DNA of 64,000 nucleotides from Lytechinus pictus (lineage: Eukaryota), in NCBI RefSeq assembly GCF_037042905.1, contig NC_087251.1:42906001-42970000 (forward strand), in the 5' to 3' direction. Shown in pieces: positions 1 to 64,000 of the stretch; the first letter of the stretch is position 1; each line of letters opens with the position of its first letter. The notes below the pieces were generated by a model. That model made no database searches, was not told the DNA's origin, and was given only the letters and a program-made list of their open reading frames with translations. Both the position numbers and the translations under genes were made by a program.

Positions 1-3000
1 ATTTTCATCATACTCTTTAGATTTGTAGAGGAATATATTCTAAAGACATTAGAATATTAAAAATATGGGGTCCATGTGCTCGTTTTTAGACTATCAGTGT
101 CTAAACTGTTGCGAGTTGGCTTGAAACAGCCCATAATGCGCCGAAAACAAGTAAAAGTCAGATAATACCATCCACAATGTCTGAATGTCTAAAATACGAA
201 TGGTTCCGTAGTTCTGCTCCTAAACATTCGAAATCCATGTCATTTTCATCATACTCTCTAGATTTGTAGAGGAATATATTCTGAAGAAGTTAAAATATTA
301 AAAGTATGGGCTCCATGTGCTCGTTATCAGACTATCAGTGTCTTAATTGTTGCGAGTTGGCTTGAAACAGTCTATAATGCGCCTAAACCGTTCGGGCAAA
401 AGTCTAATACCGTCCAAAATGTCTAAAATACGAATGGTTCCTTAGTCCTGATCCCAAACATTCAAAATCCATGTCATTTTCATCATACTCTCTAGATTTG
501 TAGAGGAATATATTCTGAAGAAGTTAAGATATTTAAATTATGGGGTCCATGTGCTCATTTTCAAATTATCAGTGTCCAGAGCATTGCGGGTTGGCTTGAA
601 ACAGCCCAAAATGCGCCGAAAACAAGCAAAAGTCTGTTAATACCGTCTAAAATGCGAATGGTTCCGTAGTCTTGCTCCCAAACATTGAAAATCCATGTAA
701 TTTTCATCATACTTTGCACATAGATACTTTAGCACCTGAATATTTCAAATATACAAAAATTCACATGGGTCCATGTGCTTGATTTTTTGCTATAGAGCTT
801 CAAAGTTAACCCAAAATGGATGATGTTCTTAAGAATTGCGCATCCAAAAGAATTTGGCATTTTTAGACCTCACGAGATCACAACAATGAGTTTAAAACTC
901 TATTAATCAGTCAAAATCTATAAAGATTTCATCAAATTTTGCAATATGATTAATAATTGTATCCGTAAGATGGATAATTGATTTATATTGCTGTCAATTG
1001 TTTGCTCATTGAAGTCTAACAACACTCTCAGTTCTTAGAAATTGCGGGAAAGATACTCAACCTCAAAAATTTCAAATTTCAATAACAAACTTGAGAAGTA
1101 AAAGAAATGCTGCACTTTAGTCAAAACCCGTGTCATTTTCACCAAACTTTGCAGAGTTGTATAGGAAGGTATACCTAAGAGGTGCAAACATAACAAATAT
1201 GGGTTCATGTGCTTGTTTTCAAACTATCAGCACTCTTATTAGAGCAAATTTGCTTCTTAAAACACCCGAAAACGCGCCAAAAGCTTTGTATCTATGTGAG
1301 GAAAAATTACGAACCACTTTTCCATTTATTCAAACTCGGGGTCATATTCATCATACTTTGCGGCACTACAGAGAAACTATTTTGAAATTGTAGAGGAATA
1401 AAAAAATGGTCCACGGAATAATTCCAGTTTATTAGCTTCATAAATAACACATCGGATCTGCAGTTAGTGCAGATAAGGAAAATAATCAGCTCACATTACC
1501 TACAGCTGATTAATCACCAGTTCATCCATTGTGACGTCAGCGCGCAGAGTGTAAAATATGCGCAGATCATGATGCGCACAAACATAACTGTGGAACGTCC
1601 TTAAGCAAATTTTATAAATTATTAAATTGAACTTTAATGCATGAGTGAACACAAATTACACTTTTAGGGCAGCATTTCAACTTTATCATTTTGATCTCTT
1701 TTTGGGCAGCATTTCAACTTTATCATGTGGATCTCAGCAATGTGTTCATGGGAGTCGGGAGAATAGGGGGTGAGATATGACTTAAGTGGGAGAAGTAGGT
1801 TGATGGAATAAGAGTCAACAGAACATTCAGCCCCCGCCCCCTCCCTCTTTCCTGCCCTCCCCTCCTGTTGAGAGACTGATGGCTATTGTCATGTACGCAT
1901 GAAGTCCAGAGCAGAATGTTGATTTCATGATTAATTTTGAATTGGGGCATCAACTTTTTCCTATCAATCATTTAATCAACAATTTATCAGTAAATCAACT
2001 CATTCAATGTGCAATGTGATCGATCAAACATTCAGTTTTTTCAATAAGTTATATCATTAATTATCATAATCCTTAAATTTTTTTGGCAACCATTCAATAA
2101 AAAAAACTGACCATCAGCCACCGGTCACTTGGCAGTTAAGTTTTGAATATGCTACAATCCAGGAAGTGAGACAGAGAGAGAGAGAGGGGGGGGGCTGAGG
2201 AATGGAGGTGGAGAAGGGAGGGTACATGTGACTTTTAATTTGTAAAAGGACAAAAGGAAAAGGAATGCCCTTTTAAACAAGTCTTAGCATATCTCGCCCT
2301 CTTGCTTGTAACAGGTACCATCACATTACTCTGACTCTCACGAACACACTTCTGAGGTCCACAAGATGAATATGCTACACCAAAATTACAATTCCTGTTC
2401 ACGCATGCTTTAAATTTCAATTTAGTAACTTATGAAATTTGCCTAAGAAACCAAAACTTATCTCACTCATTAATTTAGCTTAGCAAGTTCCAAAGGACTA
2501 ACCACTCAAAAGCCCAGCTTAGCCGATCTTAGTCTCTGAGGAGGAGAGAAGCGGGGGGGGGGGTAGAGATGGAGGGAGGGGTTGCTAAATGTTCTGTTGA
2601 CCTTTATCCCATCAACGTACTTCACCTACCTAAGTCACATTACCCCTCTTCTCCTGACTGTCATGAACACATTGTTGAGATCCACATGATAAAGACAAAA
2701 TGCTGCACTAAAACTTGCAATTCATGATCACTCATGCATTAAATTTCGATTTAATAACGCATTAAATTTTCACAAACAACAAACTGATCACAACTGATCT
2801 TTAATTCACCAAATAACCTTCAACTTTGCAAGTACCAAACAAAATAACCTGAAAGAAATTGGAAAGCTAATTCCGGCCAACCCTAATTTTCATACCCTTT
2901 GTTTCAGTGGACAGTGCTCGCTCAAGCATGACTAGTTTTCCAACTTTTTGGTGTCATTTGAAAGTTGACTTTATTAGCTTTCCATATCTATAAGTCTTTT

Positions 3001-3069
3001 CCCCTAAAGTGCTACATTTTTTATTTGGCAGCCATTTCAAAAGTGTATAGTTTTTTTTGGGACGCACTG
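1..3069. mobile_element. Right part of a non-autonomous Tc1/mariner-type DNA element with internal ~225-240-bp tandem repeats
   Basis: Ends GGGACGCACTG followed by TA (CAGTG terminus on the minus strand); tandem units start at about 1, 242, 476, 700 with degenerate copies near 1135 and 1345; internal inverted repeat ~1620-1850 vs ~2570-2757. That all of this belongs to one element is inferred. Confidence 0.55.
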
Positions 3070-4769
3070 TATAGGGGACCACCTCGGTCCACCTCTGTGA
3101 TTTTTCAAGTTGTGATTTAGTTGGTTAGACTATACATAAAGAGGAATAGTTAAAGAAGAAGATGAGGAAAAGAAATACAATGTCATGGAAGAATGGGGTA
3201 TGAAGAGTATAAAATGAGAGACCTAATTAAGACAGGTAGATGTTATTATCTCATCATTCAATTGAAGACAAAAATGACGTTCTTTCAAGATAGGCTAGAT
3301 GCATTGGCGGCACACACAAAAAATAATAAGAAAAGAAAAGGGAAAGAAAATATTTTTAAAAAAACAGAGGGAAAAGAGGAAAAGAAAAAAAATTAAAGCA
3401 GAACAGAAAAAAAATGAAGGAGAAAGAAGCTATTAATTCTTTCAAAGAAAAAAGGCTCCCAAAAGCATCGGCAAAAATAGTAATTTTTTGACCGGTTGCC
3501 AGCCAAACCAAACAAGTAGAATAAAAAGCTATGCAAGGGGCATGTCGCCCCCCCCCCCCCCGCACACACACACATGCACTTTAAAAACCAAATATAGATG
3601 CCACAATATTGACGTGATGTGGGGCACTTCATAGACCTGCAAACAATTGGGATCTTGATGGTGATTTCGCGGGATAAGACCGCCTTCCTGATTGTTGATT
3701 GCTTATCAGTTTGAATGTGAACAAAATAATAAAATTTAAAATCATATCGAAAAACCGTATACCTTCGCTGCGACATTGCGTGCAAAACTTTTCTGAAACA
3801 TTGGGGGAAAATCTTGATTACTTTCGAAATGTTACCTTTTTGCTGTTCAATCTAGTTTTATTGGTTGTTGTTTGTTTCACATCTCACAAGAATCTATTTT
3901 ACATTTTTTATTGGAAAGATTTCTAATTCAATTCGGTTCGTTATTATTTATGATAAAGCACTGTTCTCTCGGAAATGAAGTTGACTGGTTTCTGCCTATC
4001 CCATGAGCGACATTTTCAGGGGCGGCGTTGGGGCGACTGCCCCTGTAATTTTTCAATTAGTGGGGGGAGAGGAAAATAAGAGAAAATGAAAGATCACAAG
4101 AGAGAGAGAGAGATTAGTCGTGTAGCTATATTACCGTGACTTCTATAATTCAATATAGAAAAAAAAATCGGTCGTCCATCCCCCTCCCCCTCAAATTACC
4201 ATAGTGCCGCCCCTGTCTTGATGTGAAGGATGGGTAAAAGAGTATCGTGTATAATCTGAGAATGCAACTAATTTAGTTTGAAAGCATCTGCTCAGCGGAT
4301 ATTTCAATGGTGACCCGGTTTCCCCCCCAATTTCCCCTACCCTTATTTTATTTCACTTTTGTCCCCCCTCTCATGTTTCTTCTAATTTTTCTTCTCTTCT
4401 CCCCCTACCTCTTCTCATCTCTTCTACCCTTTTTTGCACAACCAAAATGGAGGAGGGTGGATGGGGATAACCGTCTAATTGGCCAGCGTCGCCTCCGCCT
4501 ATATTATTATGGGCGATGTGACAAATGCAAATCCCTTTGTCAGTTTTGGACGCGTGCACTTGTTAGGGGCATCAAAAACACGGATTTTCAAAATAGGGGT
4601 AGTTTTGAAAAACGGGTCAATGGTCAATCGCAGGGTCAAACGTATTTAGGGTATGTTTTTTTTCCAAAGCTTTTTTTTTTCAAGACTAGCTAAACGTGTT
4701 TAGGGTAAGTTTTCTTCCAAGCTTTTTCCCTGGGGTCATATTCTGGCGACAACTCGAAAAGGTAGGCCT

Positions 4770-6433
4770 ACCATTAAAGACTGCTTGCAGTTAGCCATGA
4801 AGACGTTACATATTTCAACAATCAAATAATGCGAGCGCGAAGCGCGAGCTGAAAATTCTACATAAAGAATGGAAAATTTTAATCAATTTTTGTAATCGTG
4901 AACAGGATAGCTATATAACTAAACAATTGATGCAAGCGGAAAAATTCTAGATTTATATTTAGAACGGGACACTCTATTCATGTTTTGTAAATCATGAAAA
5001 GGATGAGTAAGATGAGCAAAAAATGTTTGTATACGTTTTGAATTGATCGAAAAGTGCCTTTTAAGGACTGCTTGCACTTAGCCATGAAGACTTTACATAT
5101 TTCAACAATCAAATAATGCGAGCGCGAAGCGCTAGCTAAAAAAAATTGACATTTCTACATAATAAAGAATGGAAAATTTAATCAATTTTTGTAATCGTGA
5201 ACAGGATAGCTATATAACTAAACATTTGATGCGAGTGCGAAGCGCGAGCGGAAAATTTCGAGATTTAGAGGGGATCTTCCTACATTAATAATTCGAGCAC
5301 AAAGGGCGAGCAGAAAATTTTTGATATTGTGATCTGAAACTGGATAACTGAATGAACATGCGCGCGCGTGTTTCAGATTTAGACCTAGAATCTAGGCATT
5401 CTAAATACATCTTTTATCATGAAAATAAAAGCTTAAAATATTTAATATTCCGATCTGAAAAAGGGTTCAATTTCAGCTTTATATTTCAAGCACTTTGTAG
5501 GAAAATTGTAAGGTGGATATAAATCGCACTTAATAAAGAGCTGATGTTTTTTCATCATTATTACTTTGAGATATTATTATGACCGGAACATCCTTAGGAT
5601 ATTTTATCATATGAATATGATGACTATCTTCCTAATCCTCTTGCTAAGCGCGAGATTAAACAAAAGGGACAATTCAATTATTAAATTGATATCCTATTTA
5701 TTAATGGATAATGAGGGCGCGGAATCTTATGAAATTTTGGCCTGAACACTGTACCTTTCAAGCACTTTTATTTATATAAATAGGATGCATCAGTGATCAG
5801 TTGATATATTTTAACCATTAATGCGAGCGCAAATCGCGAGCTGAAATTTTTGATAAACTGTCATAATCAATATTGAGACATACATAACCCGCCAATCAAA
5901 AAGCAAGCATGGCAGCGCTGGCTGATACGTTTTGACAATCAGACCTGAAAAGCGGAATATTTTGAAAACTCTATGGAATACATGAAAATAATAGGTACCT
6001 GATAAATCAAAATTCGCGAGCGCGCAGCGCGAGCAGAACATGTTAATAATAAGACCATAAAACTGACATTTTTACAGAGCACTTTAAAAAAATCAACGTG
6101 TAAATCACACAAAATAATGAAAGTTCAATTTCTGAGGAGAAATATGTTTTGTATATTGAACATTGACTTTCAAACTTGATATTTAAGCTCCATGTTGAAC
6201 AAGATATGTGTATCACCTAACAGGCAATGCGAGCGAAAATTTTATATATCATGAAAGATTCTTTTTTTTCCCAGTCTTCCTCTCATCTTATTTTATTTAC
6301 TCATCTTCCTCCTCTTCTTTTTCTCCTTTCTTTTCCTTCCTTTTTCTTTCTTTCTTTCCTTTTTTTTCTTTATTTGCTCCGCCAATAGGGGGGGGGGGGG
6401 CGGGCCCCTCGGTCCCCCCTGGATCCGCCTATG
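4770..6433. mobile_element. Interspersed repeat with recurring GCGAGCGCGAAGCGCGAGC motifs, ending in a poly-G/GGATCCGCCTATG terminus
   Basis: Motif recurs about ten times; internal ~290-bp duplication (4780-4960 vs 5065-5265); terminus shared with other MITEs in the window. Confidence 0.55.
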
Positions 6434-7060
6434 AAAATGTGTAAATAAAGCCCGCGAAAAACTTATTTAGGGGATTATTTTGCACACAGAGAAAAACTCG
6501 TTGTTATAGGGGATGTTTGGAAATAATTTGGCCACGCGTGTGTACAGCAATACAGTTTACTGGCCCCCTCGTGGTTTTGAAAGACTGGTCAATGGTCGAT
6601 CGCGGGGTCAACCGTATTAAGGGCATTTTTTTTCTAAAGCTTTACGTGTTTAGGGTATATTTTTCCCCAAGTTTTTTTCCCGGGGCTTTTTCCTCCTCGT
6701 TTCTGAAAGTTTGGGTTCTTCCCGGCCGATTGTACAAAACTTGTTTAGGGGTCACTTCTGGCGACAACTTGTTTAGGGGCCAAAATGTGTAAATGAAGCC
6801 CGCGAAGAGATAAGAGATCGAGAGTTTGGAGATAATTTGGTCACGCATGTGTACCGCAATACATTGGCTGCCCCCCCCCCGCCCCTGGGCTTTGCATTAC
6901 TGCACAAACTGCATGATGGTGAACACCTCGGGGCTCCGTAGCCATCCAAAATCAAGGTTACCAATGTGATCGAGTTACCATGAGGGGGTTTGAAATAAAT
7001 TTGTTTTGCTTTTTTTATATATATATAATCTCCGCCGTTATGAACAGTCAATTATTTCAA

Positions 7061-7475
7061 CCCGGGGGGGGGGGGGGGGGCACTTCCATTGACGAGTGGG
7101 TACCATGCGCGACCAAGGGGTCTCGAAAAGCTCCCTAAACACGTATTTTCCATATTCTGAAAATGCACCCCTTAACAAGTATTGGCGTCTGAAACCCTAC
7201 CCTTAACAAGTATTGGAAACAAAACGATACTCTTGGCAAGTATTCCCTGAAATGAACCCGTAAACAAGTACAGCGATATTTTATTGTTATGTCACGGGTC
7301 CGTCGGTCGTCGGTTTTTCCTTTACAGACACAACATTTGGTTTAGTACGGCCCCAGCTTCCACACCTCGCGCAAATCGGACTCTAAACGGGGCAATAAAA
7401 AGGACATCCTTTATAAAACATTTTAATTTTGTTTTATCATCCCCGCAAATTTGACCCTAAACACGTAGCTTTCCT
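7061..7475 (+). mobile_element. Truncated CCCGGG(G)nCACT-terminus MITE; related reverse fragments at ~4545-4755 and ~6435-6890
   Basis: Poly-G terminus plus repeated CCCTAAACACGT/CCCTTAACAAGT motifs. Confidence 0.55.
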
Positions 7476-7861
7476 AATTAATTTTTGAAATATTTAGGTT
7501 CTAAAGTAACTCTGTACAAAATTTTGGTGAAAATGACATGGATTTGGTCCTTTTATGAACTTCTGATATATTGGAATAGGGAGGAATAGGGCCTATTACA
7601 GTGATATGTATGTCTTTCAAATCAAAATTAGGATCTTCAACATGTTCAGCATGGTAGTTGTATGGCAGTAGCAGTTGCTTGTCAAGCGATTGCTATTTCT
7701 CATGTACTCGGCACTTTACTTTTGCAGCAAATTATTAGAAATCTGCACTGTCGCGGGCATTTTGTGCAAAAAAAGAAAGACTTGATCTTGAATGCTCGGG
7801 AAGCGACCAAAGAGGGCGACGTAGCCCATAATTGATCATTTTTTTACCGACAGACAACAAA

Positions 7862-7991
7862 ATGACGCGTCGCGTGCTGTCACAAGAGGCCCAAAATATC
7901 ACTTTTGAGACGAGTGAAGAGGTGGACGTAACCCCAACATTTGACTCACTTTCTCTCAGAGAAGACCTCATTAGAGGAATTTATGCATATG
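7862..7991 (+). CDS. EIF4A3: EIF4A3 exon 1 ([43 protein letters not shown])
   Basis: ATG in AAAATG context; donor GTGAGT at 7992. Confidence 0.92.
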
Positions 7992-10900
7992 GTGAGTTTT
8001 CCATTTAGAAATAGCCCTTCGACTTGCTTGAAACTAGCGAGTAGTGAGTAGTTTATGTGAGACTTTCCTTGAGTGTAGCTTTTGCATGCGCATGTGTTTC
8101 AATGGAGTGTTGCTCGCGGGGTATTACCGGTCACAGCTCCCGCCTCACTGGCCGCTTCGCTTGCTTGCCAACCAAGGGGGGGGGGGGGGAGGGACTAAGT
8201 ATATAATGCGTGGTGGGGACCCCCATTTTACACCCAAATTTCCATTCCAAGGCATAGCATTTTTATCTTATTGTCTTATTGAGAGAAAGCCCGGGGGGGG
8301 GGGGGGTACTCGACCAAAAAAGTGGTAGGTATGGGCCGTGGGCGGGACAAAGACCGGGGGCCTTGGAGCGGGCTTATTGTAAAAAGGAGGGTCCTCGGAA
8401 CGGGCTTCGGAACTACAAATGTTTGTGAAAACGGGGGTCCTTGAAACGGGTCGCCTGCGGCTGCGTGTGCATCCCTATGGAACGGGCATACGTCACTTTT
8501 TTACGTGTATTCAGCTAGCCCAGAGGCACGGGCGCCGGGTGCGCTCGCGCAGTGGCGATGGTCGGACAGCGCTCTGCGGCCGCTTTTCACCAAATTTGCA
8601 GCTCATTGTGGCGGATCAATGCTTCGGAGCGGCTTTCTTATAAATCTTAGTTCTTTTTCTCAATAAGATGAAAATGCTATGCCCTGGAACGGAAATTTGA
8701 GTGTAAAAATGGGGGTCCCCTCTACGGCACATACCCACTATGCATTATATACTGAGTGCCCCCCCCCCCTCCCCTGGGAGAAAAAGAACAAAGAAAGCCG
8801 CTCCAAACATGCCAAAGCATAACGTTAGCATTTTCTTATCAACAGTAGAGGCGCCGGTCCGAAAACTGGGATTGTCTCAGAAAACAAGGATATCCTCATA
8901 AACCAAGACAAATCATGTCTTGATAAATTGAGATTGTCCTTGTTTATGGGGACAGTTTCTCTTCACTTACCCCTGCGGGACATGGACGGCAATTACGGGA
9001 TTGAGAGTGCTAAAAATAGATTCAGTGACCTCAATTCCCCCCAGTTCACCGTCTATTTTTCACGACTTGCCGTCTTCCAATAATCTTGTTATGAAACCTG
9101 ATATGTTTACATTGACTAGCGCACTCGATTGATGTTGGCACTTGACAGGTGAATGGACTTTCCTAGATTTCTTGCGTGGAGAAATCTTTGAAAACTGAGA
9201 CAGTCCCTGTAAACTGGGACGATCCCAATTTTCTGACCAGCACATCTACTGATCGAGAAGAAAGAAATCCATTCCAAAGCTTCGCATATTTTTCGTTACG
9301 CCATTCTGGTCGCATTGATCTGCTACGGTGAGCTGCAATTATGGTGAAAAGCAGCCTCAGCGCTGTCCGACCATCGCCTCTGCGCAAGGCCCCCGTTTTT
9401 TGTCTCGCCCGTGGCACATACCTACCACTTTTTTGGTCGAGTACTTTTCTCAGAAAACTGAAAATAGTAGACCCAATCAATATCAATAAATCATTTCACA
9501 CCCGTTTCTATAAAGAAAACAAGAATAAGTCATCACGAATCATTAAAAATTGACGTTTCTGCATTTTATATTGCATAACATATGGGACAGCTGCTCATTT
9601 ATGATGTCACAAATCCAAATCTTAACATTCTAATAACTTTCAAAATCTTTAATGGATTTTCTCAAACCTTCACCAATATTTTTTGTTATAATAAAAAATA
9701 TTGGTGAAGGTTTGAGAATAATTCATTTTTTCTATTATATTTAAAACAAAGTTTTCTTCATCTTGAACTTCCCTTTAAGTTAGTAGAGGGGTCTATTGAA
9801 TAACATGTGTTTTGAAGGGGGGCATGTCTGTGCACCTAAAATTTTTAGTTAAGATTAAACATGAATTTATTTTTATTTCACAAAAAAATCGTCCTATATT
9901 CTAAGGAATAAGTGAGCCAAAAATCTCATAAAAATTTGAAAGAAATGTTGTTTTCTTGTAAAAATTCTCGGCCAGTCATTTTCATATTGAACAAAAAAAT
10001 GGTGCCCCATGTCTGCACACTAGTACTGCACACCTCTTGAGTTTGCACACGACTCAGAGATTTTGATGAGAAAAGGCTGTATTTTGAGGCCATCACATGA
10101 AATGCCTGAAATTCAGTATTTTTCCTCCATTCTGAGTCAGATTTTTTAATGAATAGAAAATATTTGTCTATGTATTGCAGGTGTAAAAGTTTGTGGTTGT
10201 CGCATATCATTTATTCAAATCTTGCCGATACATGTGTGCGCAGACAAGGGGGACTGTGCAGAAGGCCAGTCACTGTTTCGCCAAAACATCCCAATTCAAG
10301 AGAAACTTCTTCTTTTTTCCCAAATATATTAAAAACATAGATTTTTTTTTTACAATGAAGAGGCAGTCGAACCTAACTTAGATTATTTGTAAATTTTCAA
10401 TCTTTTTTGTTTTAGATATGCCATTATTCCTTCATTCCTGGGAGGTGTGTGTTTGATTAGTTGTCGCAAAAAATGAGAGGATTTCTAGTTTTCTATTGTT
10501 ATTGCAAGTGGTTATTAAGATTGTTCCACAGGATGACATATGTCATTCAAATTAAACCTGTACTTTTGACAAAAACCTCTTTGTAAAAAAAAAATCAAAT
10601 ATTTACTAATTTCTAATTTCTGAAGATGATTTTTTTTTTACCATTTCCTCCAGGATTCGAAAAACCATCTGCAATCCAGCAAAGAGCCATCAAACCAGTT
10701 GTAAAAGGCAGGGATGTAATTGCACAGTAAGTCTGATAAACACAAATCAACATTTTTTTAAAAACTATCACCTACATGTATCTGCTTCAATATTTCTTTT
10801 TTCTTTTTAAAAATAGCTCTGAATGAAGATTACCTTCCTCTCTAAGATATTTTTTTTCTTCTCATTTTTGTTCTTATATGTTTATGATTGTCTATGTTCC

Positions 10901-13900
10901 ATAATTCAATTTTAATGAAGTGAAATTATATTTTTGTCAAATACTCCTTTTTATGGCAGAGTGCTGTTGCATAATGTACCCTTTTCAGTTTTATAATAAA
11001 CTGCCCCACAAGATATATGCTAGGGTTAGAAAAACTACACTGTAACTGTAAGTTATGCCAAGGGATGGATGCATGGCAATCACTTATCCCCCCCCCTAAT
11101 CTTCTTACGAGTATTCATGCTGCATTAAGTTTAACTTAGACAGAACATCTGGTTCAAACAATCACAGTTTGACACTGTATTTATATCTGTATGACAGTGT
11201 CTTCAAATTAATAATGAAAAGAAGATGATTCAGTCTAATTTATTACTCTGTTCTCACTCTCATTTCTTTGCAGGGCTCAATCTGGTACAGGAAAGACTGC
11301 CACCTTTTCTATTTCCATTCTACAATGTCTAGACACACAGGTTAGATCATTATGAAAATTTCCATTTATTTAAAATAACTCAACCTGATCTCCCCAAGAA
11401 TGCTGTGTGTTTGAAATCATATGTAGTTTGCCAGTGACATGCTTCACATCTCTTTCCTCACCATAGAGGTCCAATAGCACAATACGTGCAGAATACGCAT
11501 AGGGACAGTGATTTTCCGTTTTACGGGTAAAAGAAACAGAAAATCCGTTTGGTTCTTACACTTTTCATGCAGAAAATCATGGAATTCAGGTTTTTGCCGT
11601 GTACATTTTCAGTGACACAACAGAATTTCCATTTTTAGATCAAGTTGAAACGGAATTACAGATTTTCAGAAACGGAAAAGACCATTTTTTGAAACGGAAA
11701 ATCACTGTCTCTATACACAAATATTTTGGCCGAAGGTCGAAGTTTTCGAGACGATTTCCAAAATCAAGAGGTTATTGGGAGGGCAAGGCAGGTTTTTTTT
11801 TTAAATCACAATAGAACCACAGTTGAGGCCAGCAAGACAGATGAGGTGAGCACCTATAAGCAATTGTCTTGTTGGCTAATACAAGGGCTGGTTAGGTTGA
11901 TACAAATGAAATTCGTAATAATGCTGCTTCTACATTGATTAGATATGCAAGTGATATTTTCAAAGATGGCACAATGTAAAAGAGCTACCAATGTAATTTA
12001 TCTCAAATTATCAAGTACAGAACATATGGTATCACTGAGTTATGCTCTTGTTCCCTTCAGCTCAGAGAAACACAAGCATTGGTGCTGTCTCCAACAAGAG
12101 AATTGGCCACACAAATTCAAAAGGTGAGTCTGTAATGAGTTTATGATGAATTGAAGCAATAAAACTTCCATCCCATTCATATGGAGATTTGACATATTCA
12201 AAGAATTCCCCCATACGCTTTTGCATGTGGACCCGTCATGGTCTAGTGGTTCTGAATATTGCCTGTCAAACAGGGTCCTGGGTTCGAATCCTAGCCATTT
12301 TCCTTCAGAAGAAATTGATCTACACTGTACTGCACTCCACCCAAGTGAGGCGATGGGTACCTGGCAGGATTTAATTCCTTGAATGCAGTGAGCGCCGTTG
12401 ACAAAGTGGTAGGTCGAGCTAAAGCCAGGGTAATAGTAGCAGCGCTTTGTATTCTGCAAAAGTGCTTTATAAATCCAGCTATTGTTTACTCTGTCATGTT
12501 GTATTAAAAAGATTATTCTCTTTTATCCATATTTTATTTCTACAGGTTATCCTAGCCTTGGGTGACTATATGAGTGTCCAGTGTCATTCCTGCATTGGTG
12601 GGACTAATGTTGGAGAGGATATTAGAAAACTTGACTTTGGTCAACACGTAGTCTCGGGGACACCTGGCAGAGTGTTTGGTAAGACATTTTTCATCAATCT
12701 CCTGGAGGTTGGTGGGGGGGGGGGGGAGGCAGGGCAATGTCTTTAGAAGGTGGATGCCATACTTGTAACATGGGGTTGAAAAGGGAAGGTTGGCACTCTC
12801 ATGATAATTATTAGGAGGCTGCACTCTACAAGCTCCGCTTTTCAGCAGCCTCCTACATTTCCAGCCTGTTTGAATGGTTATCTTGATTATTGTAATATAA
12901 ATGGTCCTTGTTCTATTGATTATGTATTAAGATGTATGGAACAAAACATATTGTAAATGTTGGAAATGTAAACAAATGAAATGAAATGAAATAATATGAA
13001 TGCTATGTACATGCAAGGGCTTCAAATGGACCTAGAATGAGAAATCCCCCTTCCAACTCCTAACCCTAAATAATGCAACTTCAATGAGATGAATTGCATG
13101 TGTGTTCCCTTTTCATGTATCCAAGGTTTGAAAATGATAACCCTTTCTTTCTTGATTTTTGCAATTTTACTGTACGTGTGTGCATCACTCGGCCCTGTAA
13201 AACCCTTTTTACATGTACACTGCAAAAACTGGTGGTAATTACCCACCAGCCCAGAATGTATATATGTCCACACCAGAGAAGTATTGAAGCAACACCTATT
13301 TTGAATCAAACCAATGCTGTTTTAACACCAATTGGTGTGAGGCCAAAACCAAACTGGTGTTGTTTAACTCTTCTCTGGAGTGGATATAGATAAATTCCCA
13401 GCTTGTGGTAAATCCACACCGGATATTTTTACTGTGTATATGGTTGTTGTGTATGTGCATGGTGTCCAGCTTGTAATGGCAGTGCCCCCCCCCCCCCCTC
13501 CAACCCTGGGATCAATCCAAGATAGAGCTAGAGCAAACCTACGGGTATATGTAGAACAAGCCCTCCTCACCCAATGTTTTGCGGGTTATGATTGTAATTG
13601 AAAGAATAGTTTTGCCCCATGTTTTAGGAAAGTAGCACATAACTATTAAAATGTCAACAAGGTAATAGAAAATAGAGTGGAAGAAAGGTAGACCAACAAC
13701 CCATTTGCGGAAAAATATAAATGATGGCCTGCAGTGCAGTTTGCCCTTTTGATGTGTTGTTGGCGGTTTGCATATCTATTTTGATTATATTTTTATTATT
13801 TGTATTTCCTTGTGCATTTTTTAATTGTAATCAATGAAAACTAGATGAAGGTCAGTGTTTCCTAATGATATTTTATGAGTATTGGTTCAGATTTTATCAA

Positions 13901-16900
13901 AAGATATTTGAAAATACTGAGTTTAATCTGAAAAAAATAGAAGTGTGTTTAAATGTTAATTCTTGATATGTTTATCATTCAGACATGATCAGGAGAAGAA
14001 ATTTGAGGACGAGAGCCATCAAAATGCTGGTCCTGGACGAAGCAGATGAAATGTTGAACAAAGGTAACATGATAATAATTACGTTTTTAATAAGAAACTT
14101 TCTATGAATGTTATAATTTACATAGGTCTCTCTATTCATCATGTTTTGATCTTGTTTGATATGTGAAAGAAAAGATGCTGAACAAAGGTAAAAAATAATC
14201 GAGTCTTTCATGAGCTTTATAATTCATGTTTAAGTCTTTAAGTGTGGAAAATGCTGAAGATATCCATATTTTAGTATCTTAATACTGAATAGTTATGAGT
14301 ATTATTAATATTACCATCATTGCAGGAGCTGGTACAGGGTACTGTTTAGACCAACATGTTAACCTCCTCTAGAAATCAATTTGAATGGATATAGAGTACC
14401 AAAGTGTGACGTCATCAATTTTCACTTTTTGCATTTCAGCACTTCTTATACCATAATGAAAACCCCCCACTACCAGAATTTGGTGAGAATCGGTCCATGA
14501 GGCCCCAAGATATGACCATGAATACATAATTAGCCCCATTGAAGTCGATGTATTATTGGCCTGGTTCTAAAAGTTTGGAACCAGGTCAATAATACATTGA
14601 CTTCAATCGGGCTAATTATGGATTCATGAGGTCATATCTCAGGCCCCCATGTACCGATTCTCACCAAACTTTGGTAGTGGGGTTTTTTCATCATACTCTA
14701 CCAAATGCTGAAATGCTAAACAAGTTTTTTGTGACGTCATCACTTTGGTACTCTATACCACACTTATCTCCCATACAAGTCATATTTGTAATGAACAAGA
14801 TGGATTAGAATATACATCAAGGCATATAAAAAAAAATTCAGAGCAGTGACTTCCACGCAGGGAATCTTCGAATGGCTTATCTCATTTCTCACATGTCACC
14901 ATAGACAAAACAATGGGAATCGAATGCGGGAAAAGCCGCTGTGAAAAGATGCATAGGGTTTATACAGCGCGCGACACTGGCACTGGTCCGACGGTCCCAG
15001 ACCAGTAAAAAAAAATGCTGTCGGGCGAGTAACTTTTCAGAAAAAGCCAGACTTGCTGGTCCGACATGACCAGTAAGTTTAAATCTATCTGATACAAAAT
15101 ATATTTTCTTCTCTTTTGTAAATTATAAAAATGGCTCTGGCGTCTCAAAAAATGGCTCTCATGAATTATGTTGTGTGTGTGTATTTTTTTTTTTTGGGGG
15201 GGGGGTAACAATAAGCAATAAAAGAAAGCAAAGTAAACTCAAGTCTTTTTATATTTTTCTTTATTTCTTGGGACCAGTCAATTTTAGGTTCGGTCAAGTA
15301 AAAAATGGAAAACTGGGTATGTACTGGTCCGACATGATCAGGTCGGGCCAGTAGAAAAAAAGGGTTAGTGTGGAGCCCTGGTTTATAGCAGGATTCCTGT
15401 GAAGAGAAACAATACAGAGTTTTGACAAGATGCCTAAAGGTGCACCGTTGCTATTGCTATGACAAATTGGGTAACTTTTGTAGCTGAGGTTCACTTTACC
15501 CAGAGTGTTGTTGCCTAGTACATGAGTCTTTGAACTTTGAAACAGGTTTGTGGGTTCAAATCCCGGCCATGGCGTAATTTCCTTCAGCAAGACGTTGATT
15601 CACAATGTGCTGCATTCAACCCAGGTGTGTTAGATGGTACCGGCAGGAGGGAAGTTCTCAAAAAGCGCCGGAATCGTTAGCCAACCTTAGCCAGGGTAGT
15701 ATAGAAGCGCCTTGCGCGCCTCTCAAAGGGGATAAGTGTGCTATATAAATACCTTATTTGTACACAATTTCTGGTTTTCACCCACTAAATAATATCTGAC
15801 ATGATCTTATTAAATGGGTGAAAGCCAGAAATTGCATTCATGTATTGAAACTTCCCCAGCAAGCCTTCAACATCATTATTATTGTTGTTGTCATTGTCTT
15901 CTCTTATGATCTCATATTGTATTTGACAGGCTTCAAGGAACAGATCTATGATGTGTACAGGTACCTTCCTCCTGCAACCCAAGTAGTACTCTTCAGTGCC
16001 ACATTACCGCACGAGATCTTGGAAATGACCAGCAAATTCATGACAGATCCAATCAGAATCCTGGTCAAACGGTAAGTATGGCCAGGGCCCTGTCTTACAA
16101 AGAATTATGATTGATCTGATCAACCGAAACTATGGCAAGCCAGCAACACCATAAATGCATGTTTGCTCAAAATGTTTTCTAGATATATTGTATATTCATA
16201 CATTCATTGTTGTCTTGACAATTCAGTGTGCTCATTGTTTATAAATGTACATTTTGCTAATTTCTTGTAGGAAAAATTATGATATTGATGGGTTCATGTA
16301 TATATAAATCCTGACTGTCAGTCCTGAACAAGGTACTTGATCTAGATCCAGACTATGGGCTCATTTCATAAAGACTTTTCCATTATTGTAACTACCATGG
16401 TAACAGCATTCAACAACCAATCACAATAAAGGATTCTATGGAAGTCACAATAGTTGTAAGTATTTATGAAACAGGCCTCATATTTTTAAGGAAATTATAG
16501 GTCCAGAATAACGACAGGCATGTTGTAGAAGTGAAAGTGGATTTTGAATTTTTCATGGTTTATTAAATAATTTCATATATTGCATTGCCAATGTTTCTCA
16601 CAGTGATGAATTGACCTTGGAGGGTATCAAGCAGTTCTTTGTTGCCGTGGAGAGGGAAGAATGGAAGTTTGACACGTTGTGTGACCTCTACGATACACTC
16701 ACCATCACACAGGCTGTCATCTTCTGCAACACAAAGAGGAAGGTAAGAGATTTCACTCAAAAGAATATCTCAAAAATAACCCTTTTATTACCAAGTTATT
16801 CTTTTGTTTGGTGAATTTTATTGAATTTGATTCAATTGAAAATAAACGTTTGCGGGACTAGGAAACATTTAATGGAACAATAGTACTCTCAAAGAGATTA

Positions 16901-19866
16901 GGGTACATATTTTAGAAGCATTTTTATTATCCACCTTTCCTGGGTTCAGTGTCGGGGCTTTAGTTAATATAAGATATAGGGTTAGGGTTTCTATATGGTT
17001 TTATTTTAGGGTTAGATTTAGGATAGGGTATAGTGTTAAATCCAGGGTTGCAGTTTGTCATTGTGGAATTTACAGTGGAGCAATTGTCACTAGATCAAAT
17101 TTCATGGAACCTCCTTTTTAGATTAATTCCACACTGTACACCCGTTTTCTGCCTTCTATCAAAGAGAGCTTCCAATAAATAAGTCACTTCTGTTGGAAAG
17201 AAATATGTAGAGATAATAGGCTTCCCTTATTTCCTATAATTATGTCTTAATCAAACATGTTTTGCTTATCTTGTTGATCTTTGTTTCCTGTTTATTGGTT
17301 ATTTATTGTATTGCGTATGCATAGTTGAGTATATCCATTTAGAAATTGTGCAATATTAATTGACAATTATCATTTATCATTATTCTATTGTGAATTGAAA
17401 AGCCCTGTATTGATGATACCAATGCAATCAGAATATCATTTCATTTTCCTTTGTTTCATTAGGTTGACTGGTTGACTGAAAAGATGCGGGAAGCGAACTT
17501 CACGGTGTCGTCCATGCATGGCGACATGCCACAGAAAGAGAGAGAAGCCATCATGAAGGAATTTAGATCAGGGGCTAGGTGAGACAACCAGGAGCCCCTT
17601 TTCAGACTTACAACTATTGTAGCACTATTATTATTGTATATACCATGAAAATCCTGTTTTGTGATTGGCTGCTGAGCCCTGTTACCGTGGCAGTTGCCAC
17701 AATGACAACGTTAAAATAGTCGACTTCTTCATGAGATGAGACCCAGGACTATAAGTATTTTGGCTTGGATAAACTTGTCTTCATTTGTTCTAAATTCTAA
17801 ACAGATTATTCATTTAATGATGCTTAAGTTCTGTTGTTAAAAGAAATAAGAATACTAGTCGACATCTTCCTCTCGATTTTGATTTGCCGCTCTTCTGAGA
17901 TAAGGGATTAAATCGTGGTCGGTAATGTAGTTCAGTTGATTACGTATTGGGATGAAATCTAGGTTGTTGATTTGCAGGTGATGGGCATGGACATCATTAT
18001 TTACTGTGTGAAACGATCGATGTCCAAACTGTAATTGTATGGCATGTTTGTCTCCTAGTTCCTGGAATATGAGGCAACAAATACATTGATGTATTTTCCC
18101 TTGTTAACTACATGCCTGCTCGGTCAAAAGGCTCATGACGATCTAGTTCAATTAAAACAGTATACCTACCGTACTTTCATGATATGAATATAGAATTTCC
18201 AAAAATTAAAAATAGTACAGTACAGTCACGAAATGCAGAGCTCAGCCATCTAACTCAGAAAATCAAGATTATCTTTTACAGTTCTCTGACAATGCATATC
18301 CTCTAGCTGTGTTGAATATAACAATGCTTTCTTCTCTACTTCAATGCAGTCGTGTCCTTATCACTACCGATGTATGGGCCAGAGGTCTAGATGTTCAGCA
18401 AGTGTCCTTGGTTATCAACTATGATCTGCCAAACAACCGTGAACTCTACATCCACAGGTAATGTCACATGACACTCCTTGCGTTTTATAAAACGTGTATA
18501 CTTGTACATGCAAACTTCGCCTTTATTTTGACGTAATTCATTCTTGTTTATCCCAAGATATTGGTTGATCACAGTGTACCAAAGGTTGTTTCTATTTTCA
18601 ATTTATTTACAAACATACTTTAAACACTTCATTTTCCTGGGACCTCATTTTAAGATCGGGATTTATCATTCAGTTGGATTTATCTTTACTTTTTCAATGC
18701 TTTTCAAGTATTAGCACCAGTGAGAGTTCATTATGGAATGTCAAGCTAGGATTGACTTGCGTTTTCCATTTTCAATCAAACATGCAATGAATAGTGAGAT
18801 TTTTTGTGGGGAGAAAACGAGCGTGAAATATATTGGGGTGTCGGGTTGTCATATTCTTTGTAGCACTTTGTGGGTTAGTACTGTCGAGGTGGGCATTTGA
18901 AGTTAGCTGATTGTGTTTTCATAAAAACCACGTTTATTTCAAGATTGGTCGTTCGGGTCGTTACGGACGTAAAGGTGTTGCTATCAACTTTGTGAAGAGT
19001 GATGACATCAGGATTCTGCGTGACATAGAGAAAACGAGCATGAAATATATTGGGGTGTCAGGTTGTCATATTCTTTGTAGCACTTTGTGGGTTAGTACTG
19101 TAGAGGTGGGCATTTGAAGGTAGCTAATTGTGTTTTCATAAAAACCACGTTTATTTCAGGATTGGTCGTTCGGGTCGTTACGGACGTAAAGGTGTTGCTA
19201 TTAACTTTGTGAAGAGTGATGACATCAGGATTCTGCGTGACATAGAGCAGTATTACAGCACACAGATTGATGAAATGCCCATGAATGGTAAGAAAAATCT
19301 GACAAAGACATTTCATCCCCCCAAAAAAGAGAAGAAATTTGATTATTTTTAATAAGGTTAAAGGTGACAGTCTAACTTCAGTGGTAAAATGATACAGAAT
19401 TCCTTATTTATTAAAAACATGGTGCAATAATTTTCACATGCTACCACTGCAATAATTTTCTTTTTTTTAAAGGTATGACGAGGGGAGGGGGCATGTCAAA
19501 TTTGTAAAATGTGGCTCAGTTCTTTGATGAATGTTCTCTTAAGAGATGCAAGAATTGTTTTGATAATGCATCTATTAGCATTGCTGCATTTAGTTTCTTT
19601 AATGATATACCAGTATGGTTCCCATTAAAAAAAAACATATTATGCAACTTTAGGAATTTTTGTTTACTGTTCTTATGTCAATGTTATGCTGATCAATCCA
19701 AGTTTCTTGTAATTTCATTTATGTTCCCCCTTTCTGACACAATCTCTGAAAGATAAGGTTAAGCGTTGAAATTATTTCAATTTAAGGGCATGTATGAAGT
19801 GTTAATGTTGTATGTTATATCAATAATATAAATGTTCTTTTATTTGCAGTTGCTGATCTCATCTAG
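7862..19866 (+). CDS. EIF4A3: Eukaryotic initiation factor 4A-III (DDX48), EJC core DEAD-box RNA helicase; 12 coding exons, 398 aa
   Basis: Exons 7862-7991, 10654-10726, 11274-11340, 12061-12123, 12546-12678, 13983-14063, 15930-16071, 16604-16742, 17463-17578, 18350-18457, 19160-19287, 19850-19866 are all GT-AG, phase-consistent and total 1197 nt. Motifs: Q (GFEKPSAIQ), I (AQSGTGKT), Ia (PTRELA), Ib (TPGRVFD), II (DEAD), III (SAT), VI ([13 protein letters not shown]). [10 protein letters not shown] and the [18 protein letters not shown] end are eIF4A3-type rather than eIF4A1/2. Confidence 0.97.
8290..8778. mobile_element. MITE with CCCGG(G)nTACTC...GAGTG(C)n termini in EIF4A3 intron 1
   Basis: Terminal inverted poly-G/poly-C; an inverted partial copy lies at ~9315-9444. 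Confidence 0.7.
8843..9251. mobile_element. CAGTAGAGGCGC-terminus MITE
   Basis: Imperfect TIRs; flanks ATCAA/ATCGA; same family as 47277-47746. Confidence 0.7.
10654..10726 (+). CDS. EIF4A3: EIF4A3 exon 2 ([24 protein letters not shown])
   Basis: CAG acceptor, GTAAGT donor, Q motif. Confidence 0.95.
11274..11340 (+). CDS. EIF4A3: EIF4A3 exon 3 ([23 protein letters not shown])
   Basis: CAG acceptor, GTTAGA donor, Walker A. Confidence 0.95.
11500..11713. mobile_element. MITE with TAGGGACAGTGATTTTCCGTTT TIRs
   Basis: ~22-bp near-perfect terminal inverted repeats. Confidence 0.7.
12061..12123 (+). CDS. EIF4A3: EIF4A3 exon 4 ([21 protein letters not shown])
   Basis: CAG acceptor, GTGAGT donor, motif Ia. 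Confidence 0.95.
12229..12487 (+). mobile_element. tRNA-derived SINE
   Basis: A-box TGGTCTAGTGG, B-box GGTTCGAATCC, shared core TGCACTC.ACCCA.GTGAGG..ATGGGTACC. Confidence 0.75.
12546..12678 (+). CDS. EIF4A3: EIF4A3 exon 5 ([44 protein letters not shown])
   Basis: CAG acceptor, GTAAGA donor, GG and Ib motifs. Confidence 0.95.
13983..14063 (+). CDS. EIF4A3: EIF4A3 exon 6 ([27 protein letters not shown])
   Basis: CAG acceptor, GTAACA donor, DEAD box. Confidence 0.95.
14391..14757. mobile_element. MITE with TATAGAGTACCAAAGTG TIRs and long internal inverted repeat
   Basis: TIRs at both ends; internal palindrome ~14495-14650; short derivative at 31386-31476. Confidence 0.7.
15500..15757 (+). 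mobile_element. tRNA-derived SINE (degenerate)
   Basis: GGTTCAAATCCC B-box and the same core as other copies. Confidence 0.7.
15930..16071 (+). CDS. EIF4A3: EIF4A3 exon 7 ([47 protein letters not shown])
   Basis: CAG acceptor, GTAAGT donor, SAT motif. Confidence 0.95.
16604..16742 (+). CDS. EIF4A3: EIF4A3 exon 8 ([47 protein letters not shown])
   Basis: CAG acceptor, GTAAGA donor, motif IV. Confidence 0.95.
17463..17578 (+). CDS. EIF4A3: EIF4A3 exon 9 ([38 protein letters not shown])
   Basis: TAG acceptor, GTGAGA donor. Confidence 0.95.
18350..18457 (+). CDS. EIF4A3: EIF4A3 exon 10 ([36 protein letters not shown])
   Basis: CAG acceptor, GTAATG donor, motif V. Confidence 0.95.
18811..19247 (+). 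repeat. 217-bp tandem duplication of the intron 10/exon 11 boundary of EIF4A3 (partial pseudo-exon at ~18943-19030)
   Basis: Units start at 18811 and 19028 with a GAG microhomology at the junction; 7 substitutions by eye, including acceptor CAG|G changed to CAA|G in the upstream copy. Confidence 0.93.
19160..19287 (+). CDS. EIF4A3: EIF4A3 exon 11 ([43 protein letters not shown])
   Basis: CAG acceptor, GTAAGA donor, motif VI; this is the complete second copy of a local duplication. Confidence 0.93.
19850..19866 (+). CDS. EIF4A3: EIF4A3 exon 12 (VADLI-stop)
   Basis: TTTATTTGCAG acceptor; canonical eIF4A C-terminus; TAG 19864-19866. Confidence 0.9.
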
Positions 19867-19927
19867 ACTGGAAAGGTGCTACAGAGATGATTTACCTTCG
19901 TGATCCATTGCGTCATCAGTAGTCCAT

Positions 19928-20168
19928 GCGCCCATTCCATGAATCTTTCTATTGTATTCACCGTGCTATCGGTGGTAACTACTATGGTAACGGGGCTCAG
20001 CAGCCAATCAGAAGCAAGGTTGCCATGGTGACAGGGCTCAGCAGCCAATCACAATCAAGGTTGCCATGGTAACAGGGCTCAGCAGCCAATCAGAATCAAG
20101 GTTGCCGGGGTAGTCACCATGATAGCACAGTTAAATATAAGAGTAAGTTTTCATGCAACAGGACCCAG
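19928..20168. mobile_element. MITE with internal 41-bp tandem repeat (X-box + CCAAT) in the EIF4A3 3' UTR
   Basis: Degenerate TIRs; related copies with a single module at ~16357-16478 and ~17590-17747 (reverse). Confidence 0.6.
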
Positions 20169-21301
20169 GCTAGTTCCACACAGGTGGTGCCCACTGCAAA
20201 ATTGATCATTGAATCAAAGGAATTGTCCTCTTTGATTGTCCCATAATTCAATTACATTCAATTCATTCTGTTCTTGTCTCCTCCGATACTGTTTCTGTCA
20301 TTATTATTGGTACAGTCCTACCAGTGAAACCGGCACCAAACAGACGGACCGATGATGGGTCATCGAAAGTAATGTTATCGCTTTGGTCAGGCTGGGGTTT
20401 GTTTTTGCCGGTCTATCTGTGGCGTAAGGTTAGCATTATTCTGTCATAACTCTTGAGTTCTTTGTTCAACTATAACCTATATCAGTGCTCTTGCTGTATG
20501 TGGCATTCTGTCACATTTAGATCATATTCAATAATTTTTAGTATTCCACACATAAAAATGAGATATTGATATATTTCATCTGCTCAAGGCCAGCAATATT
20601 GGGAATAATGTTGCTCGGCAGACAGCATTTTAGGAAAATAAAGGAAGAGATACAAAGTTAAAGGTCTATTCAATTTCTATTTCAATCCGTCATTGGTAGA
20701 TTTGCATGTGATGGAGGATAGGACGATTAAATATTCAGTGCATTTAAGTCACAGAACTAGCATTTTGCTCTGTATACCATGTAGGTCAATTAATAGATAA
20801 AAACTGTACAGTGTTGTATATATATTTTTACTATTTTATCTGTGGTTGAAGATGTAATAAGTTATCTTGTTTCAAGAAGTTTGTCATTGAAAGGTAACAT
20901 ATATCCCAGGTAAATCTAAACTATCAAACATTTCAGAAAATTATCTTTGTCAACTTTTTTTTATTTTGTGTGACCCTACAAACTTTTCTGATTCAGAAAC
21001 ATTTTCAGAAACAAGAAAGTCAGTGAAAAAAAAGTTATATATATGCTATTTGTATATATTTTAAAGCATAGAAATTATGATTTGTTTATCTTTAGCAATG
21101 AATGGGTGTTTTGCTGACAGTATACAAGCTCATTACAAGGTTAAGTTAATATACCACTTCTAATTTTACAGAAAGGAAAACCACATCTAAAACAATCTTA
21201 GAGAGATGTTTCTGTGCTATTTTCAAATTGCATAGCAGGAGGGGGGGGGGATAAAAGTTACCCCCCCCCCTTTTTTTTCCCGGACCTTTGTCTGACTCAC
21301 A

Positions 21302-21617
21302 GGCCTGACTCACTCTGAAGTCGGTTTTAACTTAAACTCAGGTTTTAAAGTTGTGGTTTAAGTATGGACAGCCAATTGTTACATAATCACTAACAGTAGA
21401 GATATCATACTTTCAGCTCATTCGGCTCTCAAATCATTCATAATTGTGTAGGAAGTATAAATAGATGATTGTCTTCACCATCGATGAATCAGGACAGGGC
21501 ACAGTAAATATAAGAAACATACAACTTAATAAAAATTTTGATACTTTTGGCTTTCCATACTTAAACCACAACTTTAAACCTGAGTTTAAGTTAAACCCGA
21601 CTTCAGAATACGGGGCC
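21302..21617. mobile_element. MITE; second copy at ~28958-29250
   Basis: Long TIRs (TCTGAAGTCGG.TTTAACTTAAACTCAGG...); internal sequence closely similar to 28958-29250. Confidence 0.75.
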
Positions 21618-21933
21618 AAGGTGTCTAAAATATTACAATGGAGATTACAGACTACATCCTCAAATGTCTTATTGTTCCTGATCTGTTTGAATCTTAACCT
21701 TTTTATTAGACCCAGAAAAAGAGATATTTGTAATACACATCTAAGCATTGTGTCAATCGGAAAGTGTAGGATGGGATGTATTCAGTTTACATAGATGTTT
21801 TTACAAATATTGTTAAAATAGTTATGTAACATTCATTATATTGCTGCCGTTGCAATGAAAGGTTTCATGAGATTATGGATTTGATCAATATTTTGAATAC
21901 CCCCTGTCAGTAGAATTTTGTTTTCTTTTGTAC

Positions 21934-21939
21934 AATAAA
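21934..21939 (+). terminator. Candidate poly(A) signal of EIF4A3
   Basis: AATAAA followed by a GT/T-rich tract ~2.1 kb after the stop; not confirmed. Confidence 0.35.
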
Positions 21940-22833
21940 ATGATTTAAAAGTATTTAACGAATGGTTTTCAGTGTCTCAGAATGTTTTGAGTGTTATAGA
22001 TGAAGTCGTGCAGATTGAAGTGAGATGATTCTAAGTGAATGTGGTCCGCACCTGTGTTGTGGAATGGCATTTGATTACAGCTCATATGGTTCATCTATGA
22101 ATAGTTCTCGAGACACCTTTTCTTATGAATACAGGTATATTGCCTGTTTTCAGGCTCTGACAATTTTCCATTTCATGCACTTACAGGCTTTATTTTGTAC
22201 AGTACACACAGGCCTTAACATGTTTTGGCTTTCCTTTTTTTCAGGCCCAATGGGTAAAACCGACTGTCATTTTGGATAGTTCATATAATAACCAGTTGCT
22301 CTAAAATATTCCCATTTTATATTTCATGTTTACCTGGGGCCGTTTTGTAATATGTATGTCTGGTTACATGTTCTTGTGCTTGATATATCGCTTTGTAGGT
22401 GGTTTGAACCTGAGAACATATTCCAGTCATGCTTAATTTTATGAACAACTTTATGACTCGCGATTTAGATGTAGGAACAATAAGACTGATTCATTGATCT
22501 AGTAAGATCAAATGATGTTTCAAGGTTTGCATGGTGTTATGAACAATCGCGGAAGTGGTTTACGGTACACCATGTGTAAAGTCCTGGAAGGACTGAGATA
22601 AAAGTGGATAGAGGTTGAAGTGGAGTGGAGGTTGGGAAGTAGAGTATTCTTTTCAGAATGAGTGTAGTCCTTAATAGGACTGTAAACCAGGAGTGAAAAG
22701 CTGAGTAGTAGGCAAGGGTGAGAGGCTTGAGTAGGAGGCTGGTTGGGTAGCAGAGGTGAGAGAGGCTTGAGTCGGCGAATGTAGATGTAGAGCAGGATCA
22801 GCAGGAGAGGAGACTCAACGTTTCGGCAGGTTG

Positions 22834-23396
22834 GAGACGGACAGGCAGAAGACAGACTGTCAACTCAAGACGGACAGTCAACTCCTGAAGACAGACTGTC
22901 AACTTCTGAAGACAGACAGTCAACTCCTGAAGACGGATAGGCTGAAGACAGACTGTCAACTCCTGAAGACGGACAGTCAACTCCTGAAGACAGACTGTCA
23001 ACTCCTGAAGACGGACAGTCAACTCCTGAAGACAGACTGTCAACTCCTGAAGACAGACTGTCAACTCCTGAAGACGGACAGTCAACTCCTAAAGACGGAC
23101 AGGCTGAAGACAGACTGTCAACTCCTGAAGACAGACTGTCAACTCCTGAAGACAGACTGTCAACTCCTGAAGACGGACAGTCAACTCCTAAAGACGAACA
23201 TGCTGAAGACAGACTGTCAACTCCTGAAGACGGACAGGCTGAAGGCAGACTGTCAACTCCTGAAGACGGATAGACTGAAGACAGACTGTCAACTCCTGAA
23301 GACGGACAATCAACTCTTGAAGACTGACAGTCAACTCTTGAAGACTGACAGTCAACTCCTGAAGACGGACAGTTAACTCCTAAAGACGGACAGGCT
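22834..23396 (+). repeat. Minisatellite, 21-bp unit GAAGAC(A/G)GAC(T/A)GTCAACTCCT with interspersed 15-bp variants, ~28 units
   Basis: Directly visible; explains the LLKTD(C/S)Q and LQELTV(C/R) ORFs. Confidence 0.95.
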
Positions 23397-23402
23397 TATC
23401 CT

Positions 23403-23932
23403 GGGGCGGTATTCTGAACATTGTCTTTTCTCCATATTTTATCTTTTCTCAGAGATATGACAGAATCGGTATTCTGGTGGATGTCATAACTTTTGTCACA
23501 AAAATTGTCATAAATTTCGTCTCTTCTCTTTAGCGCGCACCAAAAATACGCGGCTTTAAATGCGCATAATCCTTTTATACAAGCAAAAGATATGACAGGG
23601 GGGTAGCAGTCATAAATTTTGTCATATCTTTTAGTACCAAATATCCTGCCGACTGAATGTCAAGCATCAATATTCGCGTAGTTGCGCGATGCCAGCAACT
23701 GTATCGGGGATACGCCCTACCTATCACAGGGCTTTCCTATTGGCTAGAAGGGCTCCCACCGGGAACTAACGATGAATTTGATTGGTTTGCTTCCGAAAAA
23801 GATGGGCGGAAACTTTGAGAGATATGACAGGGAAAAGACAATGTTCAGAATACCGATTTGTGACAATCATAGCAGTGTCACATCTCGGAGAGAAATGACA
23901 AAATTTATGACAGTGTTCCAGAATACCACCCC
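23403..23932. mobile_element. GGGG-terminus MITE nested in the Penelope-like insertion
   Basis: TIRs GGGGCGGTATTCTGAACA / TGTTCCAGAATACCACCCC. Confidence 0.7.
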
Positions 23933-26341
23933 TGATTACAGCTCCATTCGCCGACTCAAGCCTCTCTCACCTCTCTCATCCAATCAGCCTTCTACTAGAG
24001 TCTCACTCTGGTTTACAGTCCTTTTATGGACTGCGCTCATTCCGAATTCTCTAATTCCCATCCCCATTTGTTCGCATTCCATTTCACTTCTATCTCTATC
24101 CACTTTTATCTCAGTCCCTCCAAGACTGTACACATGGTGTGCCGTAAACTACTTCCGCGATTAGTAAGATCAAGCCATTGACTGAAGGGGGGAGGATCAA
24201 AGTGGCAATTACACTAAAGTTGACCATTAGACAAGGTATATTGTAAGCCCAGGAAGGCATGAGAACAATTTGTAGCAGGGACCAAACTGATACCAGGAAG
24301 TAATTTCAAAAACTTTTCTTAACCTTCACTCAATATTGACTGGTGATTCTTTCTTGTGCTAAATGAGAAACCAAAGAAAAATTCCCAGTTTTAACAAAAA
24401 TGGGAGTAAACTTTCTGTATTTCCAATCAAATCTAATCCATCAAATTTCCTCCCTCTGGGCAACGTTATTGGAAATCTCGTCACAAAAAGGTCACCAGTC
24501 GTACATACATTACAAATTCATGGTGTGTCATTACATATGTATACATGTAAATAGATGTGTTATTTCATTTATATTCTCAGTGTAAACAATTCATTTTTTC
24601 TCAAATACTAACCAAAATGCATCCATTAACTGAGAAAATTTGCATTTAAGAAAAATATGATTTGAAAAAGTCAAAATATAATCCTATTGAAAAATGTTTG
24701 GTGCCTTTTATTATAGAAAATGACATACATGAAATTATGCTTGTTACAAATTAAAGGATTATGTTAAATTGGGGACAGCCTCTCCCCCCCTCCCTCCCCC
24801 GCTTGCAAGTCTCCTGTCTCAAATTTACTTGCCTCTCTCTTTCACTCTCTTCTCTCCCCCCCCCCCCACCCCCCTTTCTCAGACTTTACCTCTTCTCTGT
24901 AACTATACTGTTCATGTGACGAGGTCCGAGACAAAATCTATTTTCATAGGTGAAAGTGTTTATTGTTGAACTGCATACTTGCAAACAAGATACACTGCTG
25001 CTAACAGGTTATAACACGGAATGTACATTGTATAACCTGAACAAAGATATATGAAAAACATGAACCAAATGTACAACTTCTTACAAAAGTACTTATAAAA
25101 TGAAATCATCACTTTTATGTGGACGTCCATACTCAAACTTGATAAATTCTGGTGTGATAAAAATAAGTTACATATTTACAACGATCAAGTCACAAGAAAG
25201 TTATTGGTATATTTACAGAAGGAACAGCATTAGCTTTACGTTAGATTGCTTGTGTGGTGTGCTTTCATAATTTGTGCTACCTGTAATGCTAAACGGATCA
25301 ATACTTTGGAATTTATCATACAATTCGACGGGACAAATGTTGAACTCTTAGGAGACAATATGATAACCCTGTATCTGGTTGGGTTGAGTTGGCTGGAGTT
25401 TGCCGTCTTTTCTGCTTTCGATTTTCATTATTGCCCCATGAGACGAAATGGGATTACATTGAGATTCTGACCGTCAAACTTCTCATGCCAACAGGGTGAG
25501 TTGGCATGAGAAAGACTCATACATGTAGGATGGCTTTTTGATTGATATTCCACTACCTGCAGTTCACTGTACAAAGCCTGAATTGGAGAAAAGCTTAATT
25601 GGAAGATATGCGGCCCAAAGTACTGTAATGAATGCTAGGTAATGTAGCATGTTGGTTGCATAGCAGGTAGCACAAATTTAGAACCCATATTGTGAATCTA
25701 TGCATGATTCTGAATATTCAGTTGGATTAAGCATCATAAAGATATAATACAGAAGTTACCTTCTTAAAGACACAACTTGATCACAAAAAAATGATATATT
25801 GGAGAAACCCCTTCCCCGAAATACTCGATGACAGCTCTTTAAGAACCTTTAAACGGTGTGAGGTTGACCACAGTGCTAGAACATCATATATAACAAGCAG
25901 TTCAGATCGTATTGTGTAGTATAACCACACCGTTTTCCCCTCCACTTGAAGGGTATCCCATTAAGTATGTAAAACCTGAAATGTTGGGGTATTTGTTCAA
26001 CTTACATATGAAAAATTGAAGTGCTTCCAAATTATAATGGCTTGGGCAGATCACACAGAGAAGTAAGAATGGAGAAAACGGGATCGGACATACCAAATGG
26101 TCGATCATTTGATGGAAATGACATTGACATGCTGTTATGTCAGGAATTTACCTAAAAGTGACTGGAAACTTATCCTTCGTTTTGGTTTTCAATATCAGTT
26201 TTTCTAATATTTCTGGGATTTTGTGAGCTTCAAGCATCAACAATCAAGGTAACTTTTTTTTTTACAAATCCTCCCCGATGCTGCAATCCTATCACCCCTC
26301 TGTTCCGAAACCCTTCAATAAAACTAATGAACACATCCTTC

Positions 26342-26570
26342 CTAATCATCTTCGCCATCCTCCTCCTCCTCATCCTCCATCTCCTCTGCTGCTTCCATGG
26401 CTTCCTGCTGGGCCGCTCTGAGGGCTGCTTCCTCCTCCGGGGTGGGGTCCTCTGCCTCTGTGATCTCCGGTCCACTGGGGAATTCCTCCTGGACGGGGGG
26501 CGGTGGGGGTGGGCTGTAGTTGTCCGGAGAGTACTTGTGGCCCCAGCCGATGTACACATTCTCAAATTTC
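26342..26570 (-). CDS. RSPH4A: RSPH4/6 last coding exon ([19 protein letters not shown]...EDGEDD-stop)
   Basis: AAG acceptor; acidic C-terminus typical of the family; TAG ending at 26342. Confidence 0.93.
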
Positions 26571-29500
26571 CTTGATAGGGGGAGAAAAAGTGGGAAAGAT
26601 GATCAGATATGGAATAAAAATTAAATGAACATTTAAATCATGATTCACGAATATAATTTCTTCAAAAGTTAACTACAGGATTAAAACAATTCATACTTGG
26701 TACATGAACTGACAACTAGCACTCCATAAATGTGTGGTCTCAATTAACACTGCGATAACTGCAATATGAGAATACCACCCATTGACTACCAGAATTTGGG
26801 TTACAAAATCTAATCAATCCATACATACGGCATTGTCGCTTGGTTGCTAAAACCTTGTGTCTCATAATTAACGATTTTGAGAATATCTCAGAATTTTTTA
26901 GAATTATGAATTAAGTAGCAACCTTCTTTTGCCTGGAAAGTTCTCTTCAGGAATTATGAGACTGTTTTCAGACATTTTCTTCTAAAATGTTCACATAAAA
27001 GACTGAACACCCTAGCAACAACATACAACAACTATAAAGACCCTTTTAGGGAAAGGAAAACCAATTTGAGAAAGAGAAGTGGTGAATAACATGAGTCTAT
27101 AGAAATGTGTATGAAATCCAAGCATTCTTACTTCTCTGTTCCGAAGGCATAGGCACCAGGCCATAGGTTTGACTGGATGATGGCAATAGCATACTGAGGC
27201 ACCAAAGTGGAAGATAAGCGAGCGCTCCACGCCGGCACGGTGTCAATTTCTGTCAAAGCACAAACACGATTTAAAAAAATCATTAATGTAAGTAATTATC
27301 GAAGAACCGTGTTTATTTGTAGAATTGTCAAACCAAAGACTAGTATTGTTCATACAGTTAAAAAAAAAAACAATATCTCTCAAACAGCATATTCAATAAG
27401 GGCAGATTAGAAATTAAAGGTCTAGCATTTAGCTGCCGAATGATCATGGACATCACTATTTCACAAGTGATCTAAACAATCCCTTAGCACTCCTGTGACA
27501 AGAAAGAATACACAATAAAACAATGACAATGGAAGTATGTTCTTACAGGTTCAAGCAAGTAATAATTCACGTTGGCTGAGAAAAATCACATTCAGGATTG
27601 AAATGCAACAGGTTTCAACCTGTTTTTGTTGTTGTTGCCATGGCAATTAACATAAAAACAGACACATTTCAAAATATCTTTATCTCGATATATTATCTTG
27701 CACACAGATATTTAAGCACTATTTTCAGCTTGAATATTATAGCTCTAACATCATGCACGTTCAGTGAAAGATACAAGAGAAAAATAACAGAAAACGTAAA
27801 AGAATTATCAGAATACAGATTTTATTGTAACTCTGAAGATACACCAATATTTGTGTTTAGACGATTTTCAGAATACGGCCCCAGAACTCACCAACGTCCT
27901 CAGAGAGGGGCGTGAGAAGAGGAGGTCCAACCTCTGGTTCCGGTTCATCGGGTTCTTCTCTCTCCTCTTCCTCATCTTCATCTTCAAAGTCATCCTCCTG
28001 TTGCTGCACTGGATTGAACCACGAGCATCGACCCTGGAGAATGGAATAGAAGACGTTAATAATAATAATAATAGGCATTCATATAGCGCCATATATCTAG
28101 AAATATTCTATTCCAAGGCGCGATGTTATTATTATTATTACCCCGGCTTTAGCTTGAGCTGCCTTTCAGCGCTCATGCATTCAAGGGATTAATCCTGCCG
28201 GGTACCCATTCACCTCACCTGGGTTGAGTGCAGCACAATGTGGATGAATTTCTTGCTGAAGGAAATTATGCCAGGGCTGGGATTCGAACCCACGACCCTC
28301 TGTTTAAAAGTCAGAAGACTAATCCTATGGGCCACAGCAACGCTCCAATGTTGAAATTGGTTTAATGTATATTGGAATTTTTTTCTCTTTGTAAGTCATT
28401 CTAATACATCAATTTACTGGTAAAGGGTAGTTTTCTACATAGCAAGAAAATATTAGACACCCTTTCCAATAGCAATGTCATATTTTCAACAGAGATACAT
28501 GTACAATAATAAACATAATATCATCACCAAGGCTCTAATATATGGGGGGATGTAAAAATTAAACTAATAATTTATCGAAGACTTAAATGAAACTTCTACT
28601 AATGATAAATAGTAATAACGAAAGATACTCTGCTGTCAACTGACAAAAGGAATCAACTCTTGATTTTTTTCTCCAAAATTTACTTTAATTTCTTGATTCT
28701 AGATATTTTTTGTATGCTCTACATGGAATTGGAGTCACATAGCCCCAAATTTCTGAAATATAGAAGTTTCAAAAGCAGTTATCTCTATATATTTCCACAT
28801 AAACAATGTCACATTTTCCTCCCTTACTAAGAAACTCATTCAACAAAGTTGCTTTTGTCAGTGGACAGCAGTAGTCACAAATATACACCTTTAGGTCTCT
28901 TCAGTGATTCAAACAATACCCCCACCCAAGATGTCAAAATGTATTGTACGTGTCACAGGCCCGTAATCTGAAGTCGGGTTTAACTTCAACTCAGGTTCAA
29001 AGTTGTGGTTTAAGTATGGATAACCAACTGTTACATAAATCACTAACAGTAGAGATATCAAATTTCAGCTCATTTGGCTCTCAAATCATTCATAATTGTC
29101 TAGGAAGTATAAATAGATGATTGTCTTCCCCATCGATGAATCAAGAAAGAGCCCAGTAAACATAAGAAACATACAACTTAATAACCATTTTGACACTGTT
29201 GGCTTCCCATAATTTTAGCACAGAGTTAGACCGTGGCCCAAATACGGGCCACAGAGTCGAAGTTAGAAAGGGGCATGATTGACTCCATACCTGAGGCAGA
29301 ATGTGTTGTACATGATGTACCCAGTTAGCCATAGATGGGTCTACAAGATCCTTCACTGGGATGCCTTCAAAGTCGGGACTCTCGATGAAGCTATCACGGT
29401 CTAAAAGAAATCGAGAAAAGTTTCATGACGAAAACCTCCATTTGAGAACACTATACCCGTTTCCCTCTTCATCAATTCTCTTCTCCAAGTACGACAAACC

Positions 29501-30438
29501 CTAACTGCCCCCAAGCAAGCAATTTAAGTATCAAAACACCTGTTTCTTGACCTCGGTCCGAAGATAACACATCAGCCCGGCATATACAGTCACAGCAGGG
29601 GGCCACACACGATGGGATGCATGCGCAGCGCTGAGCGCGGTCCCTGCAAAGCATGCCGTCATTTTTATTCGCTTACTCTCCTTATTTCGAGGTCGATTTT
29701 CTTCGTTCAAAATTGAAAATGGACTAAAATTGGATTTCTGAATACAATATGCCTTTGAAAACGTGATTAAATATCGAATACAATAATTTCATTCCGAAGG
29801 TCCTACTACAGGCAGAGAAGTCTTACGTAAGAGCACAGCTGTTGTTTATCATTTCGTCCTTGGCTCAACGCTCATATACTGGCCTGTGGAGGTGAAATTG
29901 AGACAGCGGGGATTACCTGGCCAAGCAGGGTTGATCAGGGCTTGGAAATGATTTTTGGGATTTCCAAACGTAAAATGGGGTATAAAACCGCAGTTTGCAA
30001 TCTGAACTGCGGTCTTTCTCCAAACGGGGGTTTGACGTAATGTAATGGCTTTATGAAGCTATCACAGTCTAAAAGAAATACAGAAAAATTTTAATGGCTT
30101 TATGAAGCTATCACGGTCTAAAAGAAATAGAGAAAAGTTTTAATGACTTTATAAAACAGTCAATCAAATAGTAGCAGATGAAATGCTGTGCTAATTTTTG
30201 CTAATTTCTCAGCAATTGCACATTTTCTAAGCACTTCGAGACATGTTTTGTGATAAGCGCTATACAAATAATGTTAACTATCATTAATTATTTTCTTCCA
30301 GAGTCATTTGGCACATATCTTTAAATCATATATACAAATACTTGGGTGATCATTATTTTGGGACCATTACCACAACAGCAGTGGCGTACCTAGGATTTTC
30401 CACAGGGGGGGCAAAACCGTCCGCCAAAAAATTTGACA

Positions 30439-30476
<38 letters not shown>

Positions 30477-33400
30477 TCGATCACAAATAAAGGATTTCGT
30501 TCCAGAAAAAATTTGACAAGCAAAAAAAAAAAAAAAAAGAAAAACAAAAAAAACAAAAAAAAACGTCTTCAAGCTCGTCAGGGCATTCAAGGTCTTAAAG
30601 CTCGTCAGGGGGGGGGGGGGCAAAACAGGTTTTTCAAGCCCGTCAGGGGGGGCAAAGATACGTTTTTGCATGGGTTGTGACTCGTCAGGGGGGGCAGAGT
30701 GCCCCCCCTGCCCCCCCCCCGTAGGTACGCTAGTGCACAACAGGCATTTATCTTTAATGAGAAGAATTGTCAACTTACTTCCGTCCTCTTCCTCTTCTTC
30801 CTCCTCCTCATCAAACTGATAGAAACCAAGAGGGCTGATGTGGGTGCCTGCCGAGACTCTGGCTATCTGAGCCCTCAGGTAGTTCGACTCTGTACCATTG
30901 AATGGTGGATAACTAATAATCTAAAAAAAAGTCAATCATCAACAACACAAAAAAAATGTTAGATGCTAAAAAATAATAAATTGTATCATTTGATAGTAGA
31001 TGGAGAAATATAGTATTGCTGTTGATTTATCATTTTGATTACATTGTATCAAAATCCTATATTTGATTATTATTGTTTACGTCATGTATAGAAAAAGAGT
31101 ATTTTCTGTCATGTTACGTTGTGTTGTATTTTATGTTCAAAAGATATTATAAAATAAATATGATTTGATATAGAAAAAAAAACATCATAAAAAATAAATA
31201 ACTCTGCCCAAGTCAACCTTTTAATAAGGACAACAGAAAGAGGTATATAACACATTTTGAATAGTTATGTGTAAGACATTGCTTCGACTTATTTATTCTT
31301 ATAATATTTAAAATATTTGACTTTTCGAAAGTTGACTTTAAAAGATTTCCATAAACGGATCATGATAGGATGTAGATTGGAGTTCAGAGTACCAAAGTGT
31401 GACATCAGTTGCCATGGTGTCATGGCGGGCTGCCATGACACCATGGCAAATGACGTCATCACTTCGGTACTCTATAATAGCTTAGCTAAAAACCTACATT
31501 AAGCGAACACAAAAGAATACTTTTCTATCTTACAGTGTGTACATTGGACAGTTCTTAAGCGACTACTTAAGTCAATGAAAGGGGATTTTTAAGACACTAT
31601 TCACAGAACATAGAAGGCAGGTTTGGAGGTCGATGTTCATCATAGGAATGGGGCAAACTTTCCATCCCCCCCCCCCCCCTTTACAGTCAGATGCTGGAAG
31701 ATGCTCAACTCCTAGCATTTGCCCTGGGTACTGAGGTTTTGATCTGATTCATTTGTACTAGTGAGAATGGGGTAGGGGGGGGGGAGATGGAACAATAACC
31801 GAGGAACCTTGACGGAGTAATACCTGTTGAGCGTCGTGGCCCAGTGGATTAGTCTCCGGACATTGAAACAGAGGGTCGTGGGTTCAAATCCCAGCCATTG
31901 CATAATTTCCTTCAGCAAAGAATTCATCCACAGTGTGCTGCACTTGACCCAGGTGAGGTAAATGGGTACCGGCTGGAAGTAATTCCTCAAAAAGCTGTGT
32001 GCACCTGAATAGGTAGCCTAGCTTAGCCGGGTAATCATAATAGCAGGGCCCGCTGGGAGAACATTTTTCGGAACTGAAGTGGCTACCCTGGGTAAATATA
32101 CTGTTATTATTATTATTATTACCTGTTGGTCTAGACGCCCGGTGAAGAATTTCTTGATCTGCCTGGCCACACTGATCTGGAGAGGAGTGATGGGAGGTAG
32201 CTTGACCCACGGCTGACCAGCTGGACGGGTGCAATAAATACAAAAGATCTTCCTAATTCTCGTAATAAATACAAAAGATCTTCTTAATTCCCGTAATAAA
32301 TACAAAAGATTTTCATAATGCTCGCAAGAAATACAAAAGACCTTCGTAATTCTCATAATACAAAGTTTTGCTTTATAAAGCACCTTGTCAAAAAGTCTGA
32401 ATCGCACCTTTAAGCATGTGTTCCACTATAGCGGAGCTATACATCTATTCATATAGCCCCTTTAATGCATTTCCCATTGTTATGAATTTCGACAATGTGC
32501 CTTATTGAAGATTTTATTTTGGAATTAACTATATTTTAGGAGATTTAGCCCAAATGTAAAATAGATACTCCTCAGTAATTTTAAAGAAAGATATTTCATT
32601 GATAACCAGTTGACTTTTCCTTATTACATGTAATCTTTCAGAAAAGCAACATCACACCTATACCAATTCAGGAATTAATATTCCTGGTATCGTATTGCAA
32701 TTTGGTCCAAATTACTTAAAGACTGCTACACAAAAAATGTCTTTTACGTAGGACTCCACAAAACTTAATTAAAAAGCTTTTCTCTTTTGACCCAAAGTGC
32801 TAATCAAATTAGCAAAATGATTACCTGAAATTCAAATTTTAACGCCTCTGTATTTTGTGCCAAAAGTTGTTCAATTTCATGCAGAAACGACACGGCAGTC
32901 GGATGCTGGGTATTCATGGAATTTTTTTGTACATAGCGTACCAATATTAGCATCTCCTTTCAGCCGTTATATACTTACGTTCATTGCAGACGAAGAATGT
33001 CTTCTTGTTGATTCCTGTCCTGTTCTCCTCACGTGGGATGACTGGAGGTGGTTTGAAGTCGGGTTTGGGAAGAATATCCTCTTCTTGCTCCTCTGCAGAC
33101 AATGACAGATAGGCACACATTATTTATTGTAGGAAGAAGTATATTGAATCACCAAACATGTAAGTTTACATCATGTAGATATTGTGCCACAAAAAGCAGT
33201 AAATGTTTTGCACCATCACCCCCCCCCAAAAAAAAAAAAAAGAACCAAAAAAAAAAAAAAATATTGTGATTTCACAAATAATTAATTAATATTTACATGC
33301 AGTGTTACTGACACACATCTTAATTCTTTCCTTTGTTTAATAATCCATAAATATATATGTTACTTTGTAAAGCACATAGAGAGATTCTCTATATATTATG

Positions 33401-36400
33401 CACTTAATAAATTAATTGTTATAACTATTATCATTATCAACACAAAAGTAAATACTGTACATTTCCCCTCTACTCTTCTTGAAAACACGAGATAGTTGCA
33501 ATAAATAATAACAATAACACTTATTGTTCTTGATTGATGAATGCTTATCATTATTACTGATCATTCAATGTATAATTTCTGCAATTCAAGATTGATTTTT
33601 CATCAATGAAATCATATCTTCTTTTATCTTAAAAATGTCTCGGTCACTGCAACTTACAATCAAAATCAAAGTTATTCTACATGACCCAAGTAGTCACCTC
33701 TTATGCCCAGCACACACTACATGATCTGTTTTGATTTTTTTAAACAAATCACAGTTTGTATTAAAAGTGAATATTCCAAGAAGGAAAATTATTTTATTTG
33801 AAGTACGGCATTGCTGCTGGCCAGCAGAAAGATATTTCCTTGATAACCAATTGACTGCTCCAAGTTGCAGGCAATGGTGACATCACGACAATTTGGCATC
33901 GAATTTGCTTTTATTCTTCAAGGGGAGGCTCAAAGTCTACTGGAATTTCATTTCAAGTATTCATACCATTATTCAGATTTCTGCATGATCATTAAGATTT
34001 TATAGGTGAGAATGTTCTTGTCAAATGCAATTAAAATTTTTTTGTTTGAAAATCAATGAAACCTGAACACATTCTTGTATAAGAGTGCTTCTTGACAGAC
34101 ATCAACTATATGTTTTCATTGTTGACGATTGAACATGTATTATATGTAAGTTTCATTTCTCTTTTTCCCTTTCTCTAATGCTCTGAAGCGCCATGAGGAT
34201 CTAATTAAGATGGAAAGTGCGCTATAAAAGTCTTATACTCTTATGTATTATTATTTAAATCGGATTGTAACAGATTGTTTAGTGTGTACCAGGCTTTAGG
34301 AAATCAAACTTTATAATAGTAGATTTCAAAATATTTTGAATACCTCCTTCTTCCTCATCATCCTTCTCTGTGTCAGGCTCCTCTGCTGGCTCATGCTCCT
34401 AGTAAAAAAAATATATATATATATATAATAAAAAATGTTTTGTAAATTCCTCACTACTACATAAACCTTCATGTGGTACGTTGCGGCCCAGTGGATTAGT
34501 CTTCTGACTTTGAAACAGAGGGTTGTGGGTTCAAATCCCAGCCATGGCGTAGTTTCCTTCAGCAAGAAATGTATCCACACTGTGCTGCACTCAACCCAGG
34601 TGAGGTGAATGGGTACCCGGTAGGAAGAAATTCCTTGAATGCTTTGAGCGCCTAGGCAGCCCAGCTAAATCGGGGTAATAATAATTAATAGCAGGGCCCG
34701 CTGGGAGAACAGTTTTCAGAACTGAAGGGGCTTCACTGGGTAAATATACTTATATTTATTATTATCATAAATACTGTAATGAGAAGCATGTAATCTATTC
34801 ATTTATTGATTTCATACGGGTATTAAATAATAATCTGACAATGAAAAAATAAATTGAATTCTGCAACATTCTTTATAAAGAATAATTTGATAAGGAAAAG
34901 CATTATCTTCTTTTATCTTAATGATTTCATACAGGGACTAAACATATAATACTCTTGACAATGACAATTACTGCATCACCTTCTATGAAAATCTCAATTT
35001 TATCATACAAATTCATTAAATTCAATAACCAGTGTTCATAATTGAATAAAACATTAACAATAATAATTTCCAGTTAATCATATCATATCCCATCATCACA
35101 AACTGTTAATCCCCATAGGATAATATCCCAATGTGAATTCTATTACTGCTTCTTCCTTAATTTTTTTAAAATTTTGAACAGTTGTTGTATTCATGCTAAC
35201 CTCTTCTTCTTCCTCTTCTTCCTCCTCCCCTTCCCTATATTCCACCTCAGCTACGATATAGTTCTTCTCGGTACCGAAGATCTTTCCCCAGAATCGGCAA
35301 GACTGGAGAGGGTAGTTGTCGACCAGCTGTTTGAGGGCTAGGTAGATCCTCATCATCTCCTCTCGGCTAACACCAACCTGCATTCAAAAGATATCAAGGT
35401 CAAAGGTTAACATTGTCATGCTATTGCTATAAAAATCATTCATGACTGAAATGTCACACAATTCAATATGTCACACCACAAATATACTGTATATTTATGT
35501 TACACTACTGCTACTTGACAAGGGGATCCAAGATATTGTCAAGTATCTTCATACCAAATCTGCTATAGAATTATCATGTTAAAAAGATCATGCAATACAG
35601 AGAATGTATAGAGGGGTCCTTTTTCACATGACCAAGGGGGGAAAAAGAGATGTATTTAGCTTAAGCAATACATAAAAGTAGAATATTATTATGTTTGGGC
35701 AAAGTTTTCCACGAAGATACAAATCAGATGCAAAACATATTTTTGGGGCAAAGTTAATTACCTAGGATTGCATTTTATTCTATTAGCATAATAAATAAGT
35801 TCTTAACTTTTGCCACTAGTATTCTATTAAATCTTATGACATCACCCCATCAGGGTAAAAAAAAAAAGAGGGAACATGACTCACTCCTGCTTGTTCAAAG
35901 TGATACATAAGCTCTGGGAGATTTGGCAATGGGGTCTCAACTTCGTCTTCGCCTCCATCATGTTCAGCTTCTTCTTGATTTCTCTGTTTAGAGCAAAATA
36001 ACAAATAAAAAAGGATAAACAGATCTACATACAGTAGTAGTAGCAACAAAAATAACAACAACAATATTATTAACTGGATCGTGCTTTTTGCCAGAGGAAA
36101 CTAAATGTAAGCGAAACAGCGAAGCAGCTTTAATTTACCTCACATGCATTGAGTGACAATAACAATGATAGTTATAATGGAATGAGGACTTAGGTCAATA
36201 GAATTAGAAATTTCATATAATAATGCGATTTTTAGTGAATACAAATGCCTCTGAAAACAAATATCAGACAGTAAGAGAAAGAATTCCTAATTAGCAGTTC
36301 ATACTCTACTTCCCATACTTCTACTGAGTCACTCTATCATAAATTACTTGTACTTTACAGGGGTTTTTTATACATATTTTTCAATAATTTCAAACACAAT

Positions 36401-39400
36401 ACTGTAAATTAGTTTAAAGTTTATTCATAAATATGTGTTTTGTCCTTGTATAATTATATCCATTCTTCCAATTTTTGTTGGTAAACTGAAAATTTTCTGG
36501 CTGAGAGTTGCATGTTTGAATTTTTTTTTTTAATACACCAATTCTATTCTATAGAGAGTCAAGAAAAGTTTAGTTCTTACCTCAAAGAGAATCCTCTGTG
36601 TTTCCCCTAGTTGTACTTCTGCGGTTTTGTCTACCTTATCTAGGATTGTGTCGGATGTGGATGTGAACTTTGATTTCTTCACATTCTTACTGATGTCCTC
36701 AAATACATCTGAAAGACACAATGATATATTTCAAACTGACTTACATGTGTTTCAAATTTCTATCAAATCAAGCTTGACTGAATATCATACTGTATTACAC
36801 AATAGTACACAGAATAGAAGAAAGACTAGGCTCACAATCATAGAAATTTATGAGACAAGGCACCATATTATATATTAATACTGGTATTTGTTTTTACCGA
36901 CTTCTGGACTTTGGTCCATGCTGAAATAGTCTGCACAAAGGAGTCAAATGTGTTTCCAATAATTCAGAGCAGATCCCACTTCTTTAGCAAGGTGCCTGAT
37001 GAAAATGGTGCTCAGTTTTAAAAATGTGCAGATTATTTTGACACGGCTCTTCAGTTATACATTTAATTTTTTCATTATTGGCATGGACCATGATTTTCGA
37101 AAGGGGTGGTAATGCACAGCAAATGATTAGTTGACAATTTAACATTCTATAAATACGGGCTCAGGTTAAGATGAATTCAATATATTGGCATATTAACCGT
37201 CCAAACATAACAAAGTACAGTGAACATTACCATTTTTTCATAAGTTAATTTGTTGATTTTTTTTTAATGTTTATTCTAACATGTGAGGATTATTACAATG
37301 TAGCATTTTCTCTTGGAGATATTTTTTATCTTCCTTTTAAAATGAATATCAGAAAGCTACAAAGATTATATCCTGAGAGTTTTAGCCCATATAGTTGGGA
37401 TCAAATTTCAACCCCCTAAGAAAACAAGTGGAACGCCTCTGGCAGTCTCGCCTGCATTACGCGATTTAATATAGTAGCAGTGCTAACTTTGAAAACTACT
37501 ATAAAATAATCATTCACAAAAACACCATTCATATAATGACATAATACCACGTTCATTGACCATAAATGACATTTGAACGGTGACTTAAGACTTGTCAACT
37601 ACACCCATGTCCACATTTCATTCACTCTATCAATAAACTTTCAAAGTTATGATGGCAATTCAACAATTACCCCAACATTGATTAAGTTTATTGACCTTAA
37701 CTGACCTTTGACCTTGGTTTTGTGACCTGAAACTCACAGGGGATGTTCAGTGACACTTGATTACTCTTATATCCCAAGTTTTATGAACTAGATCCATAAA
37801 CTTTCAGAGTTAGGTTGGTAATTCAACAAATACCCCCAACACGGCCAAAGTTCATTGACCTTTCATGACCTTTGACCATGGTCATGTGACCTGAAACTCG
37901 TACAGGATGTTCAGTGATACTTGATTACTCTTATGTCCAAGTTTTATGAACCAGATCCATAAACTTTCAGAGTTAGGATGGAAATTTAACAAATACCCCC
38001 AACACGGCCAAAGTTCATTGACCTTAAATGACCATTGACCATGGTCATGTGACCTGAAACTCGCACAGGATATTCAGTGGTACTTGATTAAACTAATGTC
38101 CAAGTTTCATGAACTAGATCCATAAATTTTCAAAGTTATGATGGTAATTCAAAAAATACCCCCAACTTGGCCAAAGTTCATTGACCCTAAATGACCTTTG
38201 ACCTTGGTCATGTGACCTGAAACTCAGGCAGGATGTTTACTCATACTTGATTAACCTTATGTCTAAGTTTCTTGAACTAGATCCATAAATTTTCAAAGTT
38301 ATGATAGTAATTCAACAAATACCCCCAACTTGACCAAAGTTCATTGACCCTAAATGACCTTTGACCTTTGTCACGTGACCTGAAACTCAAGCAGGATGTT
38401 CACTAATACTTGATTAACCTTATGTTCAAGTTTCATGAACTAGGTCCATATACTTTCTAAGTTATGATGTCATTTCAAAAACTTAACCTTAGGTTAAGAT
38501 TTGATGTTGACGCCGCCGCCGCCGCCGTCGGAAAAGCGGCGCCTATAGTCTCGCTCTGCTATGCAGGCGAGACAAAAATGCAATCATTTTGATTTTGGTT
38601 GAAGTATTCCGAATCTGACCCAAATAAGTTTTCTTACAAATCAGAAAATACATCTAATAAAATATGTTTTTACTTCAAATCTTTATAAAAGAGGTTTAAT
38701 ATTTCTTACTACTCACCTACTACATTTTCTGGTCTCTCATCTAGAACCTTTGTCAGTATTCTGCTGAGGTGATCATATCTGATTGAAAAAAAGAAAGAAA
38801 AAAAACTTGCAGCATAAATCATTTGTACAGCTTTCCAGCTACTAATTTCATGTTTCACAATACGGCACAAAATTTCGCGTTAGATTAAAATTGTGAAGAC
38901 CTGTGTAGACTGTATGTGCAGCCTGTAGCCAAAGGGCACCATTCCAAAAATGTACTAATTTAGTAATTAATTGATTCATATGAATTATGTGCATTGACTG
39001 TCGAGAAAACTCAGACTCAAGAGTATGGGGGGAGCTAAACCTACACTTTGTTTACAAACAATGAAGACTACATGTATGACAAATTTGAACAGATTGTCTT
39101 TCTCTTATTTGTAGTAAATATTTTAATTTAACCAAGAAAAAAAGACTCACTAAAATGAAAATCCTGCCATGTTTTCAAAACAACTTGTTTTACTTATTTC
39201 ACTGTCCAATGTGCAAGGGGTCCTAAAGTCACAATTTTATTTATCATGCAGAGAAATTGTAATTCCTGTGCCTCAATTTTCTTAATCATGTTCATAGGAA
39301 AACATAAAATTAAAGTGAATATAAATCTCAAACTTGAAACAGTTGCAGATTTTTTCTGCATTTTGTCAATTATGAAACCTTGAGAAAATTAGGAATTATT

Positions 39401-39834
39401 TGTCACACTGCAGTAACGCATTTTGCCATTGAAATTGATGTGCAATGAGTCCGTAGCTTAAGTTTTTATCTGCTCAAAGTACAGACCTTACCAAAGATAA
39501 GAAAGTAAAAAAGGGGCACATAACTTGCTTTACGTCTCAATACCCAAGTAAATAAAAGGACAAGTAGGCCTACCTTAACTTAAGTTTTTGTCAAATTAAA
39601 ATTTATTTGGGACATCGCCATCAGTCAACCTCTCAATCATACTTACAAATTGAGATTTGATTTGTTGCTTGCTTTCAGTAAGTAGGCCTTTGCATTCACC
39701 AATGCCTCTTCTTTGGGAGTCAAATTCACAGCCATGTTTGGTGGAGTTGCAACTGCTGTTCCTGTTGGAGTCTGTGGTTTGGGGGTTCCCGTTTTGGGAG
39801 TTCCTTCATTATTTTGAGTTTGAGTTTCATCCAT
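26342..39834 (-). CDS. RSPH4A: Radial spoke head protein 4/6 family (RSPH4A/RSPH6A-like; RSP4/6 homolog); 13 coding exons, 553 aa
   Basis: Minus-strand exons 39834-39647, 38778-38717, 36708-36581, 35983-35885, 35377-35201, 34398-34344, 33092-32979, 32220-32123, 30920-30779, 29400-29291, 28033-27892, 27249-27132, 26570-26342 are GT-AG, phase-consistent and total 1662 nt. Family motifs: [97 protein letters not shown]4A versus RSPH6A orthology cannot be resolved here. Confidence 0.95.
27132..27249 (-). CDS. RSPH4A: RSPH4/6 exon 12 ([39 protein letters not shown])
   Basis: CAG acceptor, GTAAGA donor. Confidence 0.93.
27892..28033 (-). CDS. RSPH4A: RSPH4/6 exon 11 ([10 protein letters not shown]...[14 protein letters not shown])
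   Basis: CAG acceptor, GTGAGT donor. Confidence 0.93.
28058..28347 (-). mobile_element. tRNA-derived SINE
   Basis: Reverse-strand B-box GGTTCGAATCCC, shared core, (TTA)n tail. Confidence 0.8.
29291..29400 (-). CDS. RSPH4A: RSPH4/6 exon 10 ([37 protein letters not shown])
   Basis: TAG acceptor, GTATGG donor. Confidence 0.93.
29424..30042. mobile_element. ~620-bp insertion with imperfect terminal inverted repeats and a subterminal hairpin
   Basis: CATGACGAAAACCTCCATTTG vs CAAACGGGGGTTTGACGTAATG; 9-bp stem 29987-30013; interrupts a 49-bp tandem repeat. Confidence 0.5.
30379..30735. mobile_element. hAT-like MITE with 8-bp TSD CACAACAG
   Basis: TIRs CAGTGGCGTACCTA / TAGGTACGCTAGTG; perfect TSD at 30371-30378 and 30736-30743. 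Confidence 0.85.
30779..30920 (-). CDS. RSPH4A: RSPH4/6 exon 9 ([37 protein letters not shown]...)
   Basis: TAG acceptor, GTAAGT donor. Confidence 0.93.
31830..32119 (+). mobile_element. tRNA-derived SINE inserted at the RSPH4/6 exon 8 donor, 9-bp TSD TACCTGTTG
   Basis: A/B boxes, core, (TTA)n tail; TSD at 31821-31829 and 32120-32128. Confidence 0.85.
32123..32220 (-). CDS. RSPH4A: RSPH4/6 exon 8 ([33 protein letters not shown])
   Basis: CAG acceptor, GTAATA donor. Confidence 0.92.
32233..32362. repeat. 31-bp tandem repeat (~4 units) next to the exon 8 acceptor
   Basis: AATAAATACAAAAGATCTTC.TAATTC.CGT repeated. Confidence 0.8.
32979..33092 (-). CDS. RSPH4A: RSPH4/6 exon 7 ([38 protein letters not shown])
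   Basis: CAG acceptor, GTAAGT donor. Confidence 0.92.
34344..34398 (-). CDS. RSPH4A: RSPH4/6 exon 6 ([18 protein letters not shown])
   Basis: TAG acceptor, GTATTC donor; needed to join phase 0 to phase 1. Confidence 0.82.
34475..34766 (+). mobile_element. tRNA-derived SINE
   Basis: Closely similar to 31830-32119. Confidence 0.85.
35201..35377 (-). CDS. RSPH4A: RSPH4/6 exon 5 ([18 protein letters not shown]...CRFWGKIFG...EGE9)
   Basis: CAG acceptor, GTTAGC donor. Confidence 0.93.
35885..35983 (-). CDS. RSPH4A: RSPH4/6 exon 4 (RNQEEAEH...[15 protein letters not shown])
   Basis: CAG acceptor, GTGAGT donor. Confidence 0.9.
36581..36708 (-). CDS. RSPH4A: RSPH4/6 exon 3 ([12 protein letters not shown]...QRILFE)
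   Basis: CAG acceptor, GTAAGA donor, phase fits. Confidence 0.9.
37424..38578. mobile_element. Helentron-associated (HINE/pearl-like) element with ~163-bp central tandem repeats
   Basis: Subterminal inverted repeat GTCTCGCCTGCAT (37445) / ATGCAGGCGAGAC (38561), terminal hairpin, (GCC)n, units at 37702, 37866, 38029, 38192, 38355; reverse end fragment at ~51065-51128. Confidence 0.7.
38717..38778 (-). CDS. RSPH4A: RSPH4/6 exon 2 ([21 protein letters not shown])
   Basis: CAG acceptor, GTGAGT donor. Confidence 0.92.
39647..39834 (-). CDS. RSPH4A: RSPH4/6 coding exon 1 ([14 protein letters not shown]...[16 protein letters not shown])
   Basis: ATG at 39834; GTAAGT donor; NAKAYLL family motif. 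Confidence 0.85.
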
Positions 39835-40206
39835 TATTAACTTCAATCAAGTATTTTTTGTATGAACTGCACAACTTCAACTGATCTGACTTCTGTACTT
39901 AGTCCTAGCTAGATTCACAATCAGGGATTCCAGCTATCCAGTCACCGACACTGCTCACAGTCACACTCACAGGCAGGGTACGGTAACACCGGCCAAGATC
40001 TACGGCAACGCCTCGGCAGTCCACTCCTTCACTTCGCTCACACCAAATTAATCGTGCTTCGTCCTCGATTTCCAGGCTCTAGAACAAAATGAACAAGTTG
40101 AAATTCAATAAAAGTGGATGGAAATATTAAATCAGGTAATTGAAAACAGGGCAAGAATCACTTCACATACAAAAATCAATCATAGCAAAATTCTAAGAGA
40201 ATTTAC

Positions 40207-40265
40207 CAACAATATCCGTACAATTTGTCCAGCTGACTTGTCCGCGGCCTGTTGCTATGGGGGTC
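40207..40265 (-). promoter_or_regulatory. Candidate RSPH4/6 promoter with RFX X-box half-site and possible short 5' UTR exon
   Basis: GTTGCTATGG at 40251-40260; possible minus-strand intron 40206-40079 (GTAAAT...TTTTGTTCTAG). RFX control of ciliary genes is established; use of this site is inferred. Confidence 0.35.
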
Positions 40266-41844
40266 GTATTTATTATCATATCGGCGATATCAACGAACGT
40301 AGAGGGCGTCAACACTTAAGGATGTATGTGTAGGCACTGAACTAGAAATACGTATTTCTAGTTCAGTGTGTGTAGGAAGCATGAGTAGACAAAATTCAAA
40401 TTCAGGACTGTGAATAAAAATGTCGGTTCAGGGTGCTTTTTTTTGGGGGGGTGGGGGCTCGAGGGGTAGATCCAGCTTATACCAATGGGGGTGGGTCGGA
40501 TCGGCAATGGCGTACAGATGGGGGCTTGGGGAAGGCGCGTGCCCCCCTTTTGAGAAGCAAAATTAAAATTCATAATGTAAAAATGCCATTGAAAGCGAGG
40601 TTTGCCCCCTTTTTCGAAATTGAAGGCCTTTTTTTTTTGCTTGTCAATTTTTTCGCGTAACGAAATATCTTTTATTTGTGGGTGAAAACCTTTTTTTTCT
40701 TTTTTTTTTCTTTTTAATTTTTTATTTGGTACAAAATATCCTTCATTTGTGGTTGAAAACCTTTTTTTGGGGGGGGGCTTGTCAAAATTTTCCTCCGAAT
40801 TTTTTTGGAAAATCCTAGATCCGCCCCTGGCTCAGGGCCATGGACCCCCAAAAAAATTAAATAAATACTTAACTAAATAAATCAATAACTAAATACATAA
40901 ATATATAAATACATAAATAAATGAAATAAATAAATAAGTAAATAAATAAAAAATTAATCAATCAAGAAAAAAAGGAGAAAATGAAAGAGAGATGGGGAAA
41001 ATGTTATGTCAAAATCTATCAAATAGCTCACTTCGCCCACTCGCATTCATTTCTTCTTCTTTTTTAATTTTGTCAGATATACAATGTCTGTCCCCCTCAA
41101 AGTTTGTAGGCTCATTATACGCCACAGCTGGGAGTCCCTGAGTCCCTTTACCCCTCCCGCTTTTAATTGCATAATTGATTTATGTGATGGGCTCAAATAT
41201 CGCAGCTATCTTCAAAATGTGTTTACTTTCAAATAAATAAACGTATCATTTTAATAGTATAATATAGGTTTTCTCGTCCAATTTCATCAAAATTTCAACC
41301 GATTTAATGATGTAATAGTTCAATTTACAACTAATTTGAATGACCTGTGAGATCAACATTTGAATAACCAAATACTTAATTCAATTTAATTCTATTGGCA
41401 CGCGATTTCACGGTTATCTCATTCAAACAAGTATAAAGAACGATCAAATTAAAAAAGCTGAAGAAGTGTTTTCAAATTCGCACCGGTACCCTCCTTGCGA
41501 ACGTGTATAGGAATTCAAATTCATTAATATGCAATCACTTATAGGATATGGATAGTGTTTTTCGTTGTTGTTTTTTATACTCCTTTTGAATAATTATGAA
41601 AATGGGTTTTACTGCTAAATTGGATGTTTACAATTTTAATGAAATGTATCATCCTTCTGACAAACTATCATCGGAACAACAACTCGTTTTTGTTCCACTT
41701 TCATGACTGTAGACTGTGGTCTGGTCAATACCATGTTTCTCATCCCTTCCCCAAAACGATATCATATACAATAATGTAAAATAAAAAAGAACAAAGATAA
41801 TGAAGAAAAAATACCTACCATTGGCATAGGTCATCCACCCACTC

Positions 41845-42019
41845 ACTGGCGGATCCAGGGGGGGGGGCACAGTCGGCTCGTGCCCCCCCCCTTGAGAGGC
41901 ACAATATTAATTGTTTTTTTCGCTGACGAAATTAATACCCTTATTCTCTGGTTAAAAACCCTTTTTTGCTAGTCAAATTGCGCCCCCCCCCCCTTTGGGA
42001 ACTCCTGAATCCGCCCCTG
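41845..42019. mobile_element. hAT-like MITE (CACTGGCGGATCCAG...GAATCCGCCCCTG)
   Basis: TIRs; near-perfect 8-bp flanks CACCCACT/CACTCACT; relative at ~40505-40829. Confidence 0.7.
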
Positions 42020-43316
42020 CACTCACTCATCAAATACCGTTTACAACCATATCCTATATGTTACATGAATTACGTCTTTATCAAACACAATGAGATAAAA
42101 TAATTTTGATACCCGATCATATTAAGCAATTACAGGCACAGCGTAGAAAAAATTATCTTTTGACAGAATATCAGTAGGCCTATAATTACAAAAGGGACCT
42201 TAAAGGGAAAGTTGACCCTGACAAAAAGTTTATTTTAAAAATAGCAGAAAAAAAATAATGAAAAATATTGCCAAAGGTTTGAGAAAAATCTATCAAAGAA
42301 AAAAAAATATTAGAATTTGAATTATTTGATTTGTGACGTCATATAATTATATGCGAGCAGCTTTTCTACATAGCCCTATCGTATGGTAAAAAAAATCAAA
42401 TAAATGTCATTTTCTTAGAAAATTGAAAATGTTTTTTTACTGTACCTAGATAAATGAATTGAAAAATAAAACTATCTTCCTAATTATCGAAAAAAAAAAT
42501 CTTTGTCAACAACTATGAAACAAGACAGAGGTGACGGAACCCGTCATTTTGAAAATATGTATATAACGGAGGGGCTGAAAATGCATAAAATCACAATGAT
42601 TGTCTTTTTCATGTTTCTTTATGTGACTACTGAAACTGAAAATAAGGGGGCTGAAACCCACAACCCTGGGGGCCGTTTCATAAAGCTGTTCGTAAGTTAA
42701 GAGCAACTTTAAGAGGGACTGGTGAACCTTTCTTATGCGCTTAACCATGTTAACCATCGCCAATGAATATACCCTTTACTACAAGAAAGGAGTCGTTCTT
42801 AAAGTCGCTCTTAACTTACGAAGACAGACAAATTTATATCCTATTACTAATATCTTCATGTTTTTTTTACCCTCGTTGCAATTTCGGGATAATGTGGACC
42901 CCCTCTCTCTTTCGTTCTCTCACACATGGCCTTTGTTCTTTATTGTCTGATTTGTATGCTGAAAATTGATAAATAAATTAAATATAAGCAACCAATAACT
43001 TCAAAAATTAAAAATGAAATTTCTCTCTTAATCCCTTGCCTTCTGCTCTTTTTTCTCCCAGCCCTATATAATTAAGAATTGACAAAATCGTACGTCATAA
43101 AAGAAATAATTATGTAACAGATTAATTAGATAAAGAAGAAGGCGTGATTCCCTAAAAGCAAAAGCTTATGGCGCGATTATTTTAAATATATTCTTTTATT
43201 TTTCAGATCTTCTTCCATTATTCAGTTTGAACTGGGTCAACCGCGGATTTCATTTTGGAGGGGGCGGAAAATAAATGCATGCGAAGCGTGCCAACCAACA
43301 CTTACAGAGCGCGTAA

Positions 43317-43737
43317 AGGCGACCGCACACCTTACAATTGGTCTGCATGCGACCCGATTTCAGAATAAAATGTAGTAGAATTCGATGCTAATATTGAGAC
43401 TTGGAATATCTTACTGTGTAATGTTCTAAATCGTTGTACGAATACCTATGTTCAAATATGTGACTATGCTATCATCCTTCTTAGAATAAAAGCGAATTTA
43501 ATATCTAGTCGTAATGACGTCATAGCAGTCGTACGATTGGCTATACGATTTGAAACTAATTTGGCCTTTACTCCAAAATAAAGGCTTGCAATCTTTCAAA
43601 ATGTTTATATTAGTATTCTTTCAATTAATTCTAACCTCAAATAAAATGATATGTTCCATTCACATTTTTAGAAAATGAGCAAAATGCGATTTGTTCCAAA
43701 ATCGGATCGTGAACAGTCGTAAGGTGTGCGGTGGCCT
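43317..43737. mobile_element. PIF/Harbinger-type MITE, TAA TSD
   Basis: TAA|AGGCGACCGCACACCTTAC ... GTAAGGTGTGCGGTGGCCT|TAA. Confidence 0.8.
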
Positions 43738-43908
43738 TAAAGCGCTTTACCTATATAGGGGGTGAGCGAAGCGCGAATTAAGCTTTCGGTGTTTCATAAA
43801 TTAAAATGAAAAGGAGCCGTCTCTCTTGTCTCTAGTACCTATATCAGTTCCAATTCAGTTGACTATATTGTGATTTTGAACCTTGTTTTCAAAAGTGATT
43901 GTGAACGC

Positions 43909-44149
43909 CATTGGCGGCGCAAGCCAAACAATTTAGGACCACCAAAATTTCTTGATAGGCAAAAAAAAAAAAAAAAGTTATATATCAACCAAATTTTAGG
44001 GGGGACCGACAAAAAATTTTGACAAGCAAAAAAAAAAGAAAAAAAAAAGGGTCATCAACGAAAAATTTAGGGGGGGGACCGTCCCCCCCCACCTCAAATT
44101 TAGGGGGGACACGTCCCCCTGTCCCCCCCCCCCGCTTCCGCCGCCTATG
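43909..44149. mobile_element. hAT-like MITE with 8-bp TSD GTGAACGC
   Basis: TIRs CATTGGCGGCG / CGCCGCCTATG; perfect TSD at 43901-43908 and 44150-44157. Confidence 0.85.
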
Positions 44150-44221
44150 GTGAACGCACAAAAAGGGATAAAATGGAGGAAATTAAAATAATAATTACCC
44201 CGCATGAAGCGAGGAAGCTAA

Positions 44222-44385
44222 TACCTTGGTCACATTTGTTCTACGGCGGCCGTACGGCGAGTCGAAAACAGTCGTTTTATTCATTTTTATTCAAACCACC
44301 TATATGTAGCTGGTACAAAAAAAATGTTAAAACGGCTGTTTTCGACTCGCCGTACGGCCGCCGTAGAACAAATGTGACCAAGGTA
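44222..44385. mobile_element. Palindromic PIF/Harbinger-type MITE, TAA TSD
   Basis: ~58-bp near-perfect TIRs flanked by TAA on both sides. Confidence 0.85.
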
Positions 44386-44436
44386 TAAAGCGTTCAATTT
44401 TGTTGCAAAGAAAAGGGTTAGAAAGTCAAAAAGGGG

Positions 44437-44473
44437 CCTAAGCTTTCGATCCTAGCAGAATCTTCGTCGGAAG
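44437..44473 (-). ncRNA. Degenerate minimal hammerhead ribozyme motif (Penelope-type)
   Basis: Minus strand CCGACGA-A-GATTCT-GCT-AGGATC-GAAA-GC-TT; the core has C in place of U at position 2 of CUGANGA. Confidence 0.45.
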
Positions 44474-46179
44474 GGTTCGGAGAAAAGGGTTCGGAGAAAA
44501 GGGTATTCTCTAAGTTAAATTGAATGCTTCCCTTGGAAAGATCAGATATGATTACAAACTATTTAGCGACACGGACAGTGCATATCTTTAACTCGCAAAC
44601 CAGAGGAGAAGAAGGGTATATGCCGGGAGGAAGATATTCCTCCCCGCGCAGAGCAATGAAACTCTGAAATTTCAAAGGGCGGACGTCATCAAATGCAGAT
44701 GTCTCTACCACATCGGCTCTAATTCAATTGATTTTCTAAGATTATTGAACTTCATTACAAGGAAAATAGTGCGCAAAAAGTTGAAACTTCTGTGATTTAT
44801 TGAAATTATATAAAAAAGAGGATGATGTATAATTTCTTTGACTTATCCTGAAGCGTTTCATTTTGAATGATAAAGAAACTTAAGTGTCATTCAAAATTTC
44901 AAACTGACGGCGCAAAACAGGACAGGAGATGAATGTGCAGGGAAATGACATGAAGTTTAATTGAATTTGATAAAAAAAATATTGTACTTTTTTAAATTTA
45001 ATACGACACAAATTTTATACTTTCCTCGTTTTAAACTTAGGAACCTGTTTGCCCCCAAATTATAGTTGTTTTGTAATGAGCTGAAAAGCAGGAGAAGTTG
45101 GCAAATGGAGGTGACGGCGGAAATTGATATAAAGATTTTATCCGCCCGGAGATGACCCGACCAGAAGTTGAGCGATCAATTTGAAAAATATATATATATA
45201 CTTCGGCATAACCTTACTCTAATTCCATGCCCTAATGTATACATTTGAACTTTAACTGGCAAGAAACAGGGTTAGAGAAAAGGTGAGGGAAACAAAAGAG
45301 AACTGCAATATTGTCATTTAACCGCGCGGAAGCAAAATTCATATATATAAATTTAGAGCAAGAATGAAGGAGTTTCTCTTTTGAGAAAAAAAAAGAAATA
45401 CACACAAAGCTACCTTTCTTCCCTTCCCTCCCCTCCCTTCGCTTTTCCTTTTTTCCTCTCTTTTTTTCCTTTGGGGGACGTTTGGGGGGGGGGGGTCGAC
45501 CGCCCCCACCGCCCCCCCCCCTGGCTACGCGCCTGAGCTGGGTGATTGGGCAGAATTAAAGTATTTATATAGCCAAAAACATCACTAGTCTCTACACACA
45601 GACATTGGTTTTCTATTTGGAATGGGGGGGGGGGGGGGGACTTAATTGAACTTAAATATGTATTCCGTTACTGATTTACTCTCTTAAAAAATATACTTTT
45701 TCCCGGGCCGGGACGTTTTCTTTATTGTGTCATAATATACTTTTCAAAAGTTTTTTTTACGGGTATAGTCACTCTAAGGGGGTGTTGCAAGAAAATTTCT
45801 GCGATCAATTGCAAATATTCTGTTGCAATTTTACAACTGATAGATCAACGTTAGCTGTAGCAAATCAGATTAAACTTCTTGTTTCAAGGAGCAAATTAGC
45901 AATCAATCACTAATTTGAAATTAACTGCAAGAGATATGATTGATTTAGGATCGACCATGCAGAAATTGACTTGCAATTGATCGCAAGTTTCTTGCAACAC
46001 CCCATTAGTGTTATTGCAAATAATTAATGCCATCCCCCCCCCCCCAAACCCAGGGTTACCCTCTCATGAATATTTGTAGTGGTCAAAATCAGGGGAGTAT
46101 TTCATGAAAAACAAAATAATAGGCCTAAAATTATCTACAATTTGCATAAAATTTGTTTCATGCCTTGTTCTCAATCCAC

Positions 46180-46348
46180 AGAGATACAGAGATACGAACT
46201 CATATCCGTCCACCAACTGCCGCAGTGTTGACGCCCTCTACGTTTGTGTTGACGATCCGCAAGCGAAATATCGAGAGCGCTGACTGGAGGTGGTTTTACG
46301 AATTGTGGACCAAAAAACGGAATTACTAACCATTTTCTTTGTGTTTGC
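46180..46348 (+). promoter_or_regulatory. Candidate SAV1 promoter / non-coding first exon
   Basis: Non-repetitive CpG-rich patch ending in a GTGAGT donor at 46349; the first SAV1 coding exon has an acceptor just upstream of its ATG, so an upstream exon is expected. Inference only. Confidence 0.35.
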
Positions 46349-47276
46349 GTGAGTATTGATATAAAGTCTCTTTGTAATACATTGTATGAGTATGCATTAG
46401 CTATTGTATTTACTTGTTTGTGAAATTTAGTAGTCAGTGAGTAGGCCTAAATTGGATCATGTTTTGTTTTCTTAATCTTATTCCATCGTCTAATCGGAAC
46501 TCGATACCGGCACGCCCCTAGCTACGCCACGGCAGCCGGGCGCGGCCGGCAGTGCAGTGCCAGTGGAAGAGCTAGAGCTCCTGGCCCGGAGGTCGCAGTC
46601 CCGGAGTCCAGCCCAGGACTCGTCCGTGTAAACTAATATTAATTACAGTAGGCAGAGCCAGAGCACTCCACTCCTAGTATGGTAGGGGGTCCTAAAGCTG
46701 CGCAGGTCCTAAAGCTACGCACCACTCATTGCGCATGCAGTTTTTATGGCAAATGCGCACTCTGACTGTGTGTGGAACTGTGACTGCAGATGAGTGACGA
46801 ACGATTCCTATTCAATTTTATTTACAGAGGCTGCAGTAAATCTCTAAATGCAGAGAAAACCAACAAATGTTTGGAATTTTGGAGTTATATTCGCTTTAAT
46901 TTCATTTATCTTATATCAATAATTTGAATATATTTTAGAAATTGAGGCACAGGCAATACTGTTTTTTGCATGATAAATCGAGTGCGTAGCTTTACTTAGG
47001 ACCCCTTCTACATCGGGCGGCGAAATCAAGAGGTGTTCGGAAAACACGGCGGGATTTTCGTATTAGTGAGTTTTGCGATATTTTCTTCTTGGTTAACGAT
47101 CTTTAGAATGTTTGCCAAAAATTAGTGAAAGATGATTTGTTGAAATATTAGAATTGGGATAGTTTTCATTGTTTGAAAACAAAGTGCGTAGCTTTAGGTC
47201 CCCCCATCTTACCAATGAGGTCCAAACATTAACATGTATGGACCTCATAGACCTTATCGCAAATAGATTCACACAA

Positions 47277-47746
47277 CAGTAGAGGCGCACGGCCAATATT
47301 GGAGACTCGACTGTCTCCAATGTGGGAGATTATCTCCAAAAGAGTCCAATATCAGAGGCTTTTGTAAAGAATTTGGGTATCCAATTTCAGATTCAGAGAC
47401 AGTCTCCAGTTTTGGAGATCAATTTCCTTTGTTTACATTTGCTGCAAAAGGATTACCTTGGCAGCAAATAGAAATGTGGTAAGCAGATTCCTCATAAAAA
47501 ATTACTCCTTTTCACCATCTACTTTAAAAATTCACCGTCTACTTTTGTTTTGATAAGGATTTTTGTTGTCAATCACACACAAAACAAATGGGCTTCTGAC
47601 CTCGGTGAGACAAAATTTTGGGTGGAAAAAAAATCATGTTTTTGTTGGTGTTGTTTCTTTTGTCCTTTTGCAAAGCAAGTCTCCAATGTGAGAGATTGTC
47701 TCCCCTATTGGAGAGAGTCTCCCATATTGGCCGTGCGCCTCTACTG
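47277..47746. mobile_element. CAGTAGAGGCGCACGGCCAATAT-terminus MITE with 5-bp TSD CACAA
   Basis: Long near-perfect TIRs; CACAA on both flanks. Confidence 0.85.
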
Positions 47747-50700
47747 CACAAAGGATCATGGGATCGAACAGGAGCAATAGCGCCGCTATTGTCTGGATGC
47801 GACCTAGCCTGGAGGCGTCTGGGGAGTAAAAGTCATCTACTCTACGTAGGCTTACTCCCCACTGACGCCTGGTTTGCTTACGCATTGGTCTATACACACC
47901 GTAGGTTTTCCCATGGTGAAAGTAGACCTAAATTATAAGTTTTGGTTAGGATTTTGACCCCAAACTAACGTACATGGGCCAAAACTAAGTTTTCCCCCCA
48001 AATTTGATATGTTTGTATATTCCTTCAATAAATATTAGTTAATATGAAAAATAATTAAGAGCACGAGCGTTGACTTACCAAGTCTGTTTTGGTCGCCATC
48101 TTGATGTCTTTGTTATCGATACCTAGAGATACCACACGTGTGTATAGCTGCCAATTTAAATTTAAAAAATACTTGCATCGGCAGATAAATATCATGAATC
48201 GTAAAATACTTGCATCGGTTGATAAATATCATAAATTTTGCTTTATTGCATGACCCGCAATCACCATGCTCACTTTTCCTTCAAAATCTTCCAAAATTTA
48301 GCCGCAGAAAACTATGAAAATATTGTGAGCATTGAGTTCATACTTTCACTGTGCAATCATGATACAAAAAATGTTCTATTAAACCACATTCAAGTATCCA
48401 AAATAATGACTAATGTCAATACGAAGAAATCAGACTTTTGAAAAAGCATGGATTTTGAGTGACACTACACATGGCATTGTATGGCTTCCCGAAAGCCGAT
48501 TCCGCGTTGTGGTGACATACGCCCTCTCGCGACGAACGCTATTTGCGATAAGGTCTATAGGCGACAATGGCTTGAAAACTGGTTAGGCCTAGTGTTTCCT
48601 GCACCCAAGTATTTAATGATATAACTCACTAAATACGAGTTGTATGCTGGTCTGTTTATGATTGATTAAAATATTGCCCATGACATGTAATCCTAGGCTA
48701 GTCCTACTTTCAATGTAATAAAATAAAGGGAAACTTACATTTGAGTCCTATTTCCAGCTTTTCTTGGCAGTCGATCCGGTTACCATCAAGTGCAATCGAG
48801 GCGGTACGAAGTTGATTTTCAGATCACGTGATACGCATAATTTATATTTTCCCCTTTTATTTGGGGTGCTATTGCGACCCCATTCTACCCCATTTTGGAG
48901 AGTACCCAAGTCTGCCTAGTACTAGTATTACACAGACAAGCCCTGGGCTCCCTGGGTTACCATGGCGCATGCGCAAAATAGACTCGGCCAAAATAAATTC
49001 GCGCATGCGCCCTCAGTAGATTAGTCTAGAAAAGTCTATAGATTCTATATCGATTTGGCCAGTTTTGTTTGCAATTTTTGAAAGCAAGGTTTTGATTCTT
49101 GGAAATATGAAAATAAATAAAAAAGATTGCTTACCTCAGTTTGGTCAACTGGTGTTTTTTTATAATGGCGCTAACAAATTCACAATCTTAATTCAGCCCA
49201 TCGGCGATTTATAAACTTTGTCCAAATTTATCATATGCACAAATCCTCTTTTTATTTGATAAAATAATGGTGCAAATAAAACTAATACCTTCAGAAAAGT
49301 CATTGCAGTTCATTATCAATGATTAGCAGAAACGAATAAAAGGAGAAATAGATCAATATAAAAAACCAACACTTCATGAAAATACCGTAACCAGCAGCAC
49401 ATGCTTCGTTCATAAACAAACGGTATACCTAAATGTATACAGTTTCTGAATCAAAGACTCTACAATAAAAAGATAGGACACTGAACCGATTTTGTGTAAC
49501 GCTTTACATCGATTAGCGTGTAAGATAGATGAAGTGTCTAGTCTTTCCCCTTGTAGTGTCTTTGATATCATGCGCCCTCAATATCTGACTATACTAAAGA
49601 TCTACTGCTAGTAAAATGTGGCAGAAGGTTGAGGAGGAGCTGGCCTTGATAAGGTCAAGAATTGTGGATGTAACCATTGTAACACTAACTCGGCTAAGAG
49701 TTGGAACAATATCAAATAGGAAGAACAAATAATTTTTTCAAAGACTTTGTTGCAAAAGAGTTTGTCGTGTACGCAATTTAACAACTGAACTTTTTTGCTA
49801 AATCTCACGGTTGATTAACTCGTGCAAGAATTAAATTTTTACACATTTCTATCGGTAAATTTATTGAATATGATATTTATTTTGGGGAACAGTATCTTCA
49901 ACAATATTCATCATTTCATTGTTCAATGAACATTTAGATGAAAACATTTTCAAATGTCCTTTACAAGTATTGTTTCATTTTGAGCACTGAAATTATCATG
50001 TTCATGACCAATTCATGCTTCAATGAACATGTGGAATGTGAAAAGCTTTTTTTTAAACATTTTTGGAAAGAAATGCTAACTGCATTCTCTTGTACTAAAT
50101 TTGTCTTTTATGAAATCCCAATGTCTAAATAATGCTTCTGTGAGCACACAATATTTGAACATATAAATGCGATTAGAAGAAAGCTCAAGGCCTTCGCCCC
50201 ACTTTTTGCCGTGTCAAATACTTTATTTGGTGTGCGCACATTTTGAATAGTGTCTCTCTGAAGCCATGTGTGTATTTTCATGAAAAAACTCTTGGCAGTT
50301 AACAAAAATCGTCCATGAAGCAAAACCTCATTTCACAAAAGTGGTAAAATTTTTATACCTCTCTCATAGACATTGTATGCAATATTGGTGCCTTTGTTTA
50401 AGAGTAAGTAACCCCTTATGGTAGAACTTTAAAAGTTGTCTTTAGCAATTTCATTGGGCAGTGAATGTTTTGGTGGAATTCTGAGCAAAAATGAAAATGA
50501 TTTTTTTAAATTCATGTATATAAAATGAGCACACATCAAATGTGAAAAATGTCATTTTCAAAGTCATCAGGCTCATTTTGAGGGGTTGTAAATTACGTAA
50601 AATGAAAATTGGGGGAAATTCTCTTTCAACTGTAACTTAATTGCTGTTCATTTTTTATCACCCATCATTTTATTACCACGCACACTCCAAAGGTTTTACA

Positions 50701-53700
50701 CTTTCATGGTTGAGCGAGCCGAGTACACTTGGAAACTTGAGAATGAATAATGTTCATACTCCAAAATTGCATTCTATGCTAACAATTTCTCAGGATCAAT
50801 TGAATTTATAAATTTACAAATCAGAGGTGTATCCAGAATTTGGAAATAGGTGTGGGGGGGGGGGGGGGTTCTGAGAAATGGATACGGGGTGCCATTAACA
50901 TTTTGAAAGTCCGGATTGAGGATTCAATCCCCGGCCACAAACACCAATGCCCGTGTCACGGCGTGAGCAAGGTGTTTAATGAATCGACAGTGCTCTTTTA
51001 TCCTTCATTCAAATAAACGGAAATACTAATTATGCATTCTTGGTAGTGCCTACTTAAAAAAAGTCTTTTGTCTTGCCTGCATAGCAGAGCGAGACTACAG
51101 GTGCCGCTTTTCCGATGGCGGCGACGGGCAGCACTCCTTCCAACGGCACCGTTTCTGACACACCACTTCTGGCACCACCCCTGGTGCTCTGTCTTTGAGG
51201 ATGTGTAACTGAAGGTCTATAGACCCTCCAGCCATGAAACTTTCTAGATTCTTAGCCAATCATCCTAATGAATTCAGCTTTAAAATGACACCAAATTTGT
51301 TGGAATAGCCCCCTTGGTTTGGAAAAATGATTGAGAGTAAAATCATGAATAGGCCTAAACAAAATACAATGTATGTAATGTAACAGCGCCACCCTTATCG
51401 GTGGGTGACCTCATGACACATGAAATAATGTGTGACTGTGAGTGAGAAACATAAAGTATTAAGTGCTGTTAATGTTATTCATGAGGAAAATCATAACACA
51501 CATGTTGGTTGAAAATGTGATCTGCATGTATTGCTTTAATAGCTGTTCATAATTGTGTTCTGAACTTCCTGATAATTTGTTTACCGTAATTTTCATTTTT
51601 GGGTCAAAACTTCTCAAGCATGGAATGTGATTAAAATATTCTGGATTTAGTCGTTTTTTTTATAGCTTATAACAATAACTGATTCCAAGTGTTTAAATGA
51701 TTAGAAAAATTATAACATGGCCAAGAGAGCTAGGTGGTATTGTTTATGTGATTTAAACGAGAGCAAAAGCATTGAAACCAGTGGATTGTGTAAATCAGAA
51801 AGAATAATTAAAAAAAGCAAATCAATGAAAGTTTGGGAAAAATGAAATGATGAGAAAGATACTGACATGTATTAGCATTGATATAAATTTTATAGAGATC
51901 CTCTGATTAGCAATGCGGCCAAGATGTGTGATGTCAAAGGGTTTTTCTCAATTAACAATGAAATTAGAAATTTTACAATGAATCAATCATTATGGTTTAC
52001 TTATTGAAAAATGAATCAACAAGCACATTATATGTACATGCACATTTTTTTTTTAATTGAAGGAGCCAATTTTGTTACACACTCATGAGTCATTGTTGAT
52101 CATTCATTATGCAACTCATCATTTTCTTGAAATCATTTAAACATAGGGCCTACATGGATTGACTCATAGAATAATGAAATATTTGATATTTCATGTGTGA
52201 AATTCATTTGTCAAATTCATTACCGGTACTACTTGATGAAACAAACAATACATGTGCAGTAGGTCTACATGTGCAGTACATGTACATGTACATGTAGTTG
52301 AATGATTCAAATGCCCACTTTATGCCACTTTTTTCTGCATTTTACACATGTGCATGTAATACAGTAATTGGATTCATAATTATTACTTATTTTTTGAGTC
52401 ACTGAGATGTGTCATGTTTTGTGATCTTTCTCAATCAATGGGAATTGTTTATATTACTCTTTCGGTCATGAATCCGGGATACTGTTTCATTCTGAATAGG
52501 GTATGAAAATGCATGCACACACTCATCAATAAGCCCTTTATGTACCTCCCAGTTAATAGACATTCCAACCATTCCGGTGTATTGAGCCAAACTTCTTTTA
52601 ATGAGCGTTGTCTCTTGTCAGAGCTCAGATGCTTTCAGTGTACAATGTATCATGAATACGGTCAGGGACTCGTGGGTTGTGTTGTCCAAGTGCCATTAAA
52701 GAAAGATACTGTAGGGACACAAGTTATGTGGAATTTGTGTCCGGTAGTGTCAATTTGATTGATCATGGTGATCTTCATCCTGCATGTAAATTTAAAGAAG
52801 CTATTAGCTTAAACAGGTAATTTTCTATTGGTGGAACTTTTTTTTTTTAGGGAGAAGCAACCACCATTGGTGGTGGCCAGAGCCCAGAGGAAAGTTATGT
52901 TATCTGGTTGTCTGTCTTTTGCTGTGCAAACCCTACACTCAAGTGAAGCCTTGTTGAAACAGCAAATTTTCAATGTGGCTAGTCTTTGTGTGGAGACACA
53001 CTTGTTGAGTAATCTTTTAATCAGGGTCTGTGTCTGCAGACCATTGACTGACTGTCTGTCTGTTCTGTGTTTTTTCTTGTGATAAATAAAGAATAGACCA
53101 GTTCGGAGTTTACCTCATGGGCAATCTTAGTTAAATGACCCTTCATTTCTTTCACTATGATAGGCCGATTTTAAAGCAAGATATTATACATGGAAGCATT
53201 CCTTACCTAGCAGGATACAGACATTGCAGAGACCAGGTGACTAGAATAGCACATTAATGAACACTCTATGAAGATATTACTTCTACTTTGAATGCATTAG
53301 CATGTCTTATTACAATGTACTTGGCCAACTTTTAAATTGCAGTCGTGAATGGGCGCATTGTTGTTTTTAGTGGATCTAACAAAAAACACAATTCGAGAGA
53401 ATATTATATATGAATAATCAGGACATCAAATTTGGTGCTTATCTCATTAAATATTAAACCATCATTTTACTTAGATAGTACTAAATGACCTTCTTCTGGT
53501 CATGTGCAGAATGGAACTCCGAACTGGCTTATTGTTTAATGACAGACCAACTATAATCTTTAGGAGCGACAAAAGTTTACCCTAACTGTTTTTTTTTTTA
53601 TACATTGAAATATCTATCTTGTTTTAACATTAACTTACCTTTTGACCCAGGTATCAACTTGAAACGTGGTGTAATAATGTCATGTCTTATTTGACTAGCT

Positions 53701-54610
53701 TCCTCATGTCATGTAATATTATTTCCATGATAATAAACAAGGCCTGAGTCATGTCAGAATTTTTTTGTTACGGAATCCGCCGGTGTTGCGCTGGTCAGAA
53801 TCCGGTTTCCCGATATATTATGAATTCACGAACGGGGAAGTACAAAGAAGTCGCAGATTATACAATATTGATTTCATTTTTAAACAAACAGTCATAAAAA
53901 AAACCAAGAAAAATATTCTGAGAAGATGGGGAAAAACTTGCCGATGTTTACATGGCCATCTTGTACTCTTCATTAAAAAAAAAAAAATATTATGAGAAGA
54001 CAGGTAAAAACTTGCCGATGTTTACGTAGCCATCTTGTTAGTAGCTAAGTCTACGAGATGCTTATAGAGTCTGCCGCCCTCTATAAATGCATATCGTAGC
54101 TTAGCTACTAACAAAGAGAACAAGATGGCCACATAAAAACATCAGCAAGTTTTTTCCCATCTTCTCATATTTTTCTCGGTGCTCACCTGAAATGTAACCA
54201 AGAAACCTGGGTTATGATTGGTAAGACTGAATAAAACATACTTGATGGGCCTAACTATGTCAAGATATTTAGAAGAAGAAAATTTTAAAACTATTTTTTA
54301 TGTATTACATTGTTTTATCGGAATACCGTAACAGAAAAAACAAAACCGGAACCCGCACACATCGGACGGATTCCGGTATTCCGTCCGTTCCGACCCAGGC
54401 CTATTATAAACTGGGTTCCAAAAGAAACTGATCAAACTTTACAAGGGCACTGAGCAAATTCCAGTCAGTCAAAATAAACAATATTTTTACACAGGTGCAT
54501 GAGCTTTAATAATCCTTACTAAGCACGTGTCAATAATTAAGAGATCGGTTCACTCACAGAGTCTATATAGCCCTTCACAACAATTGGTTTCAGAATCCAA
54601 AGTCACAAAA

Positions 54611-55090
54611 GGTGGTTTCAGACCGCCTCGAAGTTCGTCAGTTCCAGGTATTCTCTGATCGGGAAATTTACCCCGATCAGAAAATACCAGGTATTTTGGT
54701 AATGTGAAAGTAAACTACGCGTAATTTCCCCGAAAGAAAATACCCGCTAAATTAAAATAGTAGGTACTTGGCGAAATTACGAGAACTTTCGCGGGGATTT
54801 TTCCAAGGTCGCAGGTATTTTGGCAATGTGAAAGCAATTTACGGGAACTTTTAGCCCAGCGTGTCGTTGGGCGCGGGTGCCGTGGGTGGCTGCTGGGCTA
54901 GTGGTTTTGAATCTCGCGCCTTGCCTGCTTATTAGACCATACTGCGCATGCTCCTAACTTCAGGAATTTATCCCGAAGGGTATGTTTCGGGGCGGTGTGA
55001 ATGCAGGAATAATTAATGGGTATTTTTTAGCCTAAAAATGTTCTCGTAATTTAACGGGGATTCTTGTGATCGAGGCGGTTTGAAACCACC
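54611..55090. mobile_element. Harbinger-type MITE (GGTGGTTTCAGACCGCCTCGA TIR)
   Basis: ~21-bp TIRs; flanks AAA/TAA. Confidence 0.75.
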
Positions 55091-55233
55091 TAATGTGGCA
55101 AAAGGAAGACCATTGAAAATGAGCTGGGATTAAGCAAACTTCGCAGTTCATGTCCTACAAGGCCATTTTTAGTGATTCGCTCATTTCACAAAGAAGCTAC
55201 AGGAAATTAACTTTTAAATGACTGGAACAATCA

Positions 55234-56225
55234 CATGCTTTTCACACTGCATTTCCTTAACCCCGGACTATCCTTAAACCCATACTATCTTTTTTTCGAT
55301 TCACACTGTCTTTCTTAACCCCATACTATCTGCTCAGCCGGGGTTAATGCCGTAACCTCTCAGCTCATGAATATTGATGATTATACCATACAGAGCGTAT
55401 TTAACGTGCAATTCGACTTCTGTGATTGGCTAATGCTTAGCCCCACTTTCCTTAGCCCTGTTTCGTTTTCACTCTGCATCTCTTAGCACCTCAATTGTGG
55501 TGCTAGCACCACAATAAGCCAGCTAACCCTGCTTTTTTGCAGGGCCAGATAGTACCGTACTATTTACCGTGCTAGCCCACTTTGCTAAAACGTAGTGTGA
55601 AAACGAAGTGGGCTAAGCTTAACCCCGGGAAATTGGTGGGGCTAAGACCCCCCTTAGCCCCACCAATTTCCCGGGGTTAAGGAAAAAAAGTGCAGTGTGA
55701 AAAGCATATCACACAGCCACACACAAACCCTTCTGGTCCATGTAAGTGGTGATAATCTAAACACAGTAATATGCTTTTCACACTACTTTTTTTCCTTAAC
55801 CCCCGGAAATTGGTGGGGCTAAGGGGGGGGGGGGGGGGGCCTTAGCCCCACTAATTTCCCGGGGGTTAAGCTTAGCCCACTTCGTTTTCACACTACGTTT
55901 CAGCAAAGTGGGCTTGCACGTTAAATAGTACGGTACTATCTGGCCCTGCAAAAAAGCAGGGTTAGTCGGCTTATTGTGGTGCTAAGAGATGCAGTGTGAA
56001 ACGAAACTAGGCTAAGGAAAAGTGGGGCTAAGCAATAGCCAATCACAGAAGTCGAAATTGCACGTTAATCATGCTCTGTATGGTAATATCATCAATATTC
56101 ATGAGCTGTGGGATAGTCCGGGGTTAAGAAAGACAGTGTGAATCCAAAAAAAGATAGTATGGGGTTAAGGATAGTCCAGGGTTAAGGATAGTATGGGGTT
56201 AAGGAAATGCAATGTGAAAAGCATA
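55234..56225. mobile_element. Two copies of one Harbinger-type MITE in inverted orientation (55234-55708 and 55770-56225)
   Basis: TIR ATGCTTTTCACACT; TSDs TCA and TAA; bodies are reverse complements. Confidence 0.85.
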
Positions 56226-56716
56226 TAAGTGTCTGTGTGTATCTCAATTAGTCACAGAGAGAAATCACCGTGTTCACATTATCCCCCGCTTACCGGGACA
56301 TCCCCGGGGGATCTGTGTGTGGGTGTGGAATTGTTTCAGACATTTAAAATTTGGATTTCAAATTCCTGTAGCTTCTTTGTGATCAAGGCTATCATTTTAA
56401 CATGCCTGCAAAGGACGTGCGATAAACTGGGAAGTTCGTTTAATCCAATCTCATTTGGTCTTTTGCCATGTTGTGACTTTGGGTTCTGAAACCAATTGAT
56501 GTGAAGGGCTATAGCCTCTCTGTGATTGAACCGATCTCTTAATTATCGACACGTGCTTAGTAAAGATTATTGAACCATCAAAGATTACAGTGCACCTGTG
56601 TATTCTTATTTCCATCTTTGGAAATGGGGAGCTGCACGAATAGGTTTGATGTCCATTGTGATTCCAGTGTTCTTCTCTATAACTTCTTGATTTTACAGAT
56701 GTTCCAGATGTAGAAC

Positions 56717-56810
56717 ATGCTTCTGAGGAAGAAAGATTCATCCAAACCATTACCTCCTGAAGGCATCGCTGGCAAGTATACCAAGAAAGAGACATCACCA
56801 TGGTTACAGG
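56717..56810 (+). CDS. SAV1: SAV1 first coding exon (MLLRKKDSSKPLPPEGIAGKYTKKETSPWLQ)
   Basis: Matches SAV1 N-terminus; upstream acceptor AG at 56697-56698; GTAAGC donor. Confidence 0.88.
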
Positions 56811-59800
56811 GTAAGCATCTTCTGTTGTTTCTGACTTCTGCGTTTGACTATAGGATCTATCAACGTTGGGGCTGATTGTTGGAACATGTAAACATCGGAG
56901 AACATTTCTATCTAGTATATCGAATCTAGTATACACTATATAATTCACATTTTACACATGTGCCATTTATCTAATAAAGGCTTGCACAAATATTAAATAG
57001 GGTCTGTTCTTTATATCATTGAGATGAAATTTTACGCTTATCATTTTATTTATTCATTCTTTAAAATATAATACCTAATGTAAATCAGGATGATGCATAC
57101 ATTCAATCAAACATATGTATGTAAGCTAAAACAAGATATCACAGAAGCTTGTAATCTTAATTTAACAGAACTCATTTGTTGTTGATATCCAGGCTACATG
57201 AGTCCCGTTCAACGCAATGGCCCAGCCTTGAAGAGACCATCTCAGATACCATCAGGAGGACAGCCGGGGAACACAAACCCAGCAGTACCCCAGTGGGAAC
57301 CAATAGGGGCACCTGTCGGACGACGGCCTGGTCTAGCGCAACTGGGTCTACCAGACTTTACCAAAGATAATGGACAGCCACCAACAGGTACCGGTAATTC
57401 TTGTAATATATGCAGTTTAAACCTTTATCCTACTAAGTTCCAATATGGTATGGTCTGATAATCATTTCCTACTTTATTCAATATACCTTCATCACCATCA
57501 TTGGGCAGTATAATCATCATCTTCATCATCATCATCATCATTACCATCACCATTATTATTACCATCATCACCATCATTATCATCATCATTATCATCATCA
57601 CCATCATCACCATTATCATCACCACCATCATCACCATCATCATCATCACCATCATCCTCCTCCTCATCATCATCATCTCCACCATCACCATCATCATCAC
57701 CATCACCATTATCATCATAATCATCATCATCATCACCATCATCACCATCACTATCAGCATCACAATCATCATCACAATCACCATCATCATCACAATCACC
57801 ATCATCATTATCACCATCACCATTATCATCATAATCATCATCACCATCACTATCATCATCATCACAATCACCATCACCAGCAACATCATAATCATCACCA
57901 ACATCACCATTATCATCATCAACATCACCATCATCATTGTCATCACCATTATCACCATCAACATCACCATCATCATTATCACCATTATCATCATCACCAT
58001 CATCACTATCATCATCACCATAATCATCATCATCACCATCAAATTCATCATCATCATTATCACCATTATCATTATCATCACCATCACCATCACTATCATC
58101 ATCACCATCATCATGTCACCATCACCAGCAGCATCATAATCATCATCATCACCATCACCAACATCACCATCGTCATCACCATTATCATCATCATCATCAA
58201 CATCATCATTATCACCATCAACATCATTATCATCATTATCACCATTATCATCATTATCATCATCACCATCATCACCATCAACACCATCACCATCACTATC
58301 ATCATCACCATCATTATCATCATCATCACCATCATCATTATCACCATTATCATCATAATCATCACCATCACTATCATCATCACCATCATCATCATGTCAC
58401 CATCACCAGCAGCATCATAATCATCACCAACATCACCATCGTCATCATCATTATCACCGTTATCATCATCATCACCATCAGCATCATCATTATCATCACC
58501 ATCAACATCATCATCATCATCTTCTTCTCCATCTCCATCCCCCTCCTCCTCATCACCAGCATCATCTCCATCTCCACATTTCCATCCCCTCCCCCCCCCC
58601 ACCTCCAGCTTATGGAGTATTCCTTACTACTCATAAAGGTACCAATACCATTCATTGAGGTAAACAGTGATAGTCATTCTCTGTCCAAACTATCTTCACA
58701 GTGACTTATTTCTTTGTTTGTTTATTTGTTTTTGCCCCAAGAACACCATAGTGGATATGGTGACCGTGGTTTGCCCAGTCAACGAGGGGGGTCTCCCCAT
58801 CTCCCCGCTAATGCCTTTAGACAAGACAAGCCACCTCATGTTGGTAAGTAAAATACCAAAGTCTTACAAAGGGTTACGATTGATCCAATCGACTACAACT
58901 ATGGAAAGCCAGCAATGTCACCATTTAAACTACACTTGTTCAGACTGTTTTCTAGATATACATGTAAGGTATATTTATACATTCATTGTTTTCTTTAAAA
59001 TTCTGCGTGCTTTTCTTTGTTGACAACAGACATTGTGCAAATGTCCTGTAGAATAAAATTGTGACAGAGATGGATAGCTTAGGTTGATCGAATCATCGTA
59101 ACCCTTTGTAAGATGGGGCCCAGGGTCCTGTTTCACAAAGAGTTAAAATTGATCCAATCGACCACAAAGTATGCAAAGCCAGCAAGTCAACATTAAAAAT
59201 GCATATTTTTCAAATTTGTTTTTTAGATTGATAATAAATGTTGTCTTGACAATTCAGTTTGCTCCTCCTTGTTTCCAAAAGACATAGAACAATTTTCTGT
59301 ATGAAAAATGATGACTTCGATGGATTTCTATATATCGGATCAATCATAACTCTTTGTAAGACTGGACTCTGTCGAGCCTGTATTGTTCAGGAACAACCAT
59401 AACCATGACAATTGCTTTCTGAAAATTCACGCATCTATATCTCACTTTCAACTTGAAATTATTTTGATATGTCTCCCTGTCGGTGCATTTACATGCAATC
59501 CTTTGTACAGCAAAAAATAAAAATAAAAGAATTGCAGCTACATGTATATTTGAGTGCATTTTTAACATATGCCCTTATAAATAGGTCTGATATTTCAATT
59601 TCTTTGTCAATTTTACAGGAAATTGATTTTTGTTATCTTTTAAATTTGATCCAAGTTAAAGGCAACAAATGCATTCACCCAAGAGTCAAATCAATATTTT
59701 AATTATTTTACTTCCTAAACGAATAATTAAATGATTTTCAGATACAATACAATGTGTCCTTGGATCCAAATCAGTCCTAGCCTAGAATTTAATATGAATA

Positions 59801-62800
59801 TTGTTTTTTTTTTGGTATTTTACATTTTGTTATTAAGAGATGTGGATATAAATGGATTTGAATAGAATGTTTATTTGTAAATTTCAGGTAATGTACCAGA
59901 TATGCCTCTTCCTCCGGGCTGGACAGTAGATAGGACGATGAGGGGGAGGAAGTTTTATATTGAGTAAGTCAAAACCCTTTTTTTCCTCCCAGTAATCCTA
60001 TTATTGCTTGAACATTCTCACCGGACAAAGTTTTGAGAGATAAAACATAAAACCATTGGTATAGTGGTTCCAACTCTCGCCTTGTAATCGGGGATCATGT
60101 GTTCAAATCCCACCAAGGCCTAGCGTCCTTTGGCAAGGCATCAATCCACACTTTGCCACTCTCTACCCAGGCGTTGAATATGTACCTGGTAGGATGTGAA
60201 AGCCTACTGAGGTCCTTTTTCCAAGCAGTGATAATAATACACTGTCCCACAAGTTCTAATCCATGTTGGAAATCTTCCGTGGGATCTATGTTCCATTTAG
60301 ATTCCATAATTCCACAAAATCAGGTTCAGGTTAATGTACCAGATCTAGATGGGGGCATCGTGGTCTGGTGGTTACGACTCTCGTCTTTCAATCAGAGGGA
60401 CGTGGGTTCGAATCCCAGCCAGGGCATGGTTTCCTTCAGCAAGAAATTTACCCACATTGTGCTGCAATCAACCCAGGTGAGGTGAATTAATTTGTGGAAT
60501 GCGCTGAGCGCTAAAGCCGGGATAATAATAACAATGCGCCTCGGAATAGATTATTCTAGATAGATAGCGCTATATAAATGTGTATTATAATAATGATAAT
60601 AATAATTATTATTATTATTATTATTATCATTATTATCATTACTATGTAAGATGATGGAGTGACAAATGTGATTTTGAAGACTTTTGAAGAAAATGAAATC
60701 ATTGTTTGCTGGGAACTACATTAGTTTATAAACTTTGAGTTGTATGTTCTCACCAATCAAGCACTCTAAAGAAAATATTTTTAAATATTGTGTTTGTCTC
60801 CCTCTCTCTCTCTCTCTATGCAGTCATAACACCCAGACAACTCATTGGAGCCATCCACTGGAAAAGGAGGGCTTGCCTCCTGGTTGGGAGAAAGTTGAAT
60901 CTAGAGAGCACGGAACATACTATGTCAAGTATGTAATAATAAGAATAATACATCACTTATATAGCACATAATGAACAGGAAGTTTCTCTATGCGCTTTAC
61001 AATAGACAAAATTACACATCATAATATAACAAAGAATATGCATATATAACAGTATTACTTAATATTTGAACATGCAAAGAACTCCATGAATTGGTAACCA
61101 CAAAATAATTATCAATACTACATTACACCTAATTATGAATTATGTTTTGAGGTAATTTGTTCCAAAGGGTTGGTCCAGCTACAGCAAATGGATCTACTAC
61201 CAAAGTAGCATGTGTGGGTTTTGGGAATTTGAAGTGCTTGTACTCGATCTGTTGGCTCAAACTTTATTCAACTTGTGCGTTTTTTTTTGTTTGTAAAACA
61301 AAAAGTAAAGTAGTATCAAACATATTCAGAGGCACATTTCACTTTGAAATACGCATCTGCATATTTGTGAAAGAAAAAAAAATACAAGTTGAATATTATC
61401 TGTAAGATATCATTAAAATTGATTATTTTCAATTCAATTTCATTTATTTCATTCATTATAATAAAAACATTTAGAACAAACATAGAACATTAACACAATA
61501 AAAGATAACAATGAAAATAACACATGCAAAGTATACATGCAAAAATATATGAAAATGAGGAATCAGTAAGAAAGAACTATTGCGTCTTATTTGGTACTGA
61601 TCCCCATTGAAAATTTGTTTATTACTTACAAAATAGTTAGTAAGAACAATTTACGCAATAACTATGAAAAGTTCGCTAAAAATTTGTTTCCTTCTCTTTA
61701 TTTTTTTCACATATTTCATTTTAGTTCATCCACTTATACTTTATATTAACAAATTAAAGTAAAATGGATGGGACTAAGGAAATTAAATAGCTATTTATCC
61801 GTTTTTATCACTATTTGCCAGTCACGTCACAAAGACCGCGCAGTACAGACATCCAAACGCACCCAAGATTCCACGATACGAACCTACCCCGCCCATCCCA
61901 AAGAGTCTGCCCATCCCACCCCAGTCATCAAACATCAACCCAGCGACCCGTTCACAAGGTCAAGCCGGCCAGGCAAACAACTTCTGGGTACCACCGAACC
62001 CTTATCTTTACACAGGTGAGATTACCAGGGTCCCTTAACACAGAGGTTAGCGATTGATCGTATGATTATTTGTACATTATGGTCAATAAAATCAATTGCA
62101 AAGATGTTCTTCCATGATGATGGCTAAGCTCTGTTTAATGGGCCCGGAAGACTTTAGTAGCATTCTCTCAATGCAGATTGACTGATATTGTTACGATATG
62201 TAATCACCACAACAAATAACATGTAAATTTGATGAGGTTATTTTCCCTTTTATTATAAGGAGTAAAGCGAAGTAGATAAAATAACAAATTATCTTACCTA
62301 TCCATCAGCGGGTAACTTGAAGAGATCAATTCTGTTATTATTTTCTATCCAAATGGGCTGGCAAAGAGTCGTTAAGTTAAAGACCACACTGCTGGCGATG
62401 ATGAAATGGATGTTGAAAAGCGATGGGCGATCACAGTCACTGTACTGAGCTAAAATAAAATATCCTTGAAGACAAAGTCAATTTTGATAAACGGTTGATT
62501 TCAGCATTCCATGGGTTGAACAGGTTGATGATCTCGAGGAGAACTGAGAATTCCTCTTTTAAACTAGTCGCTAATAGTTTGTTGATAAATGAGAATATCA
62601 AAGGGGAAGTAGTTTGGTACCTGGAAGGATTAAGTCTTTCAATGAACTGAACAGTACAATCGATACAATTTTTTGCCATTTAATGATTGCAGATCCCATA
62701 AAGTTAAATAATGTAAAATGCAATTATTAAAAAAAACATGGATATTACAAGTGGTACAATAAATGGGACTTTCCTCCTTTGAAATGAAATGGCTTTACAT

Positions 62801-63177
62801 GAGGGGATAAGGAGCTCATATTTGAACATTGCATTGCTCGACTATTTATGCAGAGATGAATAAGTGTAAATATTCAAATAATATCTTTACAAATACTTTG
62901 GATTTAATATTCATAATTTCACTGAAAAATATAGTTTTTGTTAAATGTGTTTGCAGAAATACCAAACTGGTTGGATGTGTATTACAAGGCTTCTCCCGAG
63001 CACGATCATAAGCTGAAGTGGGACCTGTTCAGACTGCCGGAGTTAGATGCATTTCAAGCCATGTTAACAAGGTTATATAAAGAAGATTTAAGAACAGTGG
63101 TAATGGACTATGAAGCTTACAGGCAATCATTACTCAGGGAGATTGAAAGGAGACATGTCAGGCAATTACATATACAG
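56717..63177 (+). CDS. SAV1: Protein salvador homolog 1 (Hippo pathway scaffold; FERM-binding N-terminal motif, 2 WW domains, SARAH domain); 3' end possibly beyond the window
   Basis: Exons 56717-56810, 57193-57387 (or 57393), 58742-58843, 59888-59963, 60824-60928, 61822-62015, 62957-63177 (or reading on to the stop at 63240) are GT-AG and phase-consistent. [103 protein letters not shown] parallel vertebrate SAV1. Confidence 0.93.
57193..57387 (+). CDS. SAV1: SAV1 exon (GYMSPVQRNGPALKRP...GQPPT)
   Basis: CAG acceptor; MSP..R.GP resembles SAV1 MPSFIRHGP; two in-frame donors (57388 and 57394). Confidence 0.8.
57493..58600. repeat. Degenerate (CAT/CAC)n trinucleotide microsatellite, ~1.1 kb, in a SAV1 intron
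   Basis: Directly visible; produces the poly-I/T and poly-M/V ORFs. Confidence 0.95.
58742..58843 (+). CDS. SAV1: SAV1 exon (EHHSGYGDRGLPSQRGGSPHLPANAFRQDKPPHV)
   Basis: Strong pyrimidine tract + AAG, GTAAGT donor, phase 1-1, open frame; poorly conserved region. Confidence 0.7.
59888..59963 (+). CDS. SAV1: SAV1 exon, WW1 N-half ([25 protein letters not shown])
   Basis: CAG acceptor, GTAAGT donor. Confidence 0.92.
60352..60640 (+). mobile_element. tRNA-derived SINE with (TAA)n/(TTA)n tail; degenerate relative at ~60055-60200
   Basis: A/B boxes and shared core. Confidence 0.8.
60824..60928 (+). CDS. SAV1: SAV1 exon, WW1/WW2 ([35 protein letters not shown])
   Basis: CAG acceptor, GTATGT donor. 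Confidence 0.94.
60935..61350 (-). mobile_element. 3' fragment of an L2/CR1-group LINE
   Basis: Minus strand encodes FAVAGPTLWNKLP (~61150-61190), resembling the L2 ORF2 C-terminus, followed by a short-repeat tail. Confidence 0.5.
61822..62015 (+). CDS. SAV1: SAV1 exon (NHVTKTAQYRHPNAPKIPRYE...WVPPNPYLYT)
   Basis: CAG acceptor, GTGAGA donor. Confidence 0.92.
62957..63177 (+). CDS. SAV1: SAV1 exon, SARAH domain ([10 protein letters not shown]...[23 protein letters not shown])
   Basis: CAG acceptor; ends at a possible CAG|GTAGAG donor, otherwise runs to TAG at 63240. Confidence 0.88.
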
Positions 63178-64000
63178 GTAGAGTGTTCAAGTCACGTTGA
63201 TTCACAGTTACTATTTAGGGCCCGGTTGCACAAAACTTAGGGATTAATCATGGGACTGATTTGTATTATTGACTGCATTGATTATAGTGTATGATCAATT
63301 TTAAAAATGAGCTCCAAATTCAATCGCTAAGCTTTATGTAACAGGGCCCTGTAGTTTTTTTTTTTATTATTATTAAATCTGTTTCATTATATGCATCTGC
63401 TCATTTAATTTCAATTTGCTGTTATACTGTTATTGCATTTTGAAACATAATGTATGGTTTTTTTTTCTTCTTTGGTCACTGCATGTTATATATTTGTTTT
63501 CTCTGTTATGTGTTTTTGTTTGTAAACTCACATTTTTAATCTTCGGACTTTTTGATGAGTATTTTTGAGGAAAAAACCGAAATGAATTTGAATTTTTATT
63601 TCAAAGCTCCAAGTTAAGTTTATGATAACTTTATATCACAAGGGCTTGAATACAAGACAAAACGAAAGTGTGATTCTTCATTTTGAAAATCGAGTTGAAT
63701 TTTGATTTAATTTATTAAACTCTTTTAAACAAGCGATTATTTAGATGTTTTGAATTTTAGATAACAAACTTCAAATCATAAATCAGTAATATGACGATAG
63801 AGTCTTTAAAAGAACAAATTCAGATGACATTATCGGCATAGAGATTTGAATGAAGACTTAAAGGAGAATGAAATCTTTGGAACAAGATAGCTTGTGTGAA
63901 AACAGAAAAATCAAAGAAACAGATCAACGAAAGTTTGAGAAAAATCGGACAAAAATGAGAGTTATAAGCATTTGAATATTGTGATCACTAATGCTATGGA

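Follow-up and report, generated by a model that had tools for sequence, protein, structure and literature searches.

In Penelope-like elements (PLEs) the tail has a length of 30-40 bp (PMC8557442, PMC11167929, PMC3846280), and the typical layout includes an inverted pseudo-LTR (pLTR), a target duplication of 9-10 bp, a 31-bp tail on one arm and a head-to-head junction (PMC3846280). The Pen2a_Av/Pen2 derivatives of Adineta vaga share with the locus described here the head-to-head pLTRs of about 200-300 bp enclosed by one short target duplication, a tail of 31-33 bp on one arm only with an ATG-opened frame at the very end, a short overlap at the inverted junction, and an internal deletion; in contrast, at our locus there is no ORF body between the arms, which enclose an array and a MITE instead, and the arms are just 86% alike (PMC3846280). 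In Anolis carolinensis, the Poseidon element PAc also has two classes of genomic 3' ends split by an AC-rich tail, an AT-rich target and a hammerhead upstream of the 3' end; however, PAc is autonomous, and about 100 nt separate its hammerhead from the RT start sites, compared with about 270-300 nt here (PMC11167929).

Minimal hammerhead ribozymes (min-HHRs) of metazoan PLEs have been aligned in Fig. S2 of PMC4209133. The rows S. purpuratus (2) and Patiria miniata resemble the locus in the core CUGANGA, an extra base before stem II, a 6-bp stem II with the loop UCAAC, the GAAA, a palindromic CG stem III and a stem I of 3-4 bp; neither row is marked as PLE-linked, and S. purpuratus (2), which has no asterisk, is not tied to a PLE ORF in that figure. 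Pairs of motifs on opposite strands, 100-700 bp apart, were noted in the same work. In contrast, the locus has no whole motif; the minus strand contributes a single 3' half and the plus strand about 29 5' halves. The animal non-LTR retrozymes are likewise tandem repeats that originate from the pLTR region of a PLE and carry hammerhead sequence (10.64898/2026.07.22.740005). Nonetheless, each of their units contains the entire hammerhead and is able to cleave as a dimer, while the 15-21-bp units found here correspond to the 5' half only and cannot cleave, so that the defining tandem arrangement of two or more consecutive units, all with an entire hammerhead, is absent. Finally, transposon-derived minisatellites, which account for 23% of the human minisatellites in one study, likewise arise when a piece of a transposon is duplicated locally in tandem and expands over time; the difference is that here the amplified piece is half of a ribozyme core, with a visible microhomology seed of ~2 nt (PMC3389668).

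In this work we analyzed an insertion contained in a window of 64,000 nucleotides, the whole stretch of DNA under study, using repeat parsing, motif scans, in silico folding and public reads. We conclude that the locus is very probably an old PLE insertion, formed by two 5'-truncated pLTR ends joined head to head, that reached its present, most likely inert state in five steps. It is an ordinary PLE relic with a curious array, and illustrates clearly how the end of a PLE decays through inversion, deletion, array growth and the nesting of a MITE.

Target duplication, arms and tail

The insertion is delimited by the following features:

22500-22511, plus strand: left target-site duplication of 12 bp, with an exact second copy at 24162-24173; the depth of the repeat family begins at 22512
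22512-22544, minus strand: optional tail of 33 bp, at the 3' end of the inverted copy, with no counterpart on the right arm
22545-22812, minus strand: inverted (left) pLTR arm, downstream of the hammerhead cut site, multi-copy in DNA contigs
23935-24162, plus strand: right (sense) pLTR arm, which stops at the tail-less end and has its final base in common with the duplication
24162-24173, plus strand: right target-site duplication of 12 bp, identical to the left 12-mer

The earlier note had proposed a PLE-type inverted insertion bracketed by a 12-bp direct repeat, and this reading is borne out by the arms, the 12-mer, the tail and the family ends seen in reads. The 12-mer occurs only twice in the window, at 22500-22511 and 24162-24173 (12 of 12 bases identical), and abuts exactly both family boundaries observed in public reads; an exact match would arise by chance at a given fixed position with a probability of 1.9e-7. 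The two inverted arms that the note described are indeed head to head and 86% alike (185 of 214 aligned columns, 23935-24162 on the plus strand against 22545-22791 on the minus strand), with 13.6% of the columns mismatched and two indels, one of roughly 26 bp and the other of roughly 14 bp. The frames of both arms are interrupted and their ORFs gave no Pfam matches, no RT or GIY-YIG coding sequence is present at the locus, and the folding of the left 501 nt is not unusual (z = -0.75). The 33-bp tail had been overlooked; on the minus strand its A+C content is 67%, and an ATG within it opens seven codons that run to the end of the element.

Public reads were examined over 21630-22870, and included two DNA runs of a second organism (organism B; runs X11 and X13) and a stranded RNA run (X21). 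The DNA depth jumps at 22512 from 444 to 99,481 in X11 and from 559 to 96,663 in X13, with heterogeneous loose ends, and a second class of family ends is found before 22544/22545 (11 records of X13 and three of X2). Since the repeat family ends at both 22512 and 22544/22545, it carries the signature of a PLE tail. The DNA depth of ~99,000 at 22512-22553 compared with 99-196 at 22806-22847 has the polarity expected of 5' truncation, bearing in mind that read depths are not copy numbers and that the fall toward the hammerhead is confounded by subfamily divergence. The pattern of the family 3' end had no matches in viral, metagenome and prokaryote-genome collections, which are not expected to contain this animal.

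The left junction, flank and element together, is bridged by two contigs of organism B (X11 record 4 and X13 record 16), which indicates that the insertion is old. Both DNA runs of this organism carry the junction, and no empty allele was seen in them. In one bin of 23 bp within the array, the depth was 54 in X11 and 0 in X13. The flank differs by ~8% from that of organism B (16 other letters in one 199-nt contig).

In the first step of the history that we propose, target-primed reverse transcription would have begun at two sites 33 nt apart, leaving the tail on one arm only, and the 12-bp target would have been duplicated; the resulting structure is observed, and the mechanism is borrowed from the Poseidon study (PMC11167929). 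Alternatively, the arms could be independent insertions, in opposite orientation, of related subfamily copies, or derive from two RNA templates, the 12-bp repeat being the product of one of the events or fortuitous. The arms, with their mismatch and two large indels, differ more than the flank does from that of organism B, and the coexistence of these differences with a perfect 12-mer leaves room for two templates or two events. However, the 12-mer abuts both classes of family ends exactly, a putative microhomology is present at the junction of the two copies, and head-to-head pairs inside one duplication are a documented form (PMC3846280); we therefore consider independent origins of the arms improbable.

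By our arithmetic, the 12-mer would stay perfect alongside the 13.6% arm mismatch and the two large indels in about 17% of cases.

The two halves of a hammerhead and the flanking genes

The inner end of the left copy includes the following features:

22813-22834, minus strand: 3' half of a minimal type I hammerhead, equal from the GAAA onward in 13 of 13 bases to the Patiria miniata row (Fig. S2 of PMC4209133)
22832-22834: head-to-head inversion junction, with a putative 3-nt microhomology deduced from the sequence and the published motif

On the minus strand, the 3' half reads from a remnant of loop II (22834-22830) into the 3' strand of stem II (22829-22825), the GAAA (22824-22821), the palindromic stem III, the cut site between 22817 and 22816, and the 3' strand of stem I. 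A minus-strand 3' half at 22813-22830 had been claimed before and is present. The comparison with the Patiria miniata row was made by eye; a match of 13 of 13 bases within 60 bp of the array has a P of 1e-4. When the window was scanned with a generic 3'-half pattern that includes the correct stem I bases, two occurrences were found compared with 0.28 expected from shuffles, and the probability of finding one within 60 bp of the array is about 5e-4. The second occurrence, at 46264, was discarded given that it has no core and no hammerhead around it.

The 5' half is found on the plus strand as the repeated unit of the array. The unit that we designate b is identical to the S. purpuratus (2) row in 20 of 22 bases, loop included (P 1e-10 per place, 9e-4 corrected). 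This match changes the register of the pairing proposed for stem II, GG(A)CAGG/CCUGCC, since the 6-bp stem II and the UCAAC loop of the published relative are those of unit b, and the last G of the proposed stem derives from the far side of a deletion described below. The match of both halves to published min-HHR rows supports, at the level of sequence, the assignment of a hammerhead motif to the pLTR.

It could be argued that the likeness to a hammerhead is due to chance and that the array is an unrelated minisatellite, given that Rfam returned no matches and that the stem II strand of the left copy has 5 nt, one short of the published 6. We find this extremely improbable in view of the two matches to published rows and their P values, and because reads from elsewhere show contiguous forms: two further transcribed loci extend from the core through stem II and the loop to the 3' strand (34 and 60 reads), and one of them reaches GAAAC (read consensuses of 30 letters each).

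No contiguous hammerhead was found in the window by Rfam at the gathering threshold or by two descriptor scans of both strands, no core lies upstream of the minus-strand half, and the plus strand has no usable 3' half. Neither strand carries a whole ribozyme, and the locus is most likely inert. A modelled unbroken motif did not adopt a hammerhead fold as a monomer, as expected for min-HHRs, and the pattern of the intact hammerhead was absent from metagenomes and viral contigs, which are not expected to contain this animal. It has been reported that GUC and AUC are the best cut sites, yet a GUU target worked well (PMC9217987); the GUU of the locus was consequently not used as evidence of a poor cut site.

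The insertion lies between two genes, whose ends are marked by the following features:

21934-21939, plus strand: probable polyadenylation signal of EIF4A3, located about 560 bp before the insertion; the RNA coverage has ceased by 21923
24707, minus strand: second candidate polyadenylation signal of the radial-spoke-head gene, proposed from the sequence
24959-24964, minus strand: putative polyadenylation signal of the RSPH4/6-type gene, separated from the insertion by about 790 bp

The neighbours had been named as EIF4A3 and RSPH4/6, in agreement with an exon that matches eIF4A-III (E 1e-24) and with three minus-strand exons that match the Pfam family Radial_spoke (PF04712). It had also been speculated that read-through could transcribe both halves and the dsRNA arms, and that a ribozyme could assemble in trans. 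In a fuller version of this model, read-through from EIF4A3 would supply the 5' halves and RSPH4/6 the 3' half, and cleavage or the dsRNA would regulate the gene pair. In silico, the halves taken alone pair as in a hammerhead (-12.0 kcal/mol), 20 intact cores are available, and a transcript of the whole element would fold back with about 200 long-range pairs. However, each half binds its own antisense far more strongly, at -33 to -37 kcal/mol; a minus-strand RNA running through the array pairs with the plus-strand RNA as a plain duplex (-53.8) that leaves the 3' half unused, and a short minus-strand RNA binds at only -4.7 and not in the hammerhead pattern. Read-through on the EIF4A3 side is also absent from the stranded RNA run, of which 6% was examined: X21 depth is 9-26 on the EIF4A3 3' UTR, 0 in the nine bins from 21924 to 22301, and 0 on both strands at 22806-22870, where the cut site is without reads. 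In addition, even an intact min-HHR has no activity as a monomer and little as a dimer (PMC4209133), and the anole hammerhead requires its protein (PMC11167929). We give hardly any credence to regulation by a ribozyme assembled in trans.

Origin and growth of the array

The sense copy begins with the following feature:

22832-23393, plus strand: minisatellite with about 29 repeats of the 5' half of the hammerhead, as judged by TRF, parsing, and the match of unit b to S. purpuratus (2)

The array had been described as a minisatellite of ~28 units born from half a hammerhead, with a clean 19-bp copy of the unit. TRF reports a period of 21 and 27.6 copies, and parsing yields 28 units from 22846 to 23403 (13 of type a, nine of type b and six of type c) plus a leading partial unit of type c; the 19-mer was found once, at 23220, and the origin from half a hammerhead agrees with the 20 of 22 bases that unit b shares with the published sea-urchin min-HHR. 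Unit b, of 21 bp, extends from the 5' strand of stem I to loop II and is the commonest ancestral unit; unit a is unit b with two substitutions, and unit c, of 15 bp, bears the scar of a deletion. Twenty cores are intact and three carry the change G5>A, among them that of the last unit, which has the deletion scar as well. No minisatellite made of ribozyme halves was found in literature searches, but minisatellites of transposon origin are common. A 201-aa frame through the array was discarded as coding, its repeat having only a sub-threshold leucine-zipper match.

The copies would have been joined, in the second step, inside the hammerhead through a 3-nt match between the core and loop II. At the junction, the TGA of the core is the reverse complement of the TCA of the loop, and a single A>G change at 22834 would account for the mismatch at the junction in both copies. 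In the third step, a jump back from loop II to stem I would have duplicated the sense 5' half as unit b, and a deletion of ~32 bp would have removed the sense 3' half; both changes are read directly from the sequence, and the order in which they happened, as well as their occurrence during reverse transcription, is conjectural. A longer direct repeat flanking the core of the family was also considered and rejected: only a 2-nt match can be claimed, and the sequence upstream of stem I is known for ~4 bases.

The mutations shared by the units show that the array was amplified at the DNA level. The shared derived variants comprise the changes of unit a in 13 units, G5>A in three, two others in two units each, and the deletion scar in seven. 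In the fourth step, ordinary slippage or unequal exchange accordingly expanded b, the mutant a and the scarred c to about 29 units. A higher-order period of 99 bp is also present. Over the whole array there are 19 differing sites, not fewer than a decay of 4% predicts (P 0.22); only the centre is homogeneous, with one difference in 246 bp (P 4e-4 for a segment picked after looking).

A further possibility is that the hammerhead fold acted as a stall or template-switch site for the telomerase-like RT of the PLE, so that the junction and the first units were made by realignment during insertion, the complementarity between the core and loop II being used at inversion junctions, and turnover at the DNA level only enlarged the array later. 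The relationship of PLE RTs to telomerase (PMC4209133) fits this idea. Supporting it as well, the sense copy starts within the 7-nt core in three of three cases, namely the locus and two RNA loose ends resembling inversion junctions among the 24 listed of 561 loose ends, a small, hand-picked sample. Moreover, the leftmost unit starts inside the core, but the stem I bases of unit b lie upstream of that start and could not have come from a truncated DNA copy. In contrast, an unstable head-to-head palindrome that later suffered a deletion at its centre would look identical, and for units a and c and the G5>A variant the mutation clearly preceded the amplification. Stalling of the RT at the fold is thus possible but unlikely; it refines the history proposed here and does not replace it. 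If true, the hammerhead would shape the structure of the insertion without cleaving, and it has been shown that cleavage is not required for PLE insertion in vitro (PMC11167929). The locus would matter more if the junctions of the family cluster in the hammerhead core.

Deletion and nested MITE

Between the array and the right arm the following features were identified:

23393/23394, plus strand: junction left in the sense copy by the loss of about 32 bp, as judged by register against the left copy
23394-23403, plus strand: initial 10 bases of the right arm, which precede the MITE; the last three are the left CTG duplication of the MITE
23404-23931: MITE of 528 bp with terminal inverted repeats starting GGG; CTG target duplication at 23401-23403 and 23932-23934

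The deletion removed loop II, the 3' strand of stem II, the GAAA, the cut site and 14 bases beyond, and sits 10 bp upstream of the MITE. The earlier note had placed the loss of the sense 3' half at the MITE itself; it is instead a separate event, because the 10 bases that precede the MITE belong to the arm and keep its register, being identical in nine of 10 positions to 22802-22793 of the minus strand, which is their best match within the left copy. For the same reason, we discarded a stem II hairpin completed by the last unit itself at the MITE, as the bases involved belong to the arm.

In the fifth step, the MITE inserted cleanly into the right arm, whose sequence rejoins in register once the element is taken out; its limits, previously given as 23403-23932, are corrected to 23404-23931. 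NuwaI transposons have a CWG duplication and GGG ends, and the inner MITE shares both, although it is non-coding and of 528 bp (PMC4482050); its CTG duplication and GGG termini suggest a NuwaI-like element of the PHIS superfamily.

Layout and class of the insertion

The 12-bp direct repeat that had been proposed to bracket the insertion is real and occurs exactly twice in the whole window. Between its two copies lie the head-to-head arms that were also expected, which agree at 185 of 214 aligned columns and differ by two large indels, and between the arms an array of period 21 and 27.6 copies. The parts of the locus are as follows.

22500-22511 and 24162-24173: 12-bp direct repeat
22512-22544: 33-bp tail, by which the left arm exceeds the right arm
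22545-22812, minus strand: left arm (minus copy)
22813-22834, minus strand: 3' half of the hammerhead
22832-23393, plus strand: minisatellite array, about 29 units
23404-23931, 528 bp: MITE, termini starting with GGG, CTG on either side
23935-24162, plus strand: right arm (sense copy)

The location between EIF4A3 and RSPH4/6 is supported: the former flanks the insertion on the plus strand (match to eIF4A-III, E 1e-24) and a radial-spoke-head gene (PF04712) on the minus strand, and candidate poly(A) signals at 21934 and at 24959 or 24707 make the insertion intergenic. Immediately to the left of the duplication, at 22386-22511, DNA depth climbs to 280-560 and RNA reads show up, and the target itself may thus be part of, or adjoin, a different and older repeat.

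Reads of four public runs were mapped to the stretch 21630-22870. At 22512 the DNA depth rises from 444 to 99,481 in X11 and from 559 to 96,663 in X13, both runs from a second organism (organism B), and loose ends before this position agree poorly in all four runs, which indicates many insertion sites. A second class of ends, before 22544/22545, is represented by 11 records of X13 and 3 of X2, another of the runs, and coincides with the point where the right arm stops. The tail between both classes is 67% A+C; at 22537 the T of the window, where nearly all family reads carry G, is a private change of this copy. According to PMC11167929, two end classes 30-40 bp apart with an AC-rich tail between them are common to all Penelope-like elements (PLEs) and unique to them, and PMC3846280 gives as their typical structure inverted pseudo-LTRs within a single 9-10-bp duplication, one arm being tailed; inverted arms, one duplication and a one-sided tail are likewise found here. 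Toward the hammerhead the depth drops to 99-196, as 5' truncation predicts, depth being no copy number and subfamily divergence adding to the drop. The Penelope-like identity suggested by the earlier note therefore stands to this extent, that the insertion behaves like, and passes as, a non-autonomous PLE as judged only on its ends, tail, duplication and motif, the defining mark of the class being a link to RT plus GIY-YIG.

In each DNA run of organism B one contig crosses from the flank into the element (22349-22548 in one run, 22343-22548 in the other), with 37 bases on the element side and 16-17 other letters; the insertion is thus older than the split from a lineage that differs by about 8% here. 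No empty site was seen in the mapped reads or contigs of the four runs across 21630-22870.

Origin and growth of the array

The array is composed of 13 units of type a, 9 of type b and 6 of type c, behind a leading partial c. Compared by eye, unit b (21 bp) shares 20 of 22 bases, from stem I up to and including loop II, with the S. purpuratus (2) row of Fig. S2 in PMC4209133; P is 1e-10 for a single place and 9e-4 once corrected for both strands and 56 rows. From GAAA, the minus-strand 3' half matches the Patiria row at 13 of 13 bases, the position of the GAAA column, listed apart in the figure text, being taken from the consensus line. These matches bear out the claim of a minisatellite born from half a hammerhead, and that of unit b indicates that b is ancestral, unit a being b with two substitutions. 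In the same figure text an asterisk denotes a PLE link, and both rows are without it. In X21, a stranded RNA run, loose-end consensuses from other loci behind 22550 (34 reads, agreement 0.96) and 22581 (60 reads, agreement 1.0, reaching GAAAC) start in the core, cross stem II with its loop and enter the 3' strand; the halves are therefore contiguous elsewhere in the family, with the whole motif in no single 30-letter consensus.

The loss of the 3' half from the sense copy had been placed at the MITE, but about 32 bp are missing separately at 23393/23394, 10 bp upstream of it. When the MITE is removed in silico the right copy aligns gapless to the left copy at the insertion point, and 23394-23403 matches 22802-22793 (minus strand) at 9 of 10 positions in register; the MITE thus went in cleanly. 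The GGG termini and CTG on both sides resemble NuwaI elements, whose marks, in PMC4482050, are GGG-starting termini and a CWG duplication. Because unit c (15 bp) copies the deletion junction, the last G formerly assigned to stem II does not belong to it.

At the inversion junction, 22832-22834, a single A>G accounts for the changed loop in the minus copy as well as for the changed core in the first plus unit, which suggests that core and loop overlap there by 3 nt. The leftmost unit starts inside the core and unit b has bases upstream of that start; the origin of the first unit fits either a jump on an RNA template or the loss of sequence, at a later time, from the centre of the palindrome. 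All three recognisable inversion junctions among the 24 loose ends listed, of 561, have a sense copy that starts in the core, and on this basis it is conceivable, if rather unlikely, that the hammerhead is a site where reverse transcriptase stalls and switches.

Derived variants common to several units (the a type in 13, the scar in 7, a G5>A change of the core in 3, two further variants in 2 each) imply duplication after mutation, that is, growth at the DNA level, and the array has a 99-bp higher-order period. Its centre holds 1 difference in 246 bp where about 10 were expected (P 4e-4, for a region picked after looking); over the whole array 19 sites differ, which is no fewer than 4% decay would lead one to expect (P 0.22). 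Transposon-derived minisatellites are described as common in PMC3389668. A literature search that covered few subscription journals returned no paper on arrays built from half hammerheads, nor on inversion junctions centred on a hammerhead.

Transcription and activity

No whole hammerhead was detected on either strand of the window by Rfam and descriptor scans; the locus thus has no whole contiguous motif on one strand, as an active hammerhead has, and it is not a retrozyme, the array units holding the 5' half only. The G5>A change, present in three units including the terminal one, inactivates hammerheads. G5 is a position of the catalytic core, and G5>U is used to inactivate hammerheads in PMC9217987. 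Even intact minimal hammerheads are described in PMC4209133 as inactive monomers and weak dimers.

The earlier note had also raised read-through of the locus between the convergent genes and, as a speculation, assembly of the halves in trans. In the 6% of X21 that was read, on the EIF4A3 side and through 22870, the EIF4A3 3' UTR has a depth of 9-26 on one strand, whereas depth is zero in the nine bins of 21924-22301 and on both strands at 22806-22870, which speaks against read-through from EIF4A3. Of 577 mapped reads 29 are at least 99% alike and 89% continue into sequence unlike the stretch, so most arm reads come from other copies; several UTR sites differ from the window, and X21 thus represents another individual or population. 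In silico, the two halves on their own pair with -12 kcal/mol, against -33 to -37 kcal/mol for either half with its antisense, and a minus RNA that reads through forms a plain duplex with a plus RNA; activity in trans is very unlikely. The insertion is well explained, and the locus is most likely inert.

Other repeats in the window

A second match to the generic 3'-half pattern of the hammerhead, at 46264-46275, has no core upstream and was judged to be chance. The short element at 27809-27881 resembles the inner MITE in its termini (70% over 77 columns) and has a GGG end adjoining CTG; it is probably a shrunken relative. Two related interspersed repeats, in the EIF4A3 3' UTR (about 21304-21620) and in an RSPH4/6 intron (about 28960-29240), likely represent another MITE family. 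EIF4A3 also carries a 217-bp tandem duplication (18811-19244, 210/217 identical) of an intron end and the beginning (5' part) of the exon that follows, the acceptor AG of the upstream copy being changed to AA so that a possible AG is left, out of frame by one base, and a 41-bp unit repeated three times in the 3' UTR (19984-20106), with similar sequence in introns near 16390 and 17660. Tandem arrays occupy 1-713 (234-bp unit, 3.1 copies) and 37607-38469 (163-bp unit, 5.3 copies), and 57513-58521 is a degenerate ATC-type microsatellite of about 1 kb in which several open frames encode low-complexity peptides.
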